From Phycisphaeraceae bacterium (GTDB lineage: Bacteria > Planctomycetota > Phycisphaerae > Phycisphaerales > Phycisphaeraceae), in NCBI GenBank assembly GCA_963674705.1, contig OY771506.1, positions 128,001 to 192,000 of the forward strand: a stretch of DNA of 64,000 nucleotides. Reading direction: 5' to 3'. Below are positions 1 through 64,000 of this stretch, piece after piece (the first letter of the stretch is position 1; the number at the start of each line of letters is the position of its first letter). Both the position numbers and the translations under genes were made by a program. Below the pieces are notes generated by a model. That model saw nothing but the letters and a program-made list of their open reading frames with translations. It was not told the origin of the DNA and ran no database searches.

Positions 1-1577
1 GTGGTGCGTGTCCAACCCTTGCCGACATAAAGCTGCCCGACGTTGAGCGCCGCGTTATCCTCGATGTGCAGTTCACCCGTGCCGCCGAAGTCCGCAATGT
101 TGAAGTCCTGGTTGGCGCCGTTCACCTCGGCATTACCGCGCAGGATCATCACAGCACTTTCGTTCTGATACACGCCGACCGAGATGTGGTTGCCGCTGTT
201 CAGTTCACCGTCCGAATCGATCACCGTCGTGCCCTGGCGCGCGTGGAACGCAACGCCGCTGTCGAGTGTCGTCGTGCCGGTCAGCGTGAGCGTGGCCGAG
301 CCGTTCTTGATGAGCTTGGGCGTGGAGAACATCGAATCGCCGAAGCCGCGCAACGAACCGGGGCTGCCGCCGGTGATATCGGCGCTGATGGTTGCATCGG
401 CGTTGCTCGTGATGCGCGAGTGCGGCCGAACGGAAAGCGAACGACCGGCAGACCCCGCGATCGTGTAGCTGCCGCTTGAAGTCGTATTAAAAATGATATC
501 GGTGACGGGGATCGTCGCGTCGAGCGTGACCGTGCCCGCCGTACCGTTGCCCGAACCGAAGATCACCTGCTCGGTGCGCTCGGGGCCGTTGAAGGCGTAG
601 TTCGTGCCGTCGGTGAAGTTGGTGGAAGTCAGGTTCCACGTGCCCGATCCGTCGACCGCCGTTGTGCCCGCGCCGGGGTTGGCGTTCCATGTGAGTACGG
701 CATGTGGATAGACGGTATTGTGGATCGTGGAGGCATAGGACTGAAGGAAGCCATACGCGCCGCTTGCGCCGCCAAGGGTCGTCCCGCCACCGGTCTGGCA
801 GACGCCGGTCAGCGACCAGTCATACAGATCGAGGCTCTGGTCCGTGGGCATGTTGGCTTCCCACATGGCGCTGCCGCTGTCACCGCCTTGCTGGATGCCG
901 AGCACGTAGCCGTCGTTGATCAGGCGCGAGTTCTGATTTGCATTAAGGTTGAGATACGCACCGCTGACCCATGGCGTATTAAAGGCTCGGTGAAAACTGA
1001 CGCTGCTGCTGGGGCTGCTGCCAAATGGCCCCCACAACCCGAACCCGCCGATCTGCGCCAAACCATTGCCGGGCCCGGCGACCTGTCGCTTTTCAACACC
1101 CGTCAACGTCGTTAACTGACCGGATGTGTACCCACCGACATGCACCAGCGCGACATCGGCGCTGCCGAACTCGACGATCTGATCGCCGTAATAGTTTTGG
1201 CCGTAGATGTTGATCTGAATCTGTCCGGCCGGCGCGACCTGGCCGTAGTCGCCGCCGTTCTGCACGACGTGGCGGGCGGTGAGGAACCAGCCGTTTTTCA
1301 GGTACGTCGCGGTCCCGCGTGTGGATGCGGTGCCGTTGTAGATGTAGGACGCGTTGGTGAACTGCCCGTAATTGTCGGTCAATCCGCTCGTGTTCACGGC
1401 GCTGTAGCTGGAATCGGTCGCGTTCCAGAGGACAGCCGACGCCTTTGGCGACACTGCAAAAGTCAACCCCGCCGCCAGTGCACATGTCGTAAGACGCTTG
1501 CCAAGCAACCGCACACGACCGCGCAGCATGATCTGTTGTTTGCGTTCGGCATGCTGGTGGTGGTGCTTCGTTGCCAT
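1..1577 (-). CDS. Secreted trypsin-like (S1-type) serine protease domain followed by autotransporter-associated beta-strand repeats; 3' end is outside the window
   Basis: Not in the ORF track because it runs off the edge. Manual translation from ATG at 1577: MATKHHHQHAERK..., signal-like ...ALAAGLTFAVSPKASA, then WFLTARHVV (His), GSADVALVHV (Asp), QGGDSGSAMW (Ser), then LIKNGSATLTLTG repeats. The parts I translated contain no stop. Confidence 0.8.
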   Translation of the reverse strand, partial: MATKHHHQHAERKQQIMLRGRVRLLGKRLTTCALAAGLTFAVSPKASAVLWNATDSSYSAVNTSGLTDNYGQFTNASYIYNGTASTRGTATYLKNGWFLTARHVVQNGGDYGQVAPAGQIQINIYGQNYYGDQIVEFGSADVALVHVGGYTSGQLTTLTGVEKRQVAGPGNGLAQIGGFGLWGPFGSSPSSSVSFHRAFNTPWVSGAYLNLNANQNSRLINDGYVLGIQQGGDSGSAMWEANMPTDQSLDLYDWSLTGVCQTGGGTTLGGASGAYGFLQSYASTIHNTVYPHAVLTWNANPGAGTTAVDGSGTWNLTSTNFTDGTNYAFNGPERTEQVIFGSGNGTAGTVTLDATIPVTDIIFNTTSSGSYTIAGSAGRSLSVRPHSRITSNADATISADITGGSPGSLRGFGDSMFSTPKLIKNGSATLTLTGTTTLDSGVAFHARQGTTVIDSDGELNSGNHISVGVYQNESAVMILRGNAEVNGANQDFNIADFGGTGELHIEDNAALNVGQLYVGKGWTRT

Positions 1578-1640
1578 GGCTGTGTCGGACTCTATATAAA
1601 AAAACTGCACGAATGACGCATCAAGGCCTCTTGTCCGCAG

Positions 1641-4316
1641 TCAACGCCTGCGCCTCAGCATCGCCATACCGCCCAGGCCCAGCAGCACAACGCTCGCCGG
1701 CTCGGGAATCGCGGCGTTATCCGTCGGCGGCGTGCCCGCGTTCCAGTTGTTCAACACGATGTCCAGGTCATCCAGACCAACAAATCCATCGCCCGACGGA
1801 TCACCCAACGACCATTCACCCGCCGTCACGTTCGTGTTCCAATTGCCCAGCACGATGTCAAGATCGTCCAGCCCGACAAAACCGTCGCCGTTCAGATCAC
1901 CATCAAGCAGAGATGATACGACTTCGAGCACACCCGTCGTCATCAACGCCGACGTATCCCACATCAGGCCCGAATCAAGCGCCGGCAAAGTAAGCGTGTC
2001 GAACGCGCCGCTGATCGTGACAAAGTTCAGGATGTCGAAGCTGTCGCCCAGGGCCAATGCCGAAACGTTGTTATCGAGCACCACTTCCAGCGTGCCCGCC
2101 GCGGTCAGGTTGCCCGTCACTTCCAACAGGTCGTTGATCCCGTCGGTCGCGATGTCGAAGACAAGCGTCGTCCCGCTTTCAAGAACAAGCTCGCCATCAA
2201 TCGTCAGCACGTCCGGCGAATACGTGAACGCCCCACCACCGACCAGCGGGTTCGCTGTGCTCTCGCCGCTGATCATGTACAGGTTGTCGACGTGCACCAG
2301 GTCCGTGCCGTTGTTCATCGCAGCGAACGCGCCAAGATCAACCGGGTCCGTGATCCGCCCGAACTCCAGCCCCGAGTACGCCAGCGTGCCCGCGTCCGTG
2401 CCTGTCGAGTAGTACATGTCAAACGTCTTGGCGGCGTTGTCCACGACGACCCACACGTTGTACCAGTCGCCGTTGGTCATCGATGTCACCGTCTGGTCAC
2501 CGAGGTTGTCGCTGTAAACCTTCAGGTTCCCGCCGGCAACATAAGGCATGACCGAGAAGTCCTGCCACGAATTGTTGATGTCCACCGTCGCACGACTCTC
2601 GGCCAGCCCGATCATGCAGTCCGTCGCCGTGCCTTCAGCCATCACCTGGAAGAAGTACGTCGCCGTCTCGCCGTCCGCCAGGCTATAGTCGTTGGCGAAG
2701 TTGCTGACAAGATCGGTCTCCGCGCCGCGCCACCCGCTGCCTTCACGCACCGCAAGCGATTGATCGCCGTCCGGATCGTCCGTAATGAGCGCGCCGCCCG
2801 TCCCGTCCCATTCACCGATCCACACGTCACCGGTCAAATTCCCCGGCGTCGCGCCCAGCGCAGTTGTGCTGCTGTTGTCGTACGAATCAAAATCATCGAT
2901 CAGCATCGGCGCCGAAGTCTGCAAACCGGCGCTGCCGATCTGGATCGTCGTGCCGGTCTTCGCCGTGAGTTTACCCGTCACGGCCCCGCTGCCCGACAGT
3001 TTCGCACTGCTGTCCAAACGAATGCCTTCGCTCAGCGCGGTCGCGTCAAGCGTCCCGCCGTCCAGCTCGACATCGGTATCGATATCCATCGAGATGATGT
3101 CGCGCACGCCGTGGAAGCTGACCGTTCCGCCGCTCTTAACACGCATCTTCCCGCTGCCGGAGAAGTTCATGTAATTCTCCATGCGGACCGTGCCCTCAGC
3201 CACTTCAAACACGCCGTCGTTCTCGATCGACGTGCTGTTCATCGTCACCGTGCTCGCGCCGGTCTTGCGCAGCGACGCACCATCCTGCACACGGATCCAC
3301 CCGCCGGATACCGAGTAATCCGTGTTGCCCGACATGATGTTCGTGCCTTCAAGCGCGTTGACATACTTCAGCGTCCCGCCGCTGCCGTTATGCGATAGTT
3401 CGCCGCCCGCAAGAAACGCAACATGCTCGCCATGATCGACGCCGCTGAAGTCGTAAGACTCACCGCTCTCGATCACGCCGATGTATTCATACCCCATCTG
3501 CGTCGGCGTCGCCGGGTTGCCCTCGTAAAGATGCGCATCGCCGAACCAGTGATACCAGGCATAGCCCTCGACCCAACTGGTCGATTCCATCCACGGGATC
3601 ACGATATCCAAAAACTGCCGATTCGCCTCGGAAACTTCCTCATCTGTATAAGCCCCGCCCCAGTCGTGGATCGCAAACTCGGTCACAAACACCGGCAAAC
3701 CCCACTGGTGATACCAGTTCATGCTGCCGATGAAGTTACTCGCCGCCTGCGACGGATTGTCCGGGCTGCTCCAGCCGTACCAGTGGAACGCCACCGCGTC
3801 CACCTGCAACCCGTTGTTGTTCGCCTGTGTCATGAAGTCGCTCATCCACGCCTTACCATCCGACGTATCCGACACCGCCGGCGAAACCAGCTTCTTGCCC
3901 GAACCGGCGAACCCGTTCGATAACGTCGTCCACGACGAGATCGCCTGCGACACCGTCATGTTCGCCTGGTCGCTGCGCTCCGGCTCGTTGAAGCCCAGCA
4001 CCCATTCCACATCCGCGTTGTTCTTCACCGCATTGATGTTGCCGGAATTCACCGCCCAGCCGCCCCAGAACATCGGGGCAAACTGCGCATCAAAACTGCC
4101 GGGATACCCTTCGCCCAAACCCCACGTGTAATACCAACCGGCGCCCGTCGCCTGCAGATTCGAGTAATTCGCGCCAGCATCCGCGAACCCGCGCTTGCTC
4201 GAGAGCACCTGCGCCTCGACAGACGCCGGCGTCACCGCAACCAGCGCCGCCGATGCCGTCATCGCCGCAAGCGCCTGCAACAGGACACGGGTACGGTAAG
4301 ATTGCCTGCCTGTCAT
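1641..4316 (-). CDS. PEP-CTERM surface glycoside hydrolase, GH128-like (putative beta-1,3-glucanase), with beta-repeat, lectin-like and dockerin-like modules
   Basis: Signal peptide; WYYTWG, VLGFNEPE, DAVAFHWY, PVFVTEFA, WVEGYAWY motifs of the GH128/Glyco_hydro_cc clan-A fold; duplicated GDLNGDGFVGLDDLD; IPEPAS + hydrophobic stretch + RRRR. Confidence 0.8.
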   Translation of the reverse strand: MTGRQSYRTRVLLQALAAMTASAALVAVTPASVEAQVLSSKRGFADAGANYSNLQATGAGWYYTWGLGEGYPGSFDAQFAPMFWGGWAVNSGNINAVKNNADVEWVLGFNEPERSDQANMTVSQAISSWTTLSNGFAGSGKKLVSPAVSDTSDGKAWMSDFMTQANNNGLQVDAVAFHWYGWSSPDNPSQAASNFIGSMNWYHQWGLPVFVTEFAIHDWGGAYTDEEVSEANRQFLDIVIPWMESTSWVEGYAWYHWFGDAHLYEGNPATPTQMGYEYIGVIESGESYDFSGVDHGEHVAFLAGGELSHNGSGGTLKYVNALEGTNIMSGNTDYSVSGGWIRVQDGASLRKTGASTVTMNSTSIENDGVFEVAEGTVRMENYMNFSGSGKMRVKSGGTVSFHGVRDIISMDIDTDVELDGGTLDATALSEGIRLDSSAKLSGSGAVTGKLTAKTGTTIQIGSAGLQTSAPMLIDDFDSYDNSSTTALGATPGNLTGDVWIGEWDGTGGALITDDPDGDQSLAVREGSGWRGAETDLVSNFANDYSLADGETATYFFQVMAEGTATDCMIGLAESRATVDINNSWQDFSVMPYVAGGNLKVYSDNLGDQTVTSMTNGDWYNVWVVVDNAAKTFDMYYSTGTDAGTLAYSGLEFGRITDPVDLGAFAAMNNGTDLVHVDNLYMISGESTANPLVGGGAFTYSPDVLTIDGELVLESGTTLVFDIATDGINDLLEVTGNLTAAGTLEVVLDNNVSALALGDSFDILNFVTISGAFDTLTLPALDSGLMWDTSALMTTGVLEVVSSLLDGDLNGDGFVGLDDLDIVLGNWNTNVTAGEWSLGDPSGDGFVGLDDLDIVLNNWNAGTPPTDNAAIPEPASVVLLGLGGMAMLRRRR

Positions 4317-4387
4317 CTACAGTTCCTCTCTCTCACCCGGCTGGATTAACCGCCGTTGCAGCGGCTAAACAACTCACAAGCGCCCGC

Positions 4388-4446
4388 CGATGCAAACGCT
4401 CGATACTCGATGCACTGATTACGCGATTCGATGCACACGCGATGCA
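4388..4446. promoter_or_regulatory. Four CGATGCA direct repeats upstream of the GH128 gene; candidate regulator sites
   Basis: CGATGCA at 4388, 4408, 4429 and 4440 (spacings 20, 21, 11 bp) between lacI and the GH128 start. Confidence 0.35.
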
Positions 4447-4485
4447 CGGATCAACTGCTGGTCACGGCTCACTGTTAGCTCCTGA

Positions 4486-5643
4486 TCAAGTCGTCTGGTG
4501 CTTGGGCGTCGTCACGCCGACGTTGCCGGAGCGATACTCCAACACGGCATCTTCTTTCTGCTTGCGCCCGCCCGTGTAGCCCCTGGGTTCGATCAGTGAT
4601 GGCGGGACATTAATCACCACCGGTGATTCCAACCGGTTTCGCATCCGCGACCGCAGTCGACGGATCGCGATCCGCGCCACCTCGCGCGGGTTGATATCGA
4701 TCGTCGCCGGCGTCGGTGACATCAGCGACAGTTGTGTCTCATCATTATCACAGCCAATCACCTGGATATCCTGCTGAGGCCGAACCCCCGCCTGTTGCAA
4801 CGCCGGGTAAAGCAGCGCCGCTTCATAATCGCGCGGGCAGAACACCCCGTCAGGCTTGTACCCATCCTTCGCGATCAAGGCCGCCGCCTCTTCCATCGTC
4901 GGCACGACCTTCACCGGCCCGGCATACGCCTTGCCACAGGACACCTCATCATGCACCACGTATGTGCTGATATCCATCCCCTCATCGATCGACGTGCTCG
5001 CAAACATCATCAGACGCTGACGCGTCAACGCCCAGTCGGGCGAAACCGTCACCATCGCCACACGCTTGCAGCCACGATCCGCCAGATAGTTCGCCGCCAG
5101 CCGACCGATACCCAGGTTGTCCGGCAGAATATGATCCATCTGCATGGGGTTCGCATGACCACCCATCGCCCAAACCACCGGCAACTTCTCGGACAGGTCC
5201 TGGATCGTTCGCATCCACTGCACACTGCGCAAAGCCAAACTGCCTACCAGCAGGATCGCGCCGCCCAGGTCACCCCGACGCACAAGCCGGCTCGATTCGT
5301 TCGGCTCGGGGATCTCGTCAAGCATCACATCCACATCGAACTCTCGCGCCGCCGTCGTCACGCCCGCTACAAACGCGCCGATCACAGGCGAAATCATCCA
5401 ATCACGATGCAACTGCCCGACCGTAATCACCGCGATACGACGATTACGAAGCGAGTTGCGACCCGAACGCTCACGCCGGGAAGACAGCTTCGGCCGAGGT
5501 ACAGGCGGCGTGTAACCCAACTGAGACACCGCCTCGCGGATCCGGTTTGCGGTCTCTTTGCGAACCAGCGGCGAGTTGTTTAACGCTCGCGATACCGTCG
5601 CTGTGGACACGCCCGTTAATTTAGCAATTTCCGCTAGTGACAT
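4486..5643 (-). CDS. LacI-family transcriptional regulator (paralog A)
   Basis: MSLAEIAKLTGVSTATVSRALN HTH; C-terminal sugar-binding fold (VIGCDN, PATIDINP). Confidence 0.92.
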   Translation of the reverse strand: MSLAEIAKLTGVSTATVSRALNNSPLVRKETANRIREAVSQLGYTPPVPRPKLSSRRERSGRNSLRNRRIAVITVGQLHRDWMISPVIGAFVAGVTTAAREFDVDVMLDEIPEPNESSRLVRRGDLGGAILLVGSLALRSVQWMRTIQDLSEKLPVVWAMGGHANPMQMDHILPDNLGIGRLAANYLADRGCKRVAMVTVSPDWALTRQRLMMFASTSIDEGMDISTYVVHDEVSCGKAYAGPVKVVPTMEEAAALIAKDGYKPDGVFCPRDYEAALLYPALQQAGVRPQQDIQVIGCDNDETQLSLMSPTPATIDINPREVARIAIRRLRSRMRNRLESPVVINVPPSLIEPRGYTGGRKQKEDAVLEYRSGNVGVTTPKHQTT

Positions 5644-5751
5644 AGCCGTATACTTGATTAAAACGGAAAGATGAAGTGCCGTCCGGCACGGCGTGATGGC
5701 GAAACTACGACCCGCTCACCACGCCGTACCGTCACGGCGGTCAGTCAAACA

Positions 5752-8700
5752 TTACGCACTGCGACGCTTCAATAGCGCCATACCACCCAGGCCCAGCAGC
5801 ACGAGGCTCGCCGGTTCCGGGACGGCCGCACCGGAACTCGGCGGCGTGCCGTTGTTCCAGTTGGTCAACACGAAGTCAAGGTCATCCAGGCCGACAAACC
5901 CGTCACCCGACGGATCGCCCAGAGACCATTCGCCTGCGGTCACGTTGGTGTTCCAATTCGTCAGGACGATGTCCAGGTCAGCCAGGCCGACGAATCCATC
6001 ACCGTTCAGGTCGCCATCCAGCAACGCGCTGGCGATGACCTGGATCACACCGTCAACCATCAGGCTGCTGGTGTCCCATTCGAGACTGCCGGTCAATGTC
6101 GGCAGGCTGATGGTGTCGAACGCACCGGTGATCGAACCGAAGTCCAGGATATCAAAGACGTCGCCTTCAGCCAGCGTCACCGCGCCATCAAGCGCCACAT
6201 CCAACGTGCCGCCCGCAGTCAGTTCACCGGTAATGCTCAGCAGGTCGTTGATACCGCTGGTGGCGATATCCAACGCCAGGATCGAACCGGCATTAATAAC
6301 CAGGTCGCCTTCGACCGTCAGCGTTTCAGGTTCGTAAGAACCGAGTGTGCCGCTCCAAGTCGTCGTCAGCGGGTTCGTAACGTTCTCACCGCTGAAGTCC
6401 ACATAGAGGTTGTCGATGTGAACCGGGTCGGTGCCGTTATTGGAGATACCGAAGGCCGCCAGATCCGTCGGATCGGTGATGCGGCCGAACTCGATATCCG
6501 CACGCAGCAGCGTACCGTCATCCGTGCCGGACGAGCCGTACAGATCAAACGTCTTGTTGGCGTTGTCGACGACAACCCACACGTTGTAGTACGTGCCGGC
6601 GGTCATCGCCATCACATCGTTCGCGCCGGTGCCGTTGTCACCGTACACGTCCAGATTACCACCAGCGCTGAACGGCATGACCGCGAAGTCCTGCCATGCG
6701 TTGTTTTCATCCAGCGAATCAACACTGCTGGTCAGACCGATCATGCAGTCCGTCGCCGTGCCTTCCGCCATCAACTGGAAGAAGTACGTCGCCGTTGCGC
6801 CATCGGGCAGGCTGTAGTCATTGGCGAAGCTGGTCGCCAGGTTCGTCTCGGCACCACGCCACACGCCATCGGCTGCCGCCGCGGCCAGTGAGTTGTCGCT
6901 GGCGACACTGTCATCAACGATCGTCGCACCGGTCGTGCCGTCGGGGACACCGACCCACACATCACCGGTCAGGTTGCCCGGGGTTGCACCCAAGGCGGTC
7001 GTGCTGCTGTTGTCATAGCCGTCGAAGTTGTCGATCAGGCCCGTCACCTTGATGGTGGACGGCATGCCGGCTTCGCCGACCTGGATCAACGAACCATTCA
7101 GAGCCGACACGGTACCGATCACCGCACCGTCGCCCTTCAGCGTCTTGCCGCTGGCAACCGACAGGCCCGCACCGGCGTTCATCGCCGACACGTCCAGACG
7201 ACCACCGGCCACATCAATGTTCGTCACCGTCAGCGCCGAGCCGTCTGCCATCACCATCGCACCCGTGCCGGAGCCGGTGACGTTCAACGTGCCCGTGCCA
7301 CTGAGCGTGCCGGTCACATTCAGGGATGAACCATCCAGGACATCGGCCGTCAGCGTGTTCGCATTAAGCGCCACGTTGTTGACGGTCATGCCGTCGGCAC
7401 CCGTGCCGCCGTCGACCTGCATCGTGCCGCCGTTGGCGCCGACGCTGATGTTACCCGTGAAGGAAACCGCTGCGGGATCCGCGCCGCCGACACGGATCGT
7501 GCCGCCGTTGAGCGTGATCGCTTCATCGGTCGTTAACGCCTGGCCGAACGAACGCAGCGAGCCGCCGCTGTTCACCACGGTACCCGCGGCTGTCGAGCCA
7601 AGGCCGCTACCCTGCGTAAAGTCAAGGTTGCCGCCGTTGATCGTCGTCACGCCTGTGTAGCTGTTATCACCTTCCAGAACGAGTGTGCCGGACTGAACCG
7701 TCACCGAACCCGCGCCACTGACCGAACCGCTGATCACGTTCGCGCCCGTGCTGCTGCCGTTGCCGGCTTGAAGCTTCGCACCCGAAGCTAACGTCACGTC
7801 ACCCGTGATTGCACTGTCGGCATTGGCCAGAACCAGTGTCGCGCTCGCACCGATCGCCACATCGCCCGAGCCTTCAACTCCAGCACCCGTCAGGGTCGTG
7901 GTGCCCGATGCGATGTTCATCCCGCCCGGCGTCACCGCTGTGGCGATGTCCACCGTGCCGGCGTTGTTGAAAGTGACACTGTCAAGATCGAAGTACAGGC
8001 TGTCGCTGCTGCTCCAGTTGGCGGTCGTGCCGACGTCCCAGGTGCTGTTGGTCGCACCTGTCCAGACAACACTCTCGGCCGCGGCGAACTGAACTTTCAG
8101 GTCACCACCGCTGAATGTCGCCGACACCGAATCATCCTGACGCGTGTTCAATTGCGTGCCGGATTCATTGAAGATCGCGACGTTGAAGTTGGCCGTGCTC
8201 ACGCTGCCGCTGCCGCTGCCGCCGTTGATCAGCGTGTAAGCGGCTGTATCAAGCGCACCATCCACCGCGGTCACGTTCAGGTTGTACGTGCCGCCGCCGC
8301 TGGCGCCCAGCGTCACCAAACCGCTGACGTTCAGCAGGTCGTTCGTCCCGGCCGCGGAACCACTCAGGTCGTAGTTCAAACCACCGTTGGGATTCAGGAC
8401 CGTCGGGGTAAAGCTCAGGTTGCCGGTGATCGTCAGCGTACCCACGCCGCTATCACCCGGGGCGAACATCGCATCTTCATACGCGGACATCGTGCCCGAG
8501 CCGGTGTTGATCGTGCCGGCACCGGTCACCAGTTGACCGATCTCGTCACCGTTGAACGCCGTCCCGTCCGGGTCTTCCGTCACCTGCAGGCTGTAGCTCG
8601 CAAACGTGCTGGTATCAAACACCGCACCCGCACGCACATCGATCGTTGAGCTGAACAGTTCACCGACGTTCGACGCGCCGGCCTGAACCTTCAACGTGCC

Positions 8701-10800
8701 TTCTTCAACCACCGTCGTGCCTCGCCAGAAGTCGTTGGCGTTGCTCGTCGAGGTCCCGATCGTCATCGTGCCGGCACCACGCTTCACAAGGTGCACGTTG
8801 TTGCCGTCGCTTAGCAGGTCGACCGTCGGATCGCCGTTCTCATCGACCAGCAGGTCGGTGATCTTGCCCGTCAGGTTAATGTTGCCGGCGCCGCCGAAGA
8901 CGTAGAAACGATCGTTCGGGGCAACGCCGTCAAAGGACGACAGTGTGCCGCTGAGTGTCAGCGTGCCGCTGGTCGACTCGATGATGTAGTGGCTGCCTTC
9001 ACCCGGGGTGCTGGCATTGATGTTGCCGGCGATCGTGTTGTTGCCGCTGCTGGAGATGCTCGCAACCGCATCAGATGCACGTTCGCCCAGGACGATGTAC
9101 TCATCGCCGAGTGAAACATTATCAAGCACGAGCTGGGCTGTGTCATTAATCATCGTGCGTGTCGCCGCGGTGCCGTCGGCAGCACCCAGGGTGGCCGCGC
9201 CGCTGAGCGTCATCGAAGCCGTGCCCGAGAGCGTGGTCGTGCCGGCGTAGGTATGAGCGGCCGAGAACCCGACCGTACCATTGTTTGAGCTGACCGCACC
9301 GTCGCCGGAGATGATCCCGGTGAAGGTCACATCAGCGCCGTCGTTCACGCGGATCGCGCTGCCGGCGTCGAGCGAAACATTGCCGTCAACCGTGCCCGTG
9401 CCGTAGCCCGTCGCACCGTTGTCGGAGAAGAAACCGTTATCCGCCCCAAAGAACTGAACCTGACCACCGTTGGTCACGGCGATGTCATTGCCGGCCGAGA
9501 TGGCGTCGGTGTTCAAGATGGAGACGCTCGAACCGTCGACATTCAAACCACCGCTGATGCTGTTGTCTGCATCAAGCACCAGCTCGCCGCCGCCCATAAC
9601 ATTCAGGCCGACGCTGGTAACTAGCTCGGCATTGATCCAGTGACGGCCGGCGATATCGATCTTGCCTTCGCCGGTCAGCGTCAGCGTTTGATTCGTATCG
9701 GCCACGATGAAGTAGTCGCCGGTGTTGATCGGGTTGCTCAGCACCAGGCTGTTCAGAGAAACGTTCGTGTCGAGCGTGACCGTGCGGTTTTCCGTGATGA
9801 TCGAGCCCAACAACACGTCGCTGCCCGCGGCCGGGACGACGCCGGTCGACCAGTTGGCCGCCGTGCTCCAGGAACCGTCGGCATCGACAAACCATTCGGT
9901 CGGAGGCTCAGCCACCGCGAGGATGCCGGACAGCGGATTGAATGTGTACGTGCCGTCGGTCCAGACCGAGCCGGACTGAGCGAAGCCCGCGGTGCTGACA
10001 CTGAATGTCTCACCGAAGGCCGTGGTCGTGATGTCCAGGATCGTCCAGCTATCACCCGGGGTGGTGCTGGCGCCGGTCAGATCGAAGTTGAACACGCCGT
10101 TGAACGTCGCGTTGCCGCTGCCGGTGATCGAGTTATTCGTGCCCGAAGCGCCGATGGTGAACAGCCAACTGCTGGTGTCTGTCCAGACCATGTCGCTTGC
10201 GTCGGCGACGACGTTACCACTCATCGTGCCGGCGCCGGCGATGTCGATGCCCTGGCCGGGGCCGGAAGCCGAGCTGAAACCGTACGCCGATGCATCATTT
10301 AATAGATACAGCGTGCCGGCGCCGGTAATGTCGGAGTTGATGATGTAAGGACTCTGATCAGGAACCAGCGCGCCGTTGTTCGCAGTCACGTCAAGCGTGC
10401 CGTCAAGCGTGAAGATGTCGCCCGCGCCCGAACCGCTGCGGACAAGACCGCCATCCAGTATCAGATTAGCGGTCAGCGTCTGCGCGCCGCCGTTCTTGTT
10501 GATGATGCCGCCGTCCGCTTGAACGGTTAATGAATCGCCAGCAAAGACAATGTCGCCGCTGCCGGGCGTACGAAGCCACTCAACATTCACAACGTAATCA
10601 TTGCTGGCCGACGGATCGAGCCCATCGCTCCAGTTGTTGACGCCGTCTTGATCCATGGACGTCGTACCGATGGTATCGGTCGTCGTCAGCGTGACGGTAG
10701 CCGCGTTGACTGCCGGCGCTGCTATGAGTCCCAGCAAGGCAAGCTGAACACTCACCGCACCTGCCCGATACAACGGACAAACCTGGTCGCTCTTCTTCAT
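5752..10800 (-). CDS. Large PEP-CTERM surface protein with autotransporter-associated beta-strand repeats, lectin-like and dockerin-like modules (adhesin-like)
   Basis: Start moved to MKKSDQ (10800; track start 10836). Signal peptide, Gly/Thr/Asn-rich repeats (LVKRGAGTMTI, NSYTGVTTINGG), duplicated GDLNGDGFVG motif, VPEPAS...KRR. Confidence 0.85.
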   Translation of the reverse strand: MKKSDQVCPLYRAGAVSVQLALLGLIAAPAVNAATVTLTTTDTIGTTSMDQDGVNNWSDGLDPSASNDYVVNVEWLRTPGSGDIVFAGDSLTVQADGGIINKNGGAQTLTANLILDGGLVRSGSGAGDIFTLDGTLDVTANNGALVPDQSPYIINSDITGAGTLYLLNDASAYGFSSASGPGQGIDIAGAGTMSGNVVADASDMVWTDTSSWLFTIGASGTNNSITGSGNATFNGVFNFDLTGASTTPGDSWTILDITTTAFGETFSVSTAGFAQSGSVWTDGTYTFNPLSGILAVAEPPTEWFVDADGSWSTAANWSTGVVPAAGSDVLLGSIITENRTVTLDTNVSLNSLVLSNPINTGDYFIVADTNQTLTLTGEGKIDIAGRHWINAELVTSVGLNVMGGGELVLDADNSISGGLNVDGSSVSILNTDAISAGNDIAVTNGGQVQFFGADNGFFSDNGATGYGTGTVDGNVSLDAGSAIRVNDGADVTFTGIISGDGAVSSNNGTVGFSAAHTYAGTTTLSGTASMTLSGAATLGAADGTAATRTMINDTAQLVLDNVSLGDEYIVLGERASDAVASISSSGNNTIAGNINASTPGEGSHYIIESTSGTLTLSGTLSSFDGVAPNDRFYVFGGAGNINLTGKITDLLVDENGDPTVDLLSDGNNVHLVKRGAGTMTIGTSTSNANDFWRGTTVVEEGTLKVQAGASNVGELFSSTIDVRAGAVFDTSTFASYSLQVTEDPDGTAFNGDEIGQLVTGAGTINTGSGTMSAYEDAMFAPGDSGVGTLTITGNLSFTPTVLNPNGGLNYDLSGSAAGTNDLLNVSGLVTLGASGGGTYNLNVTAVDGALDTAAYTLINGGSGSGSVSTANFNVAIFNESGTQLNTRQDDSVSATFSGGDLKVQFAAAESVVWTGATNSTWDVGTTANWSSSDSLYFDLDSVTFNNAGTVDIATAVTPGGMNIASGTTTLTGAGVEGSGDVAIGASATLVLANADSAITGDVTLASGAKLQAGNGSSTGANVISGSVSGAGSVTVQSGTLVLEGDNSYTGVTTINGGNLDFTQGSGLGSTAAGTVVNSGGSLRSFGQALTTDEAITLNGGTIRVGGADPAAVSFTGNISVGANGGTMQVDGGTGADGMTVNNVALNANTLTADVLDGSSLNVTGTLSGTGTLNVTGSGTGAMVMADGSALTVTNIDVAGGRLDVSAMNAGAGLSVASGKTLKGDGAVIGTVSALNGSLIQVGEAGMPSTIKVTGLIDNFDGYDNSSTTALGATPGNLTGDVWVGVPDGTTGATIVDDSVASDNSLAAAAADGVWRGAETNLATSFANDYSLPDGATATYFFQLMAEGTATDCMIGLTSSVDSLDENNAWQDFAVMPFSAGGNLDVYGDNGTGANDVMAMTAGTYYNVWVVVDNANKTFDLYGSSGTDDGTLLRADIEFGRITDPTDLAAFGISNNGTDPVHIDNLYVDFSGENVTNPLTTTWSGTLGSYEPETLTVEGDLVINAGSILALDIATSGINDLLSITGELTAGGTLDVALDGAVTLAEGDVFDILDFGSITGAFDTISLPTLTGSLEWDTSSLMVDGVIQVIASALLDGDLNGDGFVGLADLDIVLTNWNTNVTAGEWSLGDPSGDGFVGLDDLDFVLTNWNNGTPPSSGAAVPEPASLVLLGLGGMALLKRRSA

Positions 10801-10969
10801 CCTCAATCTCCTCAGCAAGTGGTAAGAGAAATACAATTCAATGCATCTGCCTGGTGCAAACTGTCATGTTTCAATCGATGCCGGGATCGCGATTAACGCT
10901 TAATACCCTGCTCTAATTATGAACCGGCTTAGACCAAAACCAAGCAAATACTCGACACCAACAACAAAA

Positions 10970-11031
10970 TATTGCATGCAATAGATACATGCAATGCATG
11001 TTGCATTACTTGCAATTATAGTCGATTGCAA
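10970..11031. promoter_or_regulatory. Cluster of TGCA-centred palindromes; candidate operators
   Basis: TATTGCATGCAATA (perfect, 10970-10983), ACATGCA-A-TGCATGT (10987-11001), TTGCAAT-N8-ATTGCAA (11010-11031); seven TGCA in an AT-rich intergenic region. Confidence 0.5.
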
Positions 11032-11434
11032 TTTCATGTCAACGATTATTCCTCGCCGGATAAAGATCAAAATGATATTCGAAAAGTTAAAAATCGGCTA
11101 CAGAATGTATAAAATAAGTATCTATTTATTAGATATTTATGGAATTATCCCGTACGGGTCCCGCAGGGGTGACGAGGCGTCCGCCGGACCCGCCCCACCG
11201 CCTGTCTCATGTACTGCCACCGCTTTCTCAAACCTGCCCGGCCGTTACAGCGTTTCATCCTGACAGCACGCAAAACAGCAGAAACATCCCCCCTAATCCC
11301 TAACCGATACAATCCTTATCATTGTTTGCATCGCACGCCCGCCGATGCGGACACCCAATCAAATGCGCACGGGATATGACGGCCAGACAAAACGAGGAAA
11401 ATGTGAGATGTAGAGGATCTACGTGCCCCGAACA

Positions 11435-12607
11435 CTAATCATGCTCGAGCCCATCAACCCCATTACTAGATGCCCCCGAAACAGCTCCTCCCGGGATAGA
11501 TGCCCCTGAAATAGATGCACCCGGGATAGAAGCCCCAACCGAATCGCTCGGTAACACAAGTGATGGCGGGACGTTAATCACCGCAGGCGGCTCCAGACGG
11601 TTACGCATCCGCGAACGCAGCCGACGGATCGCGATCCGCGCCACCTCGCGCGGGTTGATATCGATCGTCGCCGGCCGAGGCGACATCAACGACAACTGCG
11701 TTTCATCGTTGTCGCAGGAAATCACCCTAACATCCTGCTCCGGATTCACGCCCGCCTGCTGCAAAGCCGTGTAAAACTGCGTCGTTTCATGATCGCGCGG
11801 ACAAAACAGACCGTCCGGCTTGTAACCGTCGTTGGCGATGGCGTCGGCGACCTCTTCGATGGTCGGCAGCACGGTGACTTTACCCGCGTAAGCCTTGCCA
11901 TGCGTTGGGTTATCGCTGACCAGGTAGGCGCCGATCTCCATGTCGCTGTCCACCGCCGTGCTGGCGAACATCATCAGTCGCTGGCGTGTCAGGGGCCAGT
12001 TCGGCGTCAGCGTCACCATGGCGACGCGCTTGCAACCCTTGTCCGCCAAGTAGTTTGCAGCAATCCGGCCGATGCCCAGGTTGTCCGGCAGGATGTGGTC
12101 GATGTGCAGGTGATTGGCGTGCCCACCCATCGCCCAGACCGCCGGCATCCGCTGGGAGATGCCTTCGATCGCCTTGACCCATTCAGGGCTGCGCGTCGCG
12201 CTACTGTCGACCAGCAGGATCGCCCCACCTACATCGCCTCGCTTCACAAGTCGGCTTGATTCCGTGGCTTGCGGCATGTCATCCAACAACACATCCACAT
12301 CAAACTCACGCGCCGCCGTGGTCACACCCGCGACAAACGCACCGATCACTGGCATCGTCATCCAGCTATGGTGCATCTGCCCAAGCGTCAGCACCGCGAT
12401 CCGGCTGTTTTTAAGTGATTGTTTGCCAGCACGATCCCGCCGCGAGCCGCTTCTGGTGCGCGCGATCGGCGGGGTGTAACCCAGCTTCTCGACTGCTTCG
12501 CGGATCTTTTTCACCGTCTCCTCGCGGACCAATGGCGAGTTATTCAACGCTCGCGACACCGTCGCGGTCGAAACACCAGCCATTTTGGCGATCTCTGCTA
12601 AGGACAT
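11435..12607 (-). CDS. LacI-family transcriptional regulator (paralog B)
   Basis: HTH MSLAEIAKMAGVSTATVSRALN; long identical stretches with paralog A (PATIDINPREVARIAIRRLRSRMRNRLE); GASIP/GASIS tandem repeats at the C-terminus. Confidence 0.92.
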   Translation of the reverse strand: MSLAEIAKMAGVSTATVSRALNNSPLVREETVKKIREAVEKLGYTPPIARTRSGSRRDRAGKQSLKNSRIAVLTLGQMHHSWMTMPVIGAFVAGVTTAAREFDVDVLLDDMPQATESSRLVKRGDVGGAILLVDSSATRSPEWVKAIEGISQRMPAVWAMGGHANHLHIDHILPDNLGIGRIAANYLADKGCKRVAMVTLTPNWPLTRQRLMMFASTAVDSDMEIGAYLVSDNPTHGKAYAGKVTVLPTIEEVADAIANDGYKPDGLFCPRDHETTQFYTALQQAGVNPEQDVRVISCDNDETQLSLMSPRPATIDINPREVARIAIRRLRSRMRNRLEPPAVINVPPSLVLPSDSVGASIPGASISGASIPGGAVSGASSNGVDGLEHD

Positions 12608-13310
12608 GGACTTACCTGTAAATAAGACGAAGTCGTATCAGTAAATCTTACATCGGCGGTTACAAAATGCAATCTTACCTTTCATCAACGCCCCACCCGC
12701 CCCGCTATTGCCTTATTGTTTATATTTCCTTGATTTACCTCGCTAAAGAAGTGTGGTTAATCAATGTATCAATGTCCGGTAATGATCGAACCGGACGCTG
12801 TATGTAATGAGAACCCCCGATGACAGGCCTAATGACACGCCGCACCACCACAACTTACCGATGGGCGCCGCCGGCAGAACCAACAACGCACAGACTACAA
12901 GCCACCGCTTCTTAACAGATTCACCGCCCCCCACGCTTTCGGCCGTACCCCAACCCACCGCCTCAGGCAAATTCGTCACACAGCAGTAGCCACTTATCCA
13001 CCGCCGATTGCGCGCACAGTCTCGTCGTGATTGCCCCCCGTGCGCACACGCACACACGCACAATTCGCCCTCGGTCGACGACCGGGGGCCAGACCCTGGG
13101 CCTTCATCCGGGGGCCACATCCGGGGGCCTTCGATTTGTGGAGCTGTATTCATGATGCTTGGTGTGATGAGCTTTGACATAATCTGCTACATTGCGTGAA
13201 CAAGGCTCCACGTCGTCGACGTGGGCCCAAGTGTAAGTTTCCTGCAGCGGATCATAAGGCCACTGGAATGGACACTACGATCTCAATCGGCAAGCGATTC
13301 ATTGCAGTTT

Positions 13311-13345
13311 GCCCATTTAAGATTCCTGGCACCTTTTCGGGTCCC
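13311..13345. repeat. 35-bp direct repeat A, left copy (GCCCATTTAAGATTCCTGGCACCTTTTCGGGTCCC)
   Basis: Matches 15414-15448 with one mismatch. Confidence 0.9.
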
Positions 13346-13379
13346 GGGGGCCACACCCTGGGCCTTCATCCGTGCGTCA

Positions 13380-13483
13380 CATCCGGGGGCCACATCCGGG
13401 GGCCGCATCCGGGGGCCGCATCCGGGGGCCGCATCCGGGGGCCGCATCCGGGGGCCGCATCCGGGGGCCGCATCCGGGGGCCT
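13380..13483. repeat. 13-bp tandem repeat (CATCCGGGGGCCN) x8
   Basis: Eight consecutive units counted; two units at the paralogous position 13105-13130. Confidence 0.95.
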
Positions 13484-13603
13484 TCGCGAAGCGAAGACTT
13501 TAAATTGAAGTCTTGCGTGTTGAGCTTTGACACAATTTGATACATTGTGCGAGCAGGGCCCCACGTCGTCGACGTGGGGCTAAATGAAAGAGCATGTTAT
13601 TGA

Positions 13604-14116
13604 ATGGGGGTAAAACACGTGGGGCAAACGCTGGGGGTGATGTTGACGATGACAACTTACGGCACGTGGCTGCGCGGCGATCAGCGCGGGTGGGTGGATG
13701 ATGGGAAGATCCTTCCGCCGAATCCGCAGATCGAAGATTACGATCGCGAACATCTGAAGTACAAACCGTTCTTCTTCAACCAAACGCAACAACAATCCGC
13801 GGGCACGCTTGTGATCCGGTCCGCAAAAGAGAAATTGCATACGCCGATCTGGGCGCTATCGATCGAAGCCTGGCACATGCATATCGTCATCGGCCCGATC
13901 GTTCAATCGATCGGTGAAGCGTCGAAGGAATTCAAGTTATCCATCCTGCACGGCCTGCAACTTGGCCGCCCCATCTGGTCGAAAGGCTACGACAAACGCT
14001 GGTGCTTCAACGCAGCCTCGGTCGCGGCGCGCGTTCATTACGTGCAACGACACAACACACGGCGTGGGAAGAACGTGCAGCGTTGGTCGGGGTTGGATGT
14101 TTGTCCGTATGTTTAG
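13604..14116 (+). mobile_element. Y1/HUH tyrosine transposase (IS200/REP-associated, RAYT-like) #1
   Basis: LTMTTYGTWLRGDQRGWV N-terminus, HMH (HUH) motif, IWSKGY, and YVQRHN containing the likely catalytic Tyr. Confidence 0.8.
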
Positions 14117-14176
14117 GTTTATGTGTGTGGGTTGCGACAAGCCTTATGTCTTCACCTCAGATAAAGGGGATCAGCA

Positions 14177-14359
14177 ATGAACATCTTTGAATATCTGGCA
14201 AAAACCGCCTTGATCTGGGGCATCAGTTACGGATCAATCGTAATCACATCTGTGATTGATATTCCGTTATGGCTTGTAGTACTGATGGTAGTTGGTATTG
14301 TTCAATTGTTAATTTTGGCATTCACCAGAACACCGGAGAAAAAATGCGTTAACCCGTAA
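14177..14359 (+). CDS. Small membrane protein (2 predicted TM segments)
   Basis: 60 aa, two hydrophobic segments, AAGGGG RBS upstream, low GC. Confidence 0.55.
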   Translation: MNIFEYLAKTALIWGISYGSIVITSVIDIPLWLVVLMVVGIVQLLILAFTRTPEKKCVNP

Positions 14360-14467
14360 CAGGGGTCCACCCGGCTCAACCCGACTCGCTTGCTTAGGAA
14401 GGAAGATATGGCGTGTGGATTTCAATTGCAGGGAATAATACTTCTGTACATCATAAGGGGCATCGTA

Positions 14468-15379
14468 ATGTCGCTACTCAAGCATGCGTTAATAATTCTG
14501 GTTGTGTTCACATGTTTGGGCGGTTGCGTCTCGACTAAGCCTGGCAATACCTTGCATGCCATCAATGGCACAGATTACCTGATCGCCTTAGCAGAGCTTC
14601 AGTATGATTCGCATGATCAACAACACGGCGTCGACTACTTCAGACGTTTTGCGGGGTGGTGCAATCAGAAGTATTCATCACGCGGTCAAGACATGACGGA
14701 TCGAACCAAAGCAATTGCCGGCATGCTACGGGTCTTGGACGAGCACGCTGTTATTAATAATTCCGGCCGGGTGTTGTTCATCGAGCAAATAACGGAAGAT
14801 TGTTTTTCGGGTGGTTATGGTTATCAAAGCTATGCCATCATTTACATCTCGGAAGATGACCAGTGGAAGGATGAGGTGTTAGATAACGCCGGGGCCAACG
14901 TCATATTGGTGAATCAGGCGGCCTGGGATCAAGCTGAAAAACTCACGAGGCAGGCCGAAAGTAATAAGAACAAAAACTGGCCGGCGTCACCCTTGATCGT
15001 TCATCTGTGGGACGGTTCTCGCTGGCATTCTTCTATACACAATGATCCCGGCTTTAGTTGGATGGCGGACAAGGGAGCATTCGCTGATACCCACGGCGAA
15101 CTCACGAGGGCAAATCGAGCGTGGTCTTCGCATCACACACAAGCGTTCGATCTGTCCACGCTGCTACTTTATGTTTATCTTGTCTCCGGCTTGGATAATG
15201 ATGCCGCGTTCGGTCCGGTGCCGGACGGTATAGCGGCCCGATTGATGGGGGACAATGAGTTTATCTTGGGGCAAATGGGAAAAGGTTTCCCGGGAGGCGT
15301 CGAGGAAGCCATCGAATTGCTTGATAAACACGCGCCCTCGCTGCCGTCTGTATTTGAAGAAACCACACCCGAGAACTAA
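14468..15379 (+). CDS. Hypothetical lipoprotein
   Basis: Start moved to MSLLKHALIILVVFTCLGGC (lipobox-like LGGC); long ORF with lower GC than the flanks. Confidence 0.6.
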   Translation: MSLLKHALIILVVFTCLGGCVSTKPGNTLHAINGTDYLIALAELQYDSHDQQHGVDYFRRFAGWCNQKYSSRGQDMTDRTKAIAGMLRVLDEHAVINNSGRVLFIEQITEDCFSGGYGYQSYAIIYISEDDQWKDEVLDNAGANVILVNQAAWDQAEKLTRQAESNKNKNWPASPLIVHLWDGSRWHSSIHNDPGFSWMADKGAFADTHGELTRANRAWSSHHTQAFDLSTLLLYVYLVSGLDNDAAFGPVPDGIAARLMGDNEFILGQMGKGFPGGVEEAIELLDKHAPSLPSVFEETTPEN

Positions 15380-15395
15380 CAAGCCTTCGAGCTTG

Positions 15396-15448
15396 GCCCA
15401 TTTAAGGTTCCTGGCCCATTTAAGGTTCCTGGCACCTTTTCGGGTCCC
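15396..15448. repeat. 35-bp direct repeat A, right copy, preceded by an 18-bp partial tandem duplication
   Basis: GCCCATTTAAGGTTCCTG-GCCCATTTAAGGTTCCTGGCACCTTTTCGGGTCCC. Confidence 0.9.
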
Positions 15449-15751
15449 AGTACGTGGCTTCATACCGGTACGCATGCTTCAGGTCGCCGTCTATTCTCAC
15501 GAGAAGCAGAAAAAAATTCGAAGCATCATGGAAGTTCGGATTGCTCCGCAGGAAGTAGATGGCCTGTGGATCGCGAGAACAGCAACTGTCTCCGTAAAAG
15601 GACGCCCTTTGCAACAACACCTGGAGACAGGACAGCTTAATCCAGATGAATATTGGGAAGATTTGCGAACTATCGAAGTGACTAGTTTTAATCCTAGGCC
15701 AGAAGTTGGCCATGATACCTTCCACATCAAATTCCCCCATGGATTGTCTGT
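15449..15751 (+). pseudogene. Probable gene fragment between repeats A and B
   Basis: Protein-like open frame (IMEVRIAPQEVDGLWIARTATV...DTFHIKFPHGLSVTE) with no convincing own start and no stop before repeat B; bounded by repeats on both sides. Confidence 0.4.
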
Positions 15752-15800
15752 GACAGAAATGGTGTCAGGAACCTTTTTCGGTGTCAAGAACCTTTTTCGG
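15752..15800. repeat. 32-bp direct repeat B, left copy (GACAGAAATGGTGTCAGGAACCTTTTTCGGTG), plus partial tandem duplication
   Basis: 15752-15783 is identical to 16852-16883; followed by a partial repeat GTGTCAAGAACCTTTTTCGG. Confidence 0.9.
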
Positions 15801-15863
15801 CGCGAAGACCACTCACCGGGAGACCCGACTTTCATAGTTTCTTTTCTGGACCCCCGCGCGCAT

Positions 15864-15898
15864 AAAAAAGCCCGGCGGCTTTTCGGCCGAGGGGCTTT
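15864..15898 (-). terminator. Probable intrinsic terminator
   Basis: AAAAAAGCCCGGCGGC...GCCGAGGGGCTTT imperfect hairpin with a U-tract on the minus strand, downstream of the PEP-CTERM gene. Confidence 0.5.
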
Positions 15899-15927
15899 GA
15901 GGTATTTGGTGGACTGAGAGTCGGGGC

Positions 15928-16500
15928 TTACCTGCGACGCCGGCCGGCCAGGCCGATGACGCCCAGCGTCAGCAGGGCTAGGCTCGCCGGTTCGGGGCTG
16001 ATCTGATATTCGGGGGTGCGATCGCCGTCCGGATAGGGCACGTCGCCGCCCACCGTGAAGTAGACCGAACTGATGGTCCCGGCCACGCCTCCCAGCGGGG
16101 CGCTGAAGTCGGCGGTGAGATTCGGCGCCAGGAACACCGGCGGGGCGCTGACGAAGTCGCCCTGGTCGGTCTCGACGACGAGTTGGAAGATCCAACTGTT
16201 CTCGTTGGAGTTCTTGAGCGTAAGCGCGAAGTCGTCGCCGGCGGCGAACGGGATGCTGAGCCCGTCGAGTCCGACGCCCGCGGCCTGTAGCCCGGTCTGC
16301 GGCGGGGCGAAGATGGTCGTGAACGTCACCGCGGTCCCGGCGGGGATCACGCCGTTGTTCACGGTGATCGTGGCCGGGTCACTTGCATCCAACTGCGAGA
16401 AGCCCGCGATCTCGGGAATGCCGAACGAAAGTGTCGCGGCCTGCGTGACTGAAGACACCGCGCCGATGAGTAGAACTGCAGTAAGAATACGTGTTTTCAT
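15928..16500 (-). CDS. Small PEP-CTERM protein
   Basis: Start moved to MKTRILTAVLL (GGAGAAGGA RBS); signal peptide; SPEPASLALL...RRRR. Confidence 0.85.
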   Translation of the reverse strand: MKTRILTAVLLIGAVSSVTQAATLSFGIPEIAGFSQLDASDPATITVNNGVIPAGTAVTFTTIFAPPQTGLQAAGVGLDGLSIPFAAGDDFALTLKNSNENSWIFQLVVETDQGDFVSAPPVFLAPNLTADFSAPLGGVAGTISSVYFTVGGDVPYPDGDRTPEYQISPEPASLALLTLGVIGLAGRRRR

Positions 16501-16819
16501 GGGTCCTTCTCCTCCGTCTGCAACAGATTGCAGATCCACGGCCTTTAGACCATCCGCCCATGTCTACAATGAAAATATCAGGAGCACCGACTCCTGTCAA
16601 TCATTTTTTATTACTAGAAGCTGTTTCAAAACCGCCGGGCGACCCAGTTAGTGATCTTCAATCCGAGATTCTGACCCTAACAAATACCGTTTTGAAACAG
16701 CCACTAATTTTAACCGACATTTCCCATTTGACCTCCACCCGACTACACAGCCGGACTTCTCAGTAACCAGCTTATAGCCTACAGCCACGATCCCCGAAAA
16801 CGCAAGACTTCATACACCG

Positions 16820-16883
16820 GACAGAAATGGTGTCAGGGGACAGAAATGGTGGACAGAAATGGTGTCAGGAACCTTTTTCGGTG
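16820..16883. repeat. Repeat B, right copy, with stuttered partial copies; overlaps the transposase stop codon
   Basis: GACAGAAATGGTG occurs three times (16820, 16839, 16852); the transposase TGA lies inside the GGT-N7-ACC hairpin. Confidence 0.9.
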
Positions 16884-17569
16884 ACCTTCTTCGGGCGGCC
16901 TCTGGGTCTGACGGTCGTTTCCAGGCCGTGCTTGCGGATCATGCGGTCGCGCCATGCGCGGGAGCCGTAGGGGCTGCAACGGTTGGCGGCGATGCGCAGG
17001 GCCTCGAGTTCTGCTGAGGTCTGCGGCTGATTCACTAACGCAAGCCAACCCCTCGGCCGTCTCCCGCCCGGTGTGGGCCAAGGGCTTAGCAGGCGTTTCT
17101 GCTCCGCGTTGCCGTGCTTCCAACGCCACAGGCTCGACCACCGCCACGACTCCGCCCGCGCCCTCGGCGACGGCAACCCCGCCCGCTTCGCGTTCCGCTC
17201 CACGTACCGGCATACCGTAGCAAGGTGCGACTCGCCATGGACCAGAAACGATTTATACCGCCCCTGATACACGTGCCCCTCGCCCGTCGTGTGCCGATGG
17301 GCATGCCACCGCTGTGTGTGCGTCAGCGTCAACCAGCCCACAAACTTGGACAGGTCCCCGTCCCGTCTGGGCCTAAGCACCATGTGCCAGTGATTGGGCA
17401 TCAAACAATACGCCAACACCCGCATCGCCGTCCGCTGCACCGCTTGCTCAAGGATCGCCTCGAACGCCTGGTAGTCCCCATCATCGTCAAAGATCGCCAT
17501 CCGGGCATTGCCGCGGTTCAAGACGTGATACACATATCCGCCGACATCAACCCGTGGTGAGCGTCCCAT
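16865..17569 (-). mobile_element. REP-associated tyrosine transposase (RAYT/Y1 HUH) #2
   Basis: YHVLNRGN, YCLMPNHWHMVL (HUH), GHVYQGRYKSF, VCRYVERN (Tyr), WRWSS; hairpin motifs at both ends (16852-16883 and AAGGTCCCTGGAACCTT at ~17609-17625). Confidence 0.88.
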
Positions 17570-17640
17570 GCCACCAGACTATTTGCCGAGGTCTAAAACG
17601 TCAAGAATAAGGTCCCTGGAACCTTTTTTGGGGGGTCAGA

Positions 17641-17667
17641 AAAAAACCCCGGCGTTTGCCGGGGTTT
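17641..17667 (-). terminator. Intrinsic terminator
   Basis: AAAAAACCCCGGC-GTTT-GCCGGGGTTT hairpin downstream of 17698-18435. Confidence 0.7.
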
Positions 17668-17697
17668 GGGTTGATTGGGTGATATCAGTTGGGCTGA

Positions 17698-18435
17698 TCA
17701 GCGGCGTCGCTGCGTCAGCGCCAGGCCGCCGAGGGCGAGCAGCGCGAGGCTGGCGGGTTCGGGGACAACCTGCACGTCCATGGCGACGGTTTCGACGCCC
17801 CAGCCTGCCTTGCTGACCTGGATGCCGAAGTTGTACTCACCGAGGGCGTTCGGGTCGAACGCGCCGGCCGGGGGCGAGATCACGCCGGGGATGGCGCTTG
17901 CCAGGAACCCGAACATGAGGTTTTGCGAATCTTCGACCAGTGTTGCACCCGGGTTGGCGGATCCGAGGATCGCGTTGGTGACATTGATCGAGCCGAGTGA
18001 ACCGATCGCGGTGTCGAAGCTTGTATCGAAGTCGTAGTAGAGATCGATCTGGTAATCGGCAAGGACGGGCGTAGCGCCGTTGCTGCCGATGACCTTCATG
18101 TAGTAATTGAAGTTCCACAGTGCGCCTTCGATGGCACTTTGGTTGTTGCCGCCGAAGTTGCTGCCGGGCGTGGCGAAGTAGGTGCCTGCGCCGTCGTTGG
18201 TGAGTGCGGGGTTGGAGTAGCGTTGGGTTGCGCTCATCGCCACGATGATAGTGACGTCGCCGTCGACGAACTGTGAAGCGATGGCGACTTCATCATTGGG
18301 GATGCCCTGGCCGCCGAAGGTCGCGTCATCTAACGGACCGAAAGTGTCATAGATCGGTGTGGCTTGCGCGAGTGCGGTGGTCATCGAAACGACCGCCGTC
18401 GCGGCAAGCAGGAACGAAGCCTTACTGGTAGACAT
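17698..18435 (-). CDS. PEP-CTERM protein, function unknown
   Basis: Signal peptide, AGGAG RBS, VPEPASLALLALGGLALTQRRR. Confidence 0.88.
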   Translation of the reverse strand: MSTSKASFLLAATAVVSMTTALAQATPIYDTFGPLDDATFGGQGIPNDEVAIASQFVDGDVTIIVAMSATQRYSNPALTNDGAGTYFATPGSNFGGNNQSAIEGALWNFNYYMKVIGSNGATPVLADYQIDLYYDFDTSFDTAIGSLGSINVTNAILGSANPGATLVEDSQNLMFGFLASAIPGVISPPAGAFDPNALGEYNFGIQVSKAGWGVETVAMDVQVVPEPASLALLALGGLALTQRRR

Positions 18436-18935
18436 TGTCTCCCTCTCCTTTGGTTGAGCTGATCCGTATTGGATGAGCTACGTTGTTCTATTCAGCTTAG
18501 TGGGATCAACGAATCTAGGCAAGTAGATTCTGACGGTTTTCTATAACAATTTTGCTATCTTCCCCATTTTAACATCCGCGAAGCATATCACGATTTAAAC
18601 GTTGTCAGCGTAAGAAAGCCAGGGCTGCGAGGTGATGTAAACCAATTAAACATAGGCGGTTGAAACTCACTTCATGGGTAATGCAGAAGATGAGGATACT
18701 GAGATTGCGGGTGTTGGGTGTGCGGCGGGTGAGAATAAAGACAATTATAGTATTTTTATCTTGAAATCATGTGTCGCGGATTTACACTTAATGGTTGGAG
18801 AGCCTGGCGGTGTTGCCGGGCGGGCTTCGCGTGGGAGCGCGGCTTACTTAAGGTAAGTCTATGAAGCCAATTAGGAGGGGCAGGAGGTTGTTTGCCTGCC
18901 GTTTATTCACACTTCTTTTAGCAGGTGACAATCTC

Positions 18936-20351
18936 ATGAAAGGCTTATTACGCAAATCGAAAGCGGTCACCCCGGTCGTGCTCGGCGGCCTCGCTGTTAT
19001 GGCGTTGGGTTCGTCGGCATCGGCGACGCCTTACGCTTCGGGGATCCAACTGAACGGCGCGAGTTCTTCGTTTGTTTTAAACGAAGGCGGCGCGATGGTG
19101 GACGTCGTGTATGACGGCGGCGCAACGGTCGTGAACCTGGGCGTGCTTGGCGCCGGGACGCACATGTTCGACGATACGCTGGGCGCGAGCTGGCAAATCG
19201 TCGTCAGCAAAAACGCGGCGGCCGGCTGGACGCAGATCAGCGACGACACTCTGACTCAGAGCAAGTACTACTCGCCCAAGGGCGTGGCTGTGGATGCAAA
19301 CCCGGCGCGTTCGACGTTTGGCCAGATCATCGTGGCTGAAGCGTTGGGCGGCACGACTAACGGACGCACCACGACGGACGGCATCTACATCATGAGTGCC
19401 GATCAGGGTGATGTGACCGGCCAAGGCGACACGGCGTACGGCGGCGGCGTGGATTGGTCGACGAGTTCGAGCAGCCCGTTCAAGGTCTCGCTGAACCAGG
19501 ACGACCCGACGGGTTCGGACTACAGCATCTACATCAGCGACTGGAGCGATTCTCACTCCGGCGTGTGGACGGCAGATATGCTAAGCCCGGCCAGCTCGTT
19601 TAATGAACTGCTGGACAACACGGGCCGTGATGGAGCGGGCGTGGTGCTGGCAAATGGCGGCGTGGGGCCGGATCAGTTGCACGGCAGTGTGCCGGTCGGG
19701 CCTTGGGTCGAAGGCACGGGCGTGGATCGCAAGATGTACACCGTGGATGAAGACGTGCGTCTTGGCAACGTGCTTCAGTACGACATCGGCACGACGACGG
19801 CCAACTATACCACGGCCCCGATCGATCGGGTCACCGATGGCGCAGGCAATATCCTCAATGGTCTGACAGACCTCGTTCGTGATGAGGACGGTAGCTGGTG
19901 GATCGCTCAGTATCGGTATACCGACGACGACGTTGTCTGCTCCCTGTCGCACTGGGCCGACGGCGCAACATCACCGAGCTGGACATCGGGCCCAAGTACT
20001 GTGCCCCTGGATTTAGCGTATGGCAGCATCGATATCATCGATGAACTGGACCTGCTGGTGTTGGGCACACGCGGCGGCATGATCTACCTGATGGATATCA
20101 GCGACCCGAGCAACCCGGCGCTGGTCGATACGATCGTCCATTCGGGCAGTTACGTCCGCGACGTGGCGTTTGACGCGGCCGGCAACGTTTATGCGGTGAG
20201 CAACAGCAGCGAAACGCTGCGCATCTATTCACCGGGTGGGACAACGATCGCGACGACAGGCTCGGATGGCTCGTTCTCCGTGGTTCCCGAGCCGGCAAGT
20301 GCTTTGTTGATGGTGCTTGGCGGGATCGCGATGGGGTATCGTCGACGCTAA
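18936..20351 (+). CDS. PEP-CTERM protein, probable beta-propeller
   Basis: Start moved to MKGLLRK; signal peptide; NHL-like blade motifs (SPKGVAVD, VRDVAFDAAGNVY); VPEPAS...RRR. Confidence 0.8.
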   Translation: MKGLLRKSKAVTPVVLGGLAVMALGSSASATPYASGIQLNGASSSFVLNEGGAMVDVVYDGGATVVNLGVLGAGTHMFDDTLGASWQIVVSKNAAAGWTQISDDTLTQSKYYSPKGVAVDANPARSTFGQIIVAEALGGTTNGRTTTDGIYIMSADQGDVTGQGDTAYGGGVDWSTSSSSPFKVSLNQDDPTGSDYSIYISDWSDSHSGVWTADMLSPASSFNELLDNTGRDGAGVVLANGGVGPDQLHGSVPVGPWVEGTGVDRKMYTVDEDVRLGNVLQYDIGTTTANYTTAPIDRVTDGAGNILNGLTDLVRDEDGSWWIAQYRYTDDDVVCSLSHWADGATSPSWTSGPSTVPLDLAYGSIDIIDELDLLVLGTRGGMIYLMDISDPSNPALVDTIVHSGSYVRDVAFDAAGNVYAVSNSSETLRIYSPGGTTIATTGSDGSFSVVPEPASALLMVLGGIAMGYRRR

Positions 20352-20403
20352 GACGCGAAACCGGTGAATAGCCGGACGTTTGATAAGTAACAAACAGACA
20401 ATC

Positions 20404-20451
20404 AAGGTGCCAGGAGTCTACCTGAGGGGTAGGATTCCTGGCACCTTTTTT
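20404..20451 (+). terminator. Inverted doublet of the GGTGCCAGGA motif forming a long hairpin (REPIN-like); probable terminator
   Basis: AAGGTGCCAGGAGTCTACC...GGTAGGATTCCTGGCACCTT followed by a T-run, between convergent genes. Confidence 0.65.
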
Positions 20452-20486
20452 ATTTCATCAAGTTGATGCAAGCACGAGGAACCCTG

Positions 20487-20519
20487 CCCTCACCCCGGCC
20501 CTCTCCCGAGGGGAGAGGG
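20487..20519. repeat. 33-bp palindromic intergenic repeat CCCTCACCCCGGCCCTCTCCCGAGGGGAGAGGG
   Basis: Identical copies at 24961-24993 and 26696-26728; inverted variant at 25059-25091. Confidence 0.9.
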
Positions 20520-20573
20520 GGTTGAAGGCAAGACGACGAGAAAACGGGGTCTGACCCCGTTTTAGGGGAGGCA

Positions 20574-22052
20574 TCAGCCTTTTGCTTTGGTCGCGATCAG
20601 GTTGGGTTGGGTGGGTTTGATGGCGATGTTGGTGGGTTTGGCGGGGTGTGTGACGCTGCCGGGGCCGAAGCCGGGCATCATGGGGGCGAACTTGGCCGGC
20701 AGGTTTTTGCCGTTGGTGGCGACGACCTGTTTGTACCAGTCGTAGGAATCTTTAGGTGTGCGTTTGAGGGTCTGGAAGTCGACGTGGATGATGCCGAAGC
20801 GTTGGTCGTAGCCCCAGCCCCACTCGAAGTTATCCATGATGGACCATAGGAAGTAGCCGCGGACGTCGACACCGTCGTTCGCTGCTTCGCGCAGGGCGCA
20901 GAGGTGGCGGGCGACGTAGTCGATGCGGTGTGCATCGTGGACCTTGCCGTCCTGGTGGACCCAGTCCATGCCGGCACAGCCGTTCTCGGTGATGTAGATG
21001 GGCAGGCCGTAGCGTTCGTGGATGAATCGCGGGGCCCAGTAGAGTGCTTCGGGTGTGACGGGCCAGCCGATTTCGGTGTAGGGTCCGCCTGCGGGTGGCT
21101 GGACTCGCTGCGGGTTGCCGTTTTCGTCAGCGCGGACGTAGATGCACTGATAGATGTTAGCGCCGTAGAAGTCGATGGGCTGGTTGATGGTTGGCAGGTC
21201 TTGCTCGAAGTTTTCGGGCATGAGTGGGCCATGCAGTTTCAGGCCATCTTCGGGGTATTTACCGAGCAAGGCAGGGTCTGCGTACCAAGTGGTGTTGAAT
21301 AACCAGCCGGGCTCATCGCCGACGCGCAGGGTTGCTTTGCGCGCCGCGTCAATGTCCTGCGGGTTTTGCGTGGCGGGAATAGTTGCACAACCGACGACCG
21401 CCCAGCCGACCTGTGCTTCTTGTTTTGAGCGTTCGCGGATGACCTGCACCGCTTTGCCGTGCGCGAGCAGTGAGTGATGGATAACACGCAGGATGGATTG
21501 CGGGTCGTACTTCATGCCGGGCGCGTGCGTGCCGACGCTGTGGCCGTGGTCGATGTAGACCTGTGGTTCGTTGAGCGTGAACCAGTGCTTGACACGGTCG
21601 GACAATCGATCAACCACAATGCGTGTGTAATCAGCGAACCAGTCGGCCGAGTCGCGATTCAACCAGCCGCCTTGATTGAAAAGATGCAGCGGGAAGTCCC
21701 AGTGGAAGAGTGTGCACCACGGTTCGATGCCGCGTTCAAGTAATGCATCAATAAGACGATCATAAAACGCAAGGCCCTTCTCGTTTGGCTTGCCATCGAT
21801 ATCAACCACGCGGGGCCATGAGATAGACAAGCGGTATGCCTTGACACCGAGGTTGGCGATCAGGTCGGCATCTTCTTCGTAGCGGTGGTAATGATCGCAG
21901 GCGACCAGGCCGTTGTGTCCGCCGCGGACGGTGTTGGGCTTGTGGTCGAATGCGTCCCACACACTGGGCAGTCGGCCGTCGGTCTTGGCGGCGCCTTCGA
22001 TCTGGTAAGCGGCGGCGGCAACGCCCCACGTGAACGTATCGGGAAAGGTCAT
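20574..22052 (-). CDS. GH1 beta-glucosidase
   Basis: Start moved to MTFPDTFTWGVAAAAYQIEGA; catalytic TLNEP and ITENG motifs; WSIMDNFEW; no signal peptide. Confidence 0.95.
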   Translation of the reverse strand: MTFPDTFTWGVAAAAYQIEGAAKTDGRLPSVWDAFDHKPNTVRGGHNGLVACDHYHRYEEDADLIANLGVKAYRLSISWPRVVDIDGKPNEKGLAFYDRLIDALLERGIEPWCTLFHWDFPLHLFNQGGWLNRDSADWFADYTRIVVDRLSDRVKHWFTLNEPQVYIDHGHSVGTHAPGMKYDPQSILRVIHHSLLAHGKAVQVIRERSKQEAQVGWAVVGCATIPATQNPQDIDAARKATLRVGDEPGWLFNTTWYADPALLGKYPEDGLKLHGPLMPENFEQDLPTINQPIDFYGANIYQCIYVRADENGNPQRVQPPAGGPYTEIGWPVTPEALYWAPRFIHERYGLPIYITENGCAGMDWVHQDGKVHDAHRIDYVARHLCALREAANDGVDVRGYFLWSIMDNFEWGWGYDQRFGIIHVDFQTLKRTPKDSYDWYKQVVATNGKNLPAKFAPMMPGFGPGSVTHPAKPTNIAIKPTQPNLIATKAKG

Positions 22053-22210
22053 AAGCAAAAAATCCTCATTAGTGTGTTGAGAGTATACCAGCGTGAGCAT
22101 GGTTTTCAATGTGTTTCAGTTGTTTCAGTGCAAAGAAACATAGTTTTTTAAGCCAATAAACGGATTTCTCTTGACGCGCCCATGAATCGCCTGTAATTTG
22201 TTGTGAGTTG

Positions 22211-22239
22211 TTTGCAACAAATGCTTTGTTTGTTGCAGA
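22211..22239. promoter_or_regulatory. Inverted repeat in the divergent GH1/lacI promoter; candidate operator
   Basis: TTTGCAACAAA-N7-TTTGTTGCAGA. Confidence 0.45.
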
Positions 22240-22275
22240 TTCATTTCAGACCCCGAGGCTTGGAGGCTTCTGAAC

Positions 22276-23328
22276 GTGAGCACCGTACGAGACATCGCTG
22301 CCAGCGTAGGCGTTTCCCCGGCGACCGTTTCCAGGTCGTTGAACAACCCGAACGTCGTCAGCCGTACCATTCGCGAGCGCGTCCTGCGTGAGGCCGAACG
22401 GCTGGGCTACCGCCACTATTCCGAGAAGCGAACGACCATGCGAAGCATCGGCATGCTGTACCTGGATGAAACGCCCGGCGGGCAGTACGTCGGTTATGAC
22501 GCGCTGATCTGGGGCGGCGTGATCCGTGCGGCCCAGGCATTAAAGGTCAATGTCGTGGCGCTGAACCCGCTGACACGGCGTGAGGGTGAATCGTTCGAGA
22601 AGTTTGCCGAGCGGATGGGGGTCGATGGGCTGGTCGTGCGTGTGGATCAGCAGAGTCGGCATCTATGTAAAGAGATCGCAGAGGACGGCGTGCTTCATGT
22701 CGTCGTCGCCGACCGTTTCGATGAGCCGGACATTAACTACATCCATTGCGATTCCAACACCGCATCCCAGGCGGCGATCAATCACCTGATCGAGCTGGGG
22801 CATACAACGATCGGCATCTGCCACAACGTCGTGATCGATACGGATCACCAGGACCGGATCGATGGGTATTACTCGGCAATCAAGCACGCGGGGATCGAGG
22901 TTGATCCACGTTTGCGCGTGCCGGCGACACCCGATCTGGATGGCGGCAGCGCGGCGCTGACACAGTTCCTTTCCATGTCCAAGCCCCCCACCGCGATCTT
23001 TGCGACGGACCCGATGCTTGCCGTCGGGATCACACGCCGCGCGCACGAGCTTGGATTGAAGGTGCCGGACGAGATGTCGGTGGTCGGTGTGGATGACGGG
23101 GATATGCGCAGGATCTCGCTGCCCTGCTACACAGCGATACGCCAGGATGCGACGGAGATCGGCTTCCGCGCCGGTCAATGGATCTGCCGGTCGATCCGTC
23201 ACGACTCGGCGGCGGGTGAGAATCTGCAGCTTCGGTTGGAAGCGTTTTTGGAGATCAATCAGTCGACCGCCCCGCCGCCGGCGACGCCCGTGCGGATGAC
23301 GCCGAACGGGACGCGGATAAATAACTGA
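22276..23328 (+). CDS. LacI-family transcriptional regulator
   Basis: STVRDIAASVGVSPATVSRSLN HTH; HLIELGH, VPDEMSVVGVDD. Confidence 0.93.
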   Translation: MSTVRDIAASVGVSPATVSRSLNNPNVVSRTIRERVLREAERLGYRHYSEKRTTMRSIGMLYLDETPGGQYVGYDALIWGGVIRAAQALKVNVVALNPLTRREGESFEKFAERMGVDGLVVRVDQQSRHLCKEIAEDGVLHVVVADRFDEPDINYIHCDSNTASQAAINHLIELGHTTIGICHNVVIDTDHQDRIDGYYSAIKHAGIEVDPRLRVPATPDLDGGSAALTQFLSMSKPPTAIFATDPMLAVGITRRAHELGLKVPDEMSVVGVDDGDMRRISLPCYTAIRQDATEIGFRAGQWICRSIRHDSAAGENLQLRLEAFLEINQSTAPPPATPVRMTPNGTRINN

Positions 23329-23373
23329 GCTTGAGCGAAACACCATTCGCCTACCACGAAGAGGAACCAAGAC

Positions 23374-24120
23374 GTGTCTAAGCGTGCATTTACATTGATT
23401 GAGCTGCTGGTGGTCATTTCGATCATTGCGCTATTGGTGGGGATATTGCTGCCGGCGTTGGGTGCTGCGAGGCGCAGCGCGCAGGCGGTGGCGTGCAAGT
23501 CGAACGTGCGGCAGGAGCTGACCGCGATCGCGTTATTTACGAACGATCATAAAGAAGAGCTGCCCGTTGCGGTGAGTTACGATCCGGAAAAAGGCACGGC
23601 CCAGAGTGTGATGAACGATGAGGTGGAGTACATCCACCACATCCTCATCCCCTACATCGGCGGCGGCGAAGACACGGGCGAATACACCGAAACGTTCCGC
23701 TGCCCGTCGCGCGAATCTAACGGCAGCCCGGCGAACTTCCCGGACCTGGAAGACGAACTGCACACGCATTACCGCTACAACTGGCAGGCGGCGTACTACC
23801 GGTTCAACATCCAGGCGGCGCTGCTCGGTTTCCCCAGCGCTCAGAAAGACCTTGTGCAGAAGCTGGGTGCGATCGAGGACCCGGTGAAAGCGGTGTTCGT
23901 GTACGACACGGTCTGGCCCGGCTGGGAGGATCGTGAGTTCGTACACAACGAAGGGATCAACGTCGGCTACGCCGATGCGCATGTGAGTCAGTTGACTGCA
24001 GAGGAATACAAAGAGCTTTCGCCATACGGCGCTGCGAATAATCCGTACGCACCGGAATGGCCCAACAAGTTTTTGAATGATGGTTGGCCTTACCCGGAAG
24101 TCAATCAGAAGAAGAATTGA
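23374..24120 (+). CDS. Prepilin-type N-terminal cleavage/methylation protein (DUF1559 family, H-X9-DG-like tail)
   Basis: [25 protein letters not shown]...[22 protein letters not shown]. Confidence 0.9.
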
Positions 24121-24190
24121 TAAATCTGCCGGTTGATTGTGATTGGAAGATCTTGGAGGACACTTCATGTTAATCAGAAGGGAGAAACGT

Positions 24191-24808
24191 ATGACGAGGA
24201 CTACGAGATGGATGGTAGCCGCGGTTTCCACGGCCGCGCTGTTGAGTTTGGGAACGCATTCGGCTTCGGCGGAGTTGCTGACCAACCCGGGCTTTGAAGA
24301 CACGAACACGGATGGCAACTACGGCGACGGCTGGGGCAGCTTCGGCTCGGCCGGTTTCCACGCGTTTTTCGGCGCCAACGGCCACGCCAGCTTCTTCTCC
24401 GATGGCAACGGCAACTGGGGCGGCGTGTACCAGCAAGGTATCGCTGCAACGCCCGGCCAGTCTTTCCAGTTCGACCTGACGGATGTACGGATCGAATCAA
24501 ACACGAACGCGAACTATCGCTTCGGGCTCGAGTACTACCAGGCGGACGACGGAACGAAGATCGGCGAAGACATCGTGCCGATGTCGCTGGCGGTGACTGG
24601 CGACGGATTGGCGTTCAGCATGAGCGCGACCGCACCGAACGATCCGCTGCTTGCTTATGTCCGACCGATCATTTTGTTTGATAACGCGGTGTCGGCCGGC
24701 CAGGGACAGGAAAACGTGTTTGTGTTTGATGCATCACTGACACCCGAGCCCGCGAGTATGGGGCTGTGTGTTGTGGGTGGTTTGGCGTTACTGGCGCGGC
24801 GTAAATAA
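24191..24808 (+). CDS. PEP-CTERM protein with one CBM-like jelly-roll domain
   Basis: Start moved to MTRTTRW; LLTNPGFED...GDGWGSFG; TPEPAS...RRK. Confidence 0.8.
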   Translation: MTRTTRWMVAAVSTAALLSLGTHSASAELLTNPGFEDTNTDGNYGDGWGSFGSAGFHAFFGANGHASFFSDGNGNWGGVYQQGIAATPGQSFQFDLTDVRIESNTNANYRFGLEYYQADDGTKIGEDIVPMSLAVTGDGLAFSMSATAPNDPLLAYVRPIILFDNAVSAGQGQENVFVFDASLTPEPASMGLCVVGGLALLARRK

Positions 24809-24960
24809 TCCTCAGCAAGCAACCCCCGTGGCCGTGAAAAACTGGTCACGGGGCGCGCGACCCGGCGGGTCGCGGCTAAAAACGATGGATTCGTAGGTCC
24901 GGGCCTGCCCGGACATGGTGCGGTGAGAGGTGTGACACATCGGAAACGAAAGGAACCCGG

Positions 24961-25091
24961 CCCTCACCCCGGCCCTCTCCCGAGGGGAGAGGGAGTGAAT
25001 CGAATAGATATCGCTTTGGATAATGAATCAATAGGTGTAAATAGTGATGGCGTTCATCCCCTCTCCCCTTGGGAGAGGGCAAGGGTGAGGG
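24961..25091. repeat. Inverted pair of the CCCTCTCCC/GGGAGAGGG repeat around an AT-rich spacer
   Basis: Copy at 24961-24993 and reverse-orientation variant at 25059-25091. Confidence 0.8.
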
Positions 25092-25237
25092 CCTGGTGGA
25101 TTGTGTAACCGGAAAACAAGAGCACTGGTACTACTCAAACAGAGATACGATTGAAAACCCTGGTTTTAATTCTTAATCCGTGTTCATCTGTGTTCATCCG
25201 TGACTAAATAATGATGCATAACAGCAAAGGAAGTGAG

Positions 25238-26581
25238 ATGATTAAATCGACAGTATTGAGCGCGTTGATCGGGTTGGCGCTGGTCAGTCCCGCGCATGCG
25301 ATGACCAACATTCTGGTGAACCCGGGATTTGAAGACACGGACGCGGTGCCGGACGGTCAGTTTGGCGACGGTTGGGGCGCCTGGGGTGCTGCAAGTTTTA
25401 ATGACTTCTGGAGCGGCAACGGGCATGCGAGCCTGTACCCTGACACCGTCGGCAACATCGGCGGTGTGTATCAGTTGGCGATCCCCGGTACGGCGGGCAC
25501 AACGTATCAGTTCGACCTGCTGGACACGCGGATCGAAGCGAGCTTCGATGCGTCGCTCCGCTTTGGCTTGGAGTATTACGCGGCCGACGACGCGACGAAA
25601 CTCGGTGAGACGATCGTTGAGATCGACGCGGCGACAAGGCTTGGGCTGTCGAATGTCGGCGGCGACGGCGCGGTGAACGCGGCGGTGTTCAGCATGCAAG
25701 GGACGGCAGTGGTTGGGACGGTGTATGTCAGGCCAGTCATTTCGTTTGATGATGTGAACCCGGCGTATATCCAGCAGAGCCAGGCGAACGTGTTCGTGTT
25801 CGATTCGTACATGGCGGAGGTCCCCGCGGCGGGCGGCGAGCTTGCGAAGAACCCGGGATTCGATGATGAGAACGGCGACGGCAACCTCGGCGATCGTTGG
25901 GGCGCCTATGGCAACACCGGCTTCAATGCGTTCTTCGGCGATAACCCGCACGCCAGCTTCTTTGCAGATTACGTCGGTAACAGCGGCGGCATCTACCAGC
26001 AGGCGATGCTCGGCACGCCCGGCACGGAGTACACCTTCGAGCTGACCAACGTGCGCATCGAGGACAACTGGGACGCCGACCTGCTGTTCGGGTTCGAGTT
26101 CTACGGCGACGACGACTTTACGAAGATCGGCGAGCTGCTGGTGACCGCGGACACGAGTGTGACCGGTGATGGGCTGTTTTTCGAGATGAGCGCGACCGCG
26201 GTTGCGGGCACGAAGTACATCCGGCCGGTGATCCTGTTTGATAACGTGAATCCCGCATATATCGGCGAGAGCCAGGCGAACTTGTTTATCTTCACCACGT
26301 CGGTGAGTGAAACCGTGAACGCACTGCCGGGCGATCTGAACGGCGATGGGTTTGTCGGGCTTGACGACCTTGACATCATCCTCAGCGCGTGGAACCAGAA
26401 CGTCCCGCCGGCCAACAGCGCGGCCGACCCGAGCGGCGATGGGTTTGTCGGATTGGATGACCTAGACATCGTGCTGAATCATTGGAATGAAGGCACGCCG
26501 CCTGCAAGCGTGGTGCCCGAGCCGGGGACGCTGGCGCTGCTAGGATTGATGGGCGCGGCAGGTTTGCGTCGGCGGAGTTAG
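25238..26581 (+). CDS. PEP-CTERM protein with two tandem CBM-like domains and a dockerin-like module
   Basis: Start moved to MIKSTVL; two copies of the NPGF(E/D)D...WGA(W/Y)G domain also found in 24191-24808; GDLNGDGFVG; VPEPGT. Confidence 0.85.
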   Translation: MIKSTVLSALIGLALVSPAHAMTNILVNPGFEDTDAVPDGQFGDGWGAWGAASFNDFWSGNGHASLYPDTVGNIGGVYQLAIPGTAGTTYQFDLLDTRIEASFDASLRFGLEYYAADDATKLGETIVEIDAATRLGLSNVGGDGAVNAAVFSMQGTAVVGTVYVRPVISFDDVNPAYIQQSQANVFVFDSYMAEVPAAGGELAKNPGFDDENGDGNLGDRWGAYGNTGFNAFFGDNPHASFFADYVGNSGGIYQQAMLGTPGTEYTFELTNVRIEDNWDADLLFGFEFYGDDDFTKIGELLVTADTSVTGDGLFFEMSATAVAGTKYIRPVILFDNVNPAYIGESQANLFIFTTSVSETVNALPGDLNGDGFVGLDDLDIILSAWNQNVPPANSAADPSGDGFVGLDDLDIVLNHWNEGTPPASVVPEPGTLALLGLMGAAGLRRRS

Positions 26582-26596
26582 ACAGGAAGAATTTAG

Positions 26597-26670
26597 CCAC
26601 GGATGGACACGGATGAACACAGATAAGAAATGAGTTTTCTTTATCCGTGTTTATCAGTGTTCATCGGTGG
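26597..26670. repeat. Hairpin of 10-bp periodic CACGGATGAA-like units
   Basis: CCACGGATGGACACGGATGAACACAGATAA...TTATCCGTGTTTATCAGTGTTCATCGGTGG; half copy at 25176-25202. Confidence 0.75.
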
Positions 26671-26695
26671 TTTATAGAATGCATAGGGAACTCGG

Positions 26696-26728
26696 CCCTC
26701 ACCCCGGCCCTCTCCCGAGGGGAGAGGG
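26696..26728. repeat. Third identical copy of the 33-bp palindromic repeat
   Basis: Identical to 20487-20519. Confidence 0.9.
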
Positions 26729-26757
26729 AGTTAAGAAATGCGTTTCGCAGGGATCAT

Positions 26758-28455
26758 ATGTTTAAGAAGTACCAGGTCATGGCGGTAGCAACGGCGGTAA
26801 CACTACTGGCTTCGGCTCATCGGGCCGACGCGGCGGTTCAGGTCTGGCTGACAAAAGGCAATCAGACAAAACTGCTGTCGCAGGAAAGTGATCTGTCTTT
26901 CTCGGCGGGGCCGGGTTCGTATTCGACGAAGGTGAACGTCGATGCTTCGACAACATACCAGACGATGTCGGGCTTCGGCGCGGCGATGACAGATTCGTCG
27001 GCGTGGCTGTTGCAGAACGAGTTGAGCACATCGCAGCGCGACGCGTTGATGGAGCAGTTGTTCTCCCCTACGACGGGGATCGGCATCAGCTACCTGCGTG
27101 TGCCGGTCGGGGCGTCGGACCTGTCGCTGTATCCGTATACCTATAACGATCAATCCTGGGGGCAGACGGATGTGGATCAGTCGGACTTTTCGATCGCGCA
27201 TGATGTGCCTTACATCATCCCGTCGCTGTTGCAGGCGAAGTCGATCAACCCGCAGCTTGGCATGATGGCTTCGCCCTGGAGTGCGCCGGCGTGGATGAAG
27301 ACAAATAACTCGCTGATCGGCGGGTCACTTAAGAGCGAATACTACGAGAGCTACGCGGATTACCTGGTGAAGTTCTTCCAGCGGTATCAGGCACACGGTC
27401 TGAGTTTCGACACGATGACGGTGCAGAACGAACCCTTGCACGGAGGCAATCATCCGTCGATGACGATGAGCACCTATCAGCAGAGCACGTTCATCGGCGA
27501 TCACTTTGGGCCGGCGATGGACGCGGCGGGGATCGACACGAAGATCATCGCGTATGACCATAACTGGGATAACTGGAATTACCCGGTCGTGGTGATGAAC
27601 GACCCCGAAGCGGGGCAGTACGTGAGCGGCGCGGCGTTTCACGGTTACGGCGGGACGGTCGATCAGCAGTCGAACTTCCACGACTTCTTCCCGGATGCGG
27701 GGATTTACTTCTCCGAAATCTCCGGTGGGACCTGGGCGACCAACTTCTCCGACAATTTGATGTGGAACATCGAGAACATCATCATCGGTTCGACGCGCAA
27801 CTGGGCGAAGACGGCGATCTTCTGGAACCTGGCGCTGGATGAAAACAACGGGCCTTACCTTGACGGCGGGTGCAGCGGCTGCCGAGGTGTGGTGACGATC
27901 GATACATCGGACGGCAGCGTTGAGTACAACGAAGAGTATTACAGCATCGCGCATGCGAGTAAGTTCGTACAGCCGGGCGCGGTGCGGATCGATTCGGATA
28001 CGTTTGATAACGTGATCGAGACGGTGGCGTTTATGAACCCGGACGGGTCGCGCGTGTTGATCGCGCTGAACCCGACGAATTCATCGCGCTGGTTTGATGT
28101 GGTTGAAGAAGGCGAATCGTTTTCGTATCGGTTGACTTCTAAGTCGGTGGCGACGTTCGTCTGGCCGGGCGTTGTGCCGGTGGCAGGTGATATTGATGGG
28201 GATGGATTCGTAGGCTTGAGCGATCTGGATATTGTGTTAAGCAACTGGAACCAGAGTGTTCCGCCGGGCGATGCAAGTGCGGATTTGTCAGGCCCGAGCG
28301 GTGACCCGGACGGGTTTGTCGGGCTGGACGATCTGGATGTGGTGCTGGCCAACTGGAACGCCGGCACGCCTGCGGGCGACAGCACGAACATCCCCGAACC
28401 GACGGCGTTTATGTGTATGGGATTGCTTGGCGCTGGGTTGATGCGCCGGGGGTGA
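26758..28455 (+). CDS. GH30 glycoside hydrolase (beta-1,6-glucanase/glucosylceramidase-like) with dockerin-like module and PEP-CTERM
   Basis: Start moved to MFKKYQV; YQTMSGFGAAMTDS, ASPWSAPAWMKTN, TVQNEP (acid/base), YDHNWD, YFSE (nucleophile), HASKFVQPGA; IPEPTA. Confidence 0.9.
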   Translation: MFKKYQVMAVATAVTLLASAHRADAAVQVWLTKGNQTKLLSQESDLSFSAGPGSYSTKVNVDASTTYQTMSGFGAAMTDSSAWLLQNELSTSQRDALMEQLFSPTTGIGISYLRVPVGASDLSLYPYTYNDQSWGQTDVDQSDFSIAHDVPYIIPSLLQAKSINPQLGMMASPWSAPAWMKTNNSLIGGSLKSEYYESYADYLVKFFQRYQAHGLSFDTMTVQNEPLHGGNHPSMTMSTYQQSTFIGDHFGPAMDAAGIDTKIIAYDHNWDNWNYPVVVMNDPEAGQYVSGAAFHGYGGTVDQQSNFHDFFPDAGIYFSEISGGTWATNFSDNLMWNIENIIIGSTRNWAKTAIFWNLALDENNGPYLDGGCSGCRGVVTIDTSDGSVEYNEEYYSIAHASKFVQPGAVRIDSDTFDNVIETVAFMNPDGSRVLIALNPTNSSRWFDVVEEGESFSYRLTSKSVATFVWPGVVPVAGDIDGDGFVGLSDLDIVLSNWNQSVPPGDASADLSGPSGDPDGFVGLDDLDVVLANWNAGTPAGDSTNIPEPTAFMCMGLLGAGLMRRG

Positions 28456-28534
28456 TGGACATATTTCAATGCATATGTGACCCGACCAGGATGGTCGGGC
28501 TATATGTGTAAATTTTTTGTGCGTCGAGCGCGAG

Positions 28535-29554
28535 TTATTCGATGGCTTTTCGCAGCATGTCACGCCATGCGAGGCCGTCTTCGGTGAGGTCGATGCCTTG
28601 CGGCCGATCGGGCGCGTAACGCGCGACCATGTTCAGCGGGATGGGCGGCATCTGTCGCGGATGGATGGGGCGCGTGAGCATCCACTTCGGATCGCCGGGC
28701 GTGGCGAAGACGGTGTTGCAGACGAGGCCGACGCCGTGACCGTCTCGGACATAGTTGAGGATGGTCAGCCAGCCACCGGTCTGGATCAACAGTTCGGGCT
28801 TGGATGAAGAAGCGTATCGCTGCAAGGCTTCATCAAAGTCCCGGCGGGTGCGCGAGTCGGGCTCGGGCGTGAGTAAGGGGAATTCGCAGACCTGTTTGAG
28901 CGTGATCGGTTTCTTCTTGGGAAGCTGTTTGAAGTCCTTCGCCCATGGGCTGGTCTTGGCGCAGACGAGGCTGTAGCCGAAGCGCATGAGTTCTTCGACG
29001 TAGAGCTCGGTTCGCGCGATCTCGTTGACTTCCTGTTCGGAGTAGCTGACCAGCGCCAGATCGAGCGCACCGCTTGCGACGCCCTCGATGGGCTGCGGGC
29101 CGCGCATGGTGCTGATGCGGATCGGGCTGTCGGGGTGCGACTTGCGGAAGAGTTTGAGTGCGAGGCGGACCAGGTCGGACGTGGTGGATTGCCCGCAGGC
29201 GAAGCGGACGACCGGGTGCTGCACAGGCTTGGTGAGTGTGTAGCCGTAGAGCGTGTGGTAGCGTTCGATCAGGTCGCGTGCACCGGGCAGGACGCGCTTG
29301 CCTTCTTCGGTGAGTTTCCATGTCTTGCCTTCACGCACGATCCACGGCCGCTTGAGCACCTCGCCGGGCTGGTTGAGGTGGGCCATGCGTTTGGACATGC
29401 TTGGTTGATTGATGTCTAACGCGCGCGCAGCCTGGCCTGCATCTCCGTCGTGCTGGATAAGCGTGACGAAGGTTTCGAGTAGTTCGATCGATAGTGTGGT
29501 TGACCTTGGCACTTCGTTTTTCGTGTTACCGTTGTCGTTGAAGTCGGATTCCAT
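28535..29554 (-). CDS. LysR-family transcriptional regulator
   Basis: IELLETFVTL...AARALDINQPSMSKRM HTH, LTEEGK, substrate-binding domain (GALDLALV, VRDGHGVGLV). Start uncertain (29554 or track 29599). Confidence 0.85.
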   Translation of the reverse strand: MESDFNDNGNTKNEVPRSTTLSIELLETFVTLIQHDGDAGQAARALDINQPSMSKRMAHLNQPGEVLKRPWIVREGKTWKLTEEGKRVLPGARDLIERYHTLYGYTLTKPVQHPVVRFACGQSTTSDLVRLALKLFRKSHPDSPIRISTMRGPQPIEGVASGALDLALVSYSEQEVNEIARTELYVEELMRFGYSLVCAKTSPWAKDFKQLPKKKPITLKQVCEFPLLTPEPDSRTRRDFDEALQRYASSSKPELLIQTGGWLTILNYVRDGHGVGLVCNTVFATPGDPKWMLTRPIHPRQMPPIPLNMVARYAPDRPQGIDLTEDGLAWRDMLRKAIE

Positions 29555-31216
29555 AATTCTATCGTCTCTTATGAGTATTGCTCTATAGAATGCTTGCAAG
29601 TGATAACCATGACGGGCCCTTTAGGGCCTATTCATCACGGATTTACGCGGTTTTAATGGTTTTCAGGGCGGTATTTCCCGGGCCGAGGGCGCAAAGATGC
29701 TGTGTCACCGAACACCCGGGCCGTACGGATACCCTCTGCGCTGCCATCATCCACCCACACATGGCATAACCGTGACGGACGGGCGAGCGGTTGTTCTTAA
29801 CTTCTACAACTGAGTTATGTTGAGGCGAGAATCATCGAGCGGCATCCACAGCGTTGCCGGAACCTGCACACCCGACACGAGCACTGACGGCCTCCAACCG
29901 GACGGCTTTCGCCGACAGGGGCAGGCCGTGCTTCTGAAACACGTATGCGCCTCAAGCTATCTATTGAGGTTCAACTGGTATTGCGATTCATGGTTAAGCT
30001 CCTTGTTGCTTGCACTGATCACGTAAGGCGGCGCTATTGACCGCATACGGATAGGCCGTTGCATAGCGAGGCTATGGCGTTGTTCTGATGATCGCGGATC
30101 TGGGTTGAGGTGATCGGCAAGCCGGGCATGCGGCATGCCGGCATTTTGACGGGGCGCAGCCCGGCCCGGCAGGGCTTGCCGGGGTGGATGTGTCTATCGT
30201 TATTAAGAATTACCTTGTGCGCCCGTTGATCGCTTATCCGCAAGCCGCGGGAGCTATTGGCGCTGTGTTGTTTCGCAATCGTCTGAAGTACCGTTTCAAG
30301 TTTCCGGCCGGTCTGAACACAGCCGCCTCCCATCCCTGCCCTGCCCGTCATCCTGACCCCCTGCCGCTTGTGTATGTTCATCCATACTCATGACGCAAGG
30401 GCTTGAGTCTACAACGTATATTCTCGAAATCAATGGTGTAGTTTAATAATTCTTATATTTTTAGATTGGAGTTCTGGCCCGACGGCGGCCGGATGTGCTT
30501 ATACGCATGATATCACGCATGTGCGCGTCATGGAAGGTGTTCTTGTTGAATAAAAAAATAATTGCGTATGCTCCGCCGCGGAACACATGGAACAATACCG
30601 TGGCTGGTACATCGATGACATCGCAAGACTCTTAAACAAACGAAAGCAATGCCTGTTAACACAAAATGCGTACGTCGAAATGTGCCGGACGTCCCACCAA
30701 ACGGGACACATCCGTGGTGGCTTGATTAATCGCGCACGAATACACCCGCTTTTTACCGTGTTTTTTCGGCATTGCCGGGTTCGGCAACAATTCCCAGTTC
30801 TTCCCAACGCACAAACCGACAACTACAACAATGCCGGGAACATCGTTCACGCGATTCATGACAGCGCGTGGCTTTTTCAAAACCGTGCGAGCATGTATCG
30901 TCTCTCTCGGCACAAAACAAACAGCACGACATACGAGGTTGCTGCATATATGCGAAATCATTCCGATCCGGCAGGAAATGCTATTGATCTTCATGCCTGC
31001 GTGTCGTAGCGTGGGTTGTGTTACGCGCGTCGGCCAACAGACGCAATCATATCCAGCGTCGACACGGCAGCGGCGACGGGGGGCGGGGAAGAAAATAAAT
31101 TCCGTTTTAGAATTAACGGTTGATTTCATTCTATATCAGTTTAACATGGGGTCGGCCCGTCGGGCGTCCGACGGGGTGACAGCACAAACCGGCAGAGCCG
31201 GAAAGGAGAGTGGATC

Positions 31217-31396
31217 ATGGTGGCTTGCGTAGAAAGCAAACGGAAGGCGATGGATGCGGTGTTGGCGGAGCGGCGGGAGCGTACCGGGGGAGGTGGGCGA
31301 CTGGTCGCCGACACCGGGCGTGATGTGATCGGGCGGACGCTGTCCAAGGACAGTGAGTCGTTTGTCAGCCATTCGCGTCAAGAGAGTGGAGAGTAG
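31217..31396 (+). CDS. Pup/UBact-like small protein modifier, 59 aa (missed by the ORF track)
   Basis: AAGGAG RBS at 31203-31208; translation MVACVESKRKAMDAVLAERRERTGGGGRLVADTGRDVIGRTLSKDSESFVSHSRQESGE*; the C-terminus resembles Pup (FV..Y.QKGG[QE]); stop is 2 nt before the PafA/Dop-like ATG. Confidence 0.8.
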   Translation: MVACVESKRKAMDAVLAERRERTGGGGRLVADTGRDVIGRTLSKDSESFVSHSRQESGE

Positions 31397-31398
31397 CC

Positions 31399-33963
31399 AT
31401 GCACGGGTGTATGGGGAACGAGACTGAGTACGCGATCGCCCCCATGCCCCAGTCGTTGCCGGCGGATAGCACGCGCGCCGATCGTTCGCGACGGCGACGT
31501 GCAGCCGGCGGCGGCTCGGGTGGGGCCGTTCCATTGTTAGAAGAAGTCATCGAGCAGGTCAGTAGTTCGACACGCGCCCGGCTCAAGGCGGCCACGGGCT
31601 ATGCGGAGCGGTCCGGCTACTTTCTGACCAACGGCTCACGTGCGTATCGTGACGGCGCGCATGTTGAGTACGCCACGCCCGAAGTCACCGACCCGGCTTC
31701 ACTGGTGTGTCACGTGCTCGCCGGCGAGCGGATGGTGCTGGCGGGTTTGTTACAGGCAAAGAAGGTGCATCGCAACTGGCGCGAGGTGAGGCTCTACAAA
31801 ACCAATCAGAGCTACGGTGACCGCCCCGCTTCTTTCGGGTGTCATGAGAATTACAGCTACAGCGTGGATGTGTTTCGGTTATACGATCCGCTTCAGCCGT
31901 TTCTGTGTTCGCGGGTGATCTATACCGGGGCCGGGGGTTACGATGTGAGGCACCCGTTGCGGTTTTCGCTTTCGCCCCGGGTAAGTTTTCTCAGAAGCGC
32001 GGTCGGCGGTGACAGCCGCGCGCTGATTAACGGACGTGATGAAGCATTGGCTGCGCCGCCCTTCCGCCGGTTACACATACTCTGTGGTGAATCCTCGTGC
32101 AGCCACCTGGTGATGTATCTGAAGGTCGGGACCACGGCGATTGTGATCGCGATGGCGGAAGCCGGCATCAATCCGGGCGCGGATGTGATGCCTGTCGACG
32201 TCATGGACGCGATGCGGCGGTTTGTGCTCGACCCGACGTGCACCGTGGCTGTACCCGTGATCGGTGCCGAGAGGTCTGTCACGGCGATCGATATGCAACG
32301 GGCGTATCTCGAAGCGGCGCAGACTCATATCGGCGCGGATTGGATGCCTGCCTGGGCGCCGGGGGTTGTGCAGCGCTGGCGCGAGGTGTTGGAATTGTTG
32401 GCCGAAGGCGCCCCCTACTCGGTATCGACGAAGCTGGACTGGGCGATCAAGTGGTCGCTGCATGAATCGTTCTGCCGAGACAGGGGTTTTACGATCGAGC
32501 AGGTTCAGGAGTGGGACCGTGATATCAGCGAGATCGCGGAGACGTGCGGCGTGGGGCCCGGCGCGCTACAGTCACGGCAAGCCGATGTGTTGGTGAACGA
32601 TCCGCGTGTCATCAGGAAGCTGATCCAGCCGCACCCGCTGTTTGAGCATAACCGGGAGCGTGACAAAAAGTGGGAGCGTCTTGCTGATGCGCTCACGCTG
32701 CGGTCGCAGTTGAACGAGATCGACACGCGATTTGCCGAGATCGGTCCCGATGGCTTGTTTAACCAACTTGATGCGGCGGGCGTGCTGGGGCACCGTTTGC
32801 CGGAGGTAGATGAAGAAAGGATATGTCGAGCGATGGAACAACCACCAGACGATACGCGCGCCCGCATCCGCGCCGAGGCGATCGAGCGGGTCAATCGCAG
32901 CCGAAGGAAGAAACAATACCGAGCGGACTGGCACTGTGTATACATGGCGGATCAGCGCATCCGCCTTGACCTGTCGGAGCTTTGGAATCTATCACCAAGC
33001 TGGCGGCGGTATCCTCGGCGGCGTGATGAACTATCGATGTTTGAAGAGGTCCTGTCGGAACGACCTCCGGGCCCGACGATCGACGAGGTGGTGAATGCGT
33101 ATCAGAGAGCGAGTTTTATGAAAGCCCGTGCATTATCGATGCAGTTGATCGATATGCGGCCGGCGCGAGAGCATGGCAGGCCGTGCTACGCAACTTCGGA
33201 CGTTGGACGGGCGCTGCGTTACCTGGCGTGGGCCACGGCAAGGCTCGGGCTTGGCGATCCGGCCGTTTTGCTCGACAGGATCCACGATCGGGAAAACGAG
33301 CGAACGGACGTGGTCGGCGATTACCTGTTTGTCTACACGGTGATGGCGCTATCGCCGCCGCCGCAGATCGAACGCTGGATCGTGACGGCCAACCTGATGC
33401 ACCTGCGCTTGGGCCGAACGACCATCGATCTTGCCGAACCGTTGGGTTACCACCTGCTTTGCCAAGGCAGGCTTGAAGCAGCGAGGCGGATGCTTGAGCC
33501 TTATGCGGAGAGTACGGAGGTGCTGCGTGGGATGCGTGTGCGGACGAACCTTTTCAGGATTTACCTGCGGATGGGCGATCGCGACAAGGCCGAGCAGATG
33601 CTGCAGCAGATGAACAGCCGAACGGGCAGACGGTACCTGGGACTGATGGCGGAATACCTGCTGCCCTGCAAAGCCAAGCTGACCGAAGATGTCGACCTTC
33701 GCCGCCGACTCTTGCGGCAGGCCTGTCTGATCCACAAGATGCAGAACAACACATTCGGGCAGGTCAAGATCAACCTGCTACGCACCCGCGCGTGCGGCGA
33801 CGTAGGCTTCGCAGATGACCTTCGTCACCAGATCATCCATGACGCGGTCAGCGTGCCGACACTGCATCACTGCAAGAAGTTCGATCGAATCCAGCGCCAC
33901 TGGCGGGCGTGGTCGATGACGGATGAACCGGATGAGCACGGCGACTATTGGTGGGGGCTGTGA
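31399..33963 (+). CDS. Pup-ligase/deamidase (PafA/Dop family) enzyme with a ~320-aa C-terminal helical (TPR-like) extension
   Basis: GNETEY, FLTNGSRAYRDGAHVEYATPE, YKTN...SFGCHENY, PFLCSRVIYTGAG, INGRDEAL, RRLHILCGES, LKVGTT, LDWAIK, PPDDTRARIR. Confidence 0.88.
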   Translation: MHGCMGNETEYAIAPMPQSLPADSTRADRSRRRRAAGGGSGGAVPLLEEVIEQVSSSTRARLKAATGYAERSGYFLTNGSRAYRDGAHVEYATPEVTDPASLVCHVLAGERMVLAGLLQAKKVHRNWREVRLYKTNQSYGDRPASFGCHENYSYSVDVFRLYDPLQPFLCSRVIYTGAGGYDVRHPLRFSLSPRVSFLRSAVGGDSRALINGRDEALAAPPFRRLHILCGESSCSHLVMYLKVGTTAIVIAMAEAGINPGADVMPVDVMDAMRRFVLDPTCTVAVPVIGAERSVTAIDMQRAYLEAAQTHIGADWMPAWAPGVVQRWREVLELLAEGAPYSVSTKLDWAIKWSLHESFCRDRGFTIEQVQEWDRDISEIAETCGVGPGALQSRQADVLVNDPRVIRKLIQPHPLFEHNRERDKKWERLADALTLRSQLNEIDTRFAEIGPDGLFNQLDAAGVLGHRLPEVDEERICRAMEQPPDDTRARIRAEAIERVNRSRRKKQYRADWHCVYMADQRIRLDLSELWNLSPSWRRYPRRRDELSMFEEVLSERPPGPTIDEVVNAYQRASFMKARALSMQLIDMRPAREHGRPCYATSDVGRALRYLAWATARLGLGDPAVLLDRIHDRENERTDVVGDYLFVYTVMALSPPPQIERWIVTANLMHLRLGRTTIDLAEPLGYHLLCQGRLEAARRMLEPYAESTEVLRGMRVRTNLFRIYLRMGDRDKAEQMLQQMNSRTGRRYLGLMAEYLLPCKAKLTEDVDLRRRLLRQACLIHKMQNNTFGQVKINLLRTRACGDVGFADDLRHQIIHDAVSVPTLHHCKKFDRIQRHWRAWSMTDEPDEHGDYWWGL

Positions 33964-34123
33964 TGAATTACGGCTGCGGCATGTTGAGCGCAACTTGTAC
34001 GAATCTACCCGCAACAAAGTGGACGATGCTTCCAAAAGAGAAGCATCGTCCATTCATTTCCCGGTGTTATCTCAGGCGCACGGTCCATGCCAAGTGAATC
34101 CGTCGCGGTGACAAACGCGTCCC

Positions 34124-35254
34124 CTACTCAACTTCGACCTTCAGCGTCACCGTCGGGTGCGTGTTGGGGGCGGTGACGGCGTTTAGGACTTCGAAGGCGA
34201 GGTCTACCGAAGTCTTTCGTTCGATGGTTCTGACATCAAGACGCTTGGTGCTGTGTGGTTCGAGCTTGATTACATCCGCGTCAAGATGGAACGTCATGTC
34301 GGACTGATTTTTAAGCAGATACTCGACGTCCGAGTTGTTTTCGATCGTGACGGTAAGCACTGACAGCTTGCCGGGGTAGTGGGCCTTCTTAATGGCCAGC
34401 GACGCCTTGATGAGCGGCACGAGTTGCTCTTCGCGGCCGATCAGTGTGTTCTTGAACCACACAGCGGTACGGCGTGCCTGGAGGGCTTCCTTGATGCCGT
34501 CGGCGGATCGTTCGGTGGCAAACACCAGCGTGACGGGTCGATGCCCGCCGGCCGGCACGTCGTACTCCCAATCGATGATCCCGTGGATATCTGAATTGCC
34601 CATGATCGCCAGGTTATGGTCGAGGGCGATTTGCAGCGCTTCATCGGAGTAAGACCCGCTGTTGACGACTTCGATGCCTTGGATGAGTTCTTCCCGGATA
34701 AGCTCGCGGTGCATGTCGGTCAGCGTGGCGATGCCGTCGGGGCGTTGAGCCTTCCAGGCGGGATGGTTCCATGTCGTAAAAGCCCCCTGCCGCTTCGCTT
34801 CGCGGAAAACAGCGATGGGATCGTCCATAAGCAGCGGATTGGCGTCTTGAAGAAGGATGGCGTTGCAATGCCCCGGTGGCATATCCCGTGTGACTTCCGA
34901 GCCGTTGAGGATGATCAATGGCTGGTTCTCTGCCTCCTTGACCGCGACCTGATAGGAACGGTTTCTGTCGGGATGCGGGATGTCATCCTTGTGTGGTTGA
35001 TATTCAAGGTGATCGGTCATGGCGATGGCGTCGAGGCCGTCGCGCAGGGCTTCCTGCACACGGATGTTGGGCCAGACGCTGCCGTCCGAAAAGACGGTAT
35101 GCATGTGAAAGTCGCACTTGAGCGTCAGGTAACCCGGCACGTCGGGCAGTTCGATTCGGCGCTGATCCATGTGCGTTTGCTGTGCGTAGGCGAACCAGGG
35201 AAGCAGTAGCGTGAGGGTCAAACCGAGTAGGAGTTTATTCATGCCGGGCCTCAA
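34124..35254 (-). CDS. Secreted PHP-domain metallo-phosphoesterase
   Basis: Signal peptide; DFHMHTVFSDG, AMTDH, GHCNA, WNHP, GNSDIH. Confidence 0.85.
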   Translation of the reverse strand: MRPGMNKLLLGLTLTLLLPWFAYAQQTHMDQRRIELPDVPGYLTLKCDFHMHTVFSDGSVWPNIRVQEALRDGLDAIAMTDHLEYQPHKDDIPHPDRNRSYQVAVKEAENQPLIILNGSEVTRDMPPGHCNAILLQDANPLLMDDPIAVFREAKRQGAFTTWNHPAWKAQRPDGIATLTDMHRELIREELIQGIEVVNSGSYSDEALQIALDHNLAIMGNSDIHGIIDWEYDVPAGGHRPVTLVFATERSADGIKEALQARRTAVWFKNTLIGREEQLVPLIKASLAIKKAHYPGKLSVLTVTIENNSDVEYLLKNQSDMTFHLDADVIKLEPHSTKRLDVRTIERKTSVDLAFEVLNAVTAPNTHPTVTLKVEVE

Positions 35255-35445
35255 AGTGTGTAAGAAGGGTCGTCTCAGTTGACTTGATTGGCCACGAAGT
35301 TTCCGATGAACCGGTGATTGACTCGACCAAACGATCGCGTCTGGAAAGCACTATCCAATCAGGCTTTGTAATGATACTTGAAGACCGCTCTGCAGACGAT
35401 ACGTCCGGGACGCAATGTATGGCGCCGGCAGCCTGGCGGGCGGAA

Positions 35446-35473
35446 GTGAAAGCGGAGAGGGTGGGATTCGAAC
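35446..35473 (-). mobile_element. att-like direct repeat of the tRNA-Ser 3' end (distal boundary of the islet)
   Basis: GTGAAAGCGGAGAGGGTGGGATTCGAAC versus GTGAAAAGCGGAGAGGGCGGGATTCGAAC at 45538-45566. Confidence 0.8.
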
Positions 35474-35735
35474 AGGCCCGCCGGGTCGAAAATCGGCGTT
35501 TCTGGCTTGCCAAGAGGGCTTCCAGATGAATATTGGGCGCGATTTAGGGCGCAGCGATCATCACAGGATCGCCGGCTTAGTGAAGGTTGGATACCGACTG
35601 ATCCGAGAACCAGACTTATCGAATAATGGCAGAGATCTAACTTAATCTCCGTGAGCGACCTCGGAGATAGTGTTGATTTTTTTACAATTACACGGCAATC
35701 CGGTTAGATACTAAAGCACTTGCCGACTACGTCGA

Positions 35736-37289
35736 TCATTCCGATTCAGAACTGTTGTGGATTACATCAGAAGTTGAGTCTGTCAACTTAACGAATAGCA
35801 CGACCTCACGATCAAAGGGCACGTCCAATTCTCGCTTTGAGTTTCCCGACAGTACCGCCGATTCCACTAAGGTCTCAGCCGTGAGAGGGTCCCACCACTC
35901 AACCGTGTAAGGGCCTTGCCCATCGGACAGGTCTAGTTCAATAACATCATCCCCGGGTACATAAACCAGGTACGTGACGCCGGGATCGGCCAGACAGAAT
36001 CCTGTCGATGAAAGGCTGTTGCTGGGCTTCGCCCGAGCGAGGTCCATGCGTGACGTGTATTCGATCGCCTTGCCCAGTGATCGGCGTGGCGACTCGAGCG
36101 CACGCGGGAACGGCCGGCCCAGCACCTTACCGTCGTACGTATCCATCAGGATCGGATTCAAACCACGGGTTACAGACTTCCAGACCCACGCCGCGTCGCC
36201 ACCGATGCCCCAGAGATGATCCGTATCGCTGAGCACGACCTTGACCCCCTCCATATCGGGCGGGTCGTCTCGGAAACCGCCCTCCTTGTTCGGTGAAATC
36301 CAGTCCGCGGGGCTGTCAAAAAGTGCCTGGTTCTTGCCGTGATTGTTCTGGTAGGTCATACCCACCGGGTGTTGCTTGGGCATGTCTTTCTCGACGTCCT
36401 TGATGAAGCGGATCATGTGGTACTGCCACTGTGTCGAGGCAGGATGCGTTTCGTTAGAGATCTCATACAAAACGTTGTCACACTCGTTGAGAGTCCGGAC
36501 GAGTTCACGGACATATGCTTCCTGTATCGCCGTGACGTTTGGATCGATCATCTGGTGGATCTCGATACCCTTGCCATCGCCGTTTGTATCGCCGTCGATA
36601 CCGTTGATGTTATTCGCGGGATTGAATGGGTGGTTGGCCCAGGCTTCTTTCTGGAACTGTACGCCGTAGCCTTCGAACAGCATGATCGACATGTAGATGC
36701 CCCGCGACCCGGCCTTTTCTACACGTGTCCTGAGCCTGTCAAGGTACGGCTGATTCATGGTAGTAAGGTCGAACTTCGGCTTACCATCCAGCGCTGTGCC
36801 CGGGCCTGTCCGCGCCCACGGATGAGGCGCCACAAAATGGTTTGCATTGCGCCATGCCCGGCTCTTCATCTTTGTCGTGTCCCACCGGGTCGGTTCCCAA
36901 GTCCATCCGCGTGTAAAGTTATGACCGTGTGACTCGAGCCACGTCAGGTACGCATCAAAATCAAATTCCGCGGGCGGATCGGACGGACCGAAGTCCACTA
37001 GGTTCGTCCATGTGTGCGAACCGGCCAGCAGGATCGCCCGGCCGGTGTTGTCCGTGAAGTAGCGCGGGTTGTCAGGATGAACCCTCAGCGGGCCATCCGC
37101 CTGAGCCTCCACCGCTAACAACGAATACATAGAGAGAAGCAGAACCAGCCAACAACGAGTCGTGCCATGCTTTACACACACTTTAGTGTTTCGCCTTGCA
37201 TTAAGGGCGAATTCTATGGTGTCCATGGGCGTACTCCTACGCCGGCAATCGTGTGAATCCAGCCTTAAATAATTAAGACCTACTAACAA
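35736..37289 (-). CDS. Secreted putative glycoside hydrolase (clan A-like, DUF4038-related) with C-terminal beta-sandwich
   Basis: PLRVHPDNPRYF, NVLYEISNE, YLVYVP...VEWWDP; start uncertain (possibly 37226). Confidence 0.6.
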   Translation of the reverse strand: MLVGLNYLRLDSHDCRRRSTPMDTIEFALNARRNTKVCVKHGTTRCWLVLLLSMYSLLAVEAQADGPLRVHPDNPRYFTDNTGRAILLAGSHTWTNLVDFGPSDPPAEFDFDAYLTWLESHGHNFTRGWTWEPTRWDTTKMKSRAWRNANHFVAPHPWARTGPGTALDGKPKFDLTTMNQPYLDRLRTRVEKAGSRGIYMSIMLFEGYGVQFQKEAWANHPFNPANNINGIDGDTNGDGKGIEIHQMIDPNVTAIQEAYVRELVRTLNECDNVLYEISNETHPASTQWQYHMIRFIKDVEKDMPKQHPVGMTYQNNHGKNQALFDSPADWISPNKEGGFRDDPPDMEGVKVVLSDTDHLWGIGGDAAWVWKSVTRGLNPILMDTYDGKVLGRPFPRALESPRRSLGKAIEYTSRMDLARAKPSNSLSSTGFCLADPGVTYLVYVPGDDVIELDLSDGQGPYTVEWWDPLTAETLVESAVLSGNSKRELDVPFDREVVLFVKLTDSTSDVIHNSSESE

Positions 37290-37344
37290 AGCCTATAGCT
37301 AGTCCATGCCTATTTCTTTCTTCTCAGCTGTTCGCCATTCCGGC

Positions 37345-38496
37345 TCATTCTGTCTTCAGCTTAAATTTGCCGAAGTGGATGTGGGTGCGGTGGCGGTCTT
37401 CGGTGCCACTGTCCCAGACGGCGCGGAAGTCGCCGGGGGCGACCTCGATGAAAGTGGGATAGGAGTTCTTGATGCCGGCATCATAGAAGGTTTTCTCCTC
37501 GCTCCACTGCCCGCCAGCGGGTTTGGTCTTGTACCGCAGGGCAGAGCGCAGGCCGACGGGGCCGTCGTTGTACACGTAGATGTGCGTGCCGTCGTCGGCC
37601 CGGCCATAGAAGCCCTTGGACTTGGCATTATGGAGCTGGGGTTCCTGCTGCGCGGGGCTCCAGGATCGGCCGCCGTCGGTGCTGGTGCTTGAGAAGGCAC
37701 GTGGCGGGTCGGTCCCGAGGCGGTCGTTATCGTAGTTGGCGGTGCGCATGACCATTTTGAGTTCGCCGGGTGCATCGCCGGGCGCGATGTTCCCCTCATG
37801 CAGGAAGACTTTGCCGGCGGGCGGCTGGGGGATGTAGGACTCGAGCTTCCATTCGAGCAGGCTCGTGCTGCTGAGCACGAACTGGTCGCGCGAGCCAAGC
37901 GGGTCTTTCTGGAGTGTGTTGCGGTGCGCGGGCAGGAGGAAGCGTTTCTGACCGTCGATCTGCGTCTCGTAGAGGCCTGCAACGACAATCAGCGGGCCGG
38001 TGTAGTGCATCGCCATCTCGACGGGCGTCCAAGACCTTCCGCCGTCGGCGCTGAACGCGCCCACGAGCTGCGACTCCTCGCTGTTGCGGTACACGATCGG
38101 ACAGCGCATGGCGAAGCACCAGAGCACGTCCTGACCGGTCGGCTTGAAGAGGATCGCGTTGGCGTAGGCGAACTGGATCGATCCTTGCCAACGATTGTGA
38201 TCGAAGATGACAACCGGATCGCTCCAGGTGTCACCGTCATCTTTGGAGATACTGGCCATGATATCTCCCATGTCTGTCTTGCCTGGAATTGTCGCACCAA
38301 AAGCGGCCACCAAGTGTTTGCCTTCCCACTGCGCTATATATGGTTGCCATAGCCGGGCCGATCCCGGATGTTTGTCCAAGTGACGGATAGTGCGCACATC
38401 GGTGACGTCGCCAGTGTAGGACGGTTCCTCAGCAAAGCTGGCGGACACGACGAACCAGAGGCAGATGAAAGTGCAGATCGTCTGGCGATTGCTCAT
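37345..38496 (-). CDS. BNR/Asp-box beta-propeller, sialidase-like
   Basis: Signal peptide; Asp-boxes SKDDGDTW, SADGGRSW, STDGGRSW; SYPT. Confidence 0.8.
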   Translation of the reverse strand: MSNRQTICTFICLWFVVSASFAEEPSYTGDVTDVRTIRHLDKHPGSARLWQPYIAQWEGKHLVAAFGATIPGKTDMGDIMASISKDDGDTWSDPVVIFDHNRWQGSIQFAYANAILFKPTGQDVLWCFAMRCPIVYRNSEESQLVGAFSADGGRSWTPVEMAMHYTGPLIVVAGLYETQIDGQKRFLLPAHRNTLQKDPLGSRDQFVLSSTSLLEWKLESYIPQPPAGKVFLHEGNIAPGDAPGELKMVMRTANYDNDRLGTDPPRAFSSTSTDGGRSWSPAQQEPQLHNAKSKGFYGRADDGTHIYVYNDGPVGLRSALRYKTKPAGGQWSEEKTFYDAGIKNSYPTFIEVAPGDFRAVWDSGTEDRHRTHIHFGKFKLKTE

Positions 38497-38648
38497 ATCG
38501 GGCCCTCCTTGATTGTAAATTATTATGAATTAAGAATATATAAGTGTAAACAAGCGTACTGGCCCTGCTTCCATAGATGTTAATAAAAGATTCTGTTATT
38601 ACAAATAAAAGTAATTGATAAATAAGAATTTTTAATTAGACTCCAGAT

Positions 38649-39740
38649 ATGAAAGTCGAACAGGCTCAAACGCCCCGAGTGCTCGAACTGGCCCGTCGGA
38701 TCGAGTCGGACATCGCCAAACGAGGTCTACAACCTGGTGATGCTTATCTGAACACTGGAGAGGTGGCACAAATGCTTGGGGTCAACCGCATGGTCGCCAA
38801 CCGCGCCATGCAGCTATTGGCTCAAAAAAGGCGGATCGTCCGTAAGCAGCGGCACGGCACTACCATTTCGGAGCCCTCTACCACGCACCTTTCACAACCA
38901 ATCGAATCGTTGCTGCTGCTGGTTCAAACTCACTATCTTTCCAGTGAAGGCCTGCTGGGAGATGGTGTGATCGTAGGCATCAGCCATGAGTTCCCGGGGC
39001 TCGATGTCCAGTTTATATACGTGTCATCGGGCAACGAATTGGGGCTCGTGGATCAGACGATCAATCGTTGCCTGCGTTCAGAGAAAACAACTGGGTTACT
39101 ACTGGTGCGGTCATCGCTGGAGACACAACGGCTGGTGATGGAATGCGGGTTGCCGGCGGTGATTTACGGCACGCCACAACCATCAATCACTTCGCTTTCT
39201 TCCATAGACCGCGACCAGTATCAGATCGGCCAACTCTGCGCAAACCATGTGCTGTCGCGCGGACAGCGGCGTCTGCTGGTGCTTATGCGCGATCGGATGC
39301 ATGCCGGTGAGCCGGCGTTTCAAGATGGATTGCAGGCTGCCGCTTCCAGACACGGTCTCACGCTTGACTCTGTGTACTTCCGCGATCTGCCTGCAGACAA
39401 ACCCGCGGTAGACGCCGAAGTTCGCAAGCTGTTGCACACCGATCCCACTTCATTGGGTATCATCGCTCGCAGCGAAGCATTGGCGGATGGGGCGGTGCAA
39501 GCCATTGAAAACCATGGTTTGGTGGTGGGGCAAGACGTGTCTCTGGCGGTCGCTGATGTGTATCGTTGTGGCAATTCTGCCCCACCACGATATCCCTACA
39601 TCAAGGGTCGTTTAACACCCGAACAACAGGGGCGAGAAATAGGAGTTCTCCTGAGGGAGGCGGTCATGGGCCTGCCCGTTCGACACGTGACGGTCCCTGT
39701 CGACTTGGAACCTCGAAACATAACACAAGATCTTGGATGA
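38649..39740 (+). CDS. GntR-HTH / LacI-type ligand-binding regulator
   Basis: LQPGDAY...EVAQMLGVNRMVANRAMQLL...RHGT winged HTH plus periplasmic-binding-like domain. Confidence 0.8.
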   Translation: MKVEQAQTPRVLELARRIESDIAKRGLQPGDAYLNTGEVAQMLGVNRMVANRAMQLLAQKRRIVRKQRHGTTISEPSTTHLSQPIESLLLLVQTHYLSSEGLLGDGVIVGISHEFPGLDVQFIYVSSGNELGLVDQTINRCLRSEKTTGLLLVRSSLETQRLVMECGLPAVIYGTPQPSITSLSSIDRDQYQIGQLCANHVLSRGQRRLLVLMRDRMHAGEPAFQDGLQAAASRHGLTLDSVYFRDLPADKPAVDAEVRKLLHTDPTSLGIIARSEALADGAVQAIENHGLVVGQDVSLAVADVYRCGNSAPPRYPYIKGRLTPEQQGREIGVLLREAVMGLPVRHVTVPVDLEPRNITQDLG

Positions 39741-39787
39741 TTGGAGCCGGTGCCCGCATACTTTTTATTAAAAAGTGGGGTGTTGTG

Positions 39788-41833
39788 ATGAGAATAACAG
39801 TCTTGGCCATGGTAGTAAGCGTTTGCGCTTCGGCTGCGCATGCCTCGACGATGATTGAGACAACCGTTTTCGATCGTGGCGAGAACGGGTACTTCGCGTT
39901 TCGCATTCCCGCGATTATCACGGCGCAGAACGGCGACCTACTCGCGTTTGCCGAGGCGCGGCGTGACAACCTGCAAGATGAAGGTGACATAGACATCGTG
40001 CTCAAGCGCAGCACCGACGGTGGTGTGAGTTGGGGGCCGATGCAACTGCTGGCAGACAATGGTGCCGGGAAAGCAGGTAATCCCACACCGGTTCTTGATC
40101 AGACCACCGGCAATATCATCCTGCCTTATAGCGTGGATGTGGAAACCCCATACGTCATTACGAGCAGTGACCACGGCCTGACCTGGTCAGCCCCCGTGAA
40201 TATCAAATCCTCGGCCAACCCCTCAAACTGGAAAGGTTACGTTTTTGGTCCGACGCACGGTATCCAGTTGCAGCGCGGGCCTCATGCCGGCCGCCTGGTT
40301 ATCCCCGGCAGTCACTCGCTACGCGGCGTACCACTCGAGCCCATGGGGCGTGAAGCCCACCTCATCTATTCGGATGACGGGGGTGCATCCTGGAACGTCG
40401 GTGGGGTCTTGACGAACCCTACGGAAGGCATTGGGCCGGGTGAGGCCACGGTCACCGAACTCGTCGATGGCACGCTCTATGTCAACACCCGCAACCAAGG
40501 CGACTTCTCACGTCACCGACTGATCGGGTACAGCGAAGACGGTGGTCTGTCTTTCACCAATCAGGCACAGATCGAGTACGGATTGATCGACCCAAAGGTC
40601 CAGGGCAGCGTCGTAAGATACTCGGCCATCGACGCGGGTGACGACCGTAACCGTATCCTGTTCTCCAATCCCAAGTCACAGGACTCGCGCACCGATTTAC
40701 ATGTCCGCAGTTCATTTGACGAGTCCACTTCCTGGGATGAGGGGAAGCTGATCAACCGTGAGCGGTCCGCATATTCCGATCTCGTCAAGCTGCAAGATGG
40801 CCGAATCGGGGTGCTTTACGAGTGGGGCAACAAAAAAACCTACGAGGAGATTCGCTTCACGACGTTCACCGAGGACTGGCTGGACAGCCCCACCGCGCTG
40901 CACTACAACTTCGATGCGGCTTATTTAACCAGTGCCAATGGCACAAACCTTGTCACCAGTATCGACGGCTATAACTACGACGGCTACGCTGTGGCATCTA
41001 TGACACAGGTTTCGGGCAGCGCCGATTATCCGGGCGCGGGCGCTCTTCGCTTCACGGGCGCCAACAGCAACGACACGATCCGCGTGCTTAAGGCCAAGGA
41101 ATCCGGGAACTTCGAGTTTGCGCATGAGGACAGCTTCACGATCGAGGCCGTCTTCCGCACCGAACAACACGACACAGACAGGGGCATAATCTTCGACAAG
41201 AGCGGGCCTAATACCAAAGGCGCCTACTCGATTGGCATCGAGAACGGCAAGCTGCTGTTTTATACCCGTGATCTTTCGGGTAACCAAGCGAGCCTACTGA
41301 GCGACACAGACATTAACGATGGCGCTTGGCACCATGTTGCAGTAGTTCGAGACGCCGCAGCCCAACGTTTCTATCTGTACATCGACCATCAACTCACCGA
41401 CACGTTTATCGACCCGACCACACACGATTTTGGGGCCGTGATCGGTAATGCAATGGTCCCGTACATCGGTTCCACCGCTTCGGGCCAGGATCAGTTCGAC
41501 GGTGATCTGCAACACCTGCGCATCTCAATGGCGGCATTGACAGCGGACCTTTTTTTGCAAAGGATGCTCGCCGGCGACTTGGACGGCAACGGATTCGTTG
41601 ATAAGAACGATCTGGACATTGTGCTGGGTGCATGGAACCAGTTTGTCCCCCCCGGCAACCCGCTGGCAGATCCCAGCGGTGACGGGTTCGTGGGCTTGGC
41701 GGACCTGGACACGGTGCTGGGCAATTGGAACGCTGGCACGACACCGGGTGGTACAGCCCTGCCGGAACCGGCCTCGCTGGCTGTGCTGAGCACAGGCGCG
41801 GTGGCGCTGCTTCGGTGGCGCGAGGGTCGCTGA
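39788..41833 (+). CDS. GH33 sialidase + LamG-like domain + dockerin-like module + PEP-CTERM
   Basis: Start moved to MRITVLA; FRIP, Asp-boxes STDGGVSW, SSDHGLTW, SDDGGASW, SEDGGLSF; AYSDL; LamG motif DGAWHHVAVVRD; LPEPAS. Confidence 0.9.
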   Translation: MRITVLAMVVSVCASAAHASTMIETTVFDRGENGYFAFRIPAIITAQNGDLLAFAEARRDNLQDEGDIDIVLKRSTDGGVSWGPMQLLADNGAGKAGNPTPVLDQTTGNIILPYSVDVETPYVITSSDHGLTWSAPVNIKSSANPSNWKGYVFGPTHGIQLQRGPHAGRLVIPGSHSLRGVPLEPMGREAHLIYSDDGGASWNVGGVLTNPTEGIGPGEATVTELVDGTLYVNTRNQGDFSRHRLIGYSEDGGLSFTNQAQIEYGLIDPKVQGSVVRYSAIDAGDDRNRILFSNPKSQDSRTDLHVRSSFDESTSWDEGKLINRERSAYSDLVKLQDGRIGVLYEWGNKKTYEEIRFTTFTEDWLDSPTALHYNFDAAYLTSANGTNLVTSIDGYNYDGYAVASMTQVSGSADYPGAGALRFTGANSNDTIRVLKAKESGNFEFAHEDSFTIEAVFRTEQHDTDRGIIFDKSGPNTKGAYSIGIENGKLLFYTRDLSGNQASLLSDTDINDGAWHHVAVVRDAAAQRFYLYIDHQLTDTFIDPTTHDFGAVIGNAMVPYIGSTASGQDQFDGDLQHLRISMAALTADLFLQRMLAGDLDGNGFVDKNDLDIVLGAWNQFVPPGNPLADPSGDGFVGLADLDTVLGNWNAGTTPGGTALPEPASLAVLSTGAVALLRWREGR

Positions 41834-41993
41834 TGATCCGTCAACTTCCTCTTTTGGATTTTGTTGTATCGCAACCCCGACTGTAGCCCGAGTGCCAACT
41901 TTTGGCACGCCGTAGTGAACACTTAGGTGACACCGACTGGAAACAGACACTCCAAGATTACCGAATCAATAGCCGACCACGCAAGGAATACAC

Positions 41994-42824
41994 ATGAATA
42001 GTTATGAGTTTGCCGCTGCGTTACGCAATGGTGATCGCCTTTTCGGAACGCTCATCGTCTCAAGTTCACCCGCCTGGCCCAAGGTGATGCATCGCATCGG
42101 GCTGGATTATGTGTTCATCGACACCGAGCACATCGCCATTAATCGTAACGAACTGTCATGGATGTGCCGTACCTACGCGGCCATGGGTTTGCCGCCGGTG
42201 GTGCGCGTGCCGAAACCCGATCCTTACCAGGTGACGGTCGCCCTGGATGATGGGGCGGCAGGTGTGATGGTACCCTACATAGAAACCGTCGAGCAGGTCC
42301 GCGAACTGGTGGGTGCAACCAAGTATCGACCTCTCAAGGGTCGCAAGCTACGGGATCTGCTCGGCGGACGAGAACAGCTCAACGGCCAGTTGGCTGAGTA
42401 CATCCGACGCCACAACGCTGGCCACAGCCTCATCATTAACATTGAAAGTGTGCCCGCCATGGAGAGCCTGGACCAGATTCTTAGCGTCGAAGGCGTCGAC
42501 GCCATCGTCATCGGGCCGCACGATCTTTCCACCAGTCTGGGCGTACCCGAGCAGTACGATCATCCAACCTTCATCTCGGCGGTGGACACGATCATCGACA
42601 AGGCACGAGCAGCCGGCATAAGCGCCGGAATTCACGCCACCTTCAGTCGCGGTGACAACATCGATGCGGAAGTGCGCTGGATCGAACGTGGTGCCAACCT
42701 GATCCTGCACAGCGGCGATATCATCGTCTTTGAGAACACCATGCAGCGTGAACTCACCCAGCTTCGGGCGGCCACGAAGTCGAAGGCCAAGTCAGGGGAG
42801 ACTCTGGACCGTATACATATCTAA
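41994..42824 (+). CDS. HpcH/HpaI class II pyruvate aldolase family
   Basis: DYVFIDTEH, LDDGAAGVMVP, NIES, IGPHDLSTSLG. Confidence 0.9.
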   Translation: MNSYEFAAALRNGDRLFGTLIVSSSPAWPKVMHRIGLDYVFIDTEHIAINRNELSWMCRTYAAMGLPPVVRVPKPDPYQVTVALDDGAAGVMVPYIETVEQVRELVGATKYRPLKGRKLRDLLGGREQLNGQLAEYIRRHNAGHSLIINIESVPAMESLDQILSVEGVDAIVIGPHDLSTSLGVPEQYDHPTFISAVDTIIDKARAAGISAGIHATFSRGDNIDAEVRWIERGANLILHSGDIIVFENTMQRELTQLRAATKSKAKSGETLDRIHI

Positions 42825-43093
42825 CGTCGATCTTACAGATAACAACCGTAATACGAAGAGTGTGATTTGAACAAGCCCGCCCACACCAGAATCAGCGATT
42901 GGATGCTTTCAGAGTGACATCCAAAGAAATTTAAGGCGCGACCCAGTTACGATCGGCTTCTTATAATCCATCTATTCAGGCTAGCCCTTTTTAGCTTCCT
43001 CACATTACCCCCCCCCAAAGTTGCATTCGATATGTATCACTTCTTTGGAGTGAATCCAATACTCTGGAACTGTGAACCGGAGCCATCATCTTC

Positions 43094-44137
43094 TCAATAC
43101 ATCAGCCAGCGGTGTACCTGGTCGATATTACGGCTGTCGCTGGTCTCGTGATGATCAGCAGGGAAACTGGTCAGAGCGGACTCGTGCAGTTGCTGCGCGC
43201 CCAGTCCAAAGCGGTTGCGGAAGGCGCGGCTGAAGTGCGAGGCACTGCTGAATCCCCACCGCTCGGCGACCTCGTAAATGTAACGATCCGGTTGGGGTGC
43301 CAGGGCCAGTTCTGCAAAGCAGCGAGCCAATCGCTGGTTTCGAAGGTAAGTACGCACGCCGCCCACACTGGTGAACAATCGATGTGTTGTGGCACGCGAA
43401 CAGCCGAAAGCCTCGACAAGATCGCGCGGCCCCAGTTGTGGCTCGTCCAGCCGTTCGTCGAGGAATGCCGTCATCACCGACAGCAGCATGTCGCTGGATT
43501 CCGTGGCGGATGCCTGCCGCCACTGTCTGTCCACCAGTTTGTTAATCAGTGCGACAAAGTGGGTCGTCAGTTGCGATGCGGTTTGCGTCTGTCCTGAGAC
43601 CAACGTGGACCAGAGCGTTTGCCATGCGAAGGCAAGCGCCGCGCCCGACAGGGAATTGCGAGGCCAGTTGATGACGGGACAGCGCTCATGGATCCAGTCA
43701 CGTCGTTCGATTCGTTCACGCGGTATCAACAGGCCAAACTTTGCCGTGGGCTGGGTGACCGTGTAGTAGGGCCAGGACCAGTCCTGCAGGGTGATGCGAT
43801 CGGGGCCGACCCGTAAGGGCTGGCGATGAACCTGTCCGCGCTCGGCGCCGGAAATCGGCATATGCATGTGAAAGTAATCCTGATCGCCGCCGCGAACGTG
43901 GCGTTGCGTTCGCCGATAGGTCGAAGCCGCGAAGTTGACTCGCGTGAACATCAGGCCGTCCACGACGAACCACTCCGACTGTATCTGGTAGTCCCGCCGC
44001 GATTGCACGTGCCCGACGTCGAAGACGGGCCGGGTCATGTCGTGCCACAGACCGAACGCGCTATTCCCCACGAGCGGCTCATTGATGAGATGCTCAATTG
44101 CCACCGGAGCTGAACCAGATTTGGATTTAGTCATCAC
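43094..44137 (-). CDS. AraC-family transcriptional regulator
   Basis: C-terminal IYEVAERWGFSSASHFSRAFRNRFG. Confidence 0.88.
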   Translation of the reverse strand: MMTKSKSGSAPVAIEHLINEPLVGNSAFGLWHDMTRPVFDVGHVQSRRDYQIQSEWFVVDGLMFTRVNFAASTYRRTQRHVRGGDQDYFHMHMPISGAERGQVHRQPLRVGPDRITLQDWSWPYYTVTQPTAKFGLLIPRERIERRDWIHERCPVINWPRNSLSGAALAFAWQTLWSTLVSGQTQTASQLTTHFVALINKLVDRQWRQASATESSDMLLSVMTAFLDERLDEPQLGPRDLVEAFGCSRATTHRLFTSVGGVRTYLRNQRLARCFAELALAPQPDRYIYEVAERWGFSSASHFSRAFRNRFGLGAQQLHESALTSFPADHHETSDSRNIDQVHRWLMY

Positions 44138-44418
44138 GCCTGCCCTTCATAGGCAAGGAGATTATTGCGTTTAATGATCGCGGAAGCCAGCAGAATAGCT
44201 GCCTTACAGAATTTTTGAAGCGATTAATGCCTGCTAAAACACATTTTTACATGCCTTGATGTGTTTTTGAGACGTACGGTCAATCCTGATTGCCATGCGG
44301 GTGATACCATTGCCCGCATTAAATTGGGCGGTGATAGCCGGTCTCCGGCTGACAATTCTATCTTATCGGCGAGTCCGCCTGTGTGTGCCCGTGTGCGAGC
44401 ACGGAAGCTGTTGGGCGA

Positions 44419-45108
44419 TTAAGACCAATCGGTTTTAAATAGCTGAACTTCACGTTCGATATCCGCATAACAATCAAGAGCTTCAGCGATATCCTTGTCG
44501 CCCGCCCTGAAATTGATGTCCCGTTCTCGTTCAGCCTCGACTCTGGATACAGCGCTGGCGGCGTTAATTGCGTCACCCCATGCGGCAAGAGCTGCATCAA
44601 ACTTGATTAGGACCGTTGCCATATTCGCATTGAAGGCGCTGATCCAGATATGGTTCTCGTTTGCGGTTTTGACCCACGGGTCTCGACTATCGATGTCTTT
44701 TATCCCCGACCCATTGTAAGCAGCTTTCAGGGCAATTAGTGCGTCTTTGTGCTCTTTGTAGTTTCCGCCCACTTCTCGCAGCGCCTGTAAACGCCTCGTT
44801 TCTTTTACGACAGGTTGTATCTTTTCGTAATACTGCAATACCTTGGGATCAATCTCTTTGGTTTCTGTTTTGCCAGGAACGCTGCCGCCATTTTGACTCA
44901 CATACCATGTAACGCCTGAGGCAACGATGATACCCAGCAGCAGCAAGACGATGAGCTTGACGCTCCCTTCGGCGTGGCAATGGGGCACCAAGTTGCTTTT
45001 TGATTTACATGAGGTCTTACGGACATTTGTGTGGTGAATATGGGTCATCTGATTCCCCAGGTGGCTAAGGTTGGGCTTGGAGGGGCTGCTATCCGTCAGC
45101 ATCCTCAC
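44419..45108 (-). CDS. Hypothetical membrane-anchored protein
   Basis: One TM segment (LIVLLLLGIIVASGVTWYV) then a helical domain; low GC; start uncertain. Confidence 0.55.
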   Translation of the reverse strand: MRMLTDSSPSKPNLSHLGNQMTHIHHTNVRKTSCKSKSNLVPHCHAEGSVKLIVLLLLGIIVASGVTWYVSQNGGSVPGKTETKEIDPKVLQYYEKIQPVVKETRRLQALREVGGNYKEHKDALIALKAAYNGSGIKDIDSRDPWVKTANENHIWISAFNANMATVLIKFDAALAAWGDAINAASAVSRVEAERERDINFRAGDKDIAEALDCYADIEREVQLFKTDWS

Positions 45109-45183
45109 AAATGAAGCCCTTGACGGTTCAAATGTAGAGTATACTCTGAGGACGGAACGGGCAAGCCAGCTTAGCCTGTCTCG

Positions 45184-45399
45184 GTGGGAGGCAATGAACT
45201 ACGAAAAGCTCGACAAGCGGCAGGGTTGACCCAAGAGGAATTAGCCTTCAAGACGGGTCTGCACCGAACCTATATCAGCATGCTTGAGCGGGATAAGAAC
45301 TCTTTGACCATCCCGACCCTCTTCAAGATATGCAAGGTCATAGGCGTTCGCCCCTCGACGCTGGTGGCGAGGATTGAGAAGTCAAAGGGGAAAAAATAA
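45184..45399 (+). CDS. Small XRE/Cro-type HTH regulator
   Basis: LRKARQAAGLTQEELAFKTGLHRTYISMLER. Confidence 0.85.
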   Translation: MGGNELRKARQAAGLTQEELAFKTGLHRTYISMLERDKNSLTIPTLFKICKVIGVRPSTLVARIEKSKGKK

Positions 45400-45545
45400 C
45401 CTCGCGCCGGTGGGCGGGGCATGTCTGATTGGGGGTCCGGAGGATCGCAGACTCGTACACTAGCGGGAAAAGTGTCTGCGTAACTGCGCGCCGAAAATGC
45501 CAGCGTAGTGCTGGCAAGGGTTTACGGCGTTCAGGATGTGAAAAG

Positions 45546-45633
45546 CGGAGAGGGCGGGATTCGAACCCGCGGTAGGGACGAGCCCTACACTGGTTTTCGA
45601 AACCAGCTCCTTCAGCCGCTCGGACACCTCTCC
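45546..45633 (-). tRNA. tRNA-Ser(CGA)
   Basis: Minus strand GGAGAGGTGTCCGAGCGGCTGAAGGAGCTGGTTTCGAAAACCAGTGTAGGGCTCGTCCCTACCGCGGGTTCGAATCCCGCCCTCTCCG: acceptor stem, CGA anticodon, long variable arm, GTTCGAATC T-loop; CCA not encoded. Confidence 0.95.
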
Positions 45634-45939
45634 AAAGGTCGGGCTGCGTAGGGGTCAGCCCGGCGGGTGGGACATGATAACCGGATCGGCGGGATTGTGC
45701 GACGGGATCAGAGATAGGGTTCGAGGTTCGTGGATTCATGATTTTGGCGTGAGCATCCCGGCCAAAGCCCTGCGGGCTACGACCGGGCTTTGGATGTCGG
45801 ATTGTGGGAACCGGCTGGGGGCTGGGTGAATATTATTGCTTATTGCGTGCGGAGTTGTTAGTGACAAGGGGGTCTTTACAGGTGCAGGCTTTTAATCGCG
45901 AACAGGATGGGGTATGTTGCGCATCTTCAAGGAGCGAAT

Positions 45940-46191
45940 ATGACCGAACCGACAGATACCTACCAGCCCGGCCAGCGTGTGGCCATCACCCAGCAGGTGC
46001 CCCGCCAGGCGGGGGTCTGGACCGAGCGCGTCGAGGGCGTGGTCGAACGGGCCGAGCAGAAGAAGACCGGCTCGTGGTATGCCCACAGCAAGGATGACAA
46101 GCTCTGGCTGGACCGGCTGGTTATCCGCAAGGACGACGGCGAGATCATCGTGGCGAACCTGGATGAGTTCACGCGGATCGAAGTGCTGTGA
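45940..46191 (+). CDS. Small hypothetical protein
   Basis: AAGGAG RBS before MTEPTD; host-like codon usage. Confidence 0.7.
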   Translation: MTEPTDTYQPGQRVAITQQVPRQAGVWTERVEGVVERAEQKKTGSWYAHSKDDKLWLDRLVIRKDDGEIIVANLDEFTRIEVL

Positions 46192-46319
46192 GACCTGGTC
46201 CAGCGTGTGAGGGATGATGTTGGTTTTGTTGGATGATGGCACCGGCGGCTGAAGCCGCCTCCGCCAAATGTTTGTTGTGCGTTTCTTTTTCAATACCCCC
46301 CTACCAACCGGGATCTATC

Positions 46320-47321
46320 ATGGCGATTGCTGACTGGCGTTCTTTGCATCACGACCACTTCGAGAACAAGCGTGCGCTGGTCACGGGTGGAGCGGGATTC
46401 ATCGGCTCGCACCTCAGCGAAGCGCTCATTGACCTGGGTGCGACGGTGAACGTGATCGACGATTTGAGCGGCGGGGATGTTGAGAACTTTGAAACCTATA
46501 AGGATCGTGCTGGGGATCGGCTGAACTTCGTCGAAGGTTCGATCCTCGATACGGAACTGCTCGCGAAGCTGATTGATGGCTGTGATTACATCTTCCACCA
46601 GGCGGCGCTGGGGTCGGTGCCCCGGAGCATCGAGCAGCCTGTGCGGTACAACGAGGTGAACACGACGGGGACGCTGAACGTGCTGGAAGCGGCGCGGGCG
46701 GCGGGCGTGAAGCGTGTGATGTTCGCGGCGAGCAGCTCGGCGTATGGTGATTCGGAAACGCTGCCGAAGGTTGAGAACATGCCGGTCAAGGCCAAGAGCC
46801 CCTACGCGGCGAACAAGGTTGCGTGCGAAGCACTCATGCGCGCCTATGCCGACAGCTACGGGTTGGATACGGCCTGCCTGCGCTACTTCAACATCTTCGG
46901 CCCACGCCAGAACGCCAACTCGGCCTACGCGGCGGTGATCGCGGCGTTCGCCAGCGCCTTGTTGAACAATAAACAACCACTGATCTTCGGGGACGGCGAA
47001 CAGTCGCGCGACTTCACGTTCGTCGATAATGCCGTGCACGCCAACCTGCTGGCGGCCCGATGCGAGAAACGGATCGGCGGCGAGGTGATGAACGTCGCGG
47101 TCGGGACGCGCGTATCGGTCAACGAGCTGGCCGAGGCGATGGCCAAGATGATGGGCCACCCGGAATTGAAGCCGATTCATGAAGCGGAGCGTGCCGGCGA
47201 CGTGAAGCATTCGCTGGCGGATCTGAGCCTGACCAGGCAGGTTTTGGGTTATGAGCCGATCGTGCCGTTCGAGCAGGGATTGGAAGCGACCGTGCGCTGG
47301 TATGAGGCGGTGGCGGTTTGA
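46320..47321 (+). CDS. NAD-dependent epimerase/dehydratase (extended SDR, UDP-GlcNAc 4-epimerase-like)
   Basis: TGGAGFIGSH, HQAALGSVPRS, SPYAANK (YxxxK), LRYFNIFGPRQ, GDGEQSRDF. Confidence 0.92.
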   Translation: MAIADWRSLHHDHFENKRALVTGGAGFIGSHLSEALIDLGATVNVIDDLSGGDVENFETYKDRAGDRLNFVEGSILDTELLAKLIDGCDYIFHQAALGSVPRSIEQPVRYNEVNTTGTLNVLEAARAAGVKRVMFAASSSAYGDSETLPKVENMPVKAKSPYAANKVACEALMRAYADSYGLDTACLRYFNIFGPRQNANSAYAAVIAAFASALLNNKQPLIFGDGEQSRDFTFVDNAVHANLLAARCEKRIGGEVMNVAVGTRVSVNELAEAMAKMMGHPELKPIHEAERAGDVKHSLADLSLTRQVLGYEPIVPFEQGLEATVRWYEAVAV

Positions 47322-47461
47322 GACGCTGACAGCCGGGGTTTGTATCTATCAAAGGTGTTCGCGCCATCCTTAGCTCCGGAGGGTGGGTTATCCACAAATT
47401 ATTCGCAATCTTCGGTTAAGGGTTTACGGGGTTTGGGTTGCTGGCCTAGAATCTGCCAGCC

Positions 47462-48004
47462 ATGTCACAAGCGCCTGTAAGCGATCAGACAGCCCGAGGC
47501 TACGAGCCACCACGTAACACACAGTTCAGTGTCTTTGTCGACAACCGCGTCGGCCGGCTGCTGGAGGTGATCGAGGTATTTCATGGCAAACCGCTGGTGC
47601 TGGCGGGTTTGAGCGTGGTGGAATCGGCGGATCATGCGGTCGTGCGGATATTGACATCGCACGGCGACCTGGCGCGGCGACTGCTGGAACGGCATCAACT
47701 GCCTTTCAGTGAGGCGAACGTCCTGGCGGTTGAACTGGGCGAAGGCAAGACGATGGCGGAGATGTGCCGGGCGCTGCTCGCGGCGGAATTGAGCATCCAC
47801 TACGCCTATCCCCTGCTGGTTCGGCCACGCGGTTTGCCGGCACTGGCGATCCATACGGACGATCCGCTGCTCTCGGCGCAGATCCTGAGGCGGAAGCTGT
47901 TCACGCTGCTGGCTGAGAACGATCTGGGGGATAACGCATCTCGGAGCACGCCGGGCAATCCGAACGATCCTCCGGGGGGTCCGGGCGGGCCATCGGAAAA
48001 CTGA
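47462..48004 (+). CDS. ACT-domain protein
   Basis: QFSVFVDNRVGRL...second ACT-like repeat with IHYAY. Confidence 0.75.
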   Translation: MSQAPVSDQTARGYEPPRNTQFSVFVDNRVGRLLEVIEVFHGKPLVLAGLSVVESADHAVVRILTSHGDLARRLLERHQLPFSEANVLAVELGEGKTMAEMCRALLAAELSIHYAYPLLVRPRGLPALAIHTDDPLLSAQILRRKLFTLLAENDLGDNASRSTPGNPNDPPGGPGGPSEN

Positions 48005-48044
48005 GGTTTCCCCCTGCTTCTTCATGCAGTAACTGGCCAAGCCA

Positions 48045-48206
48045 TTAGCCGGCGTGGTTACTTTTCTTGGCGGACAGGTGTATCCCAAGGAAGACGACCA
48101 GGAAGACGATGGCGAGGAATCCGAGCATAAGTCCTGCCATTATCAGCAATTCGAACCAGCCAATACCGGTGCCGAGGAACAAGCCGAGCGTGGGCATGAT
48201 GTGCAT
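48045..48206 (-). CDS. Small single-TM protein, 53 aa (missed by the ORF track)
   Basis: GGAGG RBS; MHIMPTLGLFLGTGIGWFELLIMAGLMLGFLAIVFLVVFLGIHLSAKKSNHAG*. Confidence 0.6.
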   Translation of the reverse strand: MHIMPTLGLFLGTGIGWFELLIMAGLMLGFLAIVFLVVFLGIHLSAKKSNHAG

Positions 48207-48436
48207 TTCAACCTCCGGTCAGTCGCGGATCGGCTAGAGCATATTCCATACAAGTGTCGCGGCTGAGGTTCACTTTTACACGACAAGTCGCGGCGCTACA
48301 TTAAGCGTCGTCATCTCCATGCAGGCGGGGATCCACTCACAGGGCGTGAGGTCATAAATGATGCGGATTGGCTAATCCAACCTCAATCGGGTGATGGAAA
48401 TATTTGACAATGTTTTTGTGCCGGACGATTTCTAGT

Positions 48437-48451
48437 TGAAACTGTGTATCA
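48437..48451. promoter_or_regulatory. Weak Fur-box-like element upstream of feoA
   Basis: TGAAACT-G-TGTATCA matches 10 of 14 positions of TGATAATnATTATCA. Confidence 0.3.
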
Positions 48452-48505
48452 GTATAGGTAGCATTGTGCACACAAACCCCCCGTTAATCTGTTTAGAGCC
48501 AGCAC

Positions 48506-48865
48506 ATGATTTCGTTCGGTATACCTGCCCAAAAAGTACGTTCATCTGAAGCGAATGAGGGGCAGGCTTCAGGGGAAAGCTGTCGCGTGAGCCTGGATCA
48601 GCTCAAGAAGGGCCAGTGCGGGGTGGTCTGGGACCTGAGCGTTTCCGAAAATGACGATAAACGATTGCGTGCACTGGGTATATGCCCCGGTCGACGTGTC
48701 TGGTTGATCCGTCAGGGCAACCCGATGGTGGTCCGCGTGATGGGGACCCGGCTGGGATTGGCCCGTGAGCTTGCGAGGATGGTGCAGGTGGATGTCTGCG
48801 CTCCGCCCTGCTCGATCGCCACGGACCTGACGTCTGCGGAGTTGGACGGGAGGGCCGGCGTATGA
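48506..48865 (+). CDS. feoA: Ferrous iron transport protein A
   Basis: RLRALGICPG...GNPMVVRV; overlaps the feoB start (ATGA). Confidence 0.88.
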   Translation: MISFGIPAQKVRSSEANEGQASGESCRVSLDQLKKGQCGVVWDLSVSENDDKRLRALGICPGRRVWLIRQGNPMVVRVMGTRLGLARELARMVQVDVCAPPCSIATDLTSAELDGRAGV

Positions 48866-50895
48866 CGGCGACCGTCTCGCTGGATGTCCTGAAGACTCCC
48901 CAACCGCCGGTCAATGGGGCGGCCAACGTCGCACTGGTCGGCAACCCGAACTGCGGTAAAACCACGCTGTTCAACATGCTCACCGGCATGCGTGCCCGGA
49001 CCGCCAACATTGCGGGGACGACGGTCGAGACACGTCAGGGAAAAACGATCATCGACGGCCGGTCGATCACGCTGATCGATCTGCCCGGGATGTACAGCCT
49101 TTCAGACCCTTCGCCCGAACAGATGATCGCACGCCGAGCCTTGTTGGGGGAGGCGGAGGGTTTGAATGGCGCTTCTAATAAGAAACCGGACGCGGTGGTG
49201 CTGCTTCTGGACGCGACGAATATCCAGCGGAACCTGCTGCTGGCCGGGCAGGTGATCGAGCTGGGCCAGCCGACGGTCGTGGCGCTGAACATGTGCGACC
49301 TGGCGGACCGCGCGGGAATCACGATCGATACGAAGTCGTTGAGCGCAGAGCTTGGCTGCACGGTCGTGCCGATCTGTGCGCGGTCGGGTAATGGTTTGCC
49401 GCAGCTGCGTGAAGCGTTGAGCGCCAGGTTGGCTTCGCAGGAACCGCACGTTCTGCCGCAACAGCTCAGCGCCTGTTCGACATGCGGCGGTTGTCCGATC
49501 CGAGCACGCTTCGACTGGGCGGAGGGCGTGGAACAGCGATGTGCCCGCAAGCCGATGGGCGAGCATGATCCGATCACGGAGAAGGTGGACAGCGTGTTCA
49601 CGCACCCGGTGCTTGGATTACTTTCGTTCGTGGCGATCATGTTCACGATGTTCGCGATGATCTTCTGGGTCGCGGATTATCCGATGGGCTGGATCGAGTC
49701 GGGCTTTGAAGCGCTGGGCGGCTGGGTCGGTGATGCGCTGCCAGCGGGTGACTTCAACAGTCTTGTAGTAGATGGTGTGATCGGCGGGGTCGGTGGCGTG
49801 GTGGTGTTCCTGCCGCAGATCTGCCTGCTGTTTCTGTTGCTGTCGCTATTGGAAGATACGGGGTATCTGGCGCGTGCGGCGGTGGTATCGGACCGGTTGA
49901 TGCGGCGCGTGGGTTTGCCCGGCACGTCGTTTGTGCCGCTGTTGTCTGCCCATGCATGTGCGATCCCTGCGATCATGTCCAGCCGAATCATCGAGAACCG
50001 CCGCGACCGGTTGGTGACGATCATGGTGGCGCCGCTGCTGACGTGTTCAGCACGTTTGCCGGTGTATGCGATGGTGACGGCGCTACTCGTGCCGAACCAG
50101 CCGATGAAAGCGGCGATGATTTTTGTCGGTGCGTACAGCCTGGGGATCGCGGCGGCGTTGTTCGTGGCGCTATTGCTGAACCGTTCGGTATTGAAGGGTA
50201 AAGCGCAGCCGCTGGTGATCGAGCTGCCGAGTTATAAAGCGCCAAACCTACGTAACGCTTTTATCACGATGGTCGATCGCGGCCAGGCGTTTTTGATCAA
50301 AGCCGGGACGGTGATCCTGCTGATCTCGATCGTGCTGTGGGCGACGATGACGTATCCGAAGTCCACCCCCCCTGCCGAGGCGGTTGCGATGCAGCAGCAG
50401 GCGGAGGTATTGGCAGCCCAGGGACAGGTTGCAGAAGCTGAGGCGCTGACGCACGAAGCGGAGAACCTGATCTCGTCGAACAACCTGTCGAACAGCATCG
50501 CTGGTCGGTTGGGCCAGGCGATCGAGCCGGCGATCAAGCCCTTGGGTTACGACTGGCGCATCGGCGTCGGGATCGTCAGCAGCTTCGCGGCCCGTGAGGT
50601 CGTGGTCTCAACCCTGTCGATCATCCACAGCGTCGGCGAGGAAGATGAAGCGATGCTGTACGACTCGATGCGTGGCGCCAAGCTCGCGGACGGAACGCCG
50701 ATGTACTCGACCGCGACGTGTCTGAGTCTGCTGGTGTTCTTCGTGCTGGCGATGCAGTGCCTGCCGACGAGTATCGTCGCGGCGAAGGAGGCGGGTAGCT
50801 GGAAGTGGGCGGCGCTTCAGTTCACGTACATGACGGTGCTGGCGTACGGGGCGGCCCTGGTGACGTTTGTCACGACAAATGCGATGGTTGGGTGA
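48862..50895 (+). CDS. feoB: Ferrous iron transporter B
   Basis: GNPNCGKTT, DLPGMYSL, NMCD G-domain; LEDTGYLAR, CSARLPVY, AAREVVVS membrane domain. Confidence 0.95.
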   Translation: MTATVSLDVLKTPQPPVNGAANVALVGNPNCGKTTLFNMLTGMRARTANIAGTTVETRQGKTIIDGRSITLIDLPGMYSLSDPSPEQMIARRALLGEAEGLNGASNKKPDAVVLLLDATNIQRNLLLAGQVIELGQPTVVALNMCDLADRAGITIDTKSLSAELGCTVVPICARSGNGLPQLREALSARLASQEPHVLPQQLSACSTCGGCPIRARFDWAEGVEQRCARKPMGEHDPITEKVDSVFTHPVLGLLSFVAIMFTMFAMIFWVADYPMGWIESGFEALGGWVGDALPAGDFNSLVVDGVIGGVGGVVVFLPQICLLFLLLSLLEDTGYLARAAVVSDRLMRRVGLPGTSFVPLLSAHACAIPAIMSSRIIENRRDRLVTIMVAPLLTCSARLPVYAMVTALLVPNQPMKAAMIFVGAYSLGIAAALFVALLLNRSVLKGKAQPLVIELPSYKAPNLRNAFITMVDRGQAFLIKAGTVILLISIVLWATMTYPKSTPPAEAVAMQQQAEVLAAQGQVAEAEALTHEAENLISSNNLSNSIAGRLGQAIEPAIKPLGYDWRIGVGIVSSFAAREVVVSTLSIIHSVGEEDEAMLYDSMRGAKLADGTPMYSTATCLSLLVFFVLAMQCLPTSIVAAKEAGSWKWAALQFTYMTVLAYGAALVTFVTTNAMVG

Positions 50896-51016
50896 AGCCC
50901 GCAAGATCGCTAATTTCTAATTTTTAATTGCTAATGTGATTGGATTCGTTGTGCGCGCTAAGCCGCGAGCGGCTTGGGGTGGTGCAATGGCGGGGGCAAA
51001 GTTTTACAATGCGGGG

Positions 51017-51760
51017 ATGAATCACAAACTTACCTCCCTTATCGTTGCGATCTGTGCGCTTAGCCTGCTGGCTGGGTGCCAGAGCGTGTCGCCTACTGCC
51101 GAGAAGAAGCCCAATCGTTTCCAGCCCGTCATTGATAAATGGGTGGAGCAGGATGCGGTGAATCCCCCGCCGAAGGATGCGGTGCTGTTTATTGGCAGCT
51201 CTAGCATTCGGTTGTGGGACTCGCTGCACGATGACTTCCCGCAGTACGACGTGATCCAGCGTGGGTTTGGCGGGTCGCATATTTCGGATTCGATCGAGTT
51301 TGCTGACAAGATTGTCACGCCTTACAAGCCCAGGGCGATCGTGATGTTTGCCGGCACGAACGATATCGCAAGCAACAAGTCGGTCGAGCGTGTGTTCAAT
51401 GAATACAAGACGTTCGTGAACCTTGCGCGTAAGGGCAAGAAGTGGGGAGAGGAGCCGGTACCGATCTTTTTCATCGGTATCACGCCTTGCGAATCACGCT
51501 GGAAGCATTGGCCGAAGTCGAGCGAATTGAATCGGCTTGTCAAAGAATACACATACAAGCACAAGAATCTTTATTACATCGATACACCGACACCTATTTT
51601 ATCTACCGCGCCGGTGCCGGGCGGGCCGCCGTCGAAAGATCTGTTCCGTGACGATTTGCTACACCTGAGTCCGGAGGGTTATGCGCTATGGACGCGTGTG
51701 ATCACGCCGGTGCTCGAGGCGTATTGCCCGCCGATCAAGAAGGAAGAAACCGCCAAGTAA
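51017..51760 (+). CDS. SGNH/GDSL-like hydrolase lipoprotein
   Basis: LAGC lipobox; FIGSSS, RGFGGS, AGTND, DLLHL. Confidence 0.85.
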   Translation: MNHKLTSLIVAICALSLLAGCQSVSPTAEKKPNRFQPVIDKWVEQDAVNPPPKDAVLFIGSSSIRLWDSLHDDFPQYDVIQRGFGGSHISDSIEFADKIVTPYKPRAIVMFAGTNDIASNKSVERVFNEYKTFVNLARKGKKWGEEPVPIFFIGITPCESRWKHWPKSSELNRLVKEYTYKHKNLYYIDTPTPILSTAPVPGGPPSKDLFRDDLLHLSPEGYALWTRVITPVLEAYCPPIKKEETAK

Positions 51761-51762
51761 TC

Positions 51763-52719
51763 ATGGATGCGAAGCGCACAATCCCCAACGAGCCAACGTA
51801 TGCCGTGATCGGCTCGGGCGCGGTAGGTGCGTACTACGGCGGGTGCTTGCAGCGACTCGGCCGGGAGGTGCATTACCTTTGCCGCAGCGATTACGAGCAT
51901 GTGTCGCAACACGGCTGGCGCATCGATTCGTACAAGGGTAACTTCGTCCTTCCACAAGCACAGGTGTATCGCGATGTAAAGGATATGCCGGCGTGTGACG
52001 TGGTGATTGTTGCACTGAAAACGACGAGCAATCACCTGTTGCCGAAGTTGCTTCCGCCGATGATGCATGACAATACGGTGGTGCTGATGCTCCAGAACGG
52101 GTTAGGCATCGAGCAGCAGGTCGGCGAGATCGTTGGGCACGAGAATGTGATGGGCGGGTTGTGTTTTATCTGCTCGCACAAACTCGGCCCGGGGCACGTG
52201 CATCACATGGACTATGGCCGGGTCGAATTCGCTGACCACACGGCCGACGGATCGCCAGCAGGGATCACGCCGCGGTTGCGGACGGTGTCACAGGACTTCG
52301 AGCGGGCGGGTAACGATGTCGTCGTCAATGAAGACCTTGTGCAGGCACGCTGGCGCAAGCTGGTGTGGAACGTGCCGTTTAATGGGTTGAGTGTGGTGCT
52401 GGATACCGACACGCTTTCGATCATGAGTGATGATGCGCTGCGACAGCGTGCACACGGCTTGATGCTGGAAGTGAAAAGAGCCGCGAAGGCGTGCGCGGGC
52501 CGGGAGATCGAAGACGCGTTCATCCGGATGATGCTCGATTGGACAGCGAAGATGGAGCCGTACCTGCCGAGTATGAAGATCGATTACGACGAAGGCCGTC
52601 CGATGGAGATCGAAGCGATCTTTGGCGCGCCACTGCGTGGGGCACAGAGCGTTGGCTGTGATGTGCCGGGATTGAGCGAGGTCTATGAACGCCTGTCTGC
52701 CATCAACCGTGATCGTTAA
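51763..52719 (+). CDS. panE: 2-dehydropantoate 2-reductase
   Basis: GSGAVG, LQNGLG, WRKLVWNVPFN, SMKID...EIEAI. Confidence 0.88.
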   Translation: MDAKRTIPNEPTYAVIGSGAVGAYYGGCLQRLGREVHYLCRSDYEHVSQHGWRIDSYKGNFVLPQAQVYRDVKDMPACDVVIVALKTTSNHLLPKLLPPMMHDNTVVLMLQNGLGIEQQVGEIVGHENVMGGLCFICSHKLGPGHVHHMDYGRVEFADHTADGSPAGITPRLRTVSQDFERAGNDVVVNEDLVQARWRKLVWNVPFNGLSVVLDTDTLSIMSDDALRQRAHGLMLEVKRAAKACAGREIEDAFIRMMLDWTAKMEPYLPSMKIDYDEGRPMEIEAIFGAPLRGAQSVGCDVPGLSEVYERLSAINRDR

Positions 52720-54133
52720 TTCTGTCCGGATCATGATCGGGCAGCGTGATGGTGACGACGAATTCGCCCGCGGACTGGGATTCGGCGCGGATGTGTCCGC
52801 CGACAGCATCGATCGCCTGGCGGGTCAGGGCGAGGCCTAAACCAAAGCGCGAGCCGGTATCTGTTCTGGCGCGATCGGCACGCCAGAAACGGTCGAATAC
52901 TTTGCCGACGTCGGCTGCGGTTATTCGACTGCCGGTGTTTGCGATGCGTATCTGAACAGCCTTCTCTGTTTTTAGTGAATTGATCGTGACTGTCCCACCG
53001 TCATCGACATAATTCTGTGCATTGTGCAACACGTTACGGATCGCCAGCGTGAGCAAGGAGATATCCGTATGGACAGGGTCGCAGGCGTCGAGTGTGATCT
53101 GCTCCCGGTACACGAAGGACGCGGGCTGCGCATGTTTCAAGTTTCGCCATGTCGTGCGAATGACCTCATCGACATCCACCGGTTCGTAAGTCGGCGTGAC
53201 CAGGCCGCGTTCGAGCTTGGCAAGATGCAGCAACGCAGACACCAGGACATTCATCTGATCGGTGATCTCGTGCACGTTGCGGAGTGCCTGTTGGTATTCT
53301 TCCGTGTTACGAGTCTTTCTCAGCGCCACATCGAGGGTGGCCTGTAGCCCGGCCAAGGGGGTACGTAGCTCGTGCGCGAGGTCGGCCGAGAAGGATCGCT
53401 CTCGCTCAAACGCTATCTGAAGGCGGGACATCAGGCCGTTGAACTGCTCGAGTATCGGCTTTAACTCGCGCGGCAGGTCGGGCAGGTCAAGCGGCTGATC
53501 GAGCAGGCCCTCATCGATAGCGCCCAGCCGATCGGCCAACACATCCACGGATCGTAATCCCCTCACGATGGCCAGCCTGGTCAGCAGCACCATCGTCACG
53601 GCAAACACCAGCCCCACACCGATCAGGACCAGACGCAAAATGTTCAGCGGTAACTGCAATTCTGCCACGTCGCGCGCCACACACAACACAACAGGGCTGG
53701 TCACCTGCTGCTCCGAGCTGTCGACAATCGGCATGACCCGGCTGGCTACAAAATGACCGAGACTTCCGTTGGGCAGCATGACCTGGCGGACATCGGAGAA
53801 GTCGTCGGACAATGCCTGGTTGGGCAGATCATGCTCACCCAGAGATGGCGAACGGAAGAACGATCGGCCGTCGTTCAGATAAACCTGCAGATACCCCCCC
53901 GCTTCATCCCGGGCGAATTCACTCAGATCAAGCTCACGGAAACCCAGTTCCAGCTCGTCGTGGTCCACTTCGATGCTGGAGGCGAGTATCCTTGCTTTGC
54001 GTATCAACGAGTCGTCGAATTGTTGTGTGAGGATGGCGTCGGTCAGAAAGTAGATCGCGAGCGCGGCAACGACGCTCAGCGAGATCGCGCCTATGCTGGT
54101 CGTTAACGCCATATCCCGTTTCAGAGATCGCAT
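52703..54133 (-). CDS. Two-component sensor histidine kinase (CusS/QseC-like architecture)
   Basis: 2 TM, HAMP, AHELRTPL, FDRFWR, GLGLAL. Confidence 0.92.
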   Translation of the reverse strand: MRSLKRDMALTTSIGAISLSVVAALAIYFLTDAILTQQFDDSLIRKARILASSIEVDHDELELGFRELDLSEFARDEAGGYLQVYLNDGRSFFRSPSLGEHDLPNQALSDDFSDVRQVMLPNGSLGHFVASRVMPIVDSSEQQVTSPVVLCVARDVAELQLPLNILRLVLIGVGLVFAVTMVLLTRLAIVRGLRSVDVLADRLGAIDEGLLDQPLDLPDLPRELKPILEQFNGLMSRLQIAFERERSFSADLAHELRTPLAGLQATLDVALRKTRNTEEYQQALRNVHEITDQMNVLVSALLHLAKLERGLVTPTYEPVDVDEVIRTTWRNLKHAQPASFVYREQITLDACDPVHTDISLLTLAIRNVLHNAQNYVDDGGTVTINSLKTEKAVQIRIANTGSRITAADVGKVFDRFWRADRARTDTGSRFGLGLALTRQAIDAVGGHIRAESQSAGEFVVTITLPDHDPDRINDHG

Positions 54134-54807
54134 GGCGCGTATTCCTGCAAAACATAACCCATCCCGCGCCGTGTATGAATCAAACGGGGTCGATCGGGTG
54201 TTTCGATTTTACGGCGGAGCTGAGCGATGTGGACATCAATCGTGTTCGAGTTCGGCTCGGTGTCGAAGCCGTAGATATGTTCACTGATAGTGGTCCGGCT
54301 GACGACTTCACCGATGCGTAGTGCCAGCACTTCGATCACCGCAAACTCCCTTGCAGTGAGATCGATCGCCTGGCCCTCCCATGTCACACGACGGGCCCGC
54401 AGGTCGATGCATAAACCGGCGATCCGGACCTCGTTGGTGGCAACTTCGTACTTGCGGCGGATAAGCGCGTGAACTCGCGCCAGCAGCTCCTCAAAAGCAA
54501 AGGGCTTAACCAGGTAATCGTCCGCGCCACTGTCCAGACCTTTCACCCGATCCTCGACCGCGTCCTTGGCGGTCAAGATCAATACCGCAGTTCGGTTGCC
54601 CTCACCGCGGATCCGCCGGAGGATCGACAAACCGTCCATGCCCGGCAGCATCAGATCGAGCACGATGACGTCGTAGGTGGCGTCACGCGCATACCAGAGC
54701 CCTTCCTTGCTGTCACCGGTCGCATCGACGGTGAAGTCGGCCTCACGTAGTCCCTGCACGAGGGATTGCCTTAGTGGCGCGTAATCTTCTATTACCAGCA
54801 GCTTCAT
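54121..54807 (-). CDS. OmpR-family response regulator
   Basis: Start moved to MKLLVIED; LDLMLPGMDG, GADDYLVKPF, IHTRRGMGY. Confidence 0.93.
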   Translation of the reverse strand: MKLLVIEDYAPLRQSLVQGLREADFTVDATGDSKEGLWYARDATYDVIVLDLMLPGMDGLSILRRIRGEGNRTAVLILTAKDAVEDRVKGLDSGADDYLVKPFAFEELLARVHALIRRKYEVATNEVRIAGLCIDLRARRVTWEGQAIDLTAREFAVIEVLALRIGEVVSRTTISEHIYGFDTEPNSNTIDVHIAQLRRKIETPDRPRLIHTRRGMGYVLQEYAPCDL

Positions 54808-54894
54808 AACCGAACCTTGCGGTACCTGAAAAAAGTCATCGGCATGTAACCACGCCGATGACCGTGGATGCATCATACGCCCATCAGGCCATGA

Positions 54895-55518
54895 TCAATC
54901 ATCGTCATCTTTATCATCATCCGCTTCATGTTCATCATCATCGTCATCACCGCGCCTGCCGTGGTATTTATGATCGTCGTCGTCATCATCGTCGCCGCGC
55001 TTGGCATGATCCTGCTCATCAGCCAGACCGAGGGGATGCTCAACGAGCTTGCCGTCTGTGGTAAGGCGGAATTCGTGTTTTTTACCGTTGACCTTGGCAT
55101 CGAACTCATATTGTATGCGTGGCTCAGCCAGAGGCACCAGCTTTAATTCGCCGTGCTGCTCGATCTTTTCGAGTTCCAGAAGCTTTCCGCCCTTGATCAG
55201 CTCCGCGATCTTGTTGGCGACGGCCTGGGGCAGTTGTGAAGGCTCGACTTTTTCTTCCACACTCAGGACAGAACCGTCTTCCAGAACACACACATCAACT
55301 TCCCGGTTGCCGGTCTTCACTTCGACTTCATAGACGCGGACAAGCAGCACTTCGGGCTCGGTTTCTTGCACTTTGCCGCCGGGTACCAACTTTTGAATGG
55401 CCTGCATGGCGGCCTTGCTCAGTTCTGCATCTTCGTGTTCCGCTCGTGCTGTGCTCTGACCGAGGGTTAAAAGACCTGTCGCGATCATGAGGGTGACAAG
55501 TTTCCTGGCGATACGCAT
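54895..55518 (-). CDS. Exported PepSY-like protein with His/Asp-rich tail
   Basis: Start moved to MRIARK; signal peptide; YEVEVK...DG repeats; tail DHAKRGDDDDDDDHKYHGRRGDDDDDEHEADDDKDDDD. Confidence 0.7.
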   Translation of the reverse strand: MRIARKLVTLMIATGLLTLGQSTARAEHEDAELSKAAMQAIQKLVPGGKVQETEPEVLLVRVYEVEVKTGNREVDVCVLEDGSVLSVEEKVEPSQLPQAVANKIAELIKGGKLLELEKIEQHGELKLVPLAEPRIQYEFDAKVNGKKHEFRLTTDGKLVEHPLGLADEQDHAKRGDDDDDDDHKYHGRRGDDDDDEHEADDDKDDDD

Positions 55519-55723
55519 GTCTGGGCTCCTATCAAAGTCAAACGGACGTCCGTGGTTGGAGGTGGCCGCGACGGGTACGGGCCGCGTCTGAGAGAGGCCA
55601 CGTGTGGAGGATACGCCATGGAACATGAAGCCAGCGTGAAGCGGCTTGGAATGGCAAGTTATCGTGGCAAGAAAATTAAGCTGTTGCCGCGCCGTCTCTT
55701 ACCCTTCATTTGCGATAAGAGTG

Positions 55724-56587
55724 TTATCTCGGCTCGTACATCACAGCCTGGCCCCTGAAGAGGAAACGCAGATCGGCGATCGGCCAGCTTTCGATACCCA
55801 TATCAGGGTCGGCGATCAGGGTCCGGTTGTTGTCGTCGGGATCGAGGCCGATGAAGACGACGTCGTGGTAGAAGCCGGGCATCCAGTCGTTCTGTCGGCC
55901 GTAGGCTGCAGCGTTTGGTGCGTTGCCGCGTGAAGGCAGGCCGACGAGGATGATGGCGGGTTCGGTGCTTTGCAGCAGTTGTTCAAGCGACAAATGAGTC
56001 AATCGCGTCTTGCAACCGAAGAGTGGTTTCTGATCCTCAAAGTGACGCAGAGCGCGGTAGAGCCCGAGGCCTTCGGTGCCTTTGCCCCATTTTGTACGTG
56101 CCAGTTCGATGGCCTGATCTTCCGTGCATTCAACGCCGTAGGTATGAAGCAGCGTAACAATCGAAGCGGCAGAGCAGTTGTAATCGCTGGTCTGTCGGCA
56201 GACACCGTCCTTGTCGATGTTCGTGCCGAAGGAAGGCGCTTGCTTGGCGAGATGGTAGCTGTATGGCTGGAGCGAAAGCACGAAAAGAAGACCGCACCAT
56301 AAGACCATCCGCACACGTTGGCCTCGCGTTTTTACAAACCACCAGACGCAGGGGAAGAACAGCGCGCCGGCAAGCGGATACAGGTTGTCATAAAAAGTCA
56401 GATCGCGATACGGAACAAACATCACGATGATGTCGGGCCTGATCGCGATGATAAGTGCGATGAAAGCGACGCCGCCGGAAATGAGGATCCCCAGGATCGC
56501 GCCGTTTCGACTGCGGGCGAGCCTCCAGCCCAAAACGGCGAACAAAACGATCAGGAACGCGTTGCCGATGACATGAACGGTCGGCAT
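55724..56587 (-). CDS. Membrane protein with C39-like cysteine peptidase domain
   Basis: About 4 TM segments, then QTSDYNCSAAS (Cys), FYHDVV (His), IADP (Asp). Confidence 0.75.
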   Translation of the reverse strand: MPTVHVIGNAFLIVLFAVLGWRLARSRNGAILGILISGGVAFIALIIAIRPDIIVMFVPYRDLTFYDNLYPLAGALFFPCVWWFVKTRGQRVRMVLWCGLLFVLSLQPYSYHLAKQAPSFGTNIDKDGVCRQTSDYNCSAASIVTLLHTYGVECTEDQAIELARTKWGKGTEGLGLYRALRHFEDQKPLFGCKTRLTHLSLEQLLQSTEPAIILVGLPSRGNAPNAAAYGRQNDWMPGFYHDVVFIGLDPDDNNRTLIADPDMGIESWPIADLRFLFRGQAVMYEPR

Positions 56588-56869
56588 GGTTCATACCCCT
56601 TACGACTATCCATATCCTAGGCTCGATTCCGGTGATAGATCAAGACACTTTACCGCAGTGGCAATCAGATTTTACCGGCATTGAGGAGCGAATCCGGTGC
56701 GGATTGACGTTTCAATGGCGTATTGCGATAATGCTCGGCCCTGTCGAGATACCGGCGTCGTATGGGAACGGCGCCAGGCGTGGGTCGGCAGGGATCATCG
56801 TTCAAACCCCCCGCCCCTTACGAATCCCAGATTTTTTGATCAACCCTGAGAAATAGGAGCTGTGGGGTT

Positions 56870-58366
56870 ATGGCTGAAGACAAAACCGCCGTTGCAGAGC
56901 AAAACGAAGAAACCAAGCCGAAGCAGGATGTCAAAGTGGAGGACGCCGGCCCGGCGCTGAAGCGTTTGACGATCGAACTGCCCGAAGAGCGGATCAAGGA
57001 AAAGATCGAATCGATGTACAAGGAGCTGCGTGACGACGCGGTGCTGCCGGGTTTCCGTCGCGGACGTGCCCCCCGCCGGCTTCTTGAAAAACGGTTCAAA
57101 TCTTCGATCACGGATCAGCTCAAGGGCCAACTGCTCAGCGAAAGCTACACGCAGGCCATTGAAGATCAGAGCTTGGATGTGATCGGCGAACCCGATGTGA
57201 AGGACCCGGACAAGCTGGAGGTGCCGGAATCCGGTGCGTTCAAATATGTCGTTGAGGTCGAGATCGCGCCGAAGGTTGAATTGCCTGAGTTCGACAAGAT
57301 CGAAGTTAACAAGGCGGTCTTCGAAGTCAGCGATGACGATGTTGATAAAGAAGTCGAACAACTTCAGATGCGTTTCGGCAAGCCGAACACCGTCGAAGAC
57401 GGCGCCGCGGAGGAAGGCGACTACCTGTCGTCGGACGTGGTTGTGCTGGCCGGTAAAGATGCCGGCGAAGATGCGGAAAAACTGCTGGAAATGCCCGACA
57501 CATACGTGCTGGTCCCCGGCAAGAAGAGCGACTACAAAGGTCACGTCACGGGCATCGTGGTTGACGATCTGGGCAAGCGTTTGAAGGGCAAGAAGGCCGG
57601 CGACGTCGAAACCATTTCAATGACCGGCCCCTCCGGTCACGAGAACGAAAAGATCAAGGATCAGCCGATCACGATCAAGGTCACGATCAAGAAGATCGAG
57701 CGGATCGAGAAGGCTGATGTTGAAGAGTTGCCGGCGATGGTCGGCGTGGAATCCGTTGACGACATGAAGTCGCGGATCAAGGAAATGATCGAGCAGCGTC
57801 GCACGCAGAACCAGCGTGCCGACATGCACAAGCAGGTTGCTGAATACCTGATCGAGAACGTCGGGCTTGAGCTGCCCAAGGGCGTGACCGGTCGTCAGAC
57901 AGCCCGCATCCTGCAACGTCAGCAGATGGAGCTGGCGTACCGCGGCGTGCCGGAAGAAGAGATCGCTCAGAAGATCGCTGAGATGCGTGGCGATTCCGAA
58001 GAAGCAGCGATCCGCCAGTTGAAGCTGTTCTTCATCCTGGACCAGGCGGCGAAGGACCTGGAGGTCGAGGTTCACGAGAACGAACTGAACGGCCGCATCG
58101 CGATGCTGGCCTACCAGCAGGGTCGTCGGCCCGAGAAGCTGCGTCAGGAGATGCACAAGCAGGGCCAGATCGAGCAGCTTTACCTGCAGATCCGCGAGCA
58201 GAAGGTGCTCGACCAGATCATCGAGAAGGCCAACGTGAAGGAAGTCGAAGCCGAGGCGGGCGACAAGTCCGAGGCTAAGAAGACAACCAAGAAGAAGAGC
58301 ACGAAAAAGAAGACGACCAAGAAGAAGGTCGAGAAAAAGTCTGACGAAGATAAGGGCGACGAGTAG
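56870..58366 (+). CDS. tig: Trigger factor
   Basis: LPGFRRGRAP ribosome-binding signature; Lys-rich tail. Confidence 0.95.
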   Translation: MAEDKTAVAEQNEETKPKQDVKVEDAGPALKRLTIELPEERIKEKIESMYKELRDDAVLPGFRRGRAPRRLLEKRFKSSITDQLKGQLLSESYTQAIEDQSLDVIGEPDVKDPDKLEVPESGAFKYVVEVEIAPKVELPEFDKIEVNKAVFEVSDDDVDKEVEQLQMRFGKPNTVEDGAAEEGDYLSSDVVVLAGKDAGEDAEKLLEMPDTYVLVPGKKSDYKGHVTGIVVDDLGKRLKGKKAGDVETISMTGPSGHENEKIKDQPITIKVTIKKIERIEKADVEELPAMVGVESVDDMKSRIKEMIEQRRTQNQRADMHKQVAEYLIENVGLELPKGVTGRQTARILQRQQMELAYRGVPEEEIAQKIAEMRGDSEEAAIRQLKLFFILDQAAKDLEVEVHENELNGRIAMLAYQQGRRPEKLRQEMHKQGQIEQLYLQIREQKVLDQIIEKANVKEVEAEAGDKSEAKKTTKKKSTKKKTTKKKVEKKSDEDKGDE

Positions 58367-58458
58367 GCTCGGCGTCTAAGGGCGCCTAGTATTTGATGTG
58401 GGCTGACCCGGCGTTACGAGCCGGCCCACACTTGTATCAATCCACCGGGCCCGAAGCG

Positions 58459-58920
58459 ATGGTATTAGCAGCGCTGTACCCGACCGATTTAGCCGGCACA
58501 GGTTTACCGCCTGTGCTGGCTCAATCGGCACGCGCCGCACGGGCGACGAATGACATCTGGATGATCCTGACGATCCTGGTCGTCGCTTCGATCCTGATCG
58601 TGGCGGTAGCCTTGATCGTGCGGAAAGTGCTGCTGGGTTCGGATGAAGCGAGCGCCGGCGAGGCGATCTTCGACCTATCTGAGCTACGGCGGCTGCACCG
58701 GGAGGGTGGCCTGACGGACGAGGAGTTCCAGGCGGCCCGGGCGGCGGCACTGATGGACGGAACGGGCTATCTCGGGGGCGAACAGGCTTCAGCATCCGCT
58801 ACTCCCCCGTCGGCAAAAAGCAGTCAGGATGTGGAACTGGGCCCCGAGTTGTTATCGGAACAGGATTTGGCGGACCCGCCTCAGGAAAATCCGCCGGATG
58901 ACGACGGCAAGAACCTATAA
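58459..58920 (+). CDS. Membrane protein with SHOCT-like motif
   Basis: TM segment then LSELRRLHREGGLTDEEFQAAR; start uncertain (track 58393). Confidence 0.65.
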   Translation: MVLAALYPTDLAGTGLPPVLAQSARAARATNDIWMILTILVVASILIVAVALIVRKVLLGSDEASAGEAIFDLSELRRLHREGGLTDEEFQAARAAALMDGTGYLGGEQASASATPPSAKSSQDVELGPELLSEQDLADPPQENPPDDDGKNL

Positions 58921-59209
58921 CCTGATTCAGTCCTGATAAGTTGGGCAAACAGCTTCCCACAACTGAAAAAACCCACGTGATAACATACCTTGGACCCATA
59001 TTTCCGGGTCTGGATAGGCTATGATGTGAGGCTGGTCGGACGGTTAGTCAGTCGTGGCCCGTTTCAGGCGCAAGCCATGACCAAGATCGCACTAACGATG
59101 CACAAGCATCTGGACGATCCAACCTCTACCGGCACGTATGCCGACAGGTACGTATCCCGGGCGACCGACCGTGGACGTCACCGCAGAAATGTACAAGAGA
59201 TAATTGACC

Positions 59210-60568
59210 ATGCCCAACAACAAAAATGGTGGACGAGGGGGGCGTGGCCCCGGCGAAGGTGACGACGGAATGACCGGCGGCGGCGGCAGCGGCGGTAGTG
59301 GTGGCGGCGGCGGTGGCTTCAAGGGCCGACGCGTCACGACCTGTTCGTTCTGCGGCAAGAGCTCGCGCGAAGTCGGACCGATGGTCGAGGGGCCCAACGA
59401 CGTTTATATCTGCGCCAACTGCACCGACCTGTGCCAGAATATCTTCAAGCAGGAACGGCGGCGTGTGCAGTCCGGTCGGCCGAGTATCGGCTCCATCCCG
59501 ACGCCGCGGCAGCTCAAGGAGTTCCTCGATCAGTACGTGATCGGCCAGGACATGGCCAAGCGTGCGCTCAGTGTCTCCGTGCATAACCACTACAAACGAC
59601 TGACCGCCAGCGAGAAAGAAACGCCGGTAGAAATCGATAAATCCAACGTGTTGTTGATCGGCCCGACGGGCTCGGGCAAGACGCTGTTGGCGCGCACGCT
59701 GGCGCGCACGCTCAACGTGCCGTTCGCCATTGGTGACGCGACCACGCTGACCGAAGCGGGCTACGTCGGTGAAGACGTTGAAAATCTTTTGCTGAAGCTC
59801 TTGCAGGCTGCAGATTACGACCTGGAAGCGGCGCAACGCGGCATCATCTACATCGATGAAATCGACAAGATCGGCAAGACCAGCCAGAACGTCTCGATCA
59901 CTCGTGACGTGTCGGGCGAAGGTGTGCAGCAGGCGCTCTTGAAGATGCTGGAAGGCACGGTCGCGAACGTTCCGCCGCAAGGCGGGCGTAAGCACCCCGA
60001 ACAGCAGTACATCCAGATCGATACGTCGAACATCCTGTTCATCTGTGCCGGCACGTTCGTCGGATTGGAAGAGACGATCCGCAAGCGTCTGGGCCGCAAG
60101 GCGATCGGCTTTGCCAGCGAGCACAACACCGAAAACGAAGACCAGGACAAGGCCACACTTCTGTCGCAGGTGACAGCGGAAGACGTGTTGGAATACGGTA
60201 TGATCCCCGAGTTGATCGGCCGTCTTCCGGTGCTGACGCCGTTGATGCCGCTGGACGTGGAGGCGATGATCAAGATCCTGACCGAGCCGAAGAATGCGCT
60301 TGTGAGGCAGTACCAGTTCTTCTTCAACATGGAGAACGCGGAACTCGAATTCACGCAAGCGGCGCTGGAACGGGCGGCCGAGAAGGCGATCGCACGCAAG
60401 ACCGGAGCACGTGCGTTGCGTAGCGTGATGGAAGAGATGATGCTGGAATTGATGTACGACCTGCCCGAGTTGAACAACGAGGGCGCGAAGTACGTAATAG
60501 ATGCAGCCGCGATCGATGGGCGGAAACAACTGGCAGAGATGCGAGTGCCGCAGAAGGAATCGGCCTGA
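59210..60568 (+). CDS. clpX: ATP-dependent Clp protease ATP-binding subunit
   Basis: CSFCGK...CANC zinc domain, [26 protein letters not shown] loop; Gly-rich N-terminal extension. Confidence 0.97.
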
Positions 60569-60698
60569 AACACGGTCGGCGCCTGACAAAGATCCCAAGC
60601 CAATGTAGGTAACTGGCGAAGTGGCGGTATCTTGTTGAATTAAACCGAGCCGGCATCCGGTTATGCCGTTGCTGCATGGACAGGGGATATAATTACGT

Positions 60699-62969
60699 AT
60701 GAAACGAACCGCCACGATCCGATATGGTGTGCTCCTGACTGCGGTATTCGCGACCGCTGCGATCTTTCTAGCCCCCCCACCGCCGACCGTCAGCGCCCAA
60801 GCCGTCGCGACCGATCTGGATGCGCTGGCTGAAAGTGGGCGATTCGACGAGGTACTGGGCTACCTGCGCGAAAACGAGACGAATCCCAACCAGGGTGCCG
60901 TACAAAGCCTGATCGAAGACCTCGAGCGATATCAGCGCAATGACGCGATGCGCGTGCAGCAGAAGCGCGAGGCATACGACGAGGCGGTCGCCGAACTCGA
61001 AGAGTACATTCAAAAAAACGATCTCGAAAAAGCGATCATCGCGGCTGTCAAGGCGCATGGATTCGCTGAAGACCCGGCCGCCTTGCTCGGTGATGTGCGT
61101 GTGGTCCGCCTGGTCGATCAAACACTGACCAAGGCGAAGGAATCTGAAGAGAAGGACGACTGGCTGGAAGCCTTGGCGCTGTACCGGGCGCTTGACCTGC
61201 TGTTCGAAGAAAGCAACGAATACCAGGATGAGGTAAATCGAGCAGCACAGCATATCCGTGTGCTGCAGCTTTATGCCCCGAAGCAACTGCAATCGCTTTA
61301 CGATCAGCGAGCGGCCAGCCGGGGTGAAGAAGAAAAAGCCGAGGACGAGCCACAGTTAGAACTCGAGGACTGGCACTCGCGTCTGCTAGGCGTGCGTAAA
61401 TCGATGCTTCGGCAGACGATCAGCCACACGACACGCAAGCACGTTGAATTTCGTGACCTGACACCCTTGATGCAGGGCGCGGTCGATGCATTGATCGTCA
61501 TGTTGGACACCCAAGGGTTGGAAGAATCCTTCCCGGCCTTCAGTGACAAAGACAACGTCGCACGTTTCCGGGATTATCTTGCGCACCTGAGCATCTCGCT
61601 TCAGGAGCCCGGCAAAGATGTGACTCGAAGCGACGCCGACACGATGATCGAGCGCATTCTGGATACGAATAAATCTACACTCGATCTGCCTGAAGAAGTC
61701 GTTGTTTATGAACTGACCGAAGGGTTGACCGGTTCGCTGGACGACTTCTCAAGCGTGATCTGGCCCGAGGAACGCGAGACGTTCAGCCGCAGCACGCAAG
61801 GCAACTTCTCCGGCATCGGCGTGCAGATCACCAAGCGCGACGGACGGCTGATGGTCGTGAGTCCGCTGGAAAATACCCCCGCCATGAAAGCGGGACTCAA
61901 AGCCGGTGACGTCATCGCACGGGTCGAAGGCAAGAAGACGGACACGTGGAGCCTGAACCGTGCGGTGCAGGAAATCACCGGGCCACGCGGGACCAACGTC
62001 AGCCTCGGTATCGAACGGCCGGGCGAAGCGGATATGATCGAATACACGATCACGCGCGACCAGATCGAAATCGAATCGATCCGTGGCTGGACGCACAAGC
62101 CCGAGGGCGGCTGGGATTACTGGATCGATCCGACTGACCGCATCGGGTACATCCGCTTGTCGCAATTCATCCCGCAGACCGCCGAAGACCTCGACGCCGC
62201 AATCGCGCAGATGCAGGAAGACGGCCCGATCAACGGCCTGATCCTCGACCTGCGTTTTAACCCGGGCGGATTGCTCAGCTCAGCGATCGATGTGTCGGAC
62301 CGTTTCGTTATCGATGGGCCGATCGTCTCGACCGTTGATGGTGATGACAATTACTCACCGCCCTACCGTGCGCATCGCTTGAAGACGTATCCGGCGTTCG
62401 ACATGGTTGTGCTTATCAACCAGGGCTCAGCCAGTGCAAGCGAGATCGTCTCCGGTGCGTTGCAGGATTATCACCGTGCGATCGTCATCGGCACACGCAG
62501 CTTTGGTAAGGGTTCCGTGCAGGATCTGTTTCCCCTGACCACGAACGGCGCTGCATATCTGAAACTGACGACGCAGTACTACATGCTACCCAGCAAGCGG
62601 ATCATCCACCGCAAGCCGAACGCAAAAACCTGGGGCATCGAGCCCGACCTGGAAGTCGACATGACGACGCGCCAGGTGGCGGACGCGTTGCAGTTGCGTC
62701 AAGAAGTCGACATCATCCGTGATGAGGGTGAACCTGTCACCGCAGAGGTTGAACGGCCTTGGGCGGCGGAACGCTTCCGCGTGCCCGGCGCAGAACCCGT
62801 CGCGGACGGCAAGAATCCTGACGGGACCGACCGCGAAGTCGTTGAGATCGTAAAACCAGAAGCGAGTATGCTGCTTGACCTGGGTCTTGATGCTCAGCTC
62901 GAGACCGCCCTGCTGGTGCTCAAGACGCGGGTCGCGTCGAACCAGATCCAGATGGCGCAGGGGCAGTAG
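60699..62969 (+). CDS. S41 carboxy-terminal processing protease with PDZ and helical N-terminal domain
   Basis: FSGIGV, DLRFNPGGLL, SASASEIVSG, GKGSVQ. Confidence 0.92.
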   Translation: MKRTATIRYGVLLTAVFATAAIFLAPPPPTVSAQAVATDLDALAESGRFDEVLGYLRENETNPNQGAVQSLIEDLERYQRNDAMRVQQKREAYDEAVAELEEYIQKNDLEKAIIAAVKAHGFAEDPAALLGDVRVVRLVDQTLTKAKESEEKDDWLEALALYRALDLLFEESNEYQDEVNRAAQHIRVLQLYAPKQLQSLYDQRAASRGEEEKAEDEPQLELEDWHSRLLGVRKSMLRQTISHTTRKHVEFRDLTPLMQGAVDALIVMLDTQGLEESFPAFSDKDNVARFRDYLAHLSISLQEPGKDVTRSDADTMIERILDTNKSTLDLPEEVVVYELTEGLTGSLDDFSSVIWPEERETFSRSTQGNFSGIGVQITKRDGRLMVVSPLENTPAMKAGLKAGDVIARVEGKKTDTWSLNRAVQEITGPRGTNVSLGIERPGEADMIEYTITRDQIEIESIRGWTHKPEGGWDYWIDPTDRIGYIRLSQFIPQTAEDLDAAIAQMQEDGPINGLILDLRFNPGGLLSSAIDVSDRFVIDGPIVSTVDGDDNYSPPYRAHRLKTYPAFDMVVLINQGSASASEIVSGALQDYHRAIVIGTRSFGKGSVQDLFPLTTNGAAYLKLTTQYYMLPSKRIIHRKPNAKTWGIEPDLEVDMTTRQVADALQLRQEVDIIRDEGEPVTAEVERPWAAERFRVPGAEPVADGKNPDGTDREVVEIVKPEASMLLDLGLDAQLETALLVLKTRVASNQIQMAQGQ

Positions 62970-63012
62970 TCTTCCCCAGCTTCCCCATGCTGTGAGGTAT
63001 CAAATAAACCAG

Positions 63013-63045
63013 ACCGCACACGACTTAGTTGTGTGCGGTTTTTTT
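63013..63045 (+). terminator. Intrinsic terminator
   Basis: ACCGCACACGAC-TTA-GTTGTGTGCGGT followed by a T-run. Confidence 0.75.
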
Positions 63046-63112
63046 ATTGATTTCGAACTTGGGCATGCTAAGCTGGCCGGGACAAAACCCATCAAAGGAC
63101 CGGGAATATCTT

Positions 63113-64000
63113 ATGACGCCGTACCGCTTAGTCTCCGGCCACGCCTTGGCGCTGGGCCTATCGATTGTTGTTTTCATCCCAGCTACTCCCTCAGAAGCAG
63201 CGATCGTCGTGTCGGGAGACATCACGCCGACCTATGATGATTCAGACCCGTGGGAGGTTGGTGGCAATCTCGTTGTCGGCTATAACGCCCCGGCAACACT
63301 GCAGGTCGACGCAGCCAGCGTGGTGAACAGCGCGAGCGGGATTCTTGCCGCGTATGATTCGTCAAGCGGTGAGGTCACCGTCAGCGGGTCCGGGTCGGCA
63401 TGGAACAACTCGGGGGCTCTTCTGGTCGGTCGCGCGGGAACGGGCACGCTGAATATCGAGAACGGCGGAACCGTCACCAACCAGTCCTACGGCTATCTCG
63501 GCCTCGGTGAAACCACTACAGGCACCGTCAATGTCACAGGTGCGGGCTCGGTCTGGAACAACCAGAGTGAACTGCATATCGGGCGTTTCGGCTCAGGCAT
63601 CCTGAATGTCGAAAACGGGGCGACGGTAAGCAATGTTAGCGAAGGCTATCTCGGTTACGCGATCGGCTCGACCGGCACCGTCAACGTCACGGGTCCCGGC
63701 TCGGTGTGGGATGCCCTCGATGCTTTATACGTCGGTAACATCGGCGACGGCGTCCTGAACATCCAGAACGGCGCTTCGGTGAGCAATACCGGAGAAAGCA
63801 GGATCGGTCGCTATACCGGCTCGACGGGTATAGTCACTGTCACGGGAACTGGCTCGGTGTGGGACATCGCCGACAGACTTTTCATCGGTAGCCTTGGCGC
63901 CGGCACGCTGAACATTGAAAACGGCGCCACGGTAAACTCGGGCGGAACAAGCTATATCGGTTTCTCTATCGGCGTAACGAACACAGTCACGGTCACGGGG
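63113..64000 (+). CDS. Secreted protein with T5SS/PEP-CTERM-associated beta repeats; 3' end is outside the window
   Basis: MTPYRLVSGHALALGLSIVVF signal, repeats of G.GTLNIENG.TV...G.V.VTG.GSVW; open to the window end. Confidence 0.85.
   Translation, partial: MTPYRLVSGHALALGLSIVVFIPATPSEAAIVVSGDITPTYDDSDPWEVGGNLVVGYNAPATLQVDAASVVNSASGILAAYDSSSGEVTVSGSGSAWNNSGALLVGRAGTGTLNIENGGTVTNQSYGYLGLGETTTGTVNVTGAGSVWNNQSELHIGRFGSGILNVENGATVSNVSEGYLGYAIGSTGTVNVTGPGSVWDALDALYVGNIGDGVLNIQNGASVSNTGESRIGRYTGSTGIVTVTGTGSVWDIADRLFIGSLGAGTLNIENGATVNSGGTSYIGFSIGVTNTVTVTG

Follow-up and report, generated by a model that had tools for sequence, protein, structure and literature searches.

The window, meaning the whole 64-kb stretch of DNA that was analysed, harbors on its plus strand a two-gene operon (31217-33963), read in the sequence, in which a gene for a 59-residue peptide is followed by a gene for an 854-residue enzyme. 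The first of these, referred to here as the tag gene, occupies 31217..31396 (+), stop codon included, and is preceded by the ribosome-binding site AAGGAG (31203..31208, +), likewise read directly, 8 nt before its ATG. Translation of the reading frame gives a C-terminal end of ...LSKDSESFVSHSRQESGE, with ...DSESFVSHSRQESGE standing immediately before the stop. The product, ending ...RQESGE, was assigned to the Pup family from the ORF list, conservation and a family profile. The TAG stop codon (31394-31396) is separated by the two nucleotides CC from the ATG of the enzyme gene (31399..33963, +) and, given this 2-nt gap, the two genes are translationally coupled. The enzyme gene, characterized by profile matches, alignment, tree and model, encodes the sole Pup_ligase-family protein of the genome, fused to a TPR domain. 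Between it and a convergent PHP/DUF5001 gene lies a 14-bp hairpin with a T-run (34020..34052), scored on the minus strand and terminator-like by match to the consensus only. The operon span is that of the first-pass annotation, whose description of a 59-residue reading frame with an AAGGAG site stopping 2 nt before an 854-residue protein of the PafA/Dop type is confirmed.

The tag peptide and its kinship with Pup

That the small reading frame is a Pup-like modifier gene, as was originally proposed, has been borne out by its conservation, its family and its profile matches. It is kept at the same place in all three full-length relatives of the locus (L004, L005 and L006), where it either lies 3 nt upstream of the enzyme gene or overlaps it. 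Comparison with L004 reveals 8 synonymous codon changes and 5 non-synonymous ones; the latter are confined to codons 10-33, and codons 34-59 carry 4 synonymous changes and no others. The frame is more than a chance one, because it recurs at this position in the three relatives and its codons 34-59 have changed only synonymously, a pattern that indicates a conserved gene under purifying selection. Codons 30-59 (31304..31393, +) constitute the conserved half, predicted from family conservation, a co-fold and the codon changes against L004 to form an enzyme-binding helix and tail.

The tag family encompasses 60 distinct small ORFs with the motif ..AAGDxAIxRALSGDSExFLxAxRQxGG[QE]. Its alignment (A5) shows no variation at Q55 and G58 and very little at I38, L42, S46 and F49; the ending Q-x-x-G-[EQ], proposed in the first-pass annotation as a test for short ORFs upstream of homologous enzymes, appears as RQxGG[QE] in the family motif. 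The three best PDB matches of the A5 profile are all Pup chains (7px9_G, E 0.0058; 3m9d_G, 0.012; 3m91_B, 0.019), with alignments that reach the last residue, and comparison with four actinobacterial Pups by hhalign gives a probability of 91.3% (E 9.5e-7), the 28 aligned columns extending to both C-termini. Together, these profile comparisons establish homology between the tag family and Pup. The peptide itself has no match to the Pfam (PF05639) or NCBIfam (TIGR03687) Pup models at E up to 1; within the family PF05639 matches weakly in 4 of 44 members (best E 0.0069) and TIGR03687 in one of 44 (E 0.011). Pup is delimited, in Iyer 2008 (PMC2588565), as a small protein of 50-90 residues with a C-terminal G-[EQ]. 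The tag, at 59 residues and with the end ...SGE, is of this kind, and adjacency to a PafA/Dop-family gene is found here, in L004-L006 and in dozens of loci.

A PafA/Dop-family enzyme with a fused TPR domain

Residues 1-515 of the enzyme (31399..32943, +) form a catalytic module of the glutamine-synthetase-fold PafA/Dop type, delimited by a Pup_ligase match in two stretches and by Foldseek. The Pfam Pup_ligase model (PF03136) matches residues 5-407 with E 2.2e-81, plus the second stretch. The motifs G6/E8/E10 (GxExE), Y83-x-D85, E90 and H149-E-N151 are invariant or nearly so in 36 long-form homologues, as are R194, E215, R224, H226 and E231, so that the GxExE, catalytic Asp, HxN and Arg motifs of a PafA domain are all present. 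Two inserts interrupt the module, one of low complexity (residues ~15-45) and one that is helical and hydrophilic (~365-430). Its best Foldseek matches are Dop (7oxy_A, E 3.2e-24, TMt 0.80) and PafA (4bjr_A, E 8.7e-20, TMt 0.71). The motif set of a carboxylate-amine ligase is thus retained, the fold is shared with Dop and PafA, and the earlier assignment of the enzyme to their family stands.

Assignment to one or the other of these two enzymes is less direct. The protein falls below the equivalog cut-offs of both PafA (TIGR03686, 193.5 bits against 551.3) and Dop (TIGR03688, 198.6 against 492.3), the two scores being level, and it scores higher against the solved chain of Dop (161.7 bits) than against that of PafA (86.3 bits). 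At the position of the Dop-loop, a ~40-residue insertion after the first strand, it has ~20 extra low-complexity residues (pLDDT 46-52), as judged against distant long forms in alignment A3. Planctomycete single enzymes are reported to align in part with the Dop-loop (Hecht 2020). Sequence is compatible with either a ligase or a hydrolase, because solved Dop is the nearer relative, Foldseek ranks Dop first and extra residues are found at the Dop-loop.

The closest relatives of the enzyme share 94% (L004), 44% (L005) and 51% (L006) identity with it, and in a tree of 90 rows the four form a 100* clade. Two-paralog systems occur in metagenomes and in some Phycisphaeraceae, with the order (JAB) - Mpa-like ATPase - A paralog - tag - B paralog - (AAA_lid_9 ATPase), where B paralogs are those downstream of the tag; we know of no name for these systems. 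The four-locus clade is nested in a 100* clade of 26 rows that contains all B paralogs, separate from a 100* clade of A paralogs; deep nodes are weak (support 30). B paralogs and distant long forms score higher against PafA than against Dop, whereas A paralogs show the reverse. The tree therefore places the enzyme within a clade of tag-adjacent paralogs whose other members lean to PafA, a lean that, unlike its B-clade kin, the enzyme's own level scores do not show. The two-paralog systems share with the window the tag family, the B clade of enzymes and the position of the B enzyme, always directly downstream of the tag, and some B members (L103, L152, L159, L094 and L147) carry the same TPR domain. 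They differ in possessing a Dop-leaning A paralog, where the window has a single enzyme. Among 18 such loci a Mpa-like ATPase is found in 11 and a JAB protein in 8, and no PF00227 match, that is, no 20S gene, is found in the flanks (~4 kb) of any. The window's form has lost, or never had, the A paralog, the Mpa-like ATPase and the JAB protein.

The terminal residue of the tag tracks enzyme number. Where an A paralog is present, Gln is the more frequent last residue (20 Q, 9 E); in single-enzyme Phycisphaeraceae loci all four end in Glu, as do all 13 tags detected among 22 single-enzyme membrane-type planctomycete loci. Since the tag here ends in Glu59 and the genome contains no Dop-like second paralog, a deamidase is neither needed nor present, in agreement with the original claim. 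It is also the reason for regarding the enzyme as a probable ligase rather than a hydrolase, because a Glu-ended tag with a single enzyme only makes sense with ligation.

A mainly Dop-like hydrolase, or a decaying remnant of a Mpa-like ATPase/A/tag/B system in which conjugation has been lost, is very unlikely. Such a reading would suit the nearness to solved Dop in both sequence and fold, the same-family relatives G470 and G502, which keep the two-paralog form with a GGQ tag, and the Mpa-like ATPase that adjoins so many two-paralog loci and is absent from the window's genome. It is countered by the intact catalytic motifs, by 92 synonymous against 50 non-synonymous codon changes between the enzyme gene and that of L004, with no amino-acid change in the conserved half of the tag, and by the PafA lean of the clade mates. 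A hydrolase facing a Glu-ended tag in a genome with no ligase would, moreover, be without a substrate, and the two-gene form persists across lineages whose enzymes are only 44-53% identical, which implies long-term maintenance.

The distinctive feature of the enzyme, overlooked in the first-pass annotation, is a TPR-like solenoid of ~300 of its 854 residues. This all-helical domain (residues 561-840; 33079..33918, +) was delimited from a TPR_19 match, models and a fold search. The TPR_19 match covers residues 689-752 (E 9.5e-6, 26.3 bits against a cut-off of 25), and the models have pLDDT values of 86.9 for the whole enzyme and 92.9 for the domain alone. TPR proteins head the fold search, as expected of a helical-repeat solenoid of the TPR superfamily: the best VIA-align match is APPBP2 (8jal_A, Z 21.1, rmsd 3.8, 278 aligned), followed by TPR subunits of the APC/C and by NprR/Rap/AimR. 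The modeled fold thus resembles peptide-binding TPR receptors. The domain occurs in only 135 representative proteins of 1.84 billion, and is almost confined to the C-terminal end of PafA/Dop-family enzymes of this kind. Because of this fold and strict fusion, the domain may select targets by peptide or protein binding; it is the fold alone that suggests the role, and helical repeats easily score high in fold searches. Beyond the solenoid lies the conserved extreme C-terminus PDEHGDYWWGL (residues 844-854; 33928..33960, +). In alignments A3 and A6 it follows the pattern PDE.GD.[FW]WG[LV], D849 and W852 vary little or not at all, and conservation extends to W835 and W838.

Co-folding of tag and enzyme, proposed at the outset as a check, gives an ipSAE of 0.82 (median of three runs) against 0.00 for the best of three controls. 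Among solved complexes 116 of 157 attain the mark that the pair attained, and among mismatched pairs 2 of 215 do so. The prediction may owe its score to the PafA-Pup and Dop-Pup complexes that have already been solved, and it shows likeness rather than binding by this copy. At least 92% of contacts agree between runs, and the partner pLDDT is at least 76. Tag residues 29-35, 37-38, 40-43 and 45-59 touch the enzyme in the model, with residues 45-59 meeting enzyme residues 10-17 and 85-88, including the GxExE strand and D85. The tail of the tag is hence predicted to sit at the active site.

Genomic setting and relation to known systems

The genome is one closed contig of 5,539,117 bases (5.54 Mb), 96.63% complete, with one Pup_ligase gene, whose two profile matches are stretches of a single ORF. 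It contains no 20S subunit PrcA or PrcB: HslV alone matches PF00227 (231.9 bits, cut-off 157.75), and the 20S beta model reaches 24.2 bits against 191.9. For the Mpa/ARC ATPase the best pup_AAA score in the genome is 141.5 bits against a cut-off of 504.75, and the proteasomal-ATPase OB domain (Prot_ATP_ID_OB_C) has no match. The first-pass annotation had noted that the 64-kb window has no proteasome, no ARC/Mpa and no second paralog, and had suggested a genome-wide search for prcAB, arc and dop. Both the window and the whole closed genome proved to be without them, and the stand-alone reading therefore holds genome-wide. A canonical Pup-proteasome system with its partners dispersed elsewhere in the genome, which the first-pass annotation had named as a refuting outcome and in favor of which nothing was found, is, within the sensitivity of the HMM searches, excluded for practical purposes.

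Of 144 genomes of the family, 6 contain the module, and of 10 further genomes of the genus only 1 does; a Pup_ligase of any kind occurs in 43 of 401 genomes of the phylum. Being missing from most close relatives, the module must be dispensable. Of the earlier view that the module sits in accessory DNA beside a tRNA islet, the accessory part is consistent with this patchy distribution. The tRNA islet was not confirmed: the one tRNA of the window found by ARAGORN and Rfam, a tRNA-Ser (45545-45633), lies 11.6 kb downstream, and no compositional anomaly was found at the module.

A patchy spread of this sort would also befit a conflict system, directed against phages or mobile elements, in which the chemistry would be unchanged, the TPR domain would respond to invader proteins or to a stress cue, and tagging would either disable those proteins or act as a signal. 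Conflict-type genes do flank two of the three relatives, L005 (a RelA_SpoT+SLOG+RyR protein and a NUDIX protein) and L006 (a DUF4062-NACHT-TPR protein and a RelA_SpoT protein), a Mrr_cat nuclease lies ~5 kb from L004, and the TPR domain is similar in fold to AimR, Rap and NprR, which are peptide sensors of phages and bacteria. Nevertheless, this reading, of which an anti-phage role had been an early version, seems unlikely. PADLOC models match neither of the two proteins nor two of the neighbors, no relative was found in viral contigs and none of this form on plasmids, and literature searches on pupylation combined with phage defense yielded no such system. The neighbors in the window either serve sugar use (glycoside hydrolases and sialidase-like proteins) or are regulators of the LacI/LysR/AraC types, and the RelA_SpoT neighbors are not conserved, with no RelA_SpoT match anywhere in the window's genome.

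Another idea is that of a narrow acceptor, whereby the tag is joined to a single partner, the enzyme itself or a small amine, and serves as dedicated substrate or regulator of one pathway. A specific-looking receptor domain of such rarity fits few clients, and there is no reader such as Mpa to lend the tag a general meaning. We nonetheless judge it improbable: the four loci share no conserved flank gene that could act as the single partner, the Pup-like half of the tag that binds the ligase is complete and the G-E end is retained, and small-molecule ligase families, according to Iyer 2008 (PMC2588565), have no Pup-like small ORFs nearby.

Among described systems, the actinobacterial Pup-proteasome system (Pup, PafA, Dop, Mpa/ARC and PrcAB) likewise has a modifier that is small and disordered, forms a helix in its C-terminal half and ends in G-[EQ], and whose gene adjoins that of a glutamine-synthetase-fold PafA/Dop-family enzyme, and the predicted binding mode, tail in active site, is the same. 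Here, however, there is one enzyme in place of a ligase/depupylase pair, there is no Mpa/ARC or 20S, the tag ends QESGE rather than QKGG[QE], and the enzyme, which scores under the equivalog cut-offs of PafA and Dop alike, branches in a separate clade and is fused to a TPR domain. Corynebacterium glutamicum also carries out Pup tagging without 20S subunits, as is predicted here. It keeps, according to the review PMC8223512, Dop and an ARC unfoldase that acts on ferritin, whereas the window's genome has neither.

Closer in phylogeny are the proteasome-unlinked systems of planctomycetes and Plesiocystis, with Pup and a single membrane-inserted ligase, outlined in Iyer, Burroughs and Aravind 2008 (PMC2588565) and, for planctomycetes, also in Hecht 2020. 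The likeness lies in the phylum, a tag with a single ligase away from proteasome genes, and Glu-ended tags. Assignment of the window's enzyme to this type, with its insert after core strand 4, was rejected: its KD19 maximum is 1.56, below the 1.6 threshold for a 19-residue window, as against 1.96-3.13 for the hydrophobic insert in all eight planctomycete single-type enzymes checked, and the two fall in separate 100* clades. The membrane-type systems also have tags ending ...PGGGE and no TPR domain. Small ORFs ending ...YRQRSGE, which we take to be those termed 'UBact' (Lehmann et al. 2017), lie between two paralogs in Bipolaricaulota, Fraserbacteria and others. In these non-actinobacteria, too, PafA/Dop-family genes are accompanied by a short gene for a tag, but their enzymes belong to other clades and the tag follows the Dop-leaning paralog; the window's tag was rejected as a member of this type (hhalign of A5 against A9, probability 0.7%). 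Systems of this general kind have thus been predicted in planctomycetes since 2008, the already-published type being membrane-inserted, whereas the soluble, TPR-fused form without an unfoldase appears to be undescribed.

Proposed mechanism and significance

The operon probably encodes a Pup-family tag and a sole PafA/Dop-family enzyme that ligates Glu59 to lysines of targets chosen by the TPR domain, with no proteasome involved. In this scheme the enzyme would bind the conserved C-terminal half of the tag, as modeled, and would likely activate Glu59 with ATP, after which the activated tag would be ligated onto lysines of target proteins picked by the fused C-terminal solenoid. The fate of tagged proteins might then be non-degradative or non-proteasomal, for instance through regulation or transfer to some other machine, and the same enzyme could possibly remove the tag. 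A stronger version is put forward only tentatively: one polypeptide may be a complete writer that activates and ligates the tag, picks its target through a TPR receptor and perhaps erases the mark, providing a signal with no unfoldase or proteasome in the cell. In shape, the TPR receptor of such a writer would recall the receptors by which eukaryotic E3 ligases recognize degrons.

Pupylation has been studied almost only as an actinobacterial degradation signal that needs two enzymes, an unfoldase and usually a proteasome, and to our knowledge PafA has no receptor domain. In the closed genome studied here a tag and a single enzyme survive on their own, the pair is maintained across divergent lineages, and the enzyme has acquired a receptor-like domain of its own. 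A wider unnamed family has also been mapped around the same tag, with two paralogs, a Mpa-like ATPase and a JAB protein. If conjugation is shown, the locus would offer a soluble tagging system of two genes that is easy to transplant, a natural experiment on how target choice can be built into a Pup ligase, and an occasion to ask what meaning a Pup-type tag has when no reader is known. The one-polypeptide writer, if true, would be the smallest complete protein-tagging system known, and would open a window on the role of pupylation before it was coupled to degradation.

The tag gene and its family

An AAGGAG ribosome-binding site (31203-31208, forward strand) precedes an open reading frame (ORF) of 59 codons (ATG at 31217, TAG at 31394-31396, forward strand). 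The encoded peptide, here called the tag, ends ...LSKDSESFVSHSRQESGE, and two bases 3' of its stop codon starts the 854-codon ORF of the PafA/Dop-family enzyme (ATG at 31399, end at 33963, forward strand). This two-gene layout reads in the sequence as the first-pass annotation had claimed. The tag alone has no match in Pfam, NCBIfam or PADLOC. The nearest relatives of the enzyme among genome contigs come from three Phycisphaeraceae MAGs, with 94% (locus L004), 51% (L006) and 44% (L005) identity, and in all three a small ORF lies upstream of the enzyme gene, its stop being either 3 nt before the enzyme start or overlapping it. These ORFs end ...LSKDSESFVSHSRQESGE in L004, ...LSKDSEAFVESSRQHDGE in L006 and ...LSGDSERYLHQARQQQGE in L005. 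Between the window and L004 the tag gene differs at 14 of 177 bases, with 8 silent and 5 residue-changing codons; the latter all fall within codons 10-33, and codons 34-59 contain 4 silent and no replacement changes. By this comparison the tag is under purifying selection.

A wider survey used distant long forms (enzymes with a TPR domain) to scan metagenomes, together with a script run over 173 loci. Of the 228 Pup_ligase-like ORFs of at least 300 aa in these loci, 120 are accompanied on the same strand by a small ORF that ends in G[EQ] and lies no more than 500 nt away, in a few cases plainly by chance. Sixty distinct small ORFs have in common the motif ..AAGDxAIxRALSGDSExFLxAxRQxGG[QE]. In an alignment of this family (44 rows, window numbering) Q55 and G58 are invariant, and I38, L42, S46 and F49 nearly so. 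When its profile was compared with all PDB chains the three best matches were Pup (E 0.0058, 0.012 and 0.019), aligned through the last residue, and hhalign against four actinobacterial Pups drawn from loci of this survey gave 91.3% (E 9.5e-7) over 28 columns finishing at both C-termini. The same alignment shows no likeness (hhalign probability 0.7%) to the ...YRQRSGE tags of Bipolaricaulota-type loci, which we take to be UBact. Being kept in relatives, under purifying selection, a member of a 60-strong family and similar to Pup, the small ORF is on sequence grounds judged to be a real gene, and the hidden 59-aa modifier of the first-pass annotation is upheld as Pup-like.

Most tags in the family alignment share an N-terminal M-x-x-RER in addition to the C-terminal half. 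The window tag has RRER at residues 19-22, so that its true start may be different or its N-terminus may have been remodelled.

A PafA/Dop-type enzyme with a TPR domain

The enzyme matches Pfam Pup_ligase (E 2.2e-81) over residues 5-407, with a second stretch near 435-514, and falls far under the cut-offs of both NCBIfam equivalogs (Dop, 198.6 of 492.3 bits; PafA, 193.5 of 551.3 bits). The carboxylate-amine ligase motifs enumerated in the relevant passages of Iyer 2008 (PMC2588565) are all present and are conserved across 36 long-form homologues: GxExE, Y83-x-D85, E90, H149-E-N151, R194, E215, R224, H226 and E231. With the AlphaFold model (pLDDT 86.9, pTM 0.65) as query, Foldseek returned Dop first (7oxy_A, E 3.2e-24, TMt 0.80) and PafA second (4bjr_A, E 8.7e-20, TMt 0.71), and sequence comparison with solved chains gave 161.7 bits for Dop and 86.3 for PafA. 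Around 20 extra low-complexity residues are found at the site of the Dop loop. A similar ambivalence between PafA and Dop is described in parts of Hecht 2020 for planctomycete single-copy homologues, which have 29-31% identity to both enzymes and a partial Dop-loop alignment. Relative to L004, the enzyme gene has 92 silent and 50 replacement codon changes.

Some relatives carry two paralogs, a Dop-leaning one 5' of the tag (A) and a PafA-leaning one directly 3' of it (B). In a tree of 90 rows and 455 columns (IQ-TREE quick search, SH-aLRT support only), the window enzyme and those of L004, L005 and L006 form a clade (support 100) nested within a second clade of 26 rows (support 100) that holds every B paralog and the other long forms. 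The A paralogs make up a separate clade and the planctomycete single enzymes a third (both 100), while actinobacterial Dop and PafA fall into one group (89) and the paralog pair of the ...YRQRSGE loci into another (92); with support of 30 at the deep nodes, no rooting is claimed. On the NCBIfam models A paralogs score higher for Dop than for PafA (for example, 282.7 vs 213.6). PafA is the better-scoring model for B paralogs and distant long forms (234 vs 218 and 240 vs 210), and it aligns from its position 2. By its place in the B clade the window enzyme, the own Dop and PafA scores of which are level, is an orthologue of the PafA-leaning, tag-adjacent paralog.

The co-folding of peptide and enzyme proposed in the first-pass annotation was carried out with enzyme residues 1-545 and the tag, supplied with an enzyme and the tag-family alignment (A1 and A5), and scored 0.82 (median of 3 runs) vs 0.00 for the best of 3 controls, a mark reached by 116 of 157 solved complexes and 2 of 215 mismatched pairs. 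Contact agreement between runs was at least 92% and partner pLDDT at least 76. In the predicted complex tag residues 30-38 lie against enzyme helices 350-358 and 441-463, and tag residues 45-59 extend to the GxExE strand and to D85, contained in enzyme segments 10-17 and 85-88. As PafA-Pup and Dop-Pup complexes have been solved, the pass may reflect those known structures, and it is read as a likeness of the pair to solved complexes rather than as proof that the window copy binds.

The C-terminal part of the enzyme, which was absent from the first-pass annotation, is a TPR fusion and is the most distinctive feature of the system. Pfam TPR_19 matches residues 689-752, residues 561-840 are modelled as an all-helical repeat, and residues 554-854 folded alone reach pLDDT 92.9 and pTM 0.91. 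With this segment Foldseek found generic TPR proteins only, none at E 0.001 or better. A VIA-align fold search of 48,161 chains placed APPBP2, the CRL2 receptor for the RxxGP degron, at the top (8jal_A: Z 21.1, rmsd 3.8, 278 aligned), followed by the APC/C subunit 4ui9_O (Z 18.7), more APC/C TPR subunits and TSK (Z 16.6), and further down the peptide sensors NprR (Z 15.6), Rap and AimR. Because helical repeats readily reach Z of about 14, the modelled domain is taken as a peptide- or protein-binding TPR solenoid, with no finer assignment.

Among 1.84 billion representatives, 135 proteins match the TPR domain at E of 0.001 or less, 55 of them at 1e-10. Seventy of the 135 are at least 700 aa long, and in nearly all of these the match runs to the protein end; the shorter proteins could be either fragments or copies of the domain that stand alone. 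The end of the enzyme, PDE.GD.[FW]WG[LV], reads PDEHGDYWWGL here (33928-33960, forward strand) and is conserved across long forms whose identity over the rest of this domain is only about 25%. Such a conserved aromatic tail could dock on a partner or fold back on the domain.

Genomic setting and two-paralog relatives

The genome of the window is closed (one contig of 5,539,117 bases, 96.63% complete) and contains a single Pup_ligase gene. Its one PF00227 match is HslV (231.9 bits vs 157.75); the bacterial 20S beta model reaches 24.2 bits vs a cut-off of 191.9, the pup_AAA model at best 141.5 vs 504.75, and no proteasomal-ATPase OB domain is present in the whole genome. The genome-wide search for prcAB, arc and dop suggested at first pass thus gave nothing above cut-off, and the stand-alone, proteasome-free status seen in the window extends to the entire genome. 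L004, L005 and L006 likewise have one enzyme each within the 6 kb seen per side.

Locus searches were run with two narrow enzyme alignments (A2 and A4), two others (A1 and A3) being too diverse. Most enzymes recovered from metagenomes with A4 were short forms, with long forms only at L103, L152 and L159 (whole) and at L094 and L147 (cut); L159 has no G[EQ]-ending tag by the survey criteria. In other loci the tag family of the window is placed between the two paralogs. A Pfam scan of 18 such metagenome loci, with flanks of about 4 kb, found an Mpa-like ATPase (AAA plus Prot_ATP_ID_OB) in 11, a JAB protein in 8, an AAA_lid_9 ATPase in 6 and PF00227 (20S) in none. The recurrent set consists of JAB, an Mpa-like AAA ATPase with proteasomal OB domains, the Dop-leaning paralog, the tag (...RQxGGQ), the PafA-leaning paralog and a small AAA_lid_9 ATPase, and occurs at L118, L122, L125, L105, L099, L166, L168, L172, L100, L111, L153 and others. 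It apparently has no name in the literature, where nothing was found on JAB/Mpa-like two-paralog systems.

Where an A paralog is present, 20 tags end in Q and 9 in E. All four tags at the single-enzyme Phycisphaeraceae loci end in E, bearing out the claim that the tag needs no conversion to Glu. Of 22 planctomycete loci with a single enzyme of the hydrophobic-insert type, 13 yielded a tag, in every case ending in E, and the other 9 none by the criteria used. The terminal residue tracks enzyme number, a pattern rather than a statistical test since the loci are related to one another.

Upstream of the module lie genes for a PEP-CTERM protein, a GH30 enzyme and a LysR regulator, and downstream those for a PHP/DUF5001 protein, a DUF6298 protein, BNR sialidase-like proteins and an aldolase; the remaining window genes concern sugar use, regulators, an IS200-type transposase, FeoB and trigger factor. 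The IS200-like Y1 transposase (Y1_Tnp, E 1.5e-17; 16868-17569, reverse strand) is about 14 kb upstream of the module. Module GC (0.59-0.62 vs 0.55-0.63 in the flanks) shows no anomaly. The tRNA islet said to lie beside the module was an error: ARAGORN found no tRNA in 20000-45000 and one in the whole window, a tRNA-Ser at 45545-45633 that is also the sole Rfam match at gathering scores, 11.6 kb from the module. Nor did the anti-phage idea gain support, with no PADLOC match for the tag, the enzyme and two neighbours, no relative among 35 pattern matches in viral contigs, and nothing found in the literature on Pup-type systems in phage defence. Plasmids gave actinobacterial PafA/Dop-like matches only, covering 34% of the query. 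Pup_ligase of any type occurs in 43 of 401 sampled Planctomycetota genomes and in 6 of 144 genomes of the family: the present one, G494 (1 of 10 other genomes of the genus), G407 (with the same protein as L006), G470 and G502 (two-paralog forms with GGQ tags) and G525 (a fragment).

Several further observations concern the flanks. Between the LysR gene and the tag (29600-31216) are 1.6 kb without a convincing ORF or Rfam match and of lower GC (0.48-0.55), 90.8% identical to the L004 counterpart, a divergence about that of the surrounding coding DNA; this may be a regulatory region or a long leader, or else what remains of a gene. A promoter scan of 30600-34300 found 0 sigma-70-like sites vs a shuffle mean of 1.4, which is uninformative for this phylum. 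About 40 bases at the 5' end of the GH30 gene (26692-26738) recur at 87-100% identity in many places in genomes of the same family (G409, G401, G427, G172, G424, G412 and G418), and 8 diverged copies (69-75% identity) of a segment at about 28186-28370 lie within the genome itself; both probably belong to shared modules that code for signal or anchor domains. Upstream synteny is common to the window and L004. A 320-aa radical-SAM gene (L004 8652-9611) lies between the enzyme and PHP/DUF5001 genes of L004, where the window has 160 bases. The scan of relatives' flanks covered 55 of 66 ORFs and then 5 more, the 6 left out being short or antisense to enzyme genes (L004, L005, L159, L094). Conflict-type genes flank L005 (8674-11680: an 869-aa RelA_SpoT+SLOG+RyR protein and a NUDIX protein) and L006 (8572-14534 and 12-5531: a 1504-aa DUF4062-NACHT-TPR protein and a RelA_SpoT protein, besides a TPR protein of 853 aa and one of 639 aa that matches nothing in Pfam). 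RelA_SpoT as a conserved partner was ruled out by the lack of any PF04607 match in the closed genome; this family is matched in 11 of 14 control genomes.

Putative ligation and relation to known systems

The favoured mechanism would have the GS-fold module bind the helical half of the tag and phosphorylate the gamma-carboxylate of Glu59 with ATP, a step that is established PafA chemistry in the account of it within Hecht 2020. The TPR solenoid would hold the target protein, a lysine of which would then attack the activated carboxylate, leaving an isopeptide-linked tag. The case for ligation is an argument of logic: with a Glu-ended tag, a single intact enzyme under purifying selection and PafA-leaning clade mates, it is the sole role that would give the pair a purpose. 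As there is no Mpa-type reader, the effect of putative tagging would most likely be regulatory or steric, or depend on recognition by another machine. PafA itself has depupylase activity. Removal of the tag by the same enzyme is conceivable from its Dop-like traits.

Partial precedents exist. Passages of Iyer, Burroughs and Aravind 2008 (PMC2588565) describe Pup with a single Pup ligase and no proteasome linkage in Rhodopirellula and Plesiocystis, the ligases having four inserted transmembrane segments and a linked membrane protein, and sections of Hecht 2020 report PafA/Dop homologues in single copy in planctomycetes. In Corynebacterium, according to portions of PMC8223512, pupylation works without a 20S proteasome but with ARC and Dop. 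PupE and PafA together are known to modify proteins of E. coli (Cerda-Maira 2011, cited in Hecht 2020). In contrast to the membrane-type planctomycete enzymes, that of the window is soluble (KD19 maximum 1.56 vs 1.96-3.13 in 8 of 8), and compared with planctomycete single enzymes it belongs to another clade and its tag to another subfamily. Unlike all of these systems as portrayed in the passages concerned, it carries a TPR receptor-like domain and has no unfoldase. The literature searched contained no account of a TPR-fused Pup ligase, although supplementary lists in Iyer 2008 and Hecht 2020 could include one, and none of PafA/Dop in Acidobacteria. The first-pass interpretation of a stand-alone pair, with a Glu-ended tag and no proteasome, was largely right. 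Even as tempered by the 2008 precedent, a system of two genes that can be put to the test, and that has its putative receptor built in, is of moderate to high interest for the pupylation field.
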